DNA of 63,933 nt, counting the filler, from Olpidium bornovanus S191 (taxonomy: Eukaryota; Fungi; Olpidiomycota): the NCBI GenBank assembly GCA_017911155.1. It is 29 parts of 29 records of this genome, joined end to end, with 100 filler letters (N's around TTAATTAATTAA, not from the genome) between each part and the next. Parts side by side here need not be neighbours in the genome. Positions count along the whole stretch, not along the records: positions 18,342 to 20,105 come from JAEFCI010002346.1; positions 20,206 to 23,929 come from JAEFCI010000855.1; 27 more parts are not named here. One strand, 5' to 3'. The notes below the pieces were generated by a model that saw only the letters and a list, made by a program, of their open reading frames with translations, searched no databases and had not been told where the DNA came from. Both the position numbers and the translations under genes were made by a program. Positions 1 through 63,933 of the stretch are shown in pieces (positions within the stretch are counted from its first letter, which is position 1; every line of letters begins with the position of its first letter).

Positions 1-16
1 CCGGGGGGCCGCGGGG

Positions 17-78
<62 letters not shown>

Positions 79-798
79 GAGAAAGGAGCGCGCGGGAGAT
101 GCTTCGGGAGAGTCGCGCGGAGGCGGCGCCCGGTTACTTACCCGGGCCCGCTCGAAAAAATATCCAAAAACCCGGCCGCCCCCCCCCCCCCCCCCCCCCC
201 CCCGCCCCCTTTCCCCCCCCCCCCCCCCCCTCCCCCGCCTTACACACACGCGCACACACGCGCACACGCCCCGGAAGACGCGAGCGAGGAGGGAAAGGAA
301 AAAAAGAATTGTTAGGAATAAAAGGGGAACCACGAGCTACCGTAGCACTGCGTAGCACTCCCTTCCAAACCGTTAAACTCCCCGTCCAACCATTGACTTT
401 CCCTTGCCCAAAGGAAGAGAAGCCGTTCGTCGGCACACCGCTCTCGCCGTCCATCGGCCTCCCGCTCACGCCGTCCGTCGGCGCTCGCGAAGAGAAGCCG
501 TCCGTCGGCGGTCGAGAAGAAAAGACATCCGTCGACGACTACCCAAAAAAAAAAAAAAAAAAAAAAAAAAACGCCACCCGTTGGCACAACCCAAAACCCC
601 CAAGAAGAGAAGGGACGAAGAGGGCCAACCATGCGGCCGCAACACCTACACCCCGTGCGGTGGACAATTGCGCCATGCTCGAGCTGAAGGAACTACAACG
701 CCAGAGGGAGAACCGCACAAACTGCCATCTGAGGCCTACAGAACCCCGGTGCGAAGAGGACGCACAAGTACCGTTGAGGACTGTGAGCGTGTAGTAAG

Positions 799-893
799 AA
801 GCCCCTCTCAGAGACTCCATACTGACTAGCGTGTCAAGAGTCTCCCAAGCCCCTCCAGAGACTCCATACTGACTTGCGCGTCAAGAGTCTCCC
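799..893 (+). repeat. Two tandem ~48-bp copies, each with an internal inverted repeat GAGACTC...GAGTCTC
   Basis: aagcccctctcagagactccatactgactagcgtgtcaagagtctccc followed by aagcccctccagagactccatactgacttgcgcgtcaagagtctccc. Confidence 0.9.
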
Positions 894-939
894 AACTCTC
901 AGCGAAGACTCAACAAATCGTAGATTCGGTACTCCTCCG

Positions 940-1760
940 CCACGAGCAAATTCAAAAGACATTGAACTCTCGCTCACCCATGCCAAGGACAACCAGCCGG
1001 GTAGCCCCAGGCGCTGGACTACTTGGAGCGACCTGAAGGATGCTTTAAATGAGCATTTTTTTTTCCCAAGGGAACACTACAGAATAATGGAGAAAACTCT
1101 GACCAATCTCTCCCAACGGAAGTGCGGGATCTCGAGAAAAACATTGAACAGTTTAATGAACTCTACATGCAACTGCCGCCACCGAAGAACGAACTGTACT
1201 GGACAATGAAATTCCATGAGGGCCTTACTGGAGATCGCAAGGGCCTTGTCATGATGATGGAGCCTGACTTCAACCACTTGTTTAAAGTGCAAGAAGCAGC
1301 AAGACGGGATCTGCGCATCATGGGAGACACGGATAGACGACCCCCTCAAGGTGCCGGAGTAGCGGGGACGTCAAACAAGCCGCTACTGTGCCAAACGGTC
1401 ACGCCAACTGCCATGCTGATGAAAAGCAATTGGGGCAACAACGCCAAAATTACATGCTACAACTGTTGTAAATGAGGTCTCATCGCAAGAGAGTGCCGTT
1501 CACCGCCAAAGCACAAACCCCGAAAGGACAGAAATGGTAGAACGTCAAATGAGTCCCCAGGTCCAACCAACGCCAGCGTTGCCTTCTATGCGGGAAAAAA
1601 GGATTCAAAGCAGGAGAACTTTCGTGCTGTCCTGGACAGTGGGTGCACTTGCCAAATGCTCAACCAACAAGAGTGGTTTGCGTCTATGAGCCCCACTTCC
1701 CAAGCAGTATGGACTGCAATGAAGGACAATGATCAGCATGTCAATGCTCAAGGAAATGTG
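940..1760 (+). mobile_element. Degenerate LTR-retrotransposon gag-protease: Retrotrans_gag-type capsid, CCHC knuckle remnant, copia-type aspartic protease
   Basis: TWSDLKDALNEHFFFPREH..., frameshift, DLEKNIEQFNELYMQLP...KFHEGL; CYNCCK*GLIAREC at 1456-1497; in-frame AVLDSGCTCQMLNQQEWFASM from about 1626; cut off at 1760 by TGTAAC. Confidence 0.85.
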
Positions 1761-2054
1761 TGTAACGAGCGAAGTACATAATCTGCGCGTAGCGCTGTCT
1801 GGAGATTGTATTTCCTACACATCGGCGAGCTCCGCTCCCTCAGAGATAGCGCCAGGGTTACCCCTGATCTTGTACCTGATCTTTCTCTCTCTCTCTCTCT
1901 TCCTGTGATGGCAGCGCCCGCACGCCGCCGGTCACGTGATCACGCACATAAACGCCTCGCACGCCGCACTCCTCCTCCTTTTCTCTTCTTCCCGTAACCA
2001 ATTCAAAGGAGAGTGACCGCGTCAAAAGGGAGAGCTTTACGCTGTCCCGCGTCA
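1761..2054 (+). mobile_element. Probable 5' LTR (TG...CA, 294 bp) inserted into the older gag-protease
   Basis: Begins TGTAACG exactly where the protease frame stops; ends GTCA immediately before a PBS. Confidence 0.65.
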
Positions 2055-2066
2055 GGTTATGAGCCC
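2055..2066 (+). promoter_or_regulatory. Primer-binding site GGTTATGAGCCC (initiator tRNA-Met anticodon-arm, half-tRNA type)
   Basis: Complement of GGGCUCAUAACC of fungal tRNAiMet; directly follows CA. Confidence 0.85.
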
Positions 2067-2770
2067 AAGCTGGACGTGAGCCCTCCCCGAAGTCGATAAA
2101 CCGGGCGTGTACTCCCCGGTCACCCTTGCGCGCATCCTTCCGCCGTCGCCGCGCGCCACCGCCGCGCGCCCACCGTCGCCGGCGCAACCGCGCGCATCCT
2201 TTACGCCTCCGCCGCGCAACCGCCGCGCGCCACGGCCGCCGCCGCCGCCGCGCTGTTGTACTAGTTTTGTACATTAATCGGAAAGCGGGGTCAGTCGTTA
2301 AGCCCCAGGGCTTCTCTAGGGCTTGAAGGGAAAAAGCGAATGACAGGGAAAAACCGCTTTGTTCTCTCTCTCTCTCTCTCTTTCGAACTCCCCGGGCGAT
2401 CCGCCGGTTCCGTTCTGTTTGTTCGCGTCCTCTATTCCTCTCTAGGCTAAAACAACTCGGACCGACGTGTTCGTGCTCTAGGAGGGGATGGGGGGGCTTT
2501 CTCTCGCACAAGGTTTTTATATACCAGTCGGCAGTCCTCGCCGCCGCTCTTTTTCCGCCTCCGTTTTCCTTTCCAGGCCGCGCGTTACGCGTCGTGTTCA
2601 AGCGTCTTATTTCTTCCCCGCAGCTCGGTTCCGCGGCGAAATAAATCGATATTCCGGCCCCCCCCCCCCTCTCCTTCCCGACGCGTCCTCCTCTCGATCC
2701 TCACCCGCACGGCCCCCTCCTTCCTCGGGCGGTCCGTCACCACGCCTGGAAATTCTTCCACAGCGCGCCC

Positions 2771-2870
2771 ACCGCCGCCGTCGCCGCGCGCCACCGCCGC
2801 CGTCGCCGCGCGCCACCGCCGCCGTCGCCGCGCGCCACCGCCGCCGCCGCCGCGCGCCCACCGCCGCCGC
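2771..2870 (+). repeat. 22-bp GC-rich minisatellite x4 (accgccgccgtcgccgcgcgcc); related array at 2140-2250
   Basis: Units start at 2771, 2793, 2815, 2837. Confidence 0.9.
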
Positions 2871-3754
2871 CACTGCGGTCATCCTTTCGGTCTCGCCGGC
2901 GCAACCGCGGCCATCCTGCCACAAAGGAAAACCAAAACAAGGTCAGCGCGTCGTCAGCAGCACCAACGAGCAGGTCGGCATCTGTCGGTGGCACGATACA
3001 GACACGCGGCAGGACGGCGAGAGCAGCAACTGCAGCTCACGCTTTCTCGTCAGCTGCGCCTGCACCCCGCACCGGGACAGCAGGATGACGTTCAACCCGA
3101 GCGACATTGTCAACACCAGCAAGGAGAGCGCCCTCGGATTCGGTTTCACCACGTCTGACACGCCGTGCCCTCCGCCTACACTCCCTGGTGGCTTCCCGTC
3201 AGGTCTGACCCCCGCATCAATGGCTGCGCTTTTGGGAAAATGGGCAAGCAGTTGAAGACAGGCGGCGGCGGGCCTTGTGGAAAGTCGTTGTTCCAGCTTT
3301 TCCACTCAAAACTCCAAAACTCGGCCTCTGAATTCCAGTAATCTCGAGCTTCCTCTCCGTCTCTCCTCCTCTCTTCCTCTCTTACTCCTTCTGTAGTTCG
3401 TTCTGCTCTACGGCTCTAGCACTGCTCGAGGACGTGTTCATTCTACTCTATGAGGGTTTTCGCCGCGCGTGGGTGTTCGGGGAGTCGCTACGGGATTTTC
3501 GAAGGCGGGGGGAGGGAAGAAATTTCTAGTTCCTTTTAGGGGCGGGGGGATCCATACGCGTGCCGAGGCACAACGTGTATCTATTCCTTTCCAGCAGCCT
3601 TTCCGGCAGCCCAGCCTGTTGCCCCCATTCTTTGGTGGCGTCTTGGAATTTTTTTTATAATCGTGGTTTTCTCCGTAACAGATTTGAACAGATTTGGAAT
3701 TCTTCCACTCTCCCTCCGTACGCCCGACCCCCCTGAGCTTCTCACTTCACAACA

Positions 3755-4282
3755 GTGCTACCTTTTCCGGTCACCCCGCCACGCGGGTTCTTCCCAGGAT
3801 GTCTGCAGTCACTTCCTGACGAGCTTGGGAACCGTCTGCACATCAAACCCACCATCGCTGGACAGGCTGTTGGTGAGGAGCACGTTGCGGCGCGAGTCCC
3901 TGGTGGTGGACTGTCGCAAGACACCGCACACGCTTCCTACGCAGCTGATACATATTTCCCGGTGAGCGAACATGATGAAGAGGTCAAAGTGCCCGAAACC
4001 GGAATATACTCTCAGTATTCTGTTCTGCGCTGTTTTGTCCCCACGACTGCTTCGGCGTACAACCCTTGCCTGTACCCTCCGGGGCCTCACCCCTTTTTCA
4101 GCGAGGGCGTCAGGCATGTCGCAATTGATGCGCATAACAATCAGCACTATGGAGCTCCCAACGACTGGCCGCCACGTCCCTCTGGACCCACGGTATATCC
4201 CATGACGTACGCCCAGTACCCAGCAGCAGCGCATCTGGTGGTAGTGTTGTGGTGTGCGTGGTTCCGGCGAAGGTTTCTGGTG
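3755..4282 (+). CDS. Orphan ORF in the retroelement block, interrupted by the adjacent LTR
   Basis: Open frame of about 175 non-repetitive codons; no family recognised. Confidence 0.25.
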
Positions 4283-4662
4283 TGCCAGGGTTACCCTGGT
4301 ATAAACCGTAAAAAAAAAAGCCAGGTGGGCGCCAAATACTCATCGAGTTTAAGGTTTAGGTTAAGTTTCGAATAGGAAGAAGCCCCTGTTACGTTATTCT
4401 GGTTTTCATTGGTCCATTTCCAATGGGGCTCTGTTTCCGGTGAACCTCCCCTCTCGGGGAATTTTATTCTTGTCCCTATTGGCCTCCACCTTTTCCAAAC
4501 TTTCCGAGCAGCCCCCCCCCCCCCCCCACCCCCCGGAACCCCCCCTTCTTTCAACCCAACCCCCCTGTAATATGCCGGCAAAACTTCGAATTCGGAACTC
4601 AAGTTTTATTCTCGTGTGGTGTTCGGGTTTCATTGTTTGTTTTACGCGTACTCTACGTTACA
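4283..4662 (-). mobile_element. 3' LTR (~380 bp) of a Ty3/gypsy chromovirus
   Basis: Minus strand GGGGAGG polypurine tract (4663-4669), then TGTAAC; ends CA at 4283; homologous to 49223-49480. Confidence 0.75.
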
Positions 4663-4701
4663 CCTCCCCAAAGCTCGACTTCTAGGAGCTTTTCGCTTCC
4701 G

Positions 4702-4939
4702 TCATTGATTCACATGACGAGTCTCGTACTCTAAAACCACAGTCGGTGCAGCCTGTGCAAGCTCCATTGCAGCGCGCCAGGAGTCTCTACTGGCATCGCA
4801 TCTGCGCCACCTGACGAAGTACTGTTTGCCGTTCTTGGAGAACTTGTGCTTCAAGATGCGGTCAACAGCAAACTCCTCCTGATTGAGGACGCCTGGTGGA
4901 TGTCCTAGCTGGACCTGTTCCTCCACGTCGTCCCGTTGA
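4702..4939 (-). mobile_element. Chromodomain at the C-terminus of a Ty3/gypsy integrase (partial)
   Basis: EEFAVDRILKHKFSKNGKQYFVRWRRCDASRDSW, followed by PPT and LTR. Confidence 0.85.
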
Positions 4940-5039
4940 NNNNNNNNNNNNNNNNNNNNNNNNNNNNNNNNNNNNNNNNNNNNTTAATTAATTAANNNNN
5001 NNNNNNNNNNNNNNNNNNNNNNNNNNNNNNNNNNNNNNN
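4940..5039. other. Artificial contig spacer (44 N + TTAATTAATTAA + 44 N); 28 such spacers split the window into 29 contigs
   Basis: Identical 100-bp structure at every gap; the 12-mer carries TAA stops in all six frames. Confidence 0.98.
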
Positions 5040-6487
5040 CATGCCGAAGGAAATTTGCGCACGGCGTGCCCGAAGGAATGTCGAACGCGCCGCTTGCCAA
5101 GTCCTCCACGCGCACCGTCTGGCCGATAATATGTCGTTACAAGAAGGACGTGACTTTGTTCCCTCGGCCTATTCTATGCTCAGCTTCGCTTACGAGCAAC
5201 GGAGGCCCTTCCACCACGCTTGTGGTCGGCTCAGCCGACCACTCCCTGAAAGTCCTCCGGTGTCTGCCGCCCGTTGCGGCCACGGACCACGCGGACGCGC
5301 GGAGCCTCGAGCAGCAGCCGCTAACGCTGCATACGAAGCAGTACGGGCATTCCGAGTGGGTCACGACCTGCGCAATGTTCTGCGACGGACGAGTTGTCTC
5401 CGGCGGCATGGACGGCCGCGTCTGCCTGTGGGACAAAGACAGGGCGAGGTGCACCGAACTTGCCGGCGGCAACCTCCGCTGGAAGCAGCCCGGCGGCAAA
5501 CGGAACACCGCGGCGCGCGAGGGGCCGATGACGCAGACAGCGGTGGGGTTTTCCGTGTCCAAAGTCAAGACGGGCGTGATTTGCGCTGCCCGATCCAACG
5601 GCGGGGGAGAAAACGACTCCGGGTACGCCTCGATGGGGTTTGCAGCATCGTACGACGGGGCCGTGCGAGGGTGGAAGGTGGCCGGCGGGGCCGCTTCGCG
5701 CGCGGCGCCCGAGGTTGAGTTGCGGGGCGTCCATGGGCGGAACCCCGTCGTAAACTTCGTCTGGAGCGCCGAGAGCCCGGCAGACCAGACCACCGGCGTC
5801 GACACGCGGGGGGTCCCGCACGGAGAGGGGGCGAACCGGGTCTTCACGGGCGGCAAAGACTCGAAGCTCGGCGTCTGGGACGTGGAGACGGGGAAGCCTG
5901 TGGTGGTGTTCACCGGGACCGAAGGCCCGGTCGAGCACCTGGCGCACGACCCCGCTGTGAGCCCGAACGTCGTCGCCTCCGCTGGCCGGGGTGACGGCCG
6001 CGTCCTGCTGTGGGACGTGCGGGACAGGCGGTGCGCGTCGAAGCGGAAAGCCGGAGGAGCCGGCTCTCCGATCGACGACAGCGTCCTCTTCCTGGGCTCG
6101 GATGGATCCGTTGGGGAGGATGCCACGCCCGCGCTCGTCGCGATCACCACTTCGGGCATCGTGACGATCGCCCCGCAGGCGGGGAAGGCGCATTTTGAGA
6201 GGGTGGCCGTCCCCGCCGGCCGGGTCACGGCCGCCTGTCTTTCAAGAGGGTATCTCTTCGCAGGATATGTCGACGGATGCATCCGAGTCGTCGACATTGG
6301 CAGCCGGACCGCGGTCGCCGAATTGGTGCCTTGGACCGAGGCTAGTTCTGACGGCCGACGATCCGCCGGCGTCGCAATCCGCTGCATCTCGGTCATTCAG
6401 GGGGGAACGGTACATCGCAGAGGGCTCCGTGGGTGCCGTATCTACGCGGGCGACGACGACGGCGAACTGCGACTTTGGAGTCTTTAG
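5040..6487 (+). CDS. WD40-repeat protein (5' partial)
   Basis: GHSEWVTT...VSGGMDGRVCLWD, FTGGKDSKLGVWD, ASAGRGDGRVLLWD, FAGYVDGCIRVVD, YAGDDDGELRLWS. Confidence 0.9.
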
Positions 6488-6642
6488 CAAGGTTTTTGCT
6501 TCATTCCACTGTGAAAACCCACACCCATTCAGCTGTTGGCGAAACATCTTTGGTGCCATAGCCAGTCAAACAAGCACTAGCCGGCTGGAAAAATGGGTCG
6601 TTCGGCCGGTTTACACTAAGCAAAACCTCGGCTGCGGGCACC

Positions 6643-6682
<40 letters not shown>

Positions 6683-6942
6683 GGAAGGGGGGGGGGGGGG
6701 GGGGGGGGGTAGTCGGGGGGGGGNNNNNNNNNNNNNNNNNNNNNNNNNNNNNNNNNNNNNNNNNNNNTTAATTAATTAANNNNNNNNNNNNNNNNNNNNN
6801 NNNNNNNNNNNNNNNNNNNNNNNACATGCGGAAAAGCGGCGGAGGAGCACCAACGTGCATACGCACAGACCATTGAAATTGAGTCTGCAGAGTTGATGGG
6901 ATGATATCGTGACTGCCATTCAAATCCGGGGCCAATTAGTAT

Positions 6943-8226
6943 GTGGGAACATACATCTACCCTGTTCAACTCCCTTTGAAAGAGTCCCGGTCCCACTCGG
7001 ACGTCGCTCCTCCGACCTTTCTGAACCTTCGGCAGTCGGGAACATGTCGCCCCACCCTGGCGAACCGGGCAACACGCGCGTCGGAATGCGAGCATCTTTG
7101 GATTGTGCAACATGCGTGTGGTGGGGCCCGTTTTGGGCGGGAGGTCGCCCGGGTGCCCCCGAAATGGGCAGGCTCCGGCGGGGAAGCCGGGAAATTGCAA
7201 CGGGGATGTAAAAAGCCTCGCCTGCTGCACGAAAATACGATGCCGACGTCGTTGCCTTTCTCGCCGGGCGCGCCGCGGCAGCTTGTCCGGCGGTGGGCAA
7301 CCGTACCCAGGAGAAAAGCTGCGTGCTGCCCAATCCCGTCGTCGTCGTGCCGGTCGGTGGCCGCGCGGCAGGTGCACTCAGACGCCCCAGAGCCGACACC
7401 GGCGGCGGCGGAGGAGATAAACGGCCCGCCTCTTGAAACCTGTCTCGACGCCCGGGAAGAAGTCACAGAGACCGAGGTTGCGCTGCCGGTCGATTTCACA
7501 CGAGCAGACGCACAGGAGAAGAGCAGGTGGCAGGAGCGCGCAGACATCGCAAAGCCGACGCCGGCGGTGGTGGAGCAAGACGCGCCTGTCCGGACGGGCC
7601 CGTACGCGCGGCTGAAAGTTGCCCAGGTCGAGGACGCACAGCCGGTTGACTTCCCAGGAAGAAACGCACGGCGGCGGAGCAGGTATAAGGAGGAAGCAGA
7701 CCGCTTGGTCACACACGCTCGTGAGCTCTCAGCTGTGCTGAAAAAGAACGACACAAGGCCAGTGGCGCCCATTGTTCCCCCTTTGGAGCCGCCGCGGAGA
7801 GGAATGCTTGTCTCGCCATTCCAAACGACTCCATACTACCCGGATATGGACCCAGCCGCAGAGAAGCTAAGGGAGGTGGAGAGGAGGACCAATGCGTCGC
7901 TCAATGGCAACGTGCTGCAGGCTCTCAGGTACTCGCCTCTGTACAATTTTACGGCGGTGACTCAGCCGCGCACTTCGGGGTCAACGAGTTCTTCTCCGGT
8001 CTCGCCAGTCCGTCCCTCACCGACGACCCAGAAAAGGTCATTGTCTGGGATTTGCAAGCTCCAGGCTTGCCATCTGGACCGAAGCCTCTACGTTGCCGAG
8101 GAAGCATACGTACCAGCCACGCTGGCTTTTCACGTGGATCCGGAAGGAGCAACGCAGGAATTCGGCTTGGAACCCTGTTTGCTTGCGGATGACGATACGC
8201 CTAACACGGTTAGGAACATTTGGTGA
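6943..8226 (+). CDS. Hypothetical, largely disordered protein
   Basis: 427-aa open frame; no domain recognised; true start uncertain. Confidence 0.45.
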   Translation: MGTYIYPVQLPLKESRSHSDVAPPTFLNLRQSGTCRPTLANRATRASECEHLWIVQHACGGARFGREVARVPPKWAGSGGEAGKLQRGCKKPRLLHENTMPTSLPFSPGAPRQLVRRWATVPRRKAACCPIPSSSCRSVAARQVHSDAPEPTPAAAEEINGPPLETCLDAREEVTETEVALPVDFTRADAQEKSRWQERADIAKPTPAVVEQDAPVRTGPYARLKVAQVEDAQPVDFPGRNARRRSRYKEEADRLVTHARELSAVLKKNDTRPVAPIVPPLEPPRRGMLVSPFQTTPYYPDMDPAAEKLREVERRTNASLNGNVLQALRYSPLYNFTAVTQPRTSGSTSSSPVSPVRPSPTTQKRSLSGICKLQACHLDRSLYVAEEAYVPATLAFHVDPEGATQEFGLEPCLLADDDTPNTVRNIW

Positions 8227-8660
8227 GGTTGGCACCGCACATTAGCACCCGCGTAAAATGGCCTCCGTTAATGGCCTCTTCGAAGTCAACAGGTGCGTTT
8301 TTGTAGTCTTATTGACAGCATGCGACGCAATTAGGTCTGGCTCTCTTTTTCTACCGCTGGGCATTATTTATCACGGCGATGGTTAGTTGGCGCACAAGAA
8401 TAACAACTTACGATCAGTTGAACTTTTCATAGATGATCTCTTCAAAAATGATAATTCCCATTGATGTAATCGTCGACAAACCTTTCTCATTTTTGCACGA
8501 TATTTTGCACGATGATTTTGCCTCGGGTGTTCCGCTTTCATGTAAAAATAACCCCCCCGAAGAAAAATGGAGGAATGGCGGCGCCTTCAAACCCCACAAC
8601 AAAAAACTGCCTCGCTTTTGCTTAACACGGCAGGAAGGCAAAATAACCCCGGTCGGCGCT

Positions 8661-9028
8661 TCACCCTCCGTTCGACCGACTGCTCAACGGCACGAACAAC
8701 AGCTCGACTGATTTTTTGACGGATTCGTCGCGGAAGCCGCGGAAGCCGCGGACGCCCCCAGCAGGCAGCCCTCCCTGCCACCCCAAATTCTGTCGGACGA
8801 TACCTGGCTCCGTCAGATTCTCCACGCGCCGCGGCACCGGCGCAACGAGATTGGCAGGCAATTCGGCATCCGGCGACGGGGCGGAGACTTTGTCGGCGAG
8901 AAATTGACATTGAATATATGCATCGTCGACGAGTGGGTTGGGAGGCGGATCGTAGTCCTGACCCAAAGGCTCGTCGTCCCCCCAGTATTGAATGCCCGAC
9001 GGCAGGAACAAAAACTCGAGTTCGCATG
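8661..9028 (-). CDS. Partial member of an unknown family, paralog of the 20941-22153 gene
   Basis: ELEFLFLPSGIQYWG...DYDPPPNPLVDDAYIQ...VS...AEL aligns without gaps to the 21314 ORF. Confidence 0.7.
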
Positions 9029-9128
9029 NNNNNNNNNNNNNNNNNNNNNNNNNNNNNNNNNNNNNNNNNNNNTTAATTAATTAANNNNNNNNNNNNNNNN
9101 NNNNNNNNNNNNNNNNNNNNNNNNNNNN

Positions 9129-10200
9129 CCAGCCTGTACTGTAGCCGACGGCAACGAACACCGGAGTTTCCGTGCTAGACGTTCGCAAAATTTCTCTGGA
9201 ATTACGAACGAACTACTGGGGCTGATCCTTCCACCTCGCTGTTGAAAGTCCGTACCTTGCGCACTGCGACGGCGGGACAAACAGCGGTAGGCAAGATATG
9301 GCCGTGATGGTTTCCCTACGGCCGGAGGGACGCTGAGAAAGGTGAACGACTGCGTTGAGATGCCGTACACCTTCTTCTGACTATTGCGGGTTCAGGGTAC
9401 GAACCATTCCAAAAAAAACGGACGAACCTGTCTTCGAGGCAACCCGAACCTTGACCGACAATTTCCATGCCTACGTCGGCAGAGGCGGCGGAGACGTTCT
9501 CCGTGCGACGGGCGTGTCTACTCTCCTTCCGGGCGAGAACGAAGAACTGCTTTTTCGCTGCGCACGCGATCCGCTCGCCGCCCTCCAGGATGGAAAACTT
9601 GCTGTTCCGGTCCAACACGAGTACCCCATCGGAGTCGCCGTTGCCGGGGGCAGCGGACAGGTTTGCGGTGCTGGAGCCGGACGAGATTGACTCCGCGGAC
9701 CTGCTCCGACCGGAGACGTGCGAGGTAGGGTGCTATCGGTGTGGGGCGGGGGAAGTGGTGGGTGGTGACCAACAGTTTTCCCAGTTACGTGACGAAAGAA
9801 AGGTCAGCGTTCACCGCCGGATACACGCTCGATGCCAGACCGGAGAGGGACGGGGAGGAGGAAGGAGGAATCTTACCGCATCCCTCTCGGCGAAAAGCGG
9901 CGACGCCGGCGACGGCGCGTTTTCGGGCGAGGGGAGAGAGTCGTAGTTTCTCCGCTGATGCGACGCGCGGGCGATGCCGGCGACAACCTCTCGGGGAAGT
10001 CGCGCGTGCGGACGCAGCGAAAGGGAAAGCGCGGGCGGCGCAGGCGAACCGCCGGGCGAGCGCGGGGAGGCGGCGGTGGCGACTGTTGCAACGACGACGG
10101 CGGCCCTTCCGCGCGGGAACTCGCGTTCTGCTTGGGGGTCGGGCGACGCTACGGTGGATTCGCCGGCAGCGCCAGGGTAAGCGGCAGCAGAAGCCAAACC
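9129..10200 (-). CDS. Hypothetical spliced protein (partial)
   Basis: Minus-strand frames joinable through GT-AG introns (donors near 9875 and 9420); no family recognised. Confidence 0.35.
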
Positions 10201-11660
10201 GCCTGTCATGGTCCCTTTCTGATCGCTCTTTTCCGCTCTCTCTCCCTCTCTCTCTCTCTCTCTGCCTCTCCCCGGACTGCCGCGTGCCTCCTCCTCCTCT
10301 TCCTCCTCTCCTTCTCGTGCGGTCGATCCGCCTGTCTCAAAGTCCGGTTGCCATCCCCCGCCCAGACTCAAACACAACCCACGCCGGCGTCACCCCCACC
10401 GCCCCCGCGGAAGAAACCGCAAAATACGCTTTTATCTGCTTCTGGTGACCCGGGAGACCGCACGCGCTACACGCCGGACGACTGCAGACGACGAAGAGGA
10501 CAGAGCCTGGCCGCGGCCGACTTGACCACCCCACATACACTAAAAGCTTCCCATTTTCCCCGAGCCGTCGCCGCCTCCCCCCCTCTCACTCGCGCACGCA
10601 CTTTTTTTTTTTCTTTCTTTCTTTGTTTTTCTTCACAAACAGTCTGGGTGACCTCCGGACTCTTGGTGATACCGGCCCAGCGTTGTAAACCTCGCGTCAA
10701 ATCAAGAATTCGGTATGCCGCAATTTTCGATCGGAGACCTAACCCCTGGCCTATTGGCTGTCTTCGTGTCGTCGTGCAGACGAATGTATGTTTGTACAGG
10801 AGAAACGTTACGGGTCTAATGCGCATTGTACCCTGAACGCAGACAAGTTTTTTTGGGCGACCGTTGAGGGGAATGGCGCAAAACAGTTACATATAAATAG
10901 GACGAAAATGCTATGAAAGAATGATTCATGATCNNNNNNNNNNNNNNNNNNNNNNNNNNNNNNNNNNNNNNNNNNNNTTAATTAATTAANNNNNNNNNNN
11001 NNNNNNNNNNNNNNNNNNNNNNNNNNNNNNNNNCATGCCCTGAACGTTCGGGAAGTGGAACGCACAGAATTTGAAAAAAAAAATTGACCACGCTCCCAAT
11101 TCCCCCTCCCCCTCCCCCTGGTTGAATTGATTCCGTGGAGGGAGAAAGGGTATCAAGAGAAACGAAAGAAAAAGAAACGAGAAAGAAACGAAAAAAACGA
11201 GAGAGCGAGAGAGAGAGGGAAAGAGAGTGCCGACACTTCTCCCGCAATTTCGATACGCGGGCGCGAGTGGAGCTTTCCCCCCTTTCTGGCACTGGGAAAC
11301 GCCCACTAAACGGGGTCCCGGTGTTAGTCCCGCAACAAAGCTTTCCGTAGGAAACCGTGCAGCAACGCCCAATTTCGAACCGCGCCGGAAACGAGATGCC
11401 AACCAGGAGGGTGGTGGGGGAATATTCAAGTAGTTCAAACCAAACCTGTTCAGGGAACAGCCGCGACGGATGCCGAACGTCAGCCGGATGGCCGTGGTAA
11501 AAACGGAGAGGGGTCGAAGGAAAGCAGTAAACGCGGAGCCAACGAGGAGTGAAGGAGCGCAATTATCTAGGCTGTTATAGAAATTGCGCAAAAAAACCCC
11601 CCTCCGGCACGGCACAGGATAAAGCTCCGGCCGACTCTGGGTGGACGGTTCGCGCCGAAA

Positions 11661-12242
11661 CTAGGCTTCTGTCTTCTCGCCCTCCGGCGCCTCGTCGTCC
11701 TTGGGCGCGTCCGCCTTATCAGCTACGGAATCCGGAAAAGCGAACGCAATTCCAAGGCAGCTGTGTCAGCATTTAAACCCCTTTCGCTCCCGGAAAACAT
11801 TCCTTATCTTCCGTCAAAAAAATAAGACAACCAAAAAAGAAACACAGAATAAAGACAAAAACGGTATGAGACTGCTCAGACACCAAAAAGCCCCTTCCCA
11901 CCGTTGTCCATGTCGCTGGTCCACAGGGTGAGATTGTCGCGCAGGAGCTGCATGATGAGAGTCGAATCCTTGTAGCTGTCCTCAGACAGCGTATCCAACT
12001 CGGCAATGGCGTCATCAAACGCCTGTTTAGCTAGGTGGCAAGCCCGGTCGGGGCTGTTAAGAATTTCGTAGTAGAACACGGAGAAGTTGAGAGCCAAGCC
12101 CAGACGAATCGGGTGGGTGGGCGCCAAGTCGGTCTGGGCGATGTCCGATGCTTGCTTGTACGCGTCATGAGCGGCGTTGGCCGACTCTTTCCGCTTGTCA
12201 CCTGCTGCGAACTCTGCAAGGTAGCGGTGGTAATCGCCCTTC
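11661..12242 (-). CDS. BMH1: 14-3-3 protein, last two exons (11902-12242, 11661-11722)
   Basis: [11 protein letters not shown]...[70 protein letters not shown]; GT-AG intron to [20 protein letters not shown]. Confidence 0.97.
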
Positions 12243-12505
12243 CTTTTGGTTTTGGTTTGTAATCGGAATCGAGCGAGAGGGAAGACNNNNNNNNNNNNNN
12301 NNNNNNNNNNNNNNNNNNNNNNNNNNNNNNTTAATTAATTAANNNNNNNNNNNNNNNNNNNNNNNNNNNNNNNNNNNNNNNNNNNNCATGACATTTCAAA
12401 AAATATTTCGCACCATTCGCCGCGGCTGGCGTTGAAACATTCATTTCCTTGCTGACAGATCGCCAATGCTCACGCTGGCGCAGCCTGGAGGGTCCGATAT
12501 CTTCT

Positions 12506-14905
12506 CTAACTCCCAGCCGGTCGGTAATACGCGGCTTCTTCATTACTTGGCCCTCCTCTGCGGGGCCACTCCAGATCAACCCCGATCGATGGTTGCTTTC
12601 GTTTGCTGAAGATGGCCTCTTCTGCGGTGCGCAGGAATTCCTGTGGTCGCACGCACAGAATTGTTGAGAAATTGGAGACACCTGACGGGTACTCCACCGC
12701 CGTCTTCGGTCGCCCAGCGGCACTTAACGGATCTACTGACTCTATGAGCGCGGTTCGTTGCTGCGCAACGCGTCCTTGGCGATCAGCTTCTTGATCGCTG
12801 AACCGGTCTCCACGAGAAAGCTGCGCCGGCTCCTCCGGAAGTGGTCGCTTGCGGTTCGGCGGCAAGTCGTCCATCCGCGAACGATCCTTTCCACTTTCGA
12901 CGTCCCTACAGGATCGGCGGGCGAGGGAACGTGTTTCGGGCGGTTAACGGAACGCCGGCGCCATTTTTGACGGGTTCCGCGAGGACGGCGGTAGCTCCAG
13001 ATTCACTGAGGAGGTGCGGGACACGAAGCACGGTAGCCGTACACACATTTGGATCTGTTCCCGCAAGTCGCCGCGGTGCGGCACAGGCCGGCGCAGGGAA
13101 ACGCCGGCGGTTCTCTGGAAAGACGCCGCCTGTCGGCGATCGTCACGGCACTCGACGTCTCTCCGCTCGTCCACGTGTGTCGGGATAGCACTGGGACGTA
13201 AATTGCTTCGCAGAACGGTCCTGCCTTCCGCAAACGGACTTTCCAGGGCCTCAACTTTTCGATGATGCACACCTCTTATCGGACACGGTGACTCATAGTA
13301 CCTTCCCGCTGCCGGTGACGTCGGTGCGCCCAGCACGATGGGGTCTTCAAATCTCCTGGCGCGCTCATTAGCTACCGGCTCCAGATTTGCACCGGTACGT
13401 CGCACCAAATCGATAGTACAAGCCGCCACCGGGAGGCGCTCCTCCCGGCGTTTCATGTCCCTCCGATCGTCCGCGCGCGACGGGAAACCCAAAAGCGGAT
13501 CGTCTCGCGGCGCGGTCCTGCCTCCCGCAGGTAGGCGTTCCACGCCGTCATTGTCCCGACGCGGCACTTCTCGAGTAGGACTTGGAGTATTGTAGCGTCT
13601 TCCCGACACAGGCGATGTCGGCGCTCCCCGAACAAGGGGGCCGTCAAATTTCCTAGTGCGCTCGCACGCTACCGGCTCCAGGTTTGCACCTGACATCTCG
13701 GTGTCCCCCCCGCCTCGACGCCTAGGTCTACGATCGCGGCGGTGACTGTCCGATCTGCTTGGCCGCCCGCTCCTCTCCGATCCTCGATCACTGTTAGCGG
13801 GACTGAGGCCAACGCCCGGTGGCATTTCGAGCCTTGAGATCCTTTCGACGCCAGTGCTGAGGGGCACCAGGTTCGCTCCTGTCGATGTCGCTATCGTGCG
13901 CCGTGCCTCACGCCGGACATCCCCACTGCGCCGTCGGCGCGTTGAAGAGGGTTCCAATTGCTCGCTGCTGCCCCTCGGTGGCTCCCGTGGCCGTTCCGTT
14001 CTCGGATACGGTGGCGTAATGACAGCGTCGGTTTGCGTTGTAACTCCGATCGCGCCGGAGGAAGCCGGCGCGCCCTCGGGTTCGTACTTGCGCCATGAAC
14101 ATGAATCTTGTCGCCGGCGCGAATGATTTGCGTTGACCTCCAGGCTCGACTGCGACGCTGGGCTCGCCGGCGACCGCCTCACCTGCAGTTTATCAGAGTT
14201 CCGCAAATCCCCTGATTGCGCCGTACGAATTGAAGAGAGGTCGGACGATCTACAACGCTCTCGATCCAAGTCGCCCCGAAATTCCAATTTCTCAATAGCT
14301 TTCGAGACGGATGCCGAAAGCCGTTTTCCGGCGCTTCGGTCGGACGCCGAGGACGTTACAGAAGGCACACGCGAATCCTCTCCGCTATCGCCATCTCCGG
14401 CACGGCTCTGGCTCTGACTACAACCTTCGAAAGTCCGCCGATCTTCTCCCTGAGGTGATGCCAAAGATTCCGAGCGCCGGGAATCTAAACGGACAAGTGA
14501 CCGCTGTAGTTTAGAGTGCGGCTTCAGAGCAAAATGTGGTCGCGGCGCTGTCAATACGCCGAAGAGCAGCCGCTTGGCAAAAGCAACCATACCAGCAAGT
14601 TCAACTCCTTGACCAAATTTGCGTGCCCCTCCTTCCGATTTCGAGGACGCTCCTTCCGGGTTGGCAGCATGCTGCGGCCCGTCATCAGTTCCACAACCTT
14701 CTTTCGCGTTCTTATTTGTGATCTCAGCAGGTGGATGTTGCGGTTCCCCCCCGGCGACTCTAGTTTCTTGCACGACAGCGCACGGCGGTCCCAAAAGGGG
14801 GAAAGTGGGAGCGTCTTCGACGACGTTGTCCGCCAAAATGTGCCTCAGGATGTCATCCTCTTCGTCTCCGCTGTAATCTACCTCGTCGTACAGGGTTTCA
14901 AAGCG
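12506..14905 (-). CDS. Hypothetical Ser/Arg-rich disordered protein with three GANL-motif repeats (multi-exon)
   Basis: 630-aa open exon preceded by LARFETLYDEVDYSGDEEDD; probable terminal exon 12506-12874. Confidence 0.6.
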
Positions 14906-15719
14906 GGCAAGGCCTGTTCGCGCGAAAAGCGGAGGTCGGACCGGCGGTCGCGGTCAGACCTACGGCAAACCTACACTCTTGGGCACTGACTACTCGAAGT
15001 AAACCCGTGACGCGAAGGAACGTGTACCGTTAAGGCCATCAGGCGACCCGTTTGGCTGCAGCAGAAAAAAATAAGCGGTCGAACGGGGCCCGTTCAATTC
15101 CCGCAGCCCGAAACCCGTTTCCGGGATTGCCGTATTGCAGGCTCAAGATGGCGACCGGTACCTTCGTCATCCCACAGCTCTCTTTCAGGACGAGCGGGCG
15201 GGCCCAACGTGCGAGGAAGCAAAGCGAGGGAAGCTGACAGTGTCGACTCGAGACCGTGGACGCGCCGGCGTGACGCCTTCGGCGCTCAGCAACACCCGGA
15301 AAAGTGGCGACTCTCGGTTGGGCGCGAGAGAGCCGGTCTTCTTCGCAAGGCGACGCCCGAGAACGGCAGGAAGCCGGGAAGGGACGGGCAAGGGGTAAAC
15401 GCGAGCGGAGGAGCGCGCAAGCGCTCACGCAAAAGGCCGACGGCGCCAGGCGTACCGGAAGCTCTCCGCGGGAAGGCGGGGAGGCTCAGGGGGCGTTGGC
15501 CGGAAGGCAAAGAGGCCGGCGCTATGTCGTCCGAAGCGGGCAAACACACAACGTAGGGCGACAGTCAGGCAAGGGGAAGGGGGGCGGGGGGAGGCGGGGG
15601 TGGAGTGGAGGGNNNNNNNNNNNNNNNNNNNNNNNNNNNNNNNNNNNNNNNNNNNNTTAATTAATTAANNNNNNNNNNNNNNNNNNNNNNNNNNNNNNNN
15701 NNNNNNNNNNNNTTTGGGA

Positions 15720-15756
<37 letters not shown>

Positions 15757-15794
15757 CGGGGGGGCGCGGGGGGGGGGGGGGGGGGGGGGGGGGG

Positions 15795-15832
<38 letters not shown>

Positions 15833-16046
15833 AGAGTGCCCCCAGGCCGCGAGAGCGCCTTGGGCCGCAGTCTCTCTGTTGGCTGTGCCGGCAAGCAGCG
15901 AGGCGGCGTCCGCCGGTCGTGTCGGAACCGCCGCGCCAGTCCAGCCGCCGCCACGCCGCCACGCGAGTGCCGCTTGTCAGACGTCTACGCCGCACGGGCG
16001 CGCGAGGAGCAGCCGGGGCAGAGAAGACGCGGCCGCCCGCAGGAAA

Positions 16047-16950
16047 ATGTTCTCGCGCACCCACTTTTGCCTGCCGCCCCAGGACGACGGGTTCGCGTAC
16101 GCGTTCCTCGACCGCCCCTTCGTTGCGCACCAGCAGCAGCTGCAGGTGGGCGGAGTTGGCGGCGTCCCTGCCGCCGCGGGCCACGCGCTTTTCAACCCGG
16201 CCGCGATCTTAGCGCCCGCGGGCCCGCAGCACTCGCCCGCGGTCGGGAAACCTCCGCCGCGCGGGCCCGCCTCGTACCGTTACGAGAAGCCGCTGAGCTC
16301 CTTCGACCAGGAGCTCACGATATGGATCGACCACCCGGTCGCCTCCATGTCCATATCCCCGTCGTCGAGGGACGTTGTACTGGCCTCGTACGTTTCTCCT
16401 TTTGCCTTGCCGTCGAAGCTAACAGTGATACAAGGCGGGCGACCCTCCCCCGGCCCGCGGTTGACGCTGGCCGAACTTGTTTCGCAGGAGACGCGGACTC
16501 ATCATCATCGACCTTGAAAACCCGTACGAGCCACCGCGCATCCTGACGTACGTGACGCGCTGGGAGGTGGCCGACGTGCAGTGGAACCCCCACCGCGCCC
16601 GGGAGGACTGGGTGGCGTCCGCCGTACGTGGCGGAAAAGCGGAAAGCGTCCACCGCCAAAATTTTTTTCCCCGCTTTGCCTCGCACCCACCCCGCCGAGC
16701 TGACCCGCACCCATTACTTCTGCGGAACGATTGGACTAGTCCAACCAAAAAGCGGTCGTCTGGAACCTGTCCCACGCGGCGCCGAAGCCGGTCGAGGAGA
16801 TTCTCCACGGTCACGACCGGGCCATAAGCGACGTCAATTGGTCGCCCCATGTACCAGAGGTGCTTGCCACCTGTTCCGTGGACGCGTACGTCCACTTGTG
16901 GGACTTGCGGTCGCTGCCGAAGCCGGCTGTGTCCTTTTGCGCCTGGACGG
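16047..16950 (+). CDS. MTC5: GATOR2/SEACAT subunit WDR59/Sea3, N-terminal WD40 exons (partial)
   Basis: SMSISPSSRDVVLAS/RRGLIIIDLENPY...WEVADVQWNPH/SNQKAVVWNL...HGHDRAISDVNWS...LATCSVDAYVHLWDLR with GT-AG introns. Confidence 0.92.
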
Positions 16951-16963
16951 GTGGGATCCGTCG

Positions 16964-17009
<46 letters not shown>

Positions 17010-18341
17010 CGCCTGTGTTTTGGGGGAAAAACATCTCTTTTCCTTTTGGGGGGGCCCGCCGCGGGCCCAGGGGCAACACCAAAAAAAAAAAAANNNNNNN
17101 NNNNNNNNNNNNNNNNNNNNNNNNNNNNNNNNNNNNNTTAATTAATTAANNNNNNNNNNNNNNNNNNNNNNNNNNNNNNNNNNNNNNNNNNNNAAATTCA
17201 ATGCCCAAAAATCCGGCTTTGCGATCCGGTGGGGTTGGAGCGGGATGATATATATGCCGAAACGACCGTCCAAGCGCAAGAGGCCGCAGCACGGGGGCCA
17301 AGGAGCAGATCATGAGCTCTGCGCGATTCTGGCGTTTGGTTGCCGCCCAAATTTCCTTCAGCGAGGGGACCGGGGCGGGCCCGCCCGCCGCCAAGCGCAG
17401 CTCCCGCCCGCCACGAAGCCGGCTGCGCGCAGCCCGCCGAAGGCGTCGACCGGCACTGCAGGCAGGGCCAGCGGGGCGTGGACCCGCGCCCGCGGTTCCG
17501 CCAAATCAAAAACCAAACGCCCCCAGACAGAATACAAGAAAAGTTATTTGCTTCTAACAGGTACGCGGCAGGGAGTCCTGGGGGGAAGCTTTTTTTTTCG
17601 GTTTTTCTTTTTTTTTTGTTCTTTAATTTTGTCCGATTCGCGTTTGCAAGAGAAAGAATGCTGCGGCGGCACCTGAAAGAGCGCCCGGCGCGCCCCCGGC
17701 GGGCTTCGTTCCTCTGCCGGCCGCCTGGGCCTTGCGGGGAAAGGCAAAAAACGCGGCGACGCTCGACGACCCCAGTTTGGTCAGCGGCGGCCGGGGGCCG
17801 TTTCGTCCCGGCGTCGCCGCGCGGAGGCGATGTGAGTTTCTGGAAATGAAAGGCCCCTGCTTTACCCCCGCGGCCCACCCCTCTAGGATCTGACCCGCGG
17901 AAACCACGAGGACCCCCGCCCCCCCACTCCCCACCCGCAAGCAACGCGAAGGGAGACCAGAGCGAAAAGTCACGGGGAAAAAGAAATGCTCCGTAAGGGG
18001 CGTCGTTCGTCCAGAGTTTATCCACCGCCGCCCGCCGGGATATCCCGCTCTGCTTCGGCTGCGCTGCCCTCGGCGGGACGGACCGCGACCCGGTCGACTG
18101 TTCCGCTCCTAAAAAGCTGAAACCGAGAAACGGTTCTGCGAAATTTGCCAATGTTAAGCAGCCGCCCGGCAGCACGTGTAATCCACGACGAGTAGCGGCT
18201 CCGGCGCGGAACTCTTTCTGTTTGGCTGTGGAAAGAGCATGNNNNNNNNNNNNNNNNNNNNNNNNNNNNNNNNNNNNNNNNNNNNTTAATTAATTAANNN
18301 NNNNNNNNNNNNNNNNNNNNNNNNNNNNNNNNNNNNNNNNN

Positions 18342-19287
18342 CATGGCTGACTTTTCAACCCGACACAACGTCTTCGTCCAAACCACACTCGGGTACCCGT
18401 TGATACTTGGTCAACCGTGGCGAGCTCAACTAAAGTATACGAGCGCGTGGAAGGCCGACGGAGGTGAGGTGGGCCAGGGCACACCACCAGATGGCGTGAC
18501 GACAATTCCATTCGCTGTGGTCGATAAGGATGACGAGAGGATTTTTACGAGGAGGGGTTGTAGGGCCCCCGCCAACCGCTAGTTCGAACCAACAAGAGGG
18601 CACATCGAATAGTGATCACGCACACCCACCCGATCCGGGCGGAAGAAGGGTTTGGCTCTCACCAGATGGAAGATCGAGTTGTTTCTAGTCAACCATCGGT
18701 GAGTCATCGAAGTGGACGAAGCCAGCAGCGCGGAACATCGCTATTTTGATCAGAAGTTCATTGACCATATCCAAAACAATCTCAGAATTCGCAAGTGATC
18801 CAGTCGAAGCCAGGATCCTCGCAGCCATCAGCCGGGAGCACAACGGGATTGTGTCGCTGGGGACCATCGAGGAGTATGGGGTACTGAAGGACTGGATCGC
18901 GAACGACAACCTTCAAATGACCTCGTTATCTGCCACCACCGAGGCGGCAGGAACTTTTTATCGAAGCTTTGATGCGGAGCACGACAGTTTATTAATCAAC
19001 GCGCGGTGTGACACAGTGTACAAATTCTTCGATAAGAAGATCCGTCCGGCCACGGTGCCGTTACCGACCGACGCCCGCAAACGGGTAGAGAGGGCGAAGC
19101 TCGAGCCCCCGCTACGAAGCCCCGCCACCATCGGCCACACGTTTACGACCGAGACACTCAACCAGCTCCGGATCGGCAATGATGGATTACTGACGCGGGA
19201 AGAGCAGGAGGAGTTCAAGGAAATGGTTTCACGTCACGGGAAGGCGTTTGCCTTCGCAGACAGCGAGATCGGCTGTGTTTATCCTGA
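18342..19287 (+). mobile_element. Ty3/gypsy pol fragment (protease C-terminus to just before RT), disrupted
   Basis: YPLILGQPW; TVYKFFDKKIRPATVPLP; IGHTFTTETLNQLRIG...LLTREEQEEFKEMVSRHGKAFAFADSEIGC. Confidence 0.8.
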
Positions 19288-19781
19288 CGCGGAGGCAGCG
19301 CGGTCGCCGGTAATCGCTACACGTTGCCGCTGCGGAAACCCCTGCCTCCACTCAAACAGGGGGCGGAAGAGAGGGGCACGCTGGTCGTAAAACCGGCCCG
19401 GGAAACGAAGGGAAAGGCGCGCGCGCGCGCGAAAAGACCGGGGCGAGACGGGGAGGCCGCCGGAGGAACCTTTTGCGCGAGGAACTCCGTCGTTGATCTC
19501 CGTCACCCTTTTTTCCTTTGGACTCGGCTGACGAGGTTTTCGCAGGGGTCGCTAGGTGAACCGGCTCTCCCCCTGACCGGGGCCCCTGACCCCGTCCGCC
19601 CTTCCGCGCGCGCCCCCCGGCCCGCCGCCCGCCGCCCGTCCCCGGCCCAGCGCCCGTCGCGGCCTCAACCCGGGCAGGGCCCACACACCCCCCGCCGACC
19701 GGGCGGGAAGTTCGACCGGGGCGGCGGCCGCGGATCACGGAGGGCGGCGGGGCGGAAGAAGCGGGCGGAAAAATAAATAAA

Positions 19782-19877
19782 ATGATAAACCCGCACCTGA
19801 GGAGCGCCCTCCTCGGCGGGCTCAAGTTTGGGTTCGCGGTCCACTTCGTCGGGGAGTACTTCGTGTGCCCGACGATG
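19782..19877 (+). CDS. First exon of a probable mitochondrial inner-membrane peptidase (IMP1-like, S26)
   Basis: MINPHLRSALLGGLKFGFAVHFVGEYFVCPTM then GT donor; matches the IMP1 N-terminus before the GPSM motif, which is not present. Confidence 0.5.
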
Positions 19878-20024
19878 GTACGCCTTACCCTCCCCCATCT
19901 TTTGCGGGACTTGTCGGATCGCCCGCTCGAATCCACCCCCGTTTCTCCCTCTTGTCTCTCTTATCTCTCTCTTTCTCTCCTTCCCGTGCAGAGAGAGAGT
20001 AAAAAAGACATTTGCCACCGCCGC

Positions 20025-20087
<63 letters not shown>

Positions 20088-20940
20088 CCCCCCCCCCCCG
20101 CCGCCNNNNNNNNNNNNNNNNNNNNNNNNNNNNNNNNNNNNNNNNNNNNTTAATTAATTAANNNNNNNNNNNNNNNNNNNNNNNNNNNNNNNNNNNNNNN
20201 NNNNNCATGATCATCCAGATCAAGACCCAGAGTACGGTGTGTATAGTGCGCTAGCGCGGTGGTAAGCCGTAGCGCCGGCAAATTCCCACCACGCTGTGGC
20301 CGCGGAGATTAATTCCAAGGCCTGGCACCAGTACCGGCGCCAAAATAACGGCCTGTGGAATATCTCCGAGACCGCCGCCAGTACCGGTGCCGCAATAAGA
20401 GATATCACAAAATATCTCCGAGCCCGCCACTATTGCATAACCGAGACCAAGGAAGGCAGGTTTTCAAGGCGGCGCAGGGTCTCTTATTCGTGGGACAGTT
20501 TATGCTAAGAGTGGGCGAGTGCGCGTCAAGAGAGAGAGGGAGAGAGAGTGGGAGGAAGGAGAGTCGGCTGCCTTTCGTGTGGGTTCGCACGCGTTTAGGG
20601 GGAGAATAAGAAGCCTATGCGTAGTACACAATTGCTCCGTGGCAACCAGCCTCTCACTCTTTTGCAATAGTTGGAATTCTATGCTCGGTTTCTGGAATTT
20701 AATGCGCGGTTTTTGGTTTCCTCACGGTTTCTCCCGTTTTCCCCTCGTACCCTTCGTTCCCCTTCACTACAGACGCCCCCCCCAGGACTGACGAGCTTGT
20801 TTCGGAAGTCACGGAGTATCACGTGGCTGACAGCTCTTTTGGTTTTTAACGAGTCAGATTTGGCTCCACCAACGCCACTTGCCCCGCACCATTACCCCGC
20901 ACTTCAGTCTCCGCCGCGTCCACCCGTCCACCCAGCCACA

Positions 20941-22153
20941 ATGTCTTTCTCTGCGTCCGCTGCCCCTGCGTCCACCCCGTCCGCCTTCACCGAGAGGCGT
21001 CTCAACATCGCCACCCGTCAGATCTACACGGCCTTCTGGGCGCACCAATTGCGCGATTCCCGCAGCTTGCTTGCTGCCGCGGCTCCGTGCATTGCCGATC
21101 GGCCAACACCAGAACGCCAATGCATGATTCGCTTTATCCATTACGCGTGGAGGTTTCGCGCCGCCCACGAGGACGGAAGTATCGAAGTCTGCGTCGCCCT
21201 TCTCCAGTAAGTTCTGGTCCCTCCTTCGTACTGCAACTCCACTTCGATAAATAACCTCTTCCACGTCTACTTGCAGACTTCGCCGATCGATCATTGACGC
21301 CTTCCTCCAGGTCATGAATTGGCCAGCCTCCTTTTGGCTTCCCGCGGATCCTCGCAATCTGGAATTTCTGTTCTTGCCATCAGACACGCAGTATTGTGGC
21401 CCCGGCGGCCCCGAAGATCGTGATTACAATCTGCGTCCCGCTCCCGTTGCCGACGACAGTTATATTCAGGTTCGCGTCCTCATGCCCCCGGTCTCTCCGC
21501 TGCAGCCAGGCGCCGAGCTCGCAGACGATGCTCCGGCAGCCATTTCTCCCCGCGCCCGGAACTCTTGGTTCCCGGAGCTCCGCCAAAGCGCCAAATCCTA
21601 TAATTTTCTCCGCCGGCTCGCGGTCGCACGAGAGGACCCTCCCATCGACATGTCCCGGGTCGACCAGGGCCAAACGCGCTCACGAAATTTTCTTTTCTCA
21701 GACATTTGGCGGAACGTTCCGCGCGACGACGACGACAATCCCGAGGGAGGCGGACGGGACGAGGGCGCCCCTCCCCTTTCGGATTGCGTTACGCGGTCGC
21801 AGGCTCGCGCCAGCCACGCCTCCGCGTCGACGACCAGACACGCGCCTGCCCCGGCAACATCTGGCTCCACCTCCGCCTCCACAACAAGTCGCAGGATCGC
21901 GACCGCCACCGCCCCCAGCAGTCTTCATAGCACACGGTCGCGGACAACCGCCGCCGTCGCCCTTCCGTCGTTGACCTCCGCCTCTTCGGTCCCCGTGCCC
22001 CTTGCTACCAGCGAGCCTTCCTCGGTGGCCGCGCCCGCGCCGCCATCTGCCAGCGGGTCTTCCTCGGCGACCATTGCTCCCGGCGGGGCTTCCTCCAGCG
22101 GCAACGCGTCGGCTCCCGGCTCGGCAGCAGCTGACACGCCGCCCGCTTCGTAG
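20941..22153 (+). CDS. Spliced gene of unknown family, antisense to the neighbouring gypsy integrase (exons 20941-21206, 21277-22153)
   Basis: GTAAGT donor at 21207 and TTGCAG acceptor at 21276 join two ORFs in frame (..CVALLQLRRSIIDAFLQVMNWPA..); paralog at 8661-9028. Confidence 0.75.
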
Positions 22154-22592
22154 TCGCAACGCTATTCCCCTTTCCCCTTCCCTCCAGAGGAAAACAAAAT
22201 AAAAAAAACCGTGAGTATGGTGGAATTTCGAGATCAAGTTTTGGAATTTGGTCTTGGCATTTGGTAGTTGAAACTTGGTCGCCCTGCCTCCTTCATTCGA
22301 GATCCCCGCCATCCCTTCCTCGCCTTCAACCTGACGTTTGGAGCCTCGACGCGCCACACTCCCTCTCGTCGACCTAACCGTCCATAACGCCGCAGATAGC
22401 ACTGTCAGCAAACGTGGTCGACGAGCGAGTATGGTCCGGTCCCGAATGCGTCCTCCGGCAATTTTCCGCGTCCCACGCTGCACGACTTTTTATTTATCCC
22501 GCGTCTCCCGATGGGTATCCAACAATCATAGACTGCCTACGTATCCTCGACGAAGAATCAGGGCGTCGTAGTTCAAATATGCTCGTTGTGTG

Positions 22593-23929
22593 TTAATCGT
22601 GCATTCTTGAGCGCAGGTCTGTTTCTTCTTCGTCACTTCCCAACTCGTCTTCTTTGTTGAGCTCCGCCTCCAGTTGGGTCAGCTCCGTTCGCATCTCACC
22701 AGTTTGACGGCAGAACAGCCAGATCCGAGTTCCCGAATATCGAGTTTTTAACTGGGTTCCATCCAGTTCACGAAGGACGTAGGTTTGGGTTTCTCGGTTT
22801 ACTTCGTCCACAACATAGGGCCCAAACCACCGAGGAAAGAGTTTCCGCTCTATCCGAAGCTCAGTAAATATTCGATCATTTCGCACTAAGACCCATTCTC
22901 CGGGTTCAATGGTTCGTTCCCGTGTCGTTCGGGCTGAGTCCCCCCTCTCCTTTGCCTTTTCTCGTTCTTTCTCCAGTTGCTCCTTAGCCTGTTCAAGGTT
23001 GACTTCCCGTCTTTCTAGCCGCCTGAGCCGCAACACAATAACCTCATCTGTCGTACAGCCATCCTCCCATGGTAGGCCCGCCCAACTTAGCATGTCCATG
23101 TCCACCGGGAAAGGCGGGCACGTTCCAGTTAATAGCTTCGCTGGCATGTGCCCGGTCCATCGGGACACTGTCGTTCGGTCTGCCCACAAAGCTAAAGGTA
23201 ATTTCCTAGCCCAGTCCCGCAGATGACCATTGCAACTTTTTCGCAAGATCCTGAGCAAACTACGGTGGCCTCGTTCAACCTTCCCATTGGCTCCAGGATT
23301 ATAGGGTGTAGTCAGGTGCAATTTAATCCCATACCGTCGAAGAAAGTCTTTAATTCCGGTTTCGTTCAGCTTCCCTCCATCCCCTCGCAGAATATCCACG
23401 CATCCGCAATGTGCCATGATGTCCTCCAAGACGAATCATCCAACAGGTTCCGACCTCTTTGATTGCAATGCTCGTGCCTCAGGAAAGTTACTGAGCTCTT
23501 CTCGTGCTTCCACATAACAGACATGCCCCTCACTCAAACAAGGCGTGGCGACAATGTCAATGTACCACCGTCGATGCAACTGCGTTGGTATCATCAAGGC
23601 TAGGGTGTCCCGGTCTTTTCCTTCGGAGAATTTTCGACATGTTGGGCATGAGCAAACATAATCTTGCACTGATTCGAACATTCGCCCCCAGATAAATAGA
23701 TCCCGGGGTCGGACATAAGTACTCCAGATCCCTCGGTGCCCCGCAACATCACTGTCATAGACTCCTTGCAGGATACGCTTAATTTTAACATCCGTGCAGA
23801 CGACTCGCTTTGGAACGCCACCATCGTGAGGCTGCCTCCATAAGTATTCTTGTTTGAGAAAATACCCTAAGGCTTTCTTACGCGTGGCTACCGTTGCTCC
23901 TGATGGACCATTTGCCCCGTTCGTTTGCC
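22593..23929 (-). mobile_element. Ty3/gypsy integrase (zinc finger + DDE + C-terminal GPY region) with one premature TGA at 23436
   Basis: AGHRG...CSCPTC, WYIDIV, LRGDGG, YNPGANGKVERGH, ALWADRTT, GEWVLVRN, PRWFGPYVV in one frame. Confidence 0.93.
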
Positions 23930-24158
23930 NNNNNNNNNNNNNNNNNNNNNNNNNNNNNNNNNNNNNNNNNNNNTTAATTAATTAANNNNNNNNNNNNNNN
24001 NNNNNNNNNNNNNNNNNNNNNNNNNNNNNCGTCCGCCGGGGACGCCAGCACCCACCACCGTCCTTTTTTTTTTACCCCCTTCCTGTTTTCCGTCGTCGAT
24101 TTCTTACGCTTTCTGACACCCCCATTCCCCCCCCCCCCCCCCCCCCTCCCCCCCCCCC

Positions 24159-24196
<38 letters not shown>

Positions 24197-24337
24197 TTTT
24201 CCCCCCCCCCCCCCTTTTCCTTCCTCCTTTCCCCCTCGCCCCCTTCCTCTCGATATGCTGCTGGGGGTGGAGGAAGGGGCACAAAGCAAGCACACACCCG
24301 TGGTGCGCGTGGGATTTTTTTTATTCCTGTCGGGTGG

Positions 24338-24425
24338 TGTTGTTGCTGTTGTAACAGTTGTTGTCGTTCGTTCGTTCGTTCGTTTGCTGTTGTTTGTTGT
24401 TGCTGTTTGTTGTTGTTGTTTGTTG
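24338..24425. repeat. Compound (GTT)n/(TTCG)n microsatellite
   Basis: Seen directly. Confidence 0.85.
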
Positions 24426-24859
24426 GCCGCGGTGCTTGGGCCGTTGCGTTGTATGTAACCTGCGGGCGTACGCGCCGTGCACCTCTCTTTTTTCTTTTCC
24501 CTCCGCGCGGCGGCCGAGAAGCGGAGGGAGAGAGAGAGAGAGAAAGAATATTTGTCGCAGAACGGAGGCCCCCCCCCCCGACCCACCGCGCCACACCCGC
24601 CCCCCCAGAAACGCTCCCCGCGTGCGCGGCACAAAAGGCCTCTTGCGCTCGCGCCGTTCTCGAGAGGAACCCGACGGCCGTTTCGTGTGCGGTCTCGCTT
24701 GCTTTCGCGCGCGCCCGAGCGGGTTGACGTTTGGTGTTAGAGGAACAAAGCGGCGTTCCCGCCCGCCCCCCCCCACCCCCCCCTCGAAACGAAAAGGAGC
24801 CGCATATGGTGTGGCAGATCACCTAGACTCAAAAACGCTTCGTTTCGATTTTGGTCCGG

Positions 24860-24896
<37 letters not shown>

Positions 24897-24933
24897 GCCC
24901 CGGGGGGGGGGGGGGGGGGGGGGGGGGGGAAAA

Positions 24934-24965
<32 letters not shown>

Positions 24966-25529
24966 GTCCCAAAATCTCCCAAAAATCTTGGACTTTTGGA
25001 CCCTCACACAACACCTCTCACACAGAAAACAACCCCCCAATGTCCCCAACCTCCCCCACCCCAAAAATGCCGAAGGTGTCAAAAGGTAAAGCAGCGCGAC
25101 GTGCCAACACGGAGCATGCTCGTCTCACCAAGGAAATGCAAAGGATGGAGGAATATCTTAGCCTGAATGTATGGCAATGTCAATGATCTAGTGGAGGGCG
25201 AACAGCACGCTTCAGTTGATGACATCTCGATCCAGNNNNNNNNNNNNNNNNNNNNNNNNNNNNNNNNNNNNNNNNNNNNTTAATTAATTAANNNNNNNNN
25301 NNNNNNNNNNNNNNNNNNNNNNNNNNNNNNNNNNNGCCATGATGCCGTTTCAGAGTAAGTTTTTGTGCTGAGAATTAAACCGCCGGTGTTCGTCTACATC
25401 GTACGCGGATATGCTTTTCTAGGCTATGCAGCTCACATCGCGGTCGCCGTTGTCAATCGGCATACCATCGATTTCGTTTATTTTTTGGTTTTTTTTTCTT
25501 CCTTCACGTCCGCGTGGTGGCATTGTCAG

Positions 25530-25995
25530 TGCCGGTAAGGCCATACTGGATCTGGTTCGCCACAATCTAAGTCCAGACAAGGTCTTCCGAGGCTTTCTCG
25601 GTTCTTGCTCTTCGGATTCTTCACTTCTCCTGGATTACCTGATTTCTCCGGAAGTGGGAACCGATTTCCTGGAGTTCTTCGTCCGGTGGCTGCGCGCGAC
25701 AGCAGCTCCGCGTCGGTTCAACGCGGGCAGGGCCGCCGACGACGCAGAGAACGCCCGGCCGCCACGGGCTGCAGACGATGCCGACGTGGCGGATTGCCTG
25801 ACCGAGCTGGCGCAGCGCGTGGAATCGCTGGGCCGCGATAACCTCTTCCCCTACAACGCCAAACCGCTCTTGCGGCGGATGCGGATAGCGGTCGCGGCGT
25901 TGTCGGATTCTCACGCTGTTTCTGGTCACGCAGAATCGCGCGGCAGCGAAAGTGCCGCCGGCGTCGATTCCCATTCCGGCGTTCAAGCATCGTGA
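25530..25995 (+). CDS. LINS1: Protein Lines homolog, C-terminal (LINES_C) exon
   Basis: VFRGFLGSCSSDSSLLLDYLISPEVGTDFLEFFVRWLR and CLTELAQRVESLGRDNLFPYNAKPLLRRM match the D.S.LLD.LIS...FLEY and LFPYN..PLLR motifs. Confidence 0.75.
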
Positions 25996-26533
25996 TCCCC
26001 CCCCCCCCCCCCCCGCCTGTTTTTATCGAAATAGCGACCGCATTCCCGGAGTTCCGCAACGGTCCCCCCCCCCGCACCGTGCGACTATCCCGATTCGATT
26101 TTTTTTTCTGTTTCTCTTCCGGACGCGTCAAAACGTCCCCGGCCCAACTTTGGACGTGACGTCAAGCCGTTTTTGAGTCACGCCCGCGGTTGACAAGCCT
26201 CGCACAAGTCGCTGCAGACACCAGACAGGCGTTGCGGCGACGCGGCGACTGCGGGTCCGACGACGTCGATATCCGCCGCACGCATTTGCTTTGCAGCACG
26301 GCGAGCCCTGTCGCCGTTCGGTATTTTTAAAGAAAGGGACGGACGTGAGCGTCAGGCATCTTCTGACGGGGCCATCCTTCACCCGGGAGGCTTTTTCGGC
26401 GTTTCCTGCTGCACGCCGCCGGTGTTTGGGCCCGGTTCGCGACGTCCCGGATTCGGGATCCTTGGCGAGGGTGCGGGGGAGAGGGGGGAGGGGGGGAGGA
26501 CAGGGTTGTTGCGCATCTGTTGCGCATCAAAAG

Positions 26534-26612
26534 TGGGCCGACCGAGGGTCGACCTCGAACTCGGGACTTTCCCTATCCCGGAGGGACGCTCTACCAACTG
26601 AGCTATCTGCCC
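26534..26612 (-). tRNA. tRNA-like sequence (nominal anticodon GGG, C33, 6-nt T-loop duplication); pseudo-tRNA or SINE-type head
   Basis: GGGCAGA-TA-GCTC AGTTGGTA GAGC-G-TCCCT CCGGGAT AGGGA-AAGTC-CCGAG TTCGAGGTCGACC CTCGG-TCGGCCC-A, then CTTTT. Confidence 0.8.
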
Positions 26613-26738
26613 TATTCGCCAGGTGTCTGGCTCGCCCTGCGAAGCCTTCCAACCCCCCCCCTCGAGCCAGGCACCTCAGGCACTGCTGTCAACGGGGCTC
26701 GGCCACCCGCTTAACCACAGAGGGACAAAGTCACGATT

Positions 26739-26750
26739 GGGCTCATAACC
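26739..26750 (-). promoter_or_regulatory. PBS GGTTATGAGCCC (half-tRNAiMet type)
   Basis: Directly follows ...ACCACA at the LTR end on the minus strand. Confidence 0.85.
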
Positions 26751-26982
26751 TGTGGTAAAATATGCCCTCCGGAGGAGACCCCGGGAAATCCAAGGGAGCC
26801 GCGCAAGGATTCGGAAGAGGAGAATACTGTTCTGTTTCTTCGCGGTGTTTTGATTCTACGGATTCTGCGCCTATTTATGTTGGGATTTCGTGCGGATTCT
26901 ACAAAAGGGGGAAAAGGGGAAGTAATTCGTGTAGGAGCTCTATCGGTGCTGCCCCCTGGCTGCGCCACCCCCTTTTCCTACA
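26751..26982 (-). mobile_element. Copia LTR (232 bp, TGTAGG...ACCACA) with PPT GGAGAGGTGGGG at 26983-26994
   Basis: TG...CA ends, PPT on one side and PBS on the other. Confidence 0.75.
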
Positions 26983-27105
26983 CCCCACCTCTCCTAACGA
27001 ATATATTTTCCATGGTCACGCCAGAAGCTATCTAAGTGCGTACTTCTTCCTTTCGTGGTGCTTCTTCCGGGTGGTTGGGCATGTGTAAATGCGCGTGCGC
27101 AAATC

Positions 27106-27434
27106 TCAGCCGTCGACCTTGCTCATTCCAATGGTTTCTTTAAATGAGGCGAACTTCAGCCTTTCCAAAGGCTTTGTGAACATGTCCGAGGGGTTATCTT
27201 TGTAATCGACCCTCTCGACGGTGATGGCTCCGTCTGCAGCGCATTGGCGAAGGTGGTGGTAGCGTATGTCTATGTGCTTGGATCGCCTGGATGTCTTGAC
27301 GTCCTTGGCGAGCTCTATTGCGCCATTATTGTCTATATACAGCGTCGTTGCTGTTTTAATGGCCTCTCCATCGATTGCTCAGAGTATGGCGCGTAGCCAG
27401 GTGATTTCCTGGGCGGCCGTTGACCCAGACATGA
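27106..27434 (-). mobile_element. Ty1/copia RNase H C-terminus, pseudogenised (TGA at 27379)
   Basis: AAQEITWLRAIL*...LYIDNNGAIELAK...RSKHIDIRYHHLRQ...DNPSDMFTKPL. Confidence 0.93.
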
Positions 27435-27537
27435 NNNNNNNNNNNNNNNNNNNNNNNNNNNNNNNNNNNNNNNNNNNNTTAATTAATTAANNNNNNNNNN
27501 NNNNNNNNNNNNNNNNNNNNNNNNNNNNNNNNNNAAA

Positions 27538-27633
<96 letters not shown>

Positions 27634-28127
27634 AAAAAAAAAAAAAAGAAAAGAAAAGAAGGTTCACCTCATCTAACGCTGTTATGTGAAACCACGGAAA
27701 CGGAAAAGGACTCCCGCGCGCAAAGCTTAAAGCGACATGGGAAGCATGAGAAGGTTACTTCTCTAAACTCGTGCGGAATCACCCGCGCTATGGTTTTCAA
27801 GTCTACTTTGTAACGAGGTTTTCTAGCCCCATTACAGATGGGGAGGGCCTGCCGGCAAAAAGGGGGGTTCTCCTTTTTTGCGCTTGTCATGGCCGTCTCC
27901 GTCCCCGTTTGCGACAAAGCACATCCCCCCCTCCCCACCCAAACGCTCGGTTCGGATAAGCATAAACTTCTTTTCCGAGGGAAACGCGATCAAAAAAAAA
28001 AAAAAACAAAAACTAATGATTCCTTTCGCCCGGAAAAACGGGGAGGGGGGGAGGGGGGGGTGAAGCGCTGGTAAATCTCGCGTGTATCAGAACTCTCTTT
28101 TTTGTCGGGGAGTAGGTGGACGAGTTT

Positions 28128-31286
<3,159 letters not shown>

Positions 31287-31385
31287 NNNNNNNNNNNNNN
31301 NNNNNNNNNNNNNNNNNNNNNNNNNNNNNTTAATTAATTAANNNNNNNNNNNNNNNNNNNNNNNNNNNNNNNNNNNNNNNNNNNN

Positions 31386-33190
31386 CGTCCTCCCGCACGG
31401 TTCCAATTGGGCGATCGGTGCGCGCCTCCTCGCGTACTCGTCTGTCGCTGAGCTGCCGGGCGGCGGCGGCGAGTCCGTTGCGGGATCGGCTGGGTTCATG
31501 ACCGGCGGCGCCGCGGCGTCCGGGATGAAAATAGTCAAGGATGTTGGCGAGGCGGGACTTGGTCTCGTCAGAACACTTGGTCAGTGATTAAGGTTGCTGC
31601 TGCGGCTTGGTTTAGCGAAGACCCGGATGTTTGTTTTTTTGGCCGTTTCCGTGATATCAACGTCTTTTGACTTTGCGGAGACTTCTTCGTGCAGGTGACC
31701 TCGGCTACCAGAAATTGAGCAATTACTTCTTGTCCTCGCCGCCGTCTTCCTCTTCGTCGCCGTCGTTGGCGCCGCAATGCGCAATCTATGCCTACGCCGT
31801 ACTCGAGGTCGCTGCCGGGCGGGCTTGACCAGTCCCCAATGTTCTCCGCGCCACAACAATTCCGATCCTTTTCGTCGTTGCCTGCCAACGTAGGCGCCGT
31901 CGATGGCGGCGACGGCCAAGCGGAGGCCGCGCGCAGCGCGAGCGGAACGGTACGGAAAACGTGATCTAGCTCCGCGAGTTTGGGATAACAGATGTCTGCT
32001 GCTTCAGATAGTCATCCGTGATCTTGCCACGTTGTCTTCACTTGATCGTCTGGGATCGTCGGTATGATTCGTCGGTCTCCCGGCCGAGTGCTTTGTTGCG
32101 CCACGCAACGAGGCTGTGAAACGCGCTCGACACCCAGACGAGGTGCCGCTGCCGGACCGCGTCCGCCGCGACGACAGGCTCACGGAGCGTGCCGGCGGTT
32201 GAACCGTCCGGTGGGTAAACGGGAGAAGGAGGAGGCGGCGGCGGTTCCACGACTGCCGTTGGTTGTGCTGATTCCCAGTTGTTTTGACAAAATTCCGGCA
32301 CGTCGAGAATCACCTGTGAGGTTGTTTGTTAGACCTTTTTTTTTTGGCGGGAAAAAAAATTCCGAACGCTTTTTTTCAATACCGCATTCCGCGGAGAAAG
32401 AAGTCGGAAGGGGAGGGGGTGGTCGAAAGAAGGTTATAGAAAACGAAAACGATGAAATGCGCACGGACCTCAGTCTCCGGCAGGCAGAATTGCCGCAGGT
32501 ACGTGTAGTCCTACTGAGGCTCGCTTTTGTCAGGCGGAGCGGAATGGCCATTGAGGAAAAAAACTTCCGCTGAACACCACAACAACTGCTGTTCAATTAA
32601 CAAAAAAATCGGAAGAACCCCTTCCTCACCGCGGAACACACGAAAAATTCCGCGGGCGTGCCCCCGGCGGCGTACAGCAGGTTCTGCAGCCTCTTGGTAG
32701 GAACGCCTGCCACGACGCTGATGACGACGGGGCTCGCCTTCCGCGCCGCGAGGGCAGCCCTCATGGATTCGGCGGCGCACCTGATGTTACTTGGGGGGAC
32801 GGCTATGATGATGACGTCGCATTTCGAGGCAACCTGAATTTTTGGCGAATCCCGCCTCCCCCACGCCACGCGCGCAACACAAGCGCCGCCCCGTAACACG
32901 GGTCGCGATTATAATAAAACAAATAAAAAAAAGGCGAACAGTGAGAGGTGGCTGGGTGTGCTAACATGACAAAACAAAAAACTCTCCAAACCCCGAATGA
33001 TCAAACGCGCTTCCGCGAAACCGACCGTTGCGTTGTAGAATCCAGTCTTGACGTTGTCGTGCTTCCTGTACGTCTCGTGGACGGCTTCCGGTCGCCGAGT
33101 GGACACGATGACCGTGTCCTCCGACAGTTCATCTGAACCGCGAACGGACGGGTCGTATTTCAGCAGCGTCTTGTGACTTTGAAGTATGCA
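31386..33190 (-). CDS. NOXRED1-like / pyrroline-5-carboxylate reductase-fold oxidoreductase (partial, multi-exon)
   Basis: VIVSTRRPE...GFYNAT / VASKCDVIIIAVPPSNI...VISVVAGVPTKRLQNLL joined by a GT-AG intron (33025-32834); STRRPE is NOXRED1-like; downstream exon structure uncertain. Confidence 0.6.
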
Positions 33191-33599
33191 GGCGGAAGGG
33201 GGCGGCGCGGCTGACGGGCATTTCTAGCCTTAGAGTGTTGGATATTGAACGAGAGTACGGGGAAGAGGAGTACAGACTCATCTTAGTGTAAATTATTATG
33301 CTATTGGATTATGTACCCGATCTGAGAAGGCAATCCAAAATCGCGCACCCGATCCGCCCGCCGCCTATTATCCCGACGGCGAACCCGCCGTCCCGGCCCG
33401 CCTCTGCCTCTCTGCTTCCGCGCAGCCGCTCGTCCGCACGAATTGAATTGGTACAATTCCGTCACAGGAAAAATCCAAGGCACAGTTCTTGTAGATGGCG
33501 GCCAGGTGGGTGCTGGTAGCGACCGCCCGTGCGATGGCAGCACGACCATGTGCATCGTTGTCAACCCCTCCTGGCTTGTTATCACTGGTCATGTTACCC

Positions 33600-34145
33600 C
33601 AGCCACGACTGTTCTGCTCCTTTACGCCCTCGGGGGCACTGGGCAATCCACGTGCCGATGCAATCCAGAGCAAGAAGTCGCATGGTTTTGGGGGGCTGGC
33701 CGGTGTTTCCGCGCGAGGTTGTACTCGATGACCCTGGCTATCTCGTGTTTTTGCTGAGATTGTTGCTCAGTGCTGCTGCAGTTGCTGGCAGTAAGGCTGT
33801 CAAGGGCCGGGGGCCCGCCCGCAATTCTGACGCTCGGTTCAGGCCCGTCCTAGACCTGTCTACTGCATGTGCGGCCCACGGCCCGGCCCAGCACATTCAC
33901 TACAATCGGGATCCAGGCTCGACCCGGACCAATTTTGCTCCTGTGGCCCGGCCTCGGCTGGACCAAATTGTATGCCCGAATGCCACTACCATGAACAGTA
34001 AATAATGTTAAGCAGGTTCAGAATCATGATGCACGCAGAATATCAAAAATGCAAAAATCCCGCATTGGAAACATCTATCAGCCAGTCACAGATACAACTA
34101 CTGGTCTTGTCAGCAATACTGGGACCATTGTATGTGGGGGATGAG
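33600..34145 (-). mobile_element. Possible heavily decayed retroelement gag remnant
   Basis: SCSGLHRHVDCP knuckle-like and PTYNG...CDWL fragments among many stops. Confidence 0.25.
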
Positions 34146-34749
34146 NNNNNNNNNNNNNNNNNNNNNNNNNNNNNNNNNNNNNNNNNNNNTTAATTAATTA
34201 ANNNNNNNNNNNNNNNNNNNNNNNNNNNNNNNNNNNNNNNNNNNNCATGGTTCGGAAAGAATGATATAGTACGTTGCTGGACGACCGGCCTTCCGCCGCT
34301 GCTGTTTCCTCCTTTTCTTGCCAACACCGCATCGTTTTCCTACAATAATAAACGCCCTTGCCAAAAAAGCTGAGAAAAAAATTTTCTTCTGGCTCGGCTT
34401 ATAGAGGCTGATTGACGCGCCTATCCCGAAAGTAACTCACGCTAAAGACGCAATAGTCAAGTAAGTTTTCTAAGATTTCATCTGATAATGTTATGCGTCG
34501 AAAGTCCGCTAGCCTCACGTGCTATCAATTCCGTTCAATCGGTTTCGTGGTGTTACTGCTGATCCGGGGCTTTTTGTTTTGCTACCGGCTGGTTTTGTGG
34601 CGCTGTTGTCTAATCGTTTTTTTCATTTCACTTTGTTTCTCCGTGTTGTTGCTGTTTAATCGGTTTTTTTGGTGTTGTCCTTGGCTTCCCTGTGTTCTTG
34701 TAATGTTCCTGTATGATCATTTTCTTGTCCAAATATCCGCGACCTCCAG

Positions 34750-35242
34750 GGTGACCGGTTCGTCGGTGTGCGGCTCGGACCTTCATCTTCTGCACGGTGA
34801 CGTCGTCCAGTTAAAAAAGGGTGACATTCTGGGGCACGAGTTCATCGGCATCGTCGAAGATGTCGGACCCGACGTTCGCGACATCCGGAAGGGCCAGGTC
34901 CTCTGAAATTTTCTGTGGGACGCAGAGAGACGCTGAAATCGAGGGCGGGAATGGGGGCGGGGTGGGGCGGGACGCGGGGAAGACTTCCGTTTTTTCGAAC
35001 GACGATGCGTGTTTTCTCATGCCGCTCTGTCAAATTTCGCTTGCCCGCGCAAACAGCGCGTTGTCGGATCGTTCAACATCGGCTGCGGGAGCTGCCGCTA
35101 CTGCAAGGAAAAGCTTTACACGATGTGCGACACGACGAACGACTCCGCCGTCGTGGAGACGATGTACGGCCAGAAGCTGGCCGGGATCTTGGGTAAGGCG
35201 GAGAACCCGGTTGTATTGGTTGACGAGGGTGTATACGTGTTT

Positions 35243-35273
<31 letters not shown>

Positions 35274-35421
35274 GGGGGGGGGGAGGGGGGGGAGGGGGGG
35301 AAGGGGGAAAGGGGAGGAAGGAGAGGGGGGAAGGGGGCATGTAATGAAAAACGTTTTTTTCTAATGAGCCGGTCGCAAATTCATCCGATAGGTTACGGTC
35401 ACTTTGGCGGGTGGGTGCCTG
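34750..35421 (+). CDS. Zinc-dependent alcohol/formaldehyde dehydrogenase (MDR family), internal exons
   Basis: VTGSSVCGSDLHL..G...KGDILGHEFIGIVEDVG / RVVGSFNIGCGSCRYCKEKLYTMCD / YGHFGG. Confidence 0.93.
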
Positions 35422-35582
35422 GTCGAGAGAATATTTTTGCAAGCCGGGTTCAGGACCCTGGCGGGTTAAGCGGTGGGAGGGGNNNNNNNNNNNNNNNNNN
35501 NNNNNNNNNNNNNNNNNNNNNNNNNNTTAATTAATTAANNNNNNNNNNNNNNNNNNNNNNNNNNNNNNNNNNNNNNNNNNNN

Positions 35583-35724
35583 CGAGGGGTTCGTCCAAGA
35601 CGCCCGGGCGCGGCGCAAGCTCGACGACGTGCGTACTCTCAAGGCCAGCCTGGACGAGCTCGAGGGGGAGATCGCGCGAATACAGCAGGAGTTGGGAGGC
35701 GGGGGAAATTTGTGGCGCAAGTAA
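35583..35724 (+). CDS. PEP7: Rabenosyn-5/Vac1 C-terminal Rab-binding helical hairpin (3' end)
   Basis: EGFVQDARARRKLDDVRTLKASLDELEGEIARIQQEL resembles the Rbsn motif FI.QA...R.DEV.TL..NL.EL. Confidence 0.65.
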
Positions 35725-36035
35725 TCAACTTTTGTTTTTTTTTTCGCTTTCCTCACTGCCCCTCCTACCCCGTGCGTGTGGTTCCGATGTCCCCGGTTTC
35801 TACCATGAGTGGATTATGGGGAACTGTTTTCAGTGGAGGAGGGGGGAACTGCTTTTCCCCCCTTCTCCCACATTTTTCCTATTTTTGCTGTAAACGCGTA
35901 ACAGTGTGCAGCTGCCGGGTTTCACCGTGTACCAAATACAACGCAAAAAAGGAAGAAAGTATCGGCTCCCCAAGTCTCGCGTCTCGAGTCAAAAGGACTC
36001 ACGCACACGCGCACACTCACCTTCCTCCCCCCCCA

Positions 36036-36067
<32 letters not shown>

Positions 36068-36770
36068 CCCCCCCCCCCCCCCCCCCCCGAATTCTCCCGG
36101 CGCGTCGCCCCCCCATCCCCGTCCTCAGCGTCAACCGCCCGCCAAGGATGGTTTGTCCTTTTTCGCTCGCGTCCGGCGCGTCCTTTGCGTGCTGCTTTGA
36201 TATGTTCCAGTTTCGTGTTTTCCCCTGCGGACATTTCATATCGAGGGACGGGTGCTGGGAATCTTTGGGAATCTTTTGTTATTTTAGTTTATTTATATTT
36301 TTTTGACGCGTACTGTACGCAGTTTGTCCACTAGCAATGCACACACCCCACCGGCCCACAAATCGTTGGAACCTAGCGAGCGGACGGGAACACACGCCAG
36401 CCGCGTTTTGACCCGTGGCGCATGTGCGCAGTCACGTGACGGTTGCGAACGCGGGAGATGCGGTGTGTGTACGTTAGCAACGCGTTGTAGTTGTTGGCGG
36501 GGGAAGGGGCGTGGGGGGGGGGGGGGGGGGAAGGGGGGGGGGGGGGTCGGAAGTTGAAGGATTCCGGTGCTGGCCGGGCTTTTTTTTTTTTTTTTTTTTC
36601 CGAGCTTTGCTTTTTTCTGGGTCCCCTCATGCCNNNNNNNNNNNNNNNNNNNNNNNNNNNNNNNNNNNNNNNNNNNNTTAATTAATTAANNNNNNNNNNN
36701 NNNNNNNNNNNNNNNNNNNNNNNNNNNNNNNNNGAATTTGTCGTCGGCGTCATTTTCTTTCGACGCAAAA

Positions 36771-36805
<35 letters not shown>

Positions 36806-37129
36806 GACGAACGAAGAAAAGAGAGAGAAAGAGAGAGAGAGAGAAAGAGGAAAAAAAAAAAAAAAAAAAAAAAAAAGGAAAAGGAGCTTGCAACCGTTCG
36901 CTCTTTTCCTCTCTCTCTTCCCCCCCCCTCCCCCCTTCCCCCTTCCCTCCTTAACAGGTCGCGGGCGCTGAGCGTGCTGTAACCCCGTCGTCGCAGGGAA
37001 AAACGGGGGGGGGGGGTGGGGGAGGGCGACCTTCCCGCCTCTCCCGTCCTGCTCCGTACCTTGCCGTGCGCCGGTCTCCAGAGCGGGCACGGCGCCGAGA
37101 AAGTTCGCCCTGTCCCGTCCGCGGCGGCT

Positions 37130-39918
37130 ATGGCTGAGTTGGACGAAACCTGTGCGTGCTCCGTTTTCCTCTTCGACGGAGCGAAATCGACGGATGCCGG
37201 CGCCCTTCCCGCGGGCGACGGCGGTGACATCCGCTCCCTCGTGAGGTCGATATATCCTCAGGGTATGGCTTGCCTTACGGACGTCATAACAACCCCGTGC
37301 GTTCGCTGCGAATCCCAAAGCCGGAGCCTGGTCTCACCGCAAAATTCGCTTTGTGCGTGCCCAGTTACCGTCTGCGACGACCGAGCTCTCTTCCGAGCAC
37401 AGCTGAAGGCAGCCCTCAACGCCGCGACCGCGTCTCCGACTCCTGCGCCGCTGTTATTGCTAATAGACGTCGACGAGCTGACTGACGATAATGGAATCGG
37501 CCTCTGGTCATTAAAACAGATCATAGACGACGAACTCGGAGGGTCTGCCGGGCTGGAGTCAACGTCGTGCACAGTAGTTGGTGGGTCGCCCGTACCAGGA
37601 TCCCGTTCGAACAACGTTTTTTCTGAGGTCGTGTGATGTTATCAGACCAGCGCGCGTCAGCGAATCGCTTCCGCGTCCCACGTTACGTCGTTCTCCGAGG
37701 CGTACGTCTCCATTAACGGTGTCCTGCGCTGCCAGTTATTTCGGCGGACAACTCGCCGCTATTTCTGCGGGATGCCGGCATCGAGCACGTTTTGCTAAGG
37801 CCAGTTATGGAATCAGACATAAAGACGTTGTGGCTGGTCAGTGTGCACCCGTCCAGGCCGGCGGAAGCAACTCGCGGGAGAATCTCTTGTTCTGAACCGT
37901 CGTCCACTTTTCAGCACGTTGCGCGGCGGCAGAGACGACTTCAAGGCGAGAAAGCCCGGAGGGCCGCACTGGGCTTGACGAAGCACAAGTCGCGCACAAA
38001 AGTACAACGGATAGCAGACAGGGTCGCAAAATTGGAGCTCGCAACCAGGGACGTTACGACCGCCTTTCTAGAAGACCCGCGAGGGATGTCCGCGGCAAAT
38101 CGGAAACGGACGCAAGAAGAAAATCTTGAGCTCCGGCACCTCTTGGAAGTGTGGGAGAGCGAAGACCAGGTCCGGGAGCAGAAGTTGAATCTGCGACGCC
38201 GGCTACAGTCATGGAATTTCGACCCTCGAAAATTGGAAAGTGAACAGGAGGTCCTCCGATGCGTAGCCTTGCTACTGGAAGAAGCCGCGCACTGGTGCGG
38301 GGGGTTGGCCGCTGTCGGCGTGGACAAACGTACGTTGCATCGCGGCTGGCTCAAGACCGGAAAGCGCAATGCGCCTTCTTGTTCTTTTTTTGCTGTATTT
38401 GTTCTGTAATTTGGCATGTCTGACGAGCCTTTATCAGCAACCCTTCACCGCTTCATTGTTGTGGTTCGTTCGTCCTATAACGAGGCAAATCCGTATCACA
38501 ATTTTCACCACGCAGTCGATGTTTTGCAAGCCACATACTTTTTCTTGAGGCGAATGAAGGTGTTGTTGGACAAGGATCCGGACAAGCCTTTCTTTGCGCA
38601 AGACGGATTCTGCGTCGATCCGGCCTTGATTTTTGCCAGGACGTTCTTCAGGCCGCACGAAGTCTTTGCGCTGCTTGTGGCCGCGCTTTGCCATGATCTT
38701 GGACATCCGGGAGTGAACAACATGTACATGACGACGCAGCGGACAGCGCTGGCCGAACTGTACAACGACACAGCCGTCCTGGAAAACTATCACTCTGCCT
38801 CTCTCTTCGCGCTGTTGAGACGGGAAAAAATATGCTTCTTCGGAGGATGCGGAAGCGAGCCGGCATCGGTGAACTACAGAGAATTCCGTCAGGTTGTGAC
38901 GTCCTCAATTTTGGCGACCGACATGGGCCAGCACACGGATTACGTCAAGAAGGTCCAGGGTCGGCAACATCGGTTTCGCAACCCTCTGGTAGAGAGCTCC
39001 TCGCCGACTTCGGCGATCCCCATTTCCCAGACGGACAAACTGGAGTCGCCGTCATGGTCTCCGCAAGCAGCAAAGCTCCCGGAACTCCGGAGCGAAGACC
39101 GGATCTTGCTTGCCTCGATCTTGGTCAAGTGTGCGGACATCTCTAACCCGGCGAGGCCGTTCTCCATCGCGAGGGATTGGTGCATGGCGCTCATGGAGGA
39201 ATTCGAGATTCAGCGACACATAGAGTGCGGACTCGTCGGCGACGAGGATGAAGTTACCCCGGCGGGCAGTGCCAAGCTCACGATGGAACACATCAACGGG
39301 CAAATATTTTTTATTGACAAGTTCGTCGTTCCGCTCTGGGATGCCGTTGTCGGCGACGAGAACGTGGACAAGGACAAGCCACGGAATTGCGACGTTATGC
39401 TGAACGACGAAGATTTGAGCGGAATGTCCACCCTATGGGGCGGGCTGGAAGAGTTGCGTTACTGCCGGGACATGGTGAACCGGAACCGGCGCGAGTGGGT
39501 CGGCCTCCAGCGGGCGCTCGATTCCCCCCGCGAGCCGCGGCAGCCCGGGAACGACGTCCGCGCGGCGGCCTCCGTCGAGGAGGGCGGGGCTCCCGACCAC
39601 AACTCGCAGCAGCGGCCGTGCGCCGTCGGCCCTTGCCCCAAGCAGTCCCCGCCGGCCTCGGAGAGGGCGGCCCCGCCGGCGCCGCCGCCGGCGGACTGCC
39701 CGAACGGTCCGGCCGCCGCCGAACCGACCCGGCGCGCTTCCCCGCCGAGCGTCGGGCAGGTCGGAGGGAAGTCGGGGCGGGGCCGCGTCAAAATCGTGAC
39801 GTCCTTCTCCGGGCAGCAGTCCCCGGAGCCGGCGTTCGACTCCCGCGTTCGCACCGCCGCGTACCACGCTTCCAACACCGGCATCCAGCGCTTCGAAGCA
39901 CCCATCACTCACTTATAG
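37130..39918 (+). CDS. PDE2: Class I (high-affinity) cAMP phosphodiesterase, multi-exon
   Basis: NPYHNFHHAVDVLQ, HDLGHPGVNN, LYNDTAVLENYH, LATDM, KCADISNP, GQIFFI. Confidence 0.93.
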
Positions 39919-40636
39919 TTCCGCTCTTTGGGCTCGTCCGATTTTTTTTTGGTTTTCTTTTCTCATCTACCCCTCCCCACTCCTCCCTCCCCTTCACTTC
40001 CTCTTATGTTTGGTTTGTCGCATACACTACCACTCCCCCCACTTTCCCCCTCCCCCACCCCCTCACCCTTCACCCTTCCAACCCAAACAATCTCTTCCCC
40101 TACACCACAAACACACACACACGCATATGAGTAAACCCTCGACAGCATGCTTTCCCAATGATGTCCGAAACTTAAAACGCGCGGTGGCTCGTCCGCTTTA
40201 TACCCGCAGAACGAGAAACTTTTTTTTTCGACTTTTACCTAAAAGAACCGGATTTCGTTCGTGAAGGCGAAAAAAAAAAAAAAAAAAGATAGAAAGGGAA
40301 AGAGGAAAAAAAAAAAACCGGCCCGGACTCCAGGGAAACTTGGGCGGTGGTGTCGAGTGGGGTGGTTTGGGGGGGGGGTTGGGGCGGGGGGGGGGGGGGG
40401 GGGGAGAAAGGTGTTGAATTCGCGATCTGAACGAGCTCTGAAGAGCTTCTATTTTTCTGTGCTGAATTCTGCCTTTTATAGGAGGGCGTTTCAGAGTATA
40501 ACGCGGGTAAACAAATAAGTTTCAAGGGTGTTTCAGAGGTAAAACGTATGGGGGTGAATGCATGGGGGTGAGGCGTTTCAGAAGGAAGCGCAGTTTTTCT
40601 TCCCGACACCCCGCCTCACTGTACACTATAGCGCCC

Positions 40637-41096
40637 ATGGTTCTGTTGATCCGAATCACTCGCTCTGAGCGAGGCATCGCTCTCAACCAGGAACACTACG
40701 TCCGACAATTAGCTGAACGATTCTTGATGACGGGAGTGACTCCGACAGTGACGCCAATGGAGCCGGGTTTAGGTCTGTTTCCTCATTCAGAGGGCGAAGA
40801 GGCCACTGACTCCAAGTGATACCTCGAGATGGTCAGTTCCTTGCTCTACTTGGCAACGTGCACGCGGCCCGACATCGCGCAGGTGGTATCAGTGCTGTCC
40901 CAATACAACAGCAACTCCTCGCGTGCGCACATGGGCGCAGCAAAGAGAGTCCTTCGATACCTTATCAGCACTGCGGCTTATGGACTGTTCTTCCCTCACC
41001 AAAGCACCACACGCAATACCGACGGTGAGTTAATCAGCGCGGCAACGTCGCTCATAGGCTTTACAGACTCGGATTGGGCCGGCGACACCACCGATC
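40637..41096 (+). mobile_element. Ty1/copia RT C-terminus and start of RNase H, TGA at 40817
   Basis: LNQEHYVRQLAERF...TPME; VSSLLYLATCTRPDIAQVVSVLSQY...HMGAAKRVLRYL; IGFTDSDWAGD. Confidence 0.95.
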
Positions 41097-41196
41097 NNNN
41101 NNNNNNNNNNNNNNNNNNNNNNNNNNNNNNNNNNNNNNNNTTAATTAATTAANNNNNNNNNNNNNNNNNNNNNNNNNNNNNNNNNNNNNNNNNNNN

Positions 41197-42406
41197 CATG
41201 GCCCGCGCCTCCACCAGCGCCACTGCTGGCGTTGCCAATCCCCCAGCAAGGGGTGATGTTCATTCCGGTGCGCAGGAGGTGCTCCAATTGATCCCGGAAG
41301 GGCTCCGTGTGGTCCAACACGGGCCGCGGTATCTCAGCAGCGGAGGGCCCAACTCTGTCCCGATCCGGTGGCGACGGCACCATGCCGTTGCGCTGCAGCG
41401 GAGTGAACCTCTCAACGTGATTCGCAAGGAATTCGTGCAGCTCCTCCCACGTGAAGTCGCCCACGGACCTCGGCGACGAGGGATTAGGCTGTGGCGACGG
41501 CTGCGGCCCTGCTGACGTGCCGTTGGAGTTGCCGTTTTGACTGTTTCCGCCTTTGTGGCCGTGTGACGAACGCGGATCTGAGTTCAGCTTTGAAGGCCCA
41601 AGGTGCGCGAGCTGGCTCGATGGCAAAACGGCAGAGGTGGACACGGGAGTTCCTGGTGATGGCGGTCCCGCTGCGTCCGGGGGCAGGCGGGCTGCGTCAC
41701 CAGCCAGCAACTGATCGAGGTTTGGCGAGACGTGGCTCTCGTGACCGTTTGCTATCCCGCAACTGCTATTGGCGACCTGGGTGACGTCTTCGCGAGATTC
41801 CTTCGCAGCACCCGGTCCTGGTCCGTTGTGGTTTACGGCGCCGACGCCGTTGCCGACGTTCGCCCTTCCGCTGCGGTCAGCTCCGTCACCGGTGGAACGA
41901 GGTTCCGCAACGGCACCATCGCCGGTAGACCTGCTGTCGCCGTTGCTGCTGCAACCGCCGTTGCTGTCGCCCGATATACGCCTGACGCGCGAATGTCCGG
42001 GCGTCGTCAAGTAAGGCAGCAGCGCCGGCCGGCTCCACGCAATACGGTGACTCCGAGTGCATCCTGTCGAACAGGTGGCGACCCCTCGTCCGCCCGACGT
42101 TGCGGCCAAAGACGAGGCAAACGTCCCTCCTCTCCATGCTGCAGCCGAACACGAGACGGCCACTCCTCGGCTCGACGACCCAGCTGCGCAAGCAGCAGCA
42201 GCGGCCGGGACTGTCGGCGGCAGTGGTCGCGGGACCTGGCCCGCACCCGCGGCTCCGCGCGTTCTACAAAAGGGGCGGACGGGAGCACGCGGCAGCGTGT
42301 GGCTGGCGCCGTGGTGGAAGGGGCGGCGGCAGCCGACGCTGCAGCATGGCAGCAGCGCCGCAAAGGTCGAAGGTCTGCAGCAGCGGCAGAGGTGGCGGTA
42401 GGCCAT
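41197..42406 (-). CDS. Hypothetical low-complexity protein, possibly retroelement-derived (3' partial)
   Basis: About 400-codon open frame ending DFTWEELHEFLANHVERF...; no family recognised. Confidence 0.35.
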
Positions 42407-43297
42407 CTTGTCCGCCGCGCCGTCGCCTCTTTTACCGAATCCGCGGGCGAACGGAAAGCTCCTGGGAGGTCCTTCGGGGGGCCAATTGGGGCCCCTTCGG
42501 CCGGGGTCACGTGATGTGCTGCGGGCGGTGGCGAAAACTCACCGACACACGCAATCCGCCAACGGACACACGGGGAAAAACCTTCCAGGGATTTTTGATG
42601 CCGGGTAGGTCACGTGATTTATTTTGTTTCAAACCCCTCCGCAGACCTCGCGCTGCCTCTTGGCGCCACGTTTGCTGCCACCGCTTTTCGATCGCGCCAC
42701 AAGCACCGGCCGCCAGAGATTTGTCTTCAAGTTCGCCATCCGCCAGCCCCGAGTCCGCGTCAACTACATCACCGCCGTCGCTGACATTGCCGTCCGCCCG
42801 ACTGCCGAGTTGCCGACGATGTCGCCATCGCAGTGGCCCCCTGGTCGCCGTTATACCCGACTGCCCACCAACCGCGGTCAGCTGTGTGCGTCATCAGCCG
42901 CCCGCTTGCCGTCGACGTCACCACAGTCACCGTTGTTGTATTAGAAAATCCCCCATACCACCGTCACCACCGATGGCGTCCCCGTCACCGCCTGCAAGAC
43001 ATTACCATGNNNNNNNNNNNNNNNNNNNNNNNNNNNNNNNNNNNNNNNNNNNNTTAATTAATTAANNNNNNNNNNNNNNNNNNNNNNNNNNNNNNNNNNN
43101 NNNNNNNNNCATGGTACAGGGCATTTGTTGATCGTGGTTTGAAGTTTTCAGTATCGTTGTCGCATAGCTAATTTGGGTCAGCTCCTTCAAACCGAAACAC
43201 AACGTTGGTCCGCGTTTCGGGAGATGAGGCAGCCTGTGCGGGACTTTTTGCAAAGCTTTTGGCGTCCTAGCGGTTCGCCTTCTGCAAATTTTTGTAT

Positions 43298-44717
43298 CTA
43301 CCCTTCTATCCCAACAGCCCGTTTGGCCGAAATGACGACGTTGTCGATTAACATCGCCACGGTCATTGGGCCTACGCCGCCCGGAACGGGGGTAACCGCG
43401 GAGGCGACCCTTGAAGCTCCCTCGTAGTCGACGTCGCCAACCCACCGGGTGCCGCTCTTTTTCGACAAGTCTATACAGCGTTTTTGCGAAACTGTTCGTG
43501 AGACTGAACATCTTTGCGCAGAAAGTTCTTGATGAGAGCGATGTAGACGTACCCGGCACGCTATTCATTCCCACATCGATAACGACCGCCCCAGGCTTGA
43601 TCCACTCGCCGCGGATATACTCCGCCCGGCCGATAGCAGCGACTAGTATGTCCGCGTGGCAAATGATATTAGGGAGTTCCCGGGTCTTGGAGTGGCACAG
43701 GGTGACTGTGGCGTCGGCGGCGGTCAAGAGAGCCGCGACCGGCGCGCCCTTTTCCAGCCGCAGGCAGCGTCAGACGAAAAAGTCCGATGTCGTAGTGTCC
43801 CAGTCTGCAAACAGCGACATACCACGAGGTCGCTCCGCCCGACCACGACGGCCGTTTTACCAGCGACTTCTGTCCCCGACCACCTGAGAAGCTCCATGAC
43901 GCCCTTGGGTGTACACGGCACGAACAGCGGGCGGGGATTCCGCTTGGACAGTGCGCCGACGTTCGTAGGATGCAGACCGTCAACGTCCTTTCGCGGATCG
44001 ATAGCGTCCGTGACCGCCGCATCGTTTATGCTCTCCGGTAGCGGGAGTTGGACCAGGATCCCGTGGACGGAGGGGTCCGCATTGAGCTTCTTGACGACAT
44101 CCAATAGCTGAAATGGTCGATAGCTGAGATTGAAAACCCCTGACTTCCGCTAAAACGCCTTGAAACCTCGGAAAGACGAACGCAGCAAGGCCGTCCAATC
44201 CGTTTCGCGCGGGAAGTTAAACTTTACCTCTTCTTGCGAGACGCCCTCCGACAGCTTCACGGACCGCGTTTCCACACCGGCCTACGAAGGGAGGAACGCT
44301 CACTTTTTAAGGCCCCCAGATTCGGGACCACGGCGCACGTGGGGGAGCGGGGACGAACACTTTCTCGTCACGCACCGCTGCCGCCGCCTTTTCCTTCATG
44401 CGGATGTAAGCGTTCGAGTCCTCTCGCGCCCCGACCTGCACGATCGCCAGCGTAGGACTGAACCTCGGGTTCTGGTCGCGGAGGATCGCGACCTCCTCCT
44501 TCAGCTTTGCCCGTATCGCCCTGCCAGGCGCGAAAGACAGAAAACGACGCGGGGAAGTCAACATCACCAAAGCCAAGGAGGGTGGGAGGATCTTCCGCGA
44601 AGGCTAGTCATCAAAGACTGCCGACGGCATCGCCGACTGATTGGCTCCGTACTTCGCGGCGCTTGTCCCGTCAATCACGGCGGCCGTGCCGGACTGCCGT
44701 TCGTCCGCAATCTCCAT
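43298..44717 (-). CDS. Methylenetetrahydrofolate dehydrogenase/cyclohydrolase (C1-THF synthase N-terminal type), multi-exon; possible longer presequence up to 44996
   Basis: [86 protein letters not shown], then TAG. Confidence 0.93.
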
Positions 44718-45180
44718 GTCGCCCAAGGGTCGCGCGTGGTGCCGTCGTCGGGTGCGCAGGAAGCAAGCGTTCCAAGGAAGGAGCGGCGGCGGAGGCGCTG
44801 GAAACCGGGCGCGGACAAGATTGCAGCAATGCCAGCGACCGCGCGGCGGCGCGTAACGAACGAAAGAAGCGCAGGCACGCCACCGGTCCGCGGCGGAAAA
44901 CGGAAAGGCGCGAGATCGACGGGCGGGCCGCAACACTTCCGGTACGCAGTGAGGTGGGAGCAGGGGTAGCGAGATTCTTGCTGGGGTTCTGTTCATCCGC
45001 CGACCGGGCCGGCTTTGGTTATGCTTTTTACAACCTGCCGGCGCTGGTGGTGGCGCTGGTGGTGGCGCTGATAGTGGCGGNNNNNNNNNNNNNNNNNNNN
45101 NNNNNNNNNNNNNNNNNNNNNNNNTTAATTAATTAANNNNNNNNNNNNNNNNNNNNNNNNNNNNNNNNNNNNNNNNNNNN

Positions 45181-46014
45181 CCACCGGAGGGCGGCCGACG
45201 TCAAATACGAGGTTGCGAGGGCGATCTTGCCACGCTCGGATATCGAGGAAAAGTTGAAGACTCGCTTCAACGCGGCGATCCAGGTGAAGAAGAGTGAGGC
45301 TGCGCCTTCTCCGGTATATTTTGGAATGGCCGCAATGAGTGACTTCCGTATGTCCTTCTCTTCGGAGGACAACGCATGACTCGCATGAGTCGTGGCTGAA
45401 CTTGAAGCTACCGAGGCAATACTTTCAGCGGGGGACGGGCCACGGCGGCGACGGTCTTCCCCGTCTTTGTCGCGATCGTCGTTGCGGCCGCGGTGGCCCT
45501 GCGGCTCGTCCTCGCGCATCGAAAGTGCCTTGAGTAGCTGTTCGATTTGGTTTTCCTTGCGAGCGAGTTCTTGCCGCGTCTGCTCGAACATACGACGAAC
45601 TTCTTCGGCCGAAACAAACTCGGAAGTGTTCTTCTCGATGGCCGGGGAGCCAGAAGCGCTGGTTCCCTGAGGCTCGAGGTGTTCCACGGCTTGTGGAGCT
45701 GAGGACGGAAGCGGGGTCAGCTGCGCAGCGCTTTTCGGTCCAGGCTTCTCAGGACCGGACGACGTGCCCGACTCCGCTGCTGCTTTTCCTTTCTCACGAA
45801 AGGCAGAGGCGTAGCCAAGGCCAAGCTGAGAGTTCTTCGTACCGCGGCCGCCGAGGCGCGCCGCGTCCTCCCTGGCCGCAAGCGCGCGGGGGGAAGGGCT
45901 CCTCCCAACGGTCATGGTCGATCCGAGATCGAAGGTTGAGCTCGTTGTCGAGGAGAGAAGAGCGGAGAAACACATAAACAAACCAAGGTACGCTCCGGAC
46001 AACGAGTTCCTCAA
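45181..46014 (-). mobile_element. Ty3/gypsy-type gag ORF (3' partial)
   Basis: Disordered N-terminus, coiled coil, then IPKYTGEG...FTWIAALKRVF...KIALATSYLTSAALRW. Confidence 0.85.
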
Positions 46015-46086
46015 GCCCGTCGCCTTCCGGCCGGCCCAGTACTTGACAGGAAAAGAGGAGTAATCGAGGTCTCTCAGAGAGTCTTT

Positions 46087-46098
46087 GGGCTCATAACC
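46087..46098 (-). promoter_or_regulatory. PBS GGTTATGAGCCC upstream of the 45181-46014 gag
   Basis: Exact 12-mer, about 70 nt upstream of the gag ORF on the same strand. Confidence 0.8.
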
Positions 46099-46239
46099 TC
46101 TGAGCTGAGCGGCTCAGAGGACAGTGGTGTACGGTCTGGTTTTGTTTACTTTTATTGTGTATGGTAGAGCAACTTTGGAGGGTTGCTTGGGAAGCCCTGT
46201 TTGGCTGGGGTCACCCAAAATCAGAGTCACGTGACCCAC

Positions 46240-46638
46240 ACAGAAAAGTGCGTCAACAGAGGCGCGGCAGCACTGACCAACTTCGTCACCAAGCTGGAAA
46301 TGGCCGCCGAACGAGGGGGGTTCAGCAGCGAGGAAACACTGGACTTGGCTGTCAACAGACTCGTAGGTCAAGCCGCTACGCTTTGGCAAAACCATGCGAG
46401 GACGCACCCGCGGGGGACCGCACTAAGGTGAAAACGTTGGGAGGAACTCCGAGATGCACTCACCAAAAACATCTACCCGAGGGAGCATCTCCAAGCAGCA
46501 ACAGCTAAGCTGATGGAGATAAGCCAGCAGAGCTGCGGCAACGACGTCGAGAAATTCACTGAGACGTTCAACACACTCTACATGGAACTTCCTACTCCAA
46601 GGGATGAGCACACGAGGACAATCAAGTTCCATATGGGA
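46240..46638 (+). mobile_element. Second copy of the contig-1 gag family, pseudogenised (TGA at 46429)
   Basis: RWEELRDALTKNIYPREHLQ...DVEKFTETFNTLYMELPTPRDEHTRTIKFHMG aligns with TWSDLKDALNEHFFFPREHYR...DLEKNIEQFNELYMQLPPPKNELYWTMKFHEG. Confidence 0.85.
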
Positions 46639-47078
46639 NNNNNNNNNNNNNNNNNNNNNNNNNNNNNNNNNNNNNNNNNNNNTTAATTAATTAANNNNNN
46701 NNNNNNNNNNNNNNNNNNNNNNNNNNNNNNNNNNNNNNCATGAACCGAAGTCAGCCCGCCGAATAATTGGGCACAAAGGATGTCAGCAGAAAGATGCGGC
46801 CGAAACGACTGCGGATGGGGGAACGGTTTTTTGGTTTTTGTTTCGTCCTTCCTTCCCTTTCCCCAGCCCTTCCTGGTTTTTTTTTTTTTTTTCGCACGGG
46901 ACCAAGACGGGCGCAAAACCCGATGTTTGTCGTGATTTGAGATCCGGGTTAACCGGGTGGCAGGTTTTGTTTCTTTTTTTTTTCGCACAAATTGGCAGAC
47001 TGACTCCCCCCTTTCCTTCTTGTTTCCGGCGAAAAAGTTTCGTCACACTACACTGCCCGGTCGGGTTTGCACCCCGCG

Positions 47079-47115
<37 letters not shown>

Positions 47116-47641
47116 ACGGGCAACCCGCTCGCGTACCAAAACTGCTGGGAATGCCCCGCCCCCGTCCCGGGCTGGTTGTTAGCAAAATGGAATACCCCCA
47201 GAGCCGAAAACGCACCGCAAATTCGGGGGGGTTGACGGGGTTTTGATTTCGACAGGTTCAAGTGGCGCAAGCGTATGCCGCCGCCGCCCACCGTCCTGAA
47301 GCCACGGCATTGGTTGTGATATCCTCGTGGCTTTTCCTGTGCTGACGCCACAGGTTGCGTTGTGCCGCCCTCGTTGCGTGAAGTTATTGAGGGCGATCGC
47401 GTCGATGTCTCGGGGAGACGCCTTGGATATAAGTTATATACACGTATATGCAGACACTTTTGTAGCCCCAGGAGACGCAAGAAGTTAAAATGCCTTTCGC
47501 CCGCCTCCCCAAGTGTGTCTCACGCGCCAGACCTGCCGCCGCACATTGACACGCCATCCATAATTTGCCTTTGCTCTCTCGGAGTATCGCACGGCAAGTT
47601 ATTACACGGGCGCTTCAAAAACAAAAAAGTGCAAACAGCCG

Positions 47642-48591
47642 TCATCGTCCCCCCCTGCCAGGCTCGCCCGAGTGTATGCCCGAGTTCGTTCCGAGCCGCA
47701 GCTCCTTGTTGATCTCCTCAACCCGCCGGCGCAGCGCGTCCACGTCGGCCAGACGTTCCTTGAGCCTCGCAATCTCGTGCGCGCGCGAAACGCTCTCCTC
47801 GTCGGCACCGATCTTAGACAACTCCCATTGACCGTGATCGCCCGACAGACGAAGCAGAAACTTGTGGTACTTGAAGAGCGAGGGTCGGTGGGATATGGTC
47901 ACTAGAGCTGCGAGAAAAGCAAAATTTAGGGGCAAATTTCTGTGGACGCCGGTAGACGAGTTCCAAGAAAAGATACGCCCGCAGAAGCGAACATCTCAGT
48001 AGATGACATACTGATTCCCATTTCTTTCGCCTCGCTGTACATTAGCCATTCGACATCAGCTGATACGGCGCTGGTGCCTGTTGCCAGATCAAAATTGTCG
48101 ACTCAGTCAGCCGTGTTTAACATAAGAGAGGACTGCATACAACGCAAAAGCCCTGTCCAAAAACCGCAGCCTTGGCGAAGAAACAAAAAAAACGTGGGCC
48201 GGAAAACAAGAAATAAAATAGCGCTTTTGTCCCCGGACACTTACACTCGTCCAGGATGGCGTACTTGGGGTGGTGGTAGAACAACCTGGCCATGCCGACG
48301 CGCTGTTTCTCACCGCCAGAAAAAACATCCTTCCATTCCTTTTTGGTTTCCCACCCCCCTTCACGTTCGGGAATGTACGCAAGGTGGACGAGGCGCAATA
48401 TCTTCAAAAGATCCTCGTCCGTGCGCCCTTCCTTTCGCATCTGCGTCAAAGAATGCGGGTAGATAATCCTGCATGTTTTTTTTTGACACACACGAGACGC
48501 AGGACGGGGACGCGCGAACGTGCGGTGGTGAACGATTATCGCACAGCGCAAACGGCTCATCGTTAATGGGAGAGGTGAACTCAACTGGTCG
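47642..48591 (-). CDS. PXA1: Peroxisomal ABCD half-transporter, C-terminal NBD exons
   Basis: DQIIYP...[54 protein letters not shown]. Confidence 0.9.
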
Positions 48592-49222
48592 NNNNNNNNN
48601 NNNNNNNNNNNNNNNNNNNNNNNNNNNNNNNNNNNTTAATTAATTAANNNNNNNNNNNNNNNNNNNNNNNNNNNNNNNNNNNNNNNNNNNNCCATGTCGT
48701 CGTACGCCACGTCGTCCTCAGCGAGCAAGCCTGAAAACAGCGCCCGCCCGGTCGTCATACTTGCCCGCGCCCCGCCCGCGAGTGACTTGACACCACCCCT
48801 GTCCACGACGCCTACACGGTCCACCAACCGCGCCCAATCACACCAGTCCTGCCCGGGAGCGCCTCTGTGGGATCCCTTCGTGGGGCCCGTAGATATTAGG
48901 GGGCAGAGGTGCGTGGCCCGCCGGGGGCAACTTACGTCGGGCTGGTCGGTTGGCGCTCAAACAAGCTCGGCGCCGTCGACACCCGTGGTCAACGCGCTCG
49001 TCGACGGCTTCGTTGATCCCGCCGCACCACGCCAACGCCGTACTCCTTGCCTGCCCCTACCGTGTCGGAGCGACAGGGGCCTCAACCGTCAACATTCCCT
49101 CGGCGGGCGACGGGTTGGGCGTTGCCCCCATCAACTCGCGACTGCGCCGAGTCGTCAGGCGGTTCGTTCGCCTCGAGTTTTTTATTGTGTTTGGGGGAGG
49201 GGCTCTACTCGCCTCTGTAGAA

Positions 49223-49480
49223 TGTCAGGGTTACCCTGGTATAAACCGTGAAAAAAGGCCAGGTGGGCGCCAAATACTCATCGAGTATTAGGTTTAGGTT
49301 AAGCTTAAAAAAGGTAGGAAGCCCCGTTGACGTTTTATTCTGGTTTTCATTGGTCTATTTTCAAAGGGGTTCCTTTTCCGGTAAACTTTTCCTGGGGTTC
49401 CTTTTTCCGTTGAACTTCCCCCCTCGGGGAATTTTATTCCGGCCTTCCTATCCAAAATTTCCGGGCTGCCCCCCCCCCCC
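49223..49480. repeat. Second, partial copy of the 4283-4662 LTR
   Basis: tgtcagggttaccctggtataaaccgt...ccaggtgggcgccaaatactcatcgagt...aggtttaggttaag...ttattctggttttcattggtc shared with 4283 onward. Confidence 0.9.
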
Positions 49481-49673
49481 CCCCGAGAACTCCCTTTGAC
49501 TCTCGTCAGGACGCCTACGCTCTGGGACGGCTAAAATCAGATAGAGAATGGCGGGTTTACTACGGCTTCCAACAGAGAAATCCACCCTTCAATTCGCATC
49601 CCATCTCGCTTCAGGCTTCGCGTAGGCGCCGTCCCGTCGTCTCCTGGGCTCGTTTTGCCACGGCCGCAAGCTT

Positions 49674-49764
<91 letters not shown>

Positions 49765-49928
49765 AAAAAAAGGGGGGGGGGGGGGGAGGGAGGNNNNNNN
49801 NNNNNNNNNNNNNNNNNNNNNNNNNNNNNNNNNNNNNTTAATTAATTAANNNNNNNNNNNNNNNNNNNNNNNNNNNNNNNNNNNNNNNNNNNNACCCCCC
49901 TTCCCCCCCCCCCCCCGTTCACGACGTC

Positions 49929-51019
49929 ATGGCGCCCCGTTCGGCCTCCGCTGTCGCCGCGCGCCTGTCCTCGGCCCTCGCCGCCGCCGCCGCTTCCCGG
50001 ACCACAGGGCGGGCAGCCGCGCTGCTGCACAACCCGCGCGTCGCCCGCTGCGGCCTCGCGCGGGCCCCCGCACCTTCCTCGCCTTCCTCGTTGCACTGGA
50101 CGCCGCTCGCGTCGCTGCGGCGGGGGCTTTTCTCCGCCAGCGGCGCCGCGGGGCCCGGCGACGGCGAGACTGCCGAGGAAGCGGCGCTTGACGGACGGCA
50201 GCAGCAGCAGCAGCAGCAGCAGCCGAAGGATGCGAGCCAGGGCGACGCGGCTTCTGCGCAGGCGGCAGAGGCACAGGCCGCAGACCTCGCGGCGCAGGCG
50301 GAAGCGAAAATTGCCGAGCTCCAGGTATGCGGGCGCCCATTTCTAGAACGCTGTTTGCGAGGGGGGGGGGGGGGGTGGGTGGGAAGGGTCGGCCGGGTTT
50401 GCGCGGCGTCGTTGCGGCGTTACATGGTCACCAGGCAGGCTGCTCCTTTCTCCTGAAGCGTCCGGCGGTTGTCTGAAATCGAACCCGTCGGGGCGATGCC
50501 CGCTCAGGTGCTCCCTCCGCCGGAAACCAGCGTCATTCGGCTAATGTTTTGATGTGGCCATTTGGGCGTTGACCCCCTTCGAGAAAGCTAATTCAGGATA
50601 CTTTTGTCCGCTGACATTTTGCCAACCCCCCCCCCCTTAACCCCGCCCTCCCCGCTGCCTTCCAGGATCAGTACATCCGTTGCCTTGCGGATATGGAGAA
50701 CTTGCGCGCGCGGACGCGGACGGAGGTGGAGCAGGCGAAACAGTTCGCTATACAAAAGTTTGCCAACGACCTTTTGAACACGACGGACGTGATCGGTATG
50801 GCGCTGTGCTCTATCCCAAAGTCGTCGCTCGAGCCGCTCGCAAACATCAGCGGAGCTGCCGCCGAGCAGGCTTTGCATGAAAGCCGCGGGGACTTGCGCT
50901 CGCTGCACGAGGGCGTTTCACTCATGGAGGCGGAGCTCCTCAAAGCCCTTCGACGCAACGGCGTCGAGAAGTTCGACGCCGTCGACCAGCCCTTTGACCC
51001 GAACCGCCATCAGGCCATG
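49929..51019 (+). CDS. MGE1: Mitochondrial GrpE nucleotide-exchange factor (exons 49929-50324, 50666-51019, 3' partial)
   Basis: Arg/Ala-rich presequence; DQYIRCLADMENLRARTRTEVEQAKQFAIQKFANDLL...FDPNRHQAM. Confidence 0.95.
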
Positions 51020-51199
51020 NNNNNNNNNNNNNNNNNNNNNNNNNNNNNNNNNNNNNNNNNNNNTTAATTAATTAANNNNNNNNNNNNNNNNNNNNNNNNN
51101 NNNNNNNNNNNNNNNNNNNCATGGTTTACCAGGGATGCTTTGCCGCACCGCCTATCCTTTTGGAACTGCTCCTTTTAACTTTCCCTGCGCTCGCGGCAG

Positions 51200-51339
51200 A
51201 CGGAATTGAGTTCTTTCGGTCTGCCAACAACGTTGTCCTCTCCCCCGGGCGCGAGGGGATCATCGGTCAAGAATATTTTCTCCGGGTCGAAGATGCTGCG
51301 GGTCGGCCTTTTCGGCAGTGGAGAACGGTCGGCGCGTAG
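51200..51339 (+). CDS. TPT1: tRNA 2'-phosphotransferase, terminal exon
   Basis: DGIEFFRSANNVVLSPGREGIIGQEYFLRV matches the KptA/Tpt1 C-terminal motif. Confidence 0.75.
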
Positions 51340-52217
51340 AACCTCATCTGCTGCTCCGGCGGTTGCTTCCCTAGTTACCTTTCTCTCCTGGTCAGGCGGC
51401 GATCATTTCTGGAGATCTCGCGGCCAACATCTGTCCCCGAATCCTCCCGCAGACGACGTTTGTTTCCATCTTTAATGCGACCGCCAGTTCAAAAGTAACT
51501 GTTTGCCGATTGTCTTTACGACCGCGTATTGTTTGACCTGGCCGTGAGGCAGGGAAACGGATTTGGCGAAGCTTTCGGCAGAGCCCCCGCACGGATACCG
51601 AGAGGTCTCCTTCGCCGACAGGAAAATCTTGTCGTTCCTTGGCCGTGGCGGCGTTCCCGCCCTTGGGGCTGCCGAAACCCAAAAAAAAAAAAAAAAAAAA
51701 ATAAAACTCACACGCAGGTTATTTCGCCCCGTTAAGAGAGGCTAAATGATTCGAGAAAATGGTTCTAAGCGTTTCGAAAAGAAAAAGACGTTTCCCTACT
51801 GGAACGTTAAAAGGACGTGATGATCGGAGCGGAGAAAAATAAATAAATGGAGTGCGCGCCGTTTTGCGTAGTGCTGTGTGCTTGGGTCGGGGGAGGTGTG
51901 AAGGTGGGTGAGCGGAGAGGCGTTTCAGAATGAGGCGTTGAGAAAGTTGTTGGTCGGAGCGGGTACGTTTTTCATAACGGGGATGCAGAAGGACATGGAG
52001 TGTTCGGCATACGGGGTTCGAAATTAAGATTGAGGTTAAAAAAAGCATGTAAAGGGATGTATCTTTGCGATGGAGACGTATTATTTACCCCGGGGGAGGG
52101 GAAAAAAGGGGCAGTTTATGCATGCGTTTCGGAGGCGGAAGCGCTGCTCACGCTCGCGGCGGGGAGAGAGGAGTCCGCGGCAGGGGGCGCAGTCGGCGGC
52201 TGCCACGTCGCCGAGCC

Positions 52218-52325
52218 GTCGGCGGGGGCCGCGGTGGGGGACGCGTCGGCGGGGGCCTCGGTGGCGGACGCGTCGGCGGGGGCCGCGGTGGCGGACGCGT
52301 CGGCGGGGGCCCCGGTGGCGGAGGC
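52218..52325. repeat. 27-bp tandem repeat x4 (gtcggcgggggccgcggtggcggacgc)
   Basis: Units at 52218, 52245, 52272, 52299. Confidence 0.9.
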
Positions 52326-52743
52326 GCCGGCCCCGGCGGCTTTGGAAGAACCGGCGGTTTCCCGAATTCGCGCCAGACGCCGAGCCTTCCGGAATCTGGC
52401 CGGCGCCGCCGTGCGGCGGGCTCTACCAGGGCGCCGTTCCGGCCTCGATTTCGCCTTCAGCCCCGCTCCGGGCGTCGTCCCACGCGCCGCCGCCCTCGCG
52501 CCCAGACGTCGTCGCGCGGTAGGCGGAGTCCCACCACCCGCCGTCGGTCGTCGTCGTTGTCGTCGTCGTTGTCGTCGTCGTCGCCGCCGCCGTCAGGTCG
52601 CGGCTCTCGGTGACGGTGGTGGTGCACGTCTCCTAACCCGTTCGGCCGGGATAAAGGAAAAGAAAAAGAAAAACGTCGGCAAAAAACACCCCGACAAAAG
52701 CAGTCAGCGGGGGGCCGGACGGGTTAACTCGCCCGCCGCCCCC

Positions 52744-52781
<38 letters not shown>

Positions 52782-52994
52782 CCCCCCCCCCTCCCTCCTC
52801 TCCACCCCAGATGATAGCGTTCGGTCCTCGTGGCGGCGTTGTTGGCCCCTTCCGTTAGACTCCGCGGTGCACTTCCCTCACGCCGAACCGCTTTCCCGCC
52901 GAGCAGGGCGCGTTTCTGACTTGCTCCCGCCTTCCCCGTCTTTATCCACCACCACCACCACCACCCTCCCCCGGGTGCACCGCGTGCCCACCAG

Positions 52995-54092
52995 CCGCCC
53001 GTGGCCCTCGCAACCCGCGCGGCGAAGATGGGCCCCAGGGCCACCAGCGTGACAAGACCGACCACCGCTATGGAGCCCGCGGCGGCTACCAGGGCGGCCG
53101 GGGTCGCCAGTTTGACCGGCACTCTGGCGGCCACCGCGAGAGCGAGAGGAAAGCGAGCCAGGGTTGGGGGGACCCCACCGAGAACCCGGACGACGTCGCC
53201 AACCAGTCTGGCGCGGCCGCCGCCGTCTCCGGCGCCGAGTCTGACCCCCGGGCCGCCCTGGCCGACCCGGCCGATAAGGCTGCGGCCAACACCCCGTGTG
53301 TACCTTTCCTCTCGCGCCCCGTGTTCCCGAACGCACGAATGCGATTTGCTCCTTGCTAATTTCTCCGCATTTTCGGACTGCTCTGTTTGCTCCGCGTGGT
53401 CCACATTCAGCGCCGAGGATCCCGAGGCTGCTGCCCGGGCCGCCGAACTGCGCCGCCTGCGGGAAGAGGAGGAGAAGCAGAAAACGCTTGACGAGTATCT
53501 GGCCGAGAAGGCGACCTGCTCTGTCGCCCTGCCTGAAGCCAGGAAGGCCAACGAGGGCGCCGACGTGACCCAGTGGAAGGACGCCGTTCTCCTCAAGAAC
53601 GACGACGAGCAGGTCCTGTTTGCCGGAAAAGTAAGCAATCTGGGAATTGGCAGCTGACAAAATGGAGAATAAGCGTTTTTCGGAAGTCCCGTGAAATCCT
53701 TTTTTCCGCCAAATCCTTCAGCTCTGTTGCCGGCATAGAGCGTTTTGTTGAAGGGAAAGCACGTCGTGCTGGGGTGCTCACTAGGACCTCGCTTCTCTTG
53801 TCGTACGCTACTTCTGTCGCGTGCCTCCCTTGTCCCGACCACCCAGGAGAGCACCGGCAAGAGCAGGAACCGCAAGGAACGCAACAAAGCCGTTGTCGAC
53901 ATCAAACAGCAGTTCGCTCCTCGGCCGCGTCCCGAACGCACCACGGACAATTTTGGGCGTCGCGACCGCGGGCAGTTCCGGCCCAACGAGGGCGCCGGCC
54001 GTGGGCGGGGTGGCGACCAGCGCCCTTCCCGGCCCACCGGCGACCGCAACCTTAACGTCGGCGATGAGTGTGCGTTCCCCACCCTTAGATAG
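52995..54092 (+). CDS. STM1: Stm1/SERBP1-like (HABP4_PAI-RBP1) ribosome-binding protein, multi-exon; first exon not located
   Basis: GRQFDRHSG...ERKASQGWG; EEEKQKTLDEYL; ARKANEG; C-terminal NVGDECAFPTL. Confidence 0.85.
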
Positions 54093-55132
54093 AAGGGCTT
54101 TCACATTTCGAGGGCGGCATCGCGCACCCTTCCCATTTGACTTGTCTCTCGACAGCGGAAAAGGACCAAAATAATACAACAGAAGTGTAGTCGGTGTCCT
54201 TTATTATACTTAACTGCTTGATCAAAGGCACTGAGATTTTGGGAGGTTTCTGAACCCTCTCTATCTCCGGCCGTAAGCTTGAGCAAAAGGATAGCGACTG
54301 TCGCAATAGAAATAACCAACACGCATCCCGTAACGTCGGTCTCTTATTTTCGTGTCGGCGGTCGCTCTTATCGATTGGAGAACAGTTTGCGCTGATTGTC
54401 GGGCCGGTTTTTGGTTGTTTGTGACTCTCATTTGAGAAACCCATCCAACCGCACTGCGCGCAATGTATTTGGTTTCCGAGCGCACGACCCAGGTTACATT
54501 TCTGCGACAGTCAACCCCTGTCCCGTTGCGACGGGCGAGCGGTTACACCACATGTGCTGCCGTTCAGGGGGGCGGGGAGGAGGGGGGGGCAGCGCCACGG
54601 TCTGGGGGCCCCGATCTCGCGTTTCTCGGAATCCCGCCGCGGAAGTCGAAGCAAGCCGAAGCGGTTGTTATCCCGGGCCCGGAAACCTTGTTTTCTACGG
54701 AANNNNNNNNNNNNNNNNNNNNNNNNNNNNNNNNNNNNNNNNNNNNTTAATTAATTAANNNNNNNNNNNNNNNNNNNNNNNNNNNNNNNNNNNNNNNNNN
54801 NNACATGTTCGAAACTCGCAAGAGCGTTGCGCGACCTTCCCTCCGGGACAAAACCGACCTCAGATCGCCCGACACTTTTTGAGGCGATCCGCTCGAAACC
54901 TCACGAACGTTGAAGAGGAAAGGTCGACGCGAAACGATCGACAGAAGACCGGCGAGAGAAGCCGCGAAAACACGGGAGCAGCACCGCAGTTTCGAAAGAA
55001 CCACGACCTGCGAATCATCACGTACATAAACCCAGAATCCAAAACACGCGCACAGGCGCAAAAAGTACCGAAAACATCTCGCAAACGTGCGAAAACACAC
55101 GTTTTGTGGAGATTTGGACCCGAAACAGCTAG

Positions 55133-55314
55133 TTTCGAGAGATTTTGAATTCAAAAATAGCCGGTCTTAAAATTTGGCGACTAAAAGGAGGATTTCGAGA
55201 TATTTTGAATTCAAAATAGCCGGTCTTAAAATTTGGCGACTAAAAAGGAGGATTTCGAGAGATTTTGAATTTAAAAAAATAGCCAATCTTAAAATTTGGC
55301 GACTAAAAAAGGAG
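55133..55314. repeat. AT-rich 60-bp tandem repeat x3
   Basis: tttcgagagattttgaattcaaaaatagccggtcttaaaatttggcgactaaaaggagga at 55133, 55193, 55253. Confidence 0.95.
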
Positions 55315-55880
55315 GGTAACGAAGGCAGCGCTCCGCCCGACATCCAGGCGTTTTCGTCACTCCTTTTGAACCTCGTCGTGGTTTTGGTTAGTATAGTGAT
55401 ATAGCATTCCACTTCTTATGGTTACATATCAGTTAAAATCTGATACCTTTCGCGATGTGGACGAAAGTTGGCGGCACCTGGACGGCTGGGGCTGGACGAC
55501 TGGGCGGCGTTGGCGCTGAGGAGGCCACTCGTCGGGAGAAGGCATTGCCCGATTGGGGCGCGCGGATATTACGGTTGATGAAGCAGATGTGTGGTGCTGT
55601 TCTTTATGATTCGTGACTCGGTGTACTATGCCAAATATACGCTAACCGGCATAGTACACGCGCCGATCGTTCCTTTTCTCGTCCTGGCTGCCGCTGTCGC
55701 AACTCTCCAGCTGCGGTACCTCCTCGCCGGCCTCCAGGTGCCTCCCGACGTCCAGGCGTTTTCGCCATGTGGCAAAAGTTGGCGGCACCTGGACTGCTGG
55801 GACTGGAGGACTGGGCGGCGGGGGCACTTACCGTCGCCTGCGCCAGGGAGTTACCGCATTAGTTCAAGGCCCGGCACCTT

Positions 55881-56045
55881 AAGCTCCGTCTGCCGTTTTC
55901 GGAGCAACGGCGGATTTTTAATGTTCTGCTAAATATTAAGCTCCGTCTGCCGTTTTCCGCGCAACGGCGGTTTTTTTTTTTTTTTTTTTGGTAAATCGGG
56001 GGAACCGAAGCTCCTGGCGTTTTCGGAGCGACGGCCGGTTTTTGA
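55881..56045 (+). repeat. Three copies of a ~40-bp GC hairpin followed by a T-run
   Basis: aagctccgtctgccgttttcggagcaacggcggattttt at 55881, near-copy at 55938, degenerate copy at 56008. Confidence 0.85.
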
Positions 56046-56965
56046 TTTTTACAGCCCTCCTTCTTACGGAATGTCCTTGGCGGGACCCCTGTCGCGTTCC
56101 ATAGCAGAGGGTATTTTATACCGGAATAATCAATTAATCTAAAAATCAGAGAAGCGGTGGGTTAGAACTTTCTTTCCATCGCCTTCTTCCCGCCACGCTG
56201 CGAGCCCGCGCTTTGTGTATTTCCCGTTCTCTCTCCTCGCCTCCAAACCTCCGCTCCAAATCTCAATGCGAAGCCTGTCGTCAACGTTAACGCTGGTTCT
56301 CCTAACGTGTCTGAGAATTCAGACCTTCGATATTGTTGTGAATCGTATGTTGCGCTTACGCGTCACGTGATCATCGAAGTGCTACTCCTGGGAGGAGGAG
56401 CCGGCACAGTCCGGCTCCGCCCTCCCACGGCAGAACAGCAGACAAAGGAAGCAAAGGAGCGAATCCGCGACAGATATGATCCAGGTCTCCGAAGCGATTG
56501 TTATGCCAAAATTTTAAATTATATGTACCAGTAAACATTCCCCCCACCTTCTAATTATGTGAATTGCGGGGTCGTTTCGCAATCGCGCCGTGCCTTGCGT
56601 GCTTTTTTTTTTCCTGCTTTGCGATTGAATTGTAACGCGCGTGTGAAGTATGTACAGACGTCTTTGCGTGCCCCGATAATTCGCGGCGTCGGTTGACGGG
56701 AAAAGAAAAAGGTGGGAAAAAAAATCGAGGGAAACAAGCAGAAAAAAAAAAGAAAAAAGAAAAAAGAAAGAAAAGCAAAAAAGCAAAGGACAAAATCAGT
56801 GCAAAGCAGGAAGAGAGAGAAGGGGGAGAGGGGGGAGAGAGAGAGAGAGAGAAGAAACAAAGAGAAAAAAGAGCGATCTTTTGCAAACGTGCGCTACTTC
56901 CGCTTGCAATGTGGTTCTTTGGCAACCAACACCCTGCTCTCTTCCCCTCAAACCCCGCCCCCGCC

Positions 56966-57584
56966 TCAGCCACCCCATTTTGAAAAATCCGCTACGCGTT
57001 CCCACTCTAGAACTCGGTGCGTCGCCGGCCTGGACGCTCCGCCGGCGGCGTCCGGCAACAGACTCGATTGGCCGTCGACACCGACCGCGGCGGAGAACCT
57101 CGCGGTCGCAATGTGCGACGCAGCGGCGGAGGGCGACCCTGACGATACGGGCCCGGCAGGCGCGACCTTAGCGCTGGAAGATGTCGACGACGGTGAGGCC
57201 GGGTCAGGACCGGAGCCGGCGAGGGAAGAAAGCAACGGGGATACGACCGACGCCGCCGAAGAGGCGGGCGGCGTCAGCGCTGGCGCCGCTCCGATACCAG
57301 TCGCGGCTGACGGAAGCGCTATGCCGCCTCCGCCGCCGCTGGCCGCTTGACCGTGGTTCCCGGCAGCGGCGATGTTCCGGCTCTTCACCCGCTTGATCTG
57401 CCTCAGTCTCTCTTTCCAATTGCTGACGTACTCGACCTTGCCCGCCGCGGTCGAAGAACCACCCCCGCTCTGCAGGAACACTTGGGCGAAAATGTTGGCG
57501 TGCAGCGCGACCTGCCGGACGAAAGGTCCGACGGCCGAAGCGGAGAGGATCTTCGGGTTGCTCGCCGGGCCAATCTCCGGCATG
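56966..57584 (-). CDS. TSC2: Tuberin, C-terminus of the Rap-GAP domain and tail
   Basis: PKILSASAVGPFVRQVALHANIFAQV...YVSNWKERLRQIKRV matches tuberin KIVS...RQMALHAN...W..RLR.IKR. Confidence 0.85.
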
Positions 57585-57684
57585 NNNNNNNNNNNNNNNN
57601 NNNNNNNNNNNNNNNNNNNNNNNNNNNNTTAATTAATTAANNNNNNNNNNNNNNNNNNNNNNNNNNNNNNNNNNNNNNNNNNNN

Positions 57685-58978
57685 CCATGCTCTCAGCTAA
57701 ATCGTCCTCCTCCGTTACGGCGACTTCTGCGCCTTGCGAAATCCCCTGCGGTGTGTCCACATCCATCTGCGCCGTCCCCACCGCATCTGCTGACACGGCC
57801 GATGGCCGTGGAGACGTGGTTGCTGGCTTGGAAACTTCGGGCTGCAGCGGTTGTTGCTGTGGTGTCCGCGACACCAGTGTTTCGCCCACTGGCTTCTGCG
57901 TAGTCCGCGGCCATGCTGCCGCGATTCCACGCTTAAGCCTGGCAAAGACGTGAGGAATCGTCTTTGGGTAGGTGTCAGATGCCAGGCCAATCCGGAGGTA
58001 ACGAGATCCAGGGTGGATGACAATGATATCGTCACCCTCCTTTTCCGGCTACAACAAATTTCCAGAAAGCGTGAAAAATTGGAACAGACCAGAAAAGAGG
58101 TATGCGGCGTGGGAACGCGTTCCGCGCTTCAAACCAAAGCCCTCGCATTTTACCTTAGGCACAGCCGCCAGGCGCGTGGCAGGACTCACGAGGTGCGACC
58201 GGTCATCGCGCCGGAATGTCCCAGACACATTCTTGATGTGTATGGTTGGGAAAACGGGGAACGACGTGAAACGAAAGCGCTGGACATGTTGGGCAGTCTC
58301 CTCTTCAGCGTTCGACGCGGCGCAGGCGGACGCGTTCACCTGCTCGATGAGCCTCCCCTGCAGCAACTCAAGCTCCTTTTTTTGCAATCGCTTCGTGGAA
58401 ACCGGCACCTTTTGCGCAGGCGCTGAGGAGGCGCTCGCGGCTCTCGAAGCCTTCAAGGACTTCTTGACGGGTTTCCTCTTTTTTTTCTCCCGGCCGTCCT
58501 TTTTCACTGCACTGCTAGGGCGCTCCTCTTTTCGCCGTTTCGTCTTGGACGACGCCTTTGAAGACGATCCGCGACCCTTGCGAACGCCCGCGGGCGTGCC
58601 GGGCGCTCGCGCCTGTATCCCCAAGCTATCCAAAAGCGGCACATCGTCGTCGTCGTCGTCGCCGCCGTCCTCGTCTTCCTCGGGGTTGGTCTTCCCAGCG
58701 ACCTCTTCGTTCACTCCGGCATCGGCACGTGCGGAGGTGGAGCGCCCTCCCGCAGGCGTGACAGCCGGAACAGGGTCGGCAACCTCCACGTCCTTGCCGT
58801 CGTCGTCGTCGCCATTGCCGTCGGCGTCGTCCTCTTCGTCGACCTCTTCGTCTTCTTCGCCCTCTTCCTCCTCCTCCAGCTGTTCCTCCTCCCCCCCCTC
58901 GCCTTCCTCGGCCGGCTGCCGTCGGGTTCCCAGCCCTTCTTCCCGCAGCAGCCTTTCTGGCTTGTGTTCCTGCGTCAT
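57685..58978 (-). CDS. ARP8: Actin-related protein 8 (INO80), N-terminal exons, 3' partial
   Basis: FTSFPVFPTIHIKN...RRDD and DIIVIHPGSRYLRIGLASDTYPKTIPHVFAR. Confidence 0.9.
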
Positions 58979-59128
58979 CGCGCGGTCGCGTTGGGAGCCT
59001 GGTGCTGGCTGCTCCGTCTCCGGGCGGCAGTGGCGGCGGAAGTTTCCGTTCACGCAAACCCCAAACCGTCTGCGCGACGACGGGGACGCAACAGCGCGGC
59101 TCGGGCAGGCCCGCGCGGCGCGGGAGCA

Positions 59129-59886
59129 ATGCACGGAGTGCCCGCCGCCGCAGCCGCAGCCGCAGCCGCTCGAGCACCGCAGCCTGCAAGCGAGCGGATA
59201 CCCTTGGCCGCGGGCGCCGTGCCGGCGCCTCCGAGGACGGGACCCCCGCTGCCGCCACACGAGCTCATCAACGCGCCGAACGTCCGCGGCATAAAATGCA
59301 AGGGATGGACGGTCAGTTCCCGCAAAGACACCATTCTGAACTCGGCTGAAATCGACCGGTGAGGCGCGGTCGCGTCGGGTATGCGTGACGGTTACGGCTG
59401 AGGCCGGGCGGAGGCGGCGGCGGTTGCGCCAACCGACCAGTTTTGCACCCACCCAGGTTGACTGCTGAACTTGGGTTTCCCCCGCCGGAAATGATTTTCG
59501 GCAAAAACTACGTGTGCCTGGAGCACGAGCGCGGCTTCAAACTTATGTTCAACACGGCCGACGCGTTAACGACCGTGGACAACACCCGTCGATCTGGGGA
59601 AGCCATTAAAGTTTCCTACTCCGAGGAGTGGTCGAAGCGAAGGTACTCCGTTTAGCACGCCCTTTCAACACAAATGCAAGCCGAGACCGCTTTTCACATT
59701 GCGCCGTTCCAATACCAGCCTGAACCACCAAGAGGACATCAAGGATATCGTGAAGCCATATGATTGGACGTATTCAGTGGACTACGCCGGTACGCTGGTG
59801 AAGCCCGCGGCGCCGGGCGGCACGTTCGAGCCCACCGACGAAAGCATCGACGTTGAAACACTGAAGCGGCCCGATCCGATCATGGT
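59129..59886 (+). CDS. TIP41: TIP41/TIPRL PP2A regulator, first three exons
   Basis: GWTVSSRKDTILNSAEID/ELGFPPPEMIFGKN...FNTADAL/KPYDWTYSVDY.GT...IDVETLKRPDPI. Confidence 0.93.
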
Positions 59887-60099
59887 CACGTTGAGACGTA
59901 CCTCCTAATTAGCTTCTCTCCACAAAAAGAGTCTGCTGCAGTGTAGATCGTCCGTTGATCTAGCCGCCCGCTCCATTCCACGGCTGTTTTGTCCGCTTCN
60001 NNNNNNNNNNNNNNNNNNNNNNNNNNNNNNNNNNNNNNNNNNNTTAATTAATTAANNNNNNNNNNNNNNNNNNNNNNNNNNNNNNNNNNNNNNNNNNNN

Positions 60100-61156
60100 A
60101 TGCATGAGGCTGGTGTTGAGATTGCTGGTAGGTGGGATCCTTGTACTGATACGGGTCGACCGGGTACGGTTCGGCCTGGTACCGGTACGGGTCGACCTGA
60201 TACGGCTTGATTTGGTACCTGTACTGTTCTGATTGGTATTGATCATCCGGGACCAGGTACGACTCGGTTGGATACGCGGACGGGTCTGACCGGTACTGCC
60301 CTTCGCTGATCGCGTAAGTTTCAGCCTGGGATTGGTACGGGTTTGGCTGGTGCTGGTACTCGGTCGGCGGCCGCGGCTGGTAAAGGAATTCCTGCTGCTC
60401 GAAGACATGCTGCGGTTGCTGCCCGTACACCGCCGTCGGGCCTCCGCGGGCGGGGCGCTGGAGGCCGCCGGCGGCGGGGTAAGCGTAGCTGCCGTGTGCC
60501 GAAGCGGGTGCCTTGCCCGGCGGAAAATGCCGCTGGTCGGCCGAAGACTGGGCCATCTCGCCGCGGATCGCCTCGCTCTTTTCGGCGTAGCCTCCCGCGC
60601 GGCCGGCCCACGGCGGCTGCTGGAGGCCCGGGACGGGCGCCGGCGCCTCGCCGCGCCGGCGGTGGCGCTTCCGGGTGTAGCGCCTTACGCGGCCGTAAGC
60701 GAGCAGGAGCACCACCGCGACGCCGACCGCGATTCCCGCAAAGGCCCAGACGCCGAGCCCCAGGATCTTCTTGCCGCCGGTGTCCTCCTCGGGGGGTGCG
60801 GACGTGTCCGTCGCCGCGGCCGCCGGCGTTCCAGACGCCGTCGCAGCGGTGCGCTGGCCAGTAATCGACGGCCGCGAGGAGGTCCGTTGCGTCGTCGCCA
60901 GCGCAGGCGTCGCCGTCGCAGCGGCGGGCGTTTCAGGCACGCTTGTGGTCGAGGCGGCTGGTCTGACCGCGGTGGAAGAGGCGGGAACGCCAGTTGACTG
61001 CGGAAAGGCGGGATCCGCAGCCGGCTCGGCATTGGTCGGTTCCGCCGCCGAACCAGGAGACGATGCGCCTGCACCCGTGCCGCTCTGGCCCGCGGCGACG
61101 GGAGCGAGCTCAAGGCCCGCCAGAACTGCGAACACGATCCGTCTTTCGCGACTCAT
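60100..61156 (-). CDS. Type I membrane protein: signal peptide, Ser/Thr/Ala-rich ectodomain, single TM, Tyr/Gln/Pro-repeat tail (3' partial)
   Basis: IVFAVLAGLELAPVAAG; STA-rich stretch; ILGLGVWAFAGIAVGVAVVLLLAYG then RVRRYTRKRHRRR. Confidence 0.75.
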
Positions 61157-61220
61157 TGGTCCGTCGATGGCCGCTCCTTGCCACCTTTCCTGCGCTCTGC
61201 GTTTCCGTTCCGCACGCGAG

Positions 61221-61260
<40 letters not shown>

Positions 61261-61517
61261 NNNNNNNNNNNNNNNNNNNNNNNNNNNNNNNNNNNNNNNN
61301 NNNNTTAATTAATTAANNNNNNNNNNNNNNNNNNNNNNNNNNNNNNNNNNNNNNNNNNNNCCGCCCCCTTTTTTTTTTTTGCTTTTTTTTTTTTTTTTTT
61401 TTTTTCTTGGCGGGTCTCAACCGAAACAGCCCCTTACCCGACACAACAACAAACAACAGCCGTCCCGCCGACCAAGCAGCACCAGCACCAGCACCAGCAC
61501 CGGCAGCCCGCCTCTCG

Positions 61518-62722
61518 ATGGCTTTCGGTACGGAGACCTCCCCCCCCGCCATTCCCGCGCCCCGAGCGCCCGCCGCCTCGTTTCCGTTTTGCGTCCGTCC
61601 GACGGCCGCCCGTCTTTGCTTTCTCCCCAGACGCCGGCGCTCACGCTACGCCCCCAACCAACCCTTACAGGCGACCGAGGTGGCCGAGGGGGCCGAGGCG
61701 GAGGACGCGGTGGTGGCCGAGGAGGCGGTCGCGGCGGCGGTGGAGCAGGCCGAGGCGGATTTGGAGGCCGCGGTGGCGGACGTAAGTTGCCGTTAAAAAA
61801 AGACTGCTGGACGACAGAAACGTTCGTTTGCTGTGCCGCTACAGGGCATGTGCTGCCGCGGTTTCCGTCCGCCCGATGCTTACCGTGCTCGGTTTTCCGG
61901 ATAAGGCGGCGGTGGCGTTTCCAAGCGCGGCGGGCCTCCTGGTCGTGGTGGCGGACGTGGAGGACGGGGAGGAAGAGGAGGCGGTCGCGGTGGCAGAGGA
62001 GGGGCCAAAGGCGGGGCTAAGGTCATCATCGAGCCGCACCGTCACGAGGGCGTCTTCGTCGCACGCGGAAAGGAGGTAATGTAGTGTCCTCGTGGGTGGT
62101 GGGGGAGGGTTCCACGGCGCCACATTAGTTCACCGCAGATAGGCAAAGGCTTTTGCGGAAGTCCAGCTGCCGAACCGTCGATCCCTCAAAACTCACCGAC
62201 CATACTCACGCGGCTTACGCACAGGATCTCCTGGTGACCAAGAACCTCGTTCCCGGCGAGTCGGTATACAACGAGAAACGCGTCGCGGTGGAAGGGCCTG
62301 ACGGCACCAAGACCGAGTACCGAGTGTGGAATCCGTTCCGGAGCAAGCTCGCAGCAGGGATCCTGGGCGGTGTGGACCACATCCACATCGCTCCGGGAAA
62401 AAAAGTTCTGTACCTCGGCGCGGCGGCTGGGACCACGGTCTCGCACGTTGCCGACATTGTGGGTCCTGAGGGAGTCGTGTATGCCGTCGAATTCTCGCAC
62501 CGCCCCGGCCGCGACTTGATCAACATGGCCAAGAAGAGGACTAATGTCATCCCGATCATCGAGGACGCACGCCACCCGCACAAATACCGCATGCTTGTCG
62601 GCATGGTCGATGTCATCTTCGCGGACGTCGCGCAGCCCGACCAGGCTCGCATTGTCGCTCTCAACGCCCACAATTTCCTCAAAAACACCGGGCACATTGT
62701 CATCTCGATCAAGGTGGGTGAA
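61518..62722 (+). CDS. NOP1: Fibrillarin (rRNA 2'-O-methyltransferase), 4 exons, 3' partial
   Basis: RGG domain; [38 protein letters not shown]...[15 protein letters not shown]...[14 protein letters not shown]. Confidence 0.98.
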
Positions 62723-62822
62723 NNNNNNNNNNNNNNNNNNNNNNNNNNNNNNNNNNNNNNNNNNNNTTAATTAATTAANNNNNNNNNNNNNNNNNNNNNN
62801 NNNNNNNNNNNNNNNNNNNNNN

Positions 62823-63765
62823 ACCAGCGTGGCCGCCGGCAGGAAGGCAGGTGAGTTTTTCTGCCTTGTGCGCCAGTGGGCTTAACGGTGCGTTGCCGGC
62901 TGTGCAGACCGCAGGCTTATGCTTTCAGCGCCCGCCCCCATGTGACGTTTTCTTTAGCAACTGTTCAAGTTTCTGCACGGCCTGAGGGCGCTCCTTCGTC
63001 GATCACCGCCGACGGCGTGCGTTCTGACGATACCGGCGTACACTTTTGAAGATGATCCTATTGGCGAATCAATACTCCGTCAAGCCTTACACTGCGTTGA
63101 CGCTGCAATCAGGCTCAGGTCGTTCACAGGTAAAAAATCTCCCGCCGGCCGTTCCATGAACTGGTCACTTCCCATCCTCTTCACCCTTCCCTTTCCCCGG
63201 AGCCTTTTGGTTCGTGACCGAAACGGACCGACCGCTTATATTCCTCTCGGCTCGTCGCCCGGGGATTCTGCTCCATAACACACCAGGGCATCCGGAAATC
63301 GCCCACCCATCGTACGCGTCTTCGTACCACGGCCTGGTCGACGTCCTCAAGCCCCTGCGGATGAACGGCGTCCTTGCGCCCGCCGCCTGCTCGCCGTCGC
63401 GCCCGGGAGGCTCCTTGGCGAGCCCGGGAGGCGCCCGCGAGGACCTCGCCTTCCGGCTGCGCCGGCGGCGGTTCGCGTTCGAGACGTTCCACCTGCCGCC
63501 CGAGGGCGGCGGCGTCGGCGCGCGGAGCACGCCGGCGAACAAGACGCCACCGGCGGGAGTGCTTAAGAAGTCGTCGTCCTTCGCGTCCGACGGCGCCGGT
63601 GCCGGTGCCGCGGCGTCGCCCGGGGAAACAGCCGCGCAGGGGAGGGCCGGTTTCGGCCCGACTTCGGCGGCGACGAAGAAGAAGAAGGCCGTCGCTTTTG
63701 CGGGCGCCGCGGCGGGCTGCGGCGCCGGCGCCGGCGGGCCCGGGGACCCTCTTCTGGATTTTTAG
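62823..63765 (+). CDS. ELP4: Elongator subunit 4, last exons (62958-63129, 63287-63765)
   Basis: LFKFLHGLRALLR...HCVDAAIRLRSF/YHGLVDVLK..RMN...DLAFRLRRRRFAFETFHLPPE. Confidence 0.88.
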
Positions 63766-63933
63766 GGCGGGACGTGTCTTTTGCCGCTGCACTACTCCCC
63801 GGTGGCCAAGAAAAGCCAAAAATTGATTTGGCCGAAGGGGTCGGGGATCGGGGGTGCTCGCTTTCCGGCACCGACGTTCCGCGGCAAAGGAAGGCAAAAA
63901 AAAAAAAATATTACAGGAGTCCCGGGGTTCAAG

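Follow-up and report, generated by a model that had tools for sequence, protein, structure and literature searches.

A decayed gag-protease remnant from Olpidium bornovanus combines a PF03732-scoring capsid with a Ty1/copia-type protease

RESULTS

A gag-protease remnant of an LTR retrotransposon

The window analyzed here is a stretch of 63,933 nucleotides from the Olpidium bornovanus S191 assembly, filler letters included, and its first 4,939 bp correspond to one complete contig (JAEFCI010001363.1). This contig carries, at positions 848 to 1781 of the plus strand, the gag-protease remnant of an LTR retrotransposon, which comprises a capsid, a single CCHC knuckle, and ~50 residues from the start of a protease (Table 1). 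The remnant is dead, internally deleted, and truncated at its 3' end.

Table 1. Parts of the gag-protease remnant, with positions along the window and the frame or match by which each part was placed
Feature	Position	Strand	Frame and evidence
gag N-terminus remnant (pre-capsid)	848-973	+	third frame; tblastn with P0004 residues 29-70: 48% identity, E 1.9e-5
capsid N-terminal half	967-1125	+	frame 826-1206; PF03732 positions 15-60 of 97
frame break in capsid	1123-1127		one-base shift relative to the frame of the relatives
capsid C-terminal half	1125-1346	+	frame 1053-1472; tblastn with P0003, P0004, P0005, and P0006: E 1e-32 to 9e-15
CCHC knuckle remnant (nucleocapsid)	1455-1496	+	TGA at 1473-1475; aligned with P0003 and P0006
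pre-protease motif ASVAFYAG	1572-1595	+	linker between knuckle and protease; P0004 counterpart ANVAFHAN
copia-type aspartic protease, N-terminal part	1629-1766	+	frame 1476-1778; PF22936 Pol_BBD positions 2-47 of 81

When the three forward frames were translated, the capsid and protease motif strings came out where an earlier note on this DNA had read them. The note had also proposed that one frame runs from 1122 through the knuckle into the protease; this holds for the C-terminal half of the capsid, the knuckle, and the protease, but the N-terminal half of the capsid lies in another frame. When the relatives described below (P0002 to P0006) were used as tblastn queries, the gag homology fell in three stretches, 848-973, 967-1125/1128, and 1128-1526, the matches in the last frame running from 1059. 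The pre-capsid stretch shares the motif IVDSVLLR.EQ with P0004, and ~140 residues that P0004 has between this stretch and the capsid are missing from the remnant. The N-terminal half of the capsid holds W.DLKDAL...FFPREH...L.NLSQ, with the W at 1024-1026, and is 68% identical to P0002 (E 2e-19, tblastn), while the C-terminal half reads LEK.IE.FN.L...LP...W.MKFH.GL...VM.M.P...VQEAARRD. At the frame break, both frames match the unbroken ...SQ.KCRDLEK... of P0002 and overlap at base 1125.

The knuckle of P0003 and P0006 reads C.NC.KMGHI...C, and the remnant has K-stop-G-L-I in its place, with a leucine replacing the histidine. Since the single TGA, which the earlier note had rightly placed in the knuckle, occurs where the relatives have a sense codon, it represents decay; a programmed stop between gag and pol was considered and ruled out, the relatives reading through at that position of the knuckle. 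Downstream of the pre-protease motif, of which GLHVACTAG in P0003 is possibly a degenerate version, the D-S-G of the protease is found at 1635-1643 within AVLDSGCTCQM, and a TAA at 1779-1781 closes the frame after ~50 residues. Neither an integrase nor a reverse transcriptase was found on the 4,939-bp contig, whose nine other long frames are without a retroelement domain, and the contig has no LTR pair (its direct repeats are only low-complexity runs) and no tRNA-like or Rfam feature. The segment that links the knuckle to the protease has no LTR-sized repeat, nor space for an LTR.

The remainder of the contig

A protein is deposited for positions 99-4938 of the contig as "MAG: hypothetical protein, Olpidium bornovanus" (KAG5462956.1, here P0001; 934 residues, 99% identical to the query). 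This model is stitched together from low-complexity frames rich in proline, arginine, and lysine and from the remnant, the frame break and the TGA of which it skips, and it is almost certainly a spurious model and not a real gene. At the right end of the contig, a frame at 4705-4938 of the minus strand contains a chromodomain (PF00385, E 9.2e-12) and runs off the contig; this frame supplies the C terminus of a Ty3/gypsy integrase of the chromovirus type, and the 3' LTR of this chromovirus should be located just below 4705. We considered whether the gag belongs to the chromovirus and ruled this out, given that the two are on opposite strands and 2.9 kb apart.

Several repeats were also noted. 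The 64-base G run at 13-76 and the 58-base C-rich run at 179-236 form an inverted repeat, 88-92% complementary, which looks like a sequencing or assembly artifact. A 47-base tandem repeat in two copies at 799-911 (83-94% matches, depending on the register) lies directly upstream of, and overlaps, the gag N-terminus remnant. GC-rich tandem arrays with periods of 63, 30, 13, and 22 bases occupy 2128-2253 and 2763-2869, within the 2.9 kb that separate the two retroelement fragments; they match no protein family, and the 22-base unit is present in 4.8 copies at 96%.

The remnant belongs to a small and old family

An exhaustive HMMER search of 1.84 billion representative proteins returned only six relatives, namely, four O. 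bornovanus accessions, the spurious P0001 among them, and two proteins from ~1-kb Logan read-assembly contigs. The contigs of the relatives are all 1-5 kb long, and the family is so far known only from O. bornovanus and these two anonymous read-assembly contigs. The gag and protease pieces were searched separately, never as a joined or read-through protein, and the public spliced model P0001 served as a query within a single exon only. In word-index searches of proteins, neither the capsid piece nor the protease exon of P0001 nor the gag alignment retrieved anything other than the queries; the gag alignment found no relatives in contigs from metagenomes, viruses, or prokaryote genomes; and the gag profile had 0 matches at E<=10 among PDB sequences.

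P0004, which is encoded on a separate 2.7-kb contig, shows the gag, the pre-protease motif, and a protease tail arranged as in the remnant. The two tails agree at 12 of 25 residues (E 2e-4), and that of P0004 extends further. Because gag and protease tail are colinear in P0004, their junction is a trait of the family, and the possibility, raised by the earlier note, that it is unique to one copy is thereby answered in the negative. The copies share 39-68% protein identity, and the family is therefore old. We also observed that in P0003, encoded on another Olpidium contig, residues 119-141 upstream of the gag bear a weak resemblance to the linker that precedes the remnant's protease (E 0.019, with 9 of 24 residues in common), as would be expected of short gag-protease units arranged in series.

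Profile matches of the capsid and the protease

The Pfam gathering cut-offs are 24.1 bits for PF03732 and 27 bits for PF22936. The N-terminal half of the remnant's capsid matches PF03732 with 20.2 bits (E 6.9e-4), which is below the cut-off because the frame break splits the domain. The PF03732-type gag proposed by the earlier note is borne out by four relatives, which all score above the cut-off (P0003, 40.8 bits; P0002, 39.5; P0005, 36.7; P0004, 27.7), with a best E value of 2.6e-10 and a coverage of positions 2-96 of 97. PF14223 and PF14244 were not matched at E<=1 by these four relatives, nor at E<=10 by the pieces of the remnant. P0003 has an intact zf-CCHC (PF00098, 27.8 bits), and P0005 weakly matches PF19259 Ty3_capsid.

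The protease was likewise correctly recognized as copia type: the piece matches PF22936 Pol_BBD above the cut-off (30.4 bits, E 5e-7), and frame 1476-1778 matches no further protease family at E<=10, neither RVP, RVP_2, and Asp_protease_2 nor gag-asp_proteas. No pol domain past the start of the protease was detected in any of the relatives found. The combination of a PF03732-scoring capsid with a copia-type protease is real and uncommon, and the pairing of such a protease with a capsid that scores with PF03732 only characterizes the family and is not an accident of the locus.

The predicted capsid fold

AlphaFold models of P0005 and P0002, computed with a seven-row alignment, have a helical core with a pLDDT of ~70-88, and the P0005 model comprises 8 helices (pLDDT 70-88). 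The top Foldseek matches in the PDB were dArc1, PNMA2, Arc, the dArc2 C-lobe, Ty3, HIV CA, and PEG10 CA-CTD; dArc1, the dArc2 C-lobe, and PEG10 CA-CTD reached probabilities of 0.97-1.0 and single-lobe target TM scores of 0.62-0.71, at E values of at least 0.13. Neither the Ty1 nor the Drosophila Copia capsid was among the top 50 PDB matches, and caulimovirus coat proteins and retroviral Gag ranked highest among viral models. All Foldseek E values were above 0.02 (at least 0.13 for the PDB). The capsids of Copia, Ty3, Arc, and HIV have one common fold (PMC11835246, PMC6525542), and shared ancestry as well as a shared fold is documented for these capsids (PMC4350172, PMC8321522, PMC6525542, PMC11835246). 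The predicted fold points to a retroelement capsid, and it has no power to separate the superfamilies.

PF03732 is also matched by ordinary copia gags

A degenerate DNA pattern of the canonical copia protease motif, which had 0 matches in viral contigs, fetched 120 metagenome loci, and in 41 of these the motif is preceded by 120 or more open residues; all 41 frames were scanned individually against Pfam. Drawn by the canonical motif, the sample is biased toward ordinary copia lineages. Pol_BBD was matched by 37 frames, PF14223 by 31, and PF14244 by 3, and 9 of the 41 matched no Pfam gag family, from which it follows that copia capsids are more diverse than the copia profiles cover. PF03732 was matched by five frames (L113, 28.3 bits; L087, 27.9; L020, 24.0; L055, 21.7; L099, 20.8), two of them above the cut-off. 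All five match PF14223 and/or PF14244 on the same stretch, and L087 scores higher with PF03732 than with PF14223 (21.3 bits). The W..L, L..L.Q, and F.MGL blocks are also present in these PF03732-matching copia gags. No frame among the 41 matched PF03732 alone, and their maximum of 28.3 bits compares with 40.8 bits in the Olpidium family.

Aligned with hhalign to the 41 copia gags, the Olpidium gag profile gave a probability of 94.7% (E 6e-8) over 141 columns, which include the capsid and the knuckle; against the copia gag of L087 alone, the identity was 28% over 101 columns (E 5.7e-4), a score similar to that obtained with the gypsy gag of L032 (E 7.5e-5). The match to L087, L106, L108, L113, and L020 together was weak (probability 17%), and a profile built locally from 32 ordinary copia capsids scored the Olpidium gags at only 9-10 bits. 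A search of 5,421 six-frame segments from the 120 loci with the Olpidium gag profile gave a single capsid-level match, L032:11011-11355(-), at E 0.005. This segment is a gag, and the element to which it belongs, though decayed, is clearly Ty3/gypsy, with the complete order PF03732, Asp_protease_2/RVP_2, RVT_1, RT_RNaseH_2, Integrase_H2C2, SH3_Tf2-1; no other usable gypsy gag was present among the fetched loci. In contrast to the remnant, the L032 element matches three gypsy-type protease families.

According to the literature, copia polyproteins as well as gypsy ones carry PF03732 (PMC4350172), and the gag families considered here all belong to one Pfam clan, CL0523 (PMC8321522). That a PF03732 gag can accompany a copia pol was mentioned in the literature in one indirect statement (PMC4350172). 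Neither the PF03732 label nor the capsid motif pattern is exclusive to Ty3/gypsy, so that the use of PF03732 as a mark of this superfamily, on which the earlier note relied, is unsafe.

Three loci of the sample deserve mention in their own right. L055:1-1413 (-) is a copia gag-protease frame in which a CCCH-type zinc finger (PF00642, E 1.3e-7) replaces the CCHC knuckle; L087:9441-10739 (+) combines the canonical copia protease motif with an N-terminal PF14244 domain; and on the contig of L032, ~2.4 kb separate the gypsy element, at 7373-11355 (-), from a copia protease motif that lies downstream of it on that strand, at 4936-4968 (-), which illustrates how near each other copia and gypsy elements can sit.

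DISCUSSION

On balance, we lean toward the view that the family is a divergent Ty1/copia-type lineage, the capsid of which would lie at the PF03732 end of a capsid clan common to copia and gypsy. Since the clan is shared, an exchange between superfamilies would not be needed to explain such a capsid. The backbone is most likely that of a copia element, an assignment made from ~46 protease residues only. We propose that working copies had one frame encoding capsid, nucleocapsid knuckle, and protease, the first part being a two-lobed capsid of the retroviral type, the second one CCHC knuckle, and the third a copia-type aspartic protease that would open pol ~45 residues beyond the knuckle. Gag-Pol would be made as one polyprotein and cleaved by its own protease, and virus-like particles would assemble around the RNA of the element.

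The family shares with Ty1/copia elements (Pseudoviridae) the presence of gag and of the start of pol in one frame, the single CCHC knuckle, and a PF22936 protease with the D-S-G...M....F...V....G pattern, as in 37 of the 41 sampled frames; it differs from them in that its capsid scores with PF03732 only, without PF14223 or PF14244 at E<=1. The nearest copia counterparts in this comparison form a lineage with an F.MGL-type capsid behind an N-terminal PF14244 domain (L087, L106, L108, L113, L020), and they have a copia protease, the same motif blocks, and a capsid that reaches or nears the PF03732 cut-off (L087, L113), but they keep a PF14223 and/or PF14244 signal, which the Olpidium family does not. 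The gags of Ty3/gypsy elements (Metaviridae), including those of chromoviruses and the domesticated Arc, PNMA, and PEG10, resemble the Olpidium gag by an end-to-end PF03732 match, a weak PF19259 Ty3_capsid match, and a predicted fold whose best matches, at weak E values, are dArc1, PNMA2, Arc, Ty3, and PEG10. In contrast to the proteases of gypsy elements, that of Olpidium matches neither RVP nor RVP_2 nor Asp_protease_2, and an RVT_1 reverse transcriptase is present in no relative.

The earlier note had interpreted the locus as a capsid exchange between the superfamilies, an interpretation that found support in no test that we ran and the PF03732 premise of which has been weakened. A true mosaic, in which a Ty3/gypsy-derived capsid replaced a copia gag, possibly by a route such as template switching between co-packaged RNAs, and then spread as a family, appears unlikely to us, yet several observations speak for it. 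The match to PF03732 spans the whole profile and reaches 40.8 bits without a copia gag match, a situation found in none of the 41 copia frames, but the same profile cross-matches ordinary copia gags. The Olpidium gag profile retrieves the gypsy gag of L032 at the capsid level and not the copia gags, whereas hhalign aligns it to the copia gag profile with a probability of 94.7%. Gypsy-derived capsids lead the fold matches, a ranking of little weight because all Foldseek E values are weak. Finally, gypsy chromoviruses reside in the same genome (the chromodomain on the minus strand), but the exhaustive protein search yielded neither a close gypsy donor nor any other gypsy polyprotein. The preferred reading as a divergent copia lineage could also fail at the backbone, which might be that of a gypsy-related or unclassified LTR lineage whose copia-like protease is its own or was acquired; the order of the pol domains and the type of reverse transcriptase would in that case depart from those of copia. 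This backbone we judge improbable: the protease is above the PF22936 cut-off and without a gypsy-type match, the sequence around D-S-G fits the copia pattern of the 41 sampled frames, and 37 of these match the same PF22936 profile, all of which has to be set against the shortness of the segment that ties the family to copia and the absence of integrase and reverse transcriptase from the contig and from every relative found. Lineages that mix gypsy and copia traits are on record, since Gmr1-like elements, reportedly described by Goodwin and Poulter in 2002, are said to be one; the mixed trait of these animal elements is said to be the order of the pol domains, whereas the Olpidium family mixes the profile types of capsid and protease. 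Moreover, further LTR superfamilies continue to be reported (PMC12440569).

Less probable still is that position ~1780 is a normal end and that the family is nonautonomous, with a gag or a gag plus a protease stub mobilized by the pol of another element. The relatives indeed have no pol domain beyond the start of the protease, but with contigs of 1-5 kb this may reflect the fragmentation of the assembly; the linker-like stretch upstream of the P0003 gag (E 0.019) is compatible with such units, but the protease tail of P0004 is longer than that of the remnant and the contig has no LTR pair. TR-GAG elements with a PF03732-type or UBN2-type gag are known in plants (PMC4350172); they are likewise short, with gag and protease traces and without reverse transcriptase or integrase, and some are of the PF03732 type, but their hosts are plants and not a fungus, and no LTRs were found for the Olpidium remnant. 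As for a local artifact, by which a nested insertion or an assembly chimera would have brought a gypsy gag and a copia protease together at this place only, it is very improbable and largely refuted by the colinear gag and protease tail of P0004 on another contig. The fragmented, metagenome-derived assembly, the G and C runs of 64 and 58 bases with which the contig opens, and the gypsy fragment on the same contig could have raised such a suspicion, but this gypsy fragment is ~2.9 kb away on the opposite strand, and the knuckle, the linker motif, and the protease are found within 140 bases, in one frame and with no LTR between them.

Olpidium is a root-parasitic fungus. Its lineage has been placed as the closest zoosporic relative of terrestrial fungi, and the assignment to O. 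bornovanus as host is that of the depositors, who sequenced a metagenome of nonaxenic zoospores (PMC7865070). The contig does not derive from human DNA. The present basis is one decayed fragment within a fragmented assembly. If the family were to combine a copia pol with a capsid nested among gypsy capsids, it would constitute a clear case of modular exchange of structural genes between superfamilies. Gag evolves fast and is therefore seldom used to classify LTR retrotransposons, and annotation pipelines often equate PF03732 with a gypsy gag and PF14223 with a copia gag. Together, the Olpidium remnant and the five ordinary copia frames among the 41 indicate that the shortcut from PF03732 to gypsy can mislabel elements.

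Follow-up and report, generated by a model that had tools for sequence, protein, structure and literature searches.

On a single contig of about 3.7 kb from Olpidium bornovanus (positions 20206-23929 of the window, the whole 63,933-nt stretch of joined parts), the 3' end of a Ty3/Gypsy pol gene on the minus strand and a two-exon gene on the plus strand converge tail-to-tail, their stop codons 440 nt apart with 22154-22592 between them. Our preferred reading, to which we assign a probability of about 0.55, is that the plus-strand gene is a neighbour of the Gypsy element and not its cargo, the two forming an ordinary genomic neighbourhood. Judged from its sequence and that of its homologues, the gene is a genuine two-exon member of a tiny, uncharacterised fungal (Olpidium-type) family. 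The earlier note had instead proposed that the element carries the gene, antisense, between its integrase and its 3' LTR; on a single 3.7-kb contig that holds neither an LTR pair nor collinear copies, what evidence there is, all of it indirect, leans towards two neighbours. No tRNA or Rfam match was found in the piece.

Table 1 Features of the contig, in window coordinates
Feature	Position	Strand	Basis or remark
TGGAATT box pair, 21 nt apart	20672..20699	+	Upstream of gene
C/T-rich tract, ~150-200 nt 5' of ATG	20739..20790	+	Resembles fungal CT-box promoter region; putative function
87-nt block, 5' leader through ATG	20859..20945	+	Translation identical to P0003 in the P0003 frame
Exon 1 (88 codons + 2 nt)	20941..21206	+	ATG at 20941; start context CACAATGTC; similarity to L001
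Spliceosomal intron, 70 nt, GT-AG	21207..21276	+	Splice sites, homologues, lower GC
Exon 2, including stop 22151-22153	21277..22153	+	Relatives, composition
Longest pure polypurine run, 21 nt	22165..22185	-	408 nt past integrase stop, 12 nt beyond plus-strand gene stop
AATAAA, 45 nt past gene stop	22198..22203	+	Likely polyadenylation signal
Second TGGAATT box pair, 21 nt apart	22221..22248	+	Just 3' of the gene's AATAAA
3' end of Ty3/Gypsy pol, integrase	22593..23927	-	Continuous frame, Pfam, relatives; stop codon 22593-22595
In-frame stop in integrase (TGA), the only one	23436..23438	-	Frame reading; paralogues

The gene model stands as the earlier note had described it, a plus-strand gene from 20941 to 22153 encoding about 380 residues and holding a 70-nt GT-AG intron, and homologues back the intron. 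The exons (266 and 877 nt) make 381 codons with the stop, and removing the GT-AG segment restores one frame. The donor reads CA/GTAAGT at 21207 and the acceptor TTGCAG/A, ending at 21276; an ATAAC branch-like site lies about 22 nt 5' of the AG, and the intron has a GC content of 0.47, the exons on either side about 0.61. Removal of the 70 nt is supported by homology. The relative P0009 runs continuously over the junction (LLQLRRS, against LLQ/LRRS in the window), as does the soil homologue L001/P0012 (LLEMRRR in L001); in P0002, where the intron has been read through, the same boundary residues enclose 20 unrelated residues, with the same inferred intron length. In the O. bornovanus paralogue P0003, about 44 nt of the intron are missing, the donor included. 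Exon 1 resembles exon 1 of L001 weakly yet specifically (E 3e-5), and L001 itself has a match (4e-9) to O. bornovanus P0010 at its N-terminus. L001 lies on a 1,019-nt metagenome contig and has two introns, at positions that differ from that of the window gene's intron; no transposon sequence was found in its 1-kb contig.

Protein searches and folds were run exon by exon. The conserved region of exon 2 extends to about 21772 and contains the core motif FLFLPSD-x-QYCGP-x-GP-x-D; the tail beyond it (21773-22150) is rich in Ser, Ala, Thr and Pro, which together make up 73% of it. Among 1.84 billion cluster representatives we found ten credible relatives of exon 2, at 35-91% identity. The closest relatives of the gene are O. 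bornovanus proteins, and those of exon 2 on several unrelated contigs are 35-59% identical at the protein level with the motif invariant. Pfam, run on all family members, and a PDB profile search returned no match, the ESM Atlas gave no lead in two queries, and a profile word search recovered no further members; a 601-residue repetitive protein, P0011, matched weakly (E 1e-4, 29%) and was treated as noise. Two AlphaFold runs gave no confident model (mean pLDDT 54.5 and 47.1) and so lent no support to the globular N-terminal half that had been claimed for the product. We picture the 380-residue product as having a helical N-terminal part, a conserved stretch that is acidic/aromatic and proline-rich (FLFLPSD...QYCGP...GP.D..YDPR) and a probably disordered Ser/Ala/Thr/Pro tail; most likely it would be a non-enzymatic protein that engages a binding partner through the short conserved motif.

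The minus-strand integrase likewise agrees with the earlier description of a near-intact reading frame ending at 22593, being one continuous frame from 23927 to 22593 with a single in-frame stop. The frame is truncated by the contig edge at 23929, leaving the last 444 codons only. Pfam recognised the zinc finger Integrase_H2C2 (PF17921; E 3.6e-12, 46.6 bits against a cut-off of 25.5), whereas the DDE core matched rve_3 at E 0.0019, under its cut-off, partly because the in-frame stop divides the core between two queries; full-length relatives at 42-66% identity carry PF00665. The GPY/F module can be read directly as WFGPYVV and is conserved in the alignment of relatives, the C-terminal region has a weak Pfam match to SH3_Tf2-1, and no chromodomain was detected in the integrase by Pfam. 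Its relatives number 42, many with PF00665/PF17921; the best matches are the O. bornovanus paralogues P0013, P0014 and P0015 (86-89% identical), and the closest beyond Olpidium, from metagenome contigs and Riccia liverworts, are 40-47% identical. The reading frames of distant relatives stop at the same place, indicating that pol truly terminates at 22593. At the position of the in-frame stop, P0014 and P0015 have a sense codon; the copy in the window is defective through its premature stop.

In the preferred reading of the locus, two separate units converge on this contig of an Olpidium-type zoosporic fungus: a defective Ty3/Gypsy 3' end on the minus strand, and what would be an independent nuclear gene on the plus strand. 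The 440-nt interval that separates the units (22592 to 22154) would then contain the element's own 3' end, either a polypurine tract (PPT) with a short LTR or a truncation; within 22154-22592 we identified neither an LTR or PPT nor a target-site duplication. The gene comes with signals of its own: a start context, a C/T-rich tract upstream and an AATAAA. It may be transcribed independently from a start downstream of the C/T-rich tract, the 70-nt GT-AG intron then being spliced out and the message probably polyadenylated after the AATAAA at 22198. Its GC at third codon positions (GC3) is 0.65-0.74 against 0.50 for the integrase, a difference of about 5-6 standard errors calculated from codon counts.

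We looked for the two units together elsewhere. The records assign no family member to the contigs of the integrase paralogues P0013-P0015 (1,682 nt for BJ554DRAFT_4052, and 3,995 and 6,404 nt for two proteins named 'ribonuclease H-like'), whose lengths recur for no family member's contig, and no integrase of 153-488 residues to the 2,964-nt contig of P0003 (KAG5462423.1), although missing co-annotated proteins are weak evidence because annotation of the O. bornovanus assembly is patchy. An integrase scan of genome contigs recovered L002 and L003, contaminant eukaryotic contigs in a cyanobacterial bin; they hold distant Gypsy copies from another organism, with no such gene after the integrase. 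Scans for the gene family returned nothing from viral and genome contigs, and metagenome scans with family alignments returned nothing and then only L001; an integrase alignment scan of viral contigs was also empty. None of the metagenome, viral and genome scans (two each) yielded a locus with both gene and integrase.

The paralogue P0003, at 88-91% identity to the window gene, matches its conserved region at 91% and its tail at 86%. An insertion lengthens exon 1 of P0003 by 5 residues, and ahead of P0003 lies an inverted piece of the same gene that has diverged further; its contig continues for about 1.3 kb past the gene stop. This broken, rearranged paralogue is repeat-like behaviour of the gene, of which only two or three O. 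bornovanus copies are on record. Contig size, by contrast, is no mark of a repeat, since short contigs are usual in this assembly (13,695 contigs for 29 Mb; PMC7865070).

The foremost alternative is that the Gypsy element carries the gene as an antisense accessory, under a promoter of its own, in the space from pol to a 3' LTR that starts at about 20775 on the minus strand; we regard this as possible but unlikely. The intron of a gene so carried would survive retrotransposition because it lies antisense in the element's genomic RNA. The geometry suits carriage: the gene runs antisense to gag-pol beyond the 3' end of pol, it converges on the integrase with no recognisable LTR in the 440 nt between the two stop codons, and a G-run followed by TGTAG lies on its far side. 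It is also multi-copy and decaying in O. bornovanus, and the divergence of P0003 is about equal to that of the integrase paralogues, the pattern expected if both had been amplified together in one element. The family is an orphan one, with no cellular relatives beyond a narrow group, and the architecture has precedent in plants (PMC7264820, PMC11963269).

Against carriage stand the distance between the GC3 values of gene and integrase, the lack of any recorded family member on integrase-bearing contigs or on L002/L003, the differently placed introns and transposon-free contig of L001, and a low prior, our literature search having found no fungal case. Homology between the gene locus and P0003 starts at about 20850 and does not extend to the proposed LTR start, P0003 being, however, a rearranged copy. 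A claim of carriage needs an LTR pair or several collinear copies; we found neither a pair nor a second collinear copy, and a second LTR could not be visible in a piece that ends at 20206.

The earlier note had likened a feature at about 20771-20783 to a PPT/LTR start, and the minus strand there (20783-20771) does read eight G, then CGTC, then TGTAG; but the longest purine run lies elsewhere, the G-run and TGTAG fall within the C/T-rich tract upstream of the gene, and they may have arisen by chance. Of the two PPT-like candidates on the minus strand, 20783-20776 and 22185-22165, the second is the better, and a cargo gene would require it on the other side. This run may be an alternative PPT, or nothing more than a C/T-rich 3' UTR. 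A 6/7 match of TATAGTG (20243) with TGTAGTG (20775), considered as an LTR terminal inverted match, was rejected, about 0.75 such matches being expected by chance in 560 nt.

That same purine run opens a second alternative, in which the gene sits in repeated DNA without being internal cargo, either inside a long 3' LTR whose PPT is 22185-22165 or inside some other unrecognised repeat unit; this seems to us improbable. Under the latter option the repeat unit adjoins a Gypsy copy in a transposon-rich patch. The run stands directly before the gene's end, the paralogue is broken and accompanied by an inverted fragment, and the two TGGAATT pairs, with their identical 21-nt spacing, bracket the gene; counted over both strands, the box occurs six times where 0.26 would be expected, and none of 2000 shuffles contained more than 3. 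However, LTRs that contain a spliced antisense gene are unfamiliar, and we know of none. The sequences upstream and downstream of the gene also lack the extended similarity of a bracketing direct repeat (the best local alignment scores 24, while shuffles average 19 and reach 30), and O. bornovanus has only two or three recorded copies of the family.

Finally, that the plus-strand model is no working gene, being a chance ORF in GC-rich DNA or a pseudogene, is highly improbable: the absence of Pfam, PDB and confident fold matches, the low-complexity tail and a P0003 divergence that by rough estimate is near the neutral expectation would all fit it, but they are opposed by the conservation across unrelated contigs with its invariant motif, by an intron whose boundaries are conserved while its interior has diverged, and by an intact 380-codon frame with good splice sites and a good start context.

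If, as we favour, the gene is a neighbour, the result is an ordinary one that puts right an over-reading, and what it provides is a well-supported gene model for an unannotated, lineage-restricted Olpidium protein family. If it is cargo, Gypsy antisense accessory genes would extend from flowering plants to early-diverging fungi, this being the first such fungal case, and the locus would be a natural case of intron retention through antisense placement, the principle behind retrotransposition reporter cassettes. To our knowledge, it is rare in nature for an LTR retrotransposon to carry an antisense gene that has an intron, and we remain doubtful that Olpidium has a Ty3/Gypsy family with an antisense, intron-bearing, own-promoter accessory gene for the lineage-restricted FLFLPSD...QYCGP protein.

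The locus can be set beside several known systems. Its integrase resembles that of non-chromodomain Ty3/Gypsy elements (Metaviridae), in its H2C2 zinc finger, probable DDE core and SH3-like C-terminus with GPY/F; this copy is defective and represented only by its last 444 codons, one of them an in-frame stop. HBZ of HTLV-1 is transcribed from the 3' LTR, unlike the Olpidium gene, whose putative promoter is the adjoining C/T-rich tract. Like the Olpidium gene, HBZ is antisense and spliced, in the 3' part of a reverse-transcribing element (PMC11963269); the two share that logic, on which the earlier note drew, and no sequence similarity, and membership of an element is putative here.

Closer in layout are the antisense additional ORFs of plant Ty3/Gypsy elements, namely gene23 of maize Grande, those of rice RIRE2, and those of Retand in Silene and other plants, with TRP28 (PMC7264820, PMC11963269). 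The Olpidium gene resembles these in being antisense to gag-pol, just past the integrase and apparently under its own promoter, with no known product function. The hosts of the Grande, RIRE2 and Retand ORFs are flowering plants, whereas ours is a fungus; in the plants, most copies of a family have been shown to hold the ORF between their two LTRs, whereas the Olpidium gene is known from one contig without an LTR pair. It also lacks TRP28 or any other Pfam domain, unlike the Retand ORF, and has a spliceosomal intron, whereas introns go unmentioned for the plant antisense ORFs in those two papers.

A plain housekeeping neighbour would not usually be an orphan gene whose genome holds, at another site, a broken paralogue and an inverted fragment of it. 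In its converging units, their differing codon composition and the gene's own signals, the locus nevertheless looks like an ordinary gene-transposon neighbourhood in a compact fungal genome.

The plus-strand gene model of the earlier note, two open reading frames joined across a 70-nt GT-AG intron, was confirmed base by base, with exons of 266 and 877 nt supplying its 381 codons. Homology argues on three independent counts that the intron is real. P0002, a longer call of the gene encoding family member P0001, translates the intron in the frame of exon 2: its Ser-Lys corresponds to AGT AAG at the window donor and its Cys-Arg to TGC AGA at the acceptor, and in each case exactly 20 residues, unrelated in sequence, separate the two pairs. 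The intron thus occupies the same place with a diverged interior, and that of the P0002 gene would presumably have the same 70-nt length. The window's LLQ and LRRS, which meet at the junction, are continuous as LLQLRRS in the relative P0009 and correspond to LLEMRRR in L001, a homologue on a soil metagenome contig (Ga0190267_10149684); GC content is 0.47 in the intron versus about 0.61 in the exons. Exon 1 belongs to the family as well, matching L001 exon 1 (E 3e-5), which in turn aligns with the P0010 N-terminus (E 4e-9). The two introns of L001 (419-485 and 668-735) are short, at 67 and 68 nt, and their positions are unlike that of the window intron. The family helices at the end of exon 1 and the start of exon 2 (RRxxIxxF...) are alike, hinting at an internal duplication.

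Features of the gene and of the neighbouring integrase frame, in window positions
Feature	Position	Strand	Remark
C/T-rich tract	150-200 nt upstream of ATG	plus	sequence reading
Start ATG	20941	plus	good fungal context
Intron donor GTAAGT	21207	plus	sequence reading
Intron acceptor TTGCAG	ends 21276	plus	sequence reading
Stop codon of gene	22151-22153	plus	381 codons including stop
AATAAA	45 nt past gene stop	plus	sequence reading
Longest polypurine run, 21 nt	22185-22165	minus	sequence scan
In-frame stop	23436-23438	minus	sole break in integrase frame

Exons 1 and 2 were searched separately. Exon 2 had no Pfam match, and a word search with it returned a single relative, P0001 (59%); searched exhaustively, a set of 1.84 billion cluster representatives gave 11 matches, 10 of them seemingly genuine, and a profile word search added no family members. 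P0011, a repetitive protein matching only weakly, was rejected. An invariant core runs through the family: FLFLPSD and then QYCGP-x-GP-x-D, usually with YDPR. Two relatives, P0003 (KAG5462423.1) and P0010 (KAG5462209.1), are from Olpidium bornovanus, and the remainder belong to Logan, ENA and JGI assemblies. These matches place the contig in a fungus, either Olpidium or something closely related, and exclude a human origin.

Pfam searches with all family members, a PDB profile search and the ESM Atlas gave no match, and the translation has no signal-peptide-like N-terminus. The Ser/Ala/Thr tail described in the earlier note is borne out (Ser, Ala, Thr and Pro make up 73% of 21773-22150), but its globular N-terminal half is unsupported, because AlphaFold models of the exon 2 region and of P0010, each with the family alignment, have low mean pLDDT (54.5 and 47.1) and few regular elements: a few short helices and strands are predicted in the former and two long N-terminal helices in the latter. 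Our best guess is a non-enzymatic protein that would act via the conserved motif.

On the minus strand, the near-intact integrase ending at 22593 was upheld. Its frame is open from the edge (23927) of the single 3,724-nt contig (20206-23929) to the stop at 22593-22595, with one internal stop, and its N-terminal part matches Pfam Integrase_H2C2 above cut-off (E 3.6e-12); matches of the remainder to rve_3, SH3_Tf2-1 and MLVIN_C are all sub-threshold, a GPY/F motif can be read directly in the translation, and the Pfam search found no chromodomain. A word-based protein search returned 42 relatives, many with PF00665 and PF17921, headed by three annotated O. bornovanus proteins (P0013, 86%; P0015, 88%; P0014, 66% identity) and then by metagenome contigs and Riccia liverwort proteins (35-47%). 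In distant relatives the frame stops at the same point, which shows that the pol end at 22593 is genuine. The paralogues have a sense codon at the window copy's internal stop; P0015 carries a separate frameshift, so the family is decaying.

Does the Gypsy element carry the gene, or does the gene simply lie beside it? We favour the latter, at a probability of roughly 0.55, and regard carriage as possible but doubtful, because we found no antisense gene of a fungal Gypsy element in the literature searched and genes adjoining transposon remnants are common. A second LTR is absent from the contig. What speaks for carriage is all indirect: the gene behaves as repeated DNA. Alignment of the P0003 copy with the window starts near 20850 and reaches the gene stop, with a 5-residue insertion in exon 1 and about 44 nt of the intron missing, donor included, and upstream of this copy lies an inverted, more diverged exon 2 fragment (window 21740 to 21528). 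Identity to the window is 91% for the conserved part, 88% across the 291-aa exon 2, 86% for the tail and 77% for exon 1, the last on a wrong-frame read; this divergence, by our rough estimate 7% at the level of DNA, is near that of the integrase paralogues. Moreover, no recognisable LTR separates the gene stop from the integrase stop.

As annotated, the 541-aa 'partial' P0003 protein is a modelling artefact: the inverted fragment, translated in the wrong frame, supplies residues ~40-113, ~118-252 are leader, exon 1 and intron remnant in the wrong frame, and only 253-541 are in the true frame. Across 87 nt of 5' leader through the ATG (20859-20945), translation in the P0003 frame is identical, against about 7% divergence in the remaining copy (chance ~0.002 under uniform divergence, by our own arithmetic), which suggests a constrained leader or a gene-conversion patch.

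Several observations speak against carriage. The integrase has a GC3 of 0.50, and the gene 0.71 in exon 1, 0.65 in the conserved region and 0.74 in the tail, a gap that we calculate as about 5 to 6 standard errors. The longest minus-strand polypurine run lies between integrase and gene, not at 20783-20771, where an LTR start had been proposed. No link to a transposon is seen in L001 or the other homologues; the gene is missing from the related elements on contigs L002 and L003; and scans of public collections yielded no locus holding gene and integrase together. Integrase-paralogue contigs of 1,682, 3,995 and 6,404 nt have no recorded family member, and the 2,964-nt contig of P0003, extending about 1.3 kb past the gene by our arithmetic, has no recorded integrase of 153-488 aa; these co-occurrence statements are based on contig sizes and annotation records, L001-L003 being the only relatives' contigs read. 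Short contigs are usual in this assembly (13,695 for 29 Mb; PMC7865070), so contig size is uninformative. Other repeat-linked readings of the gene are improbable, and a non-functional ORF still more so.

L002 and L003 are binned as 'uncultured Synechococcales cyanobacterium' AVDCRST_MAG81 and encode eukaryotic Ty3/Gypsy RT-RNaseH-integrase (the L002 ORF has 766 aa), so that the two represent eukaryotic contamination of a bacterial bin. They share 85% identity to about 72 nt beyond the integrase stop, followed by 600-750 nt that cannot be aligned, after which homology returns. In the window, same-strand TGGAATT box pairs at 20672-20699 and 22221-22248, each with 21-nt spacing, bracket the gene about 250 nt upstream of the ATG and 70 nt downstream of the stop. 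The box occurs six times on both strands, versus 0.26 expected and at most three in 2000 shuffles; the surrounding sequences share no further similarity, and the pairs could be binding sites or repeat remnants. At 20326-20428, within the supposed LTR region, about 50 nt is imperfectly duplicated in tandem (CCAGTACCGG...AATATCTCCGAG units).

Were the gene carried by the element, it would parallel Grande, RIRE2 and Retand, whose antisense additional ORFs lie between pol and the 3' LTR, have their own promoters and, like this gene, encode products of unknown function (PMC7264820, PMC11963269). The present gene differs in its intron, a feature that these two papers do not mention for the plant ORFs, and in lacking a TRP28 domain.
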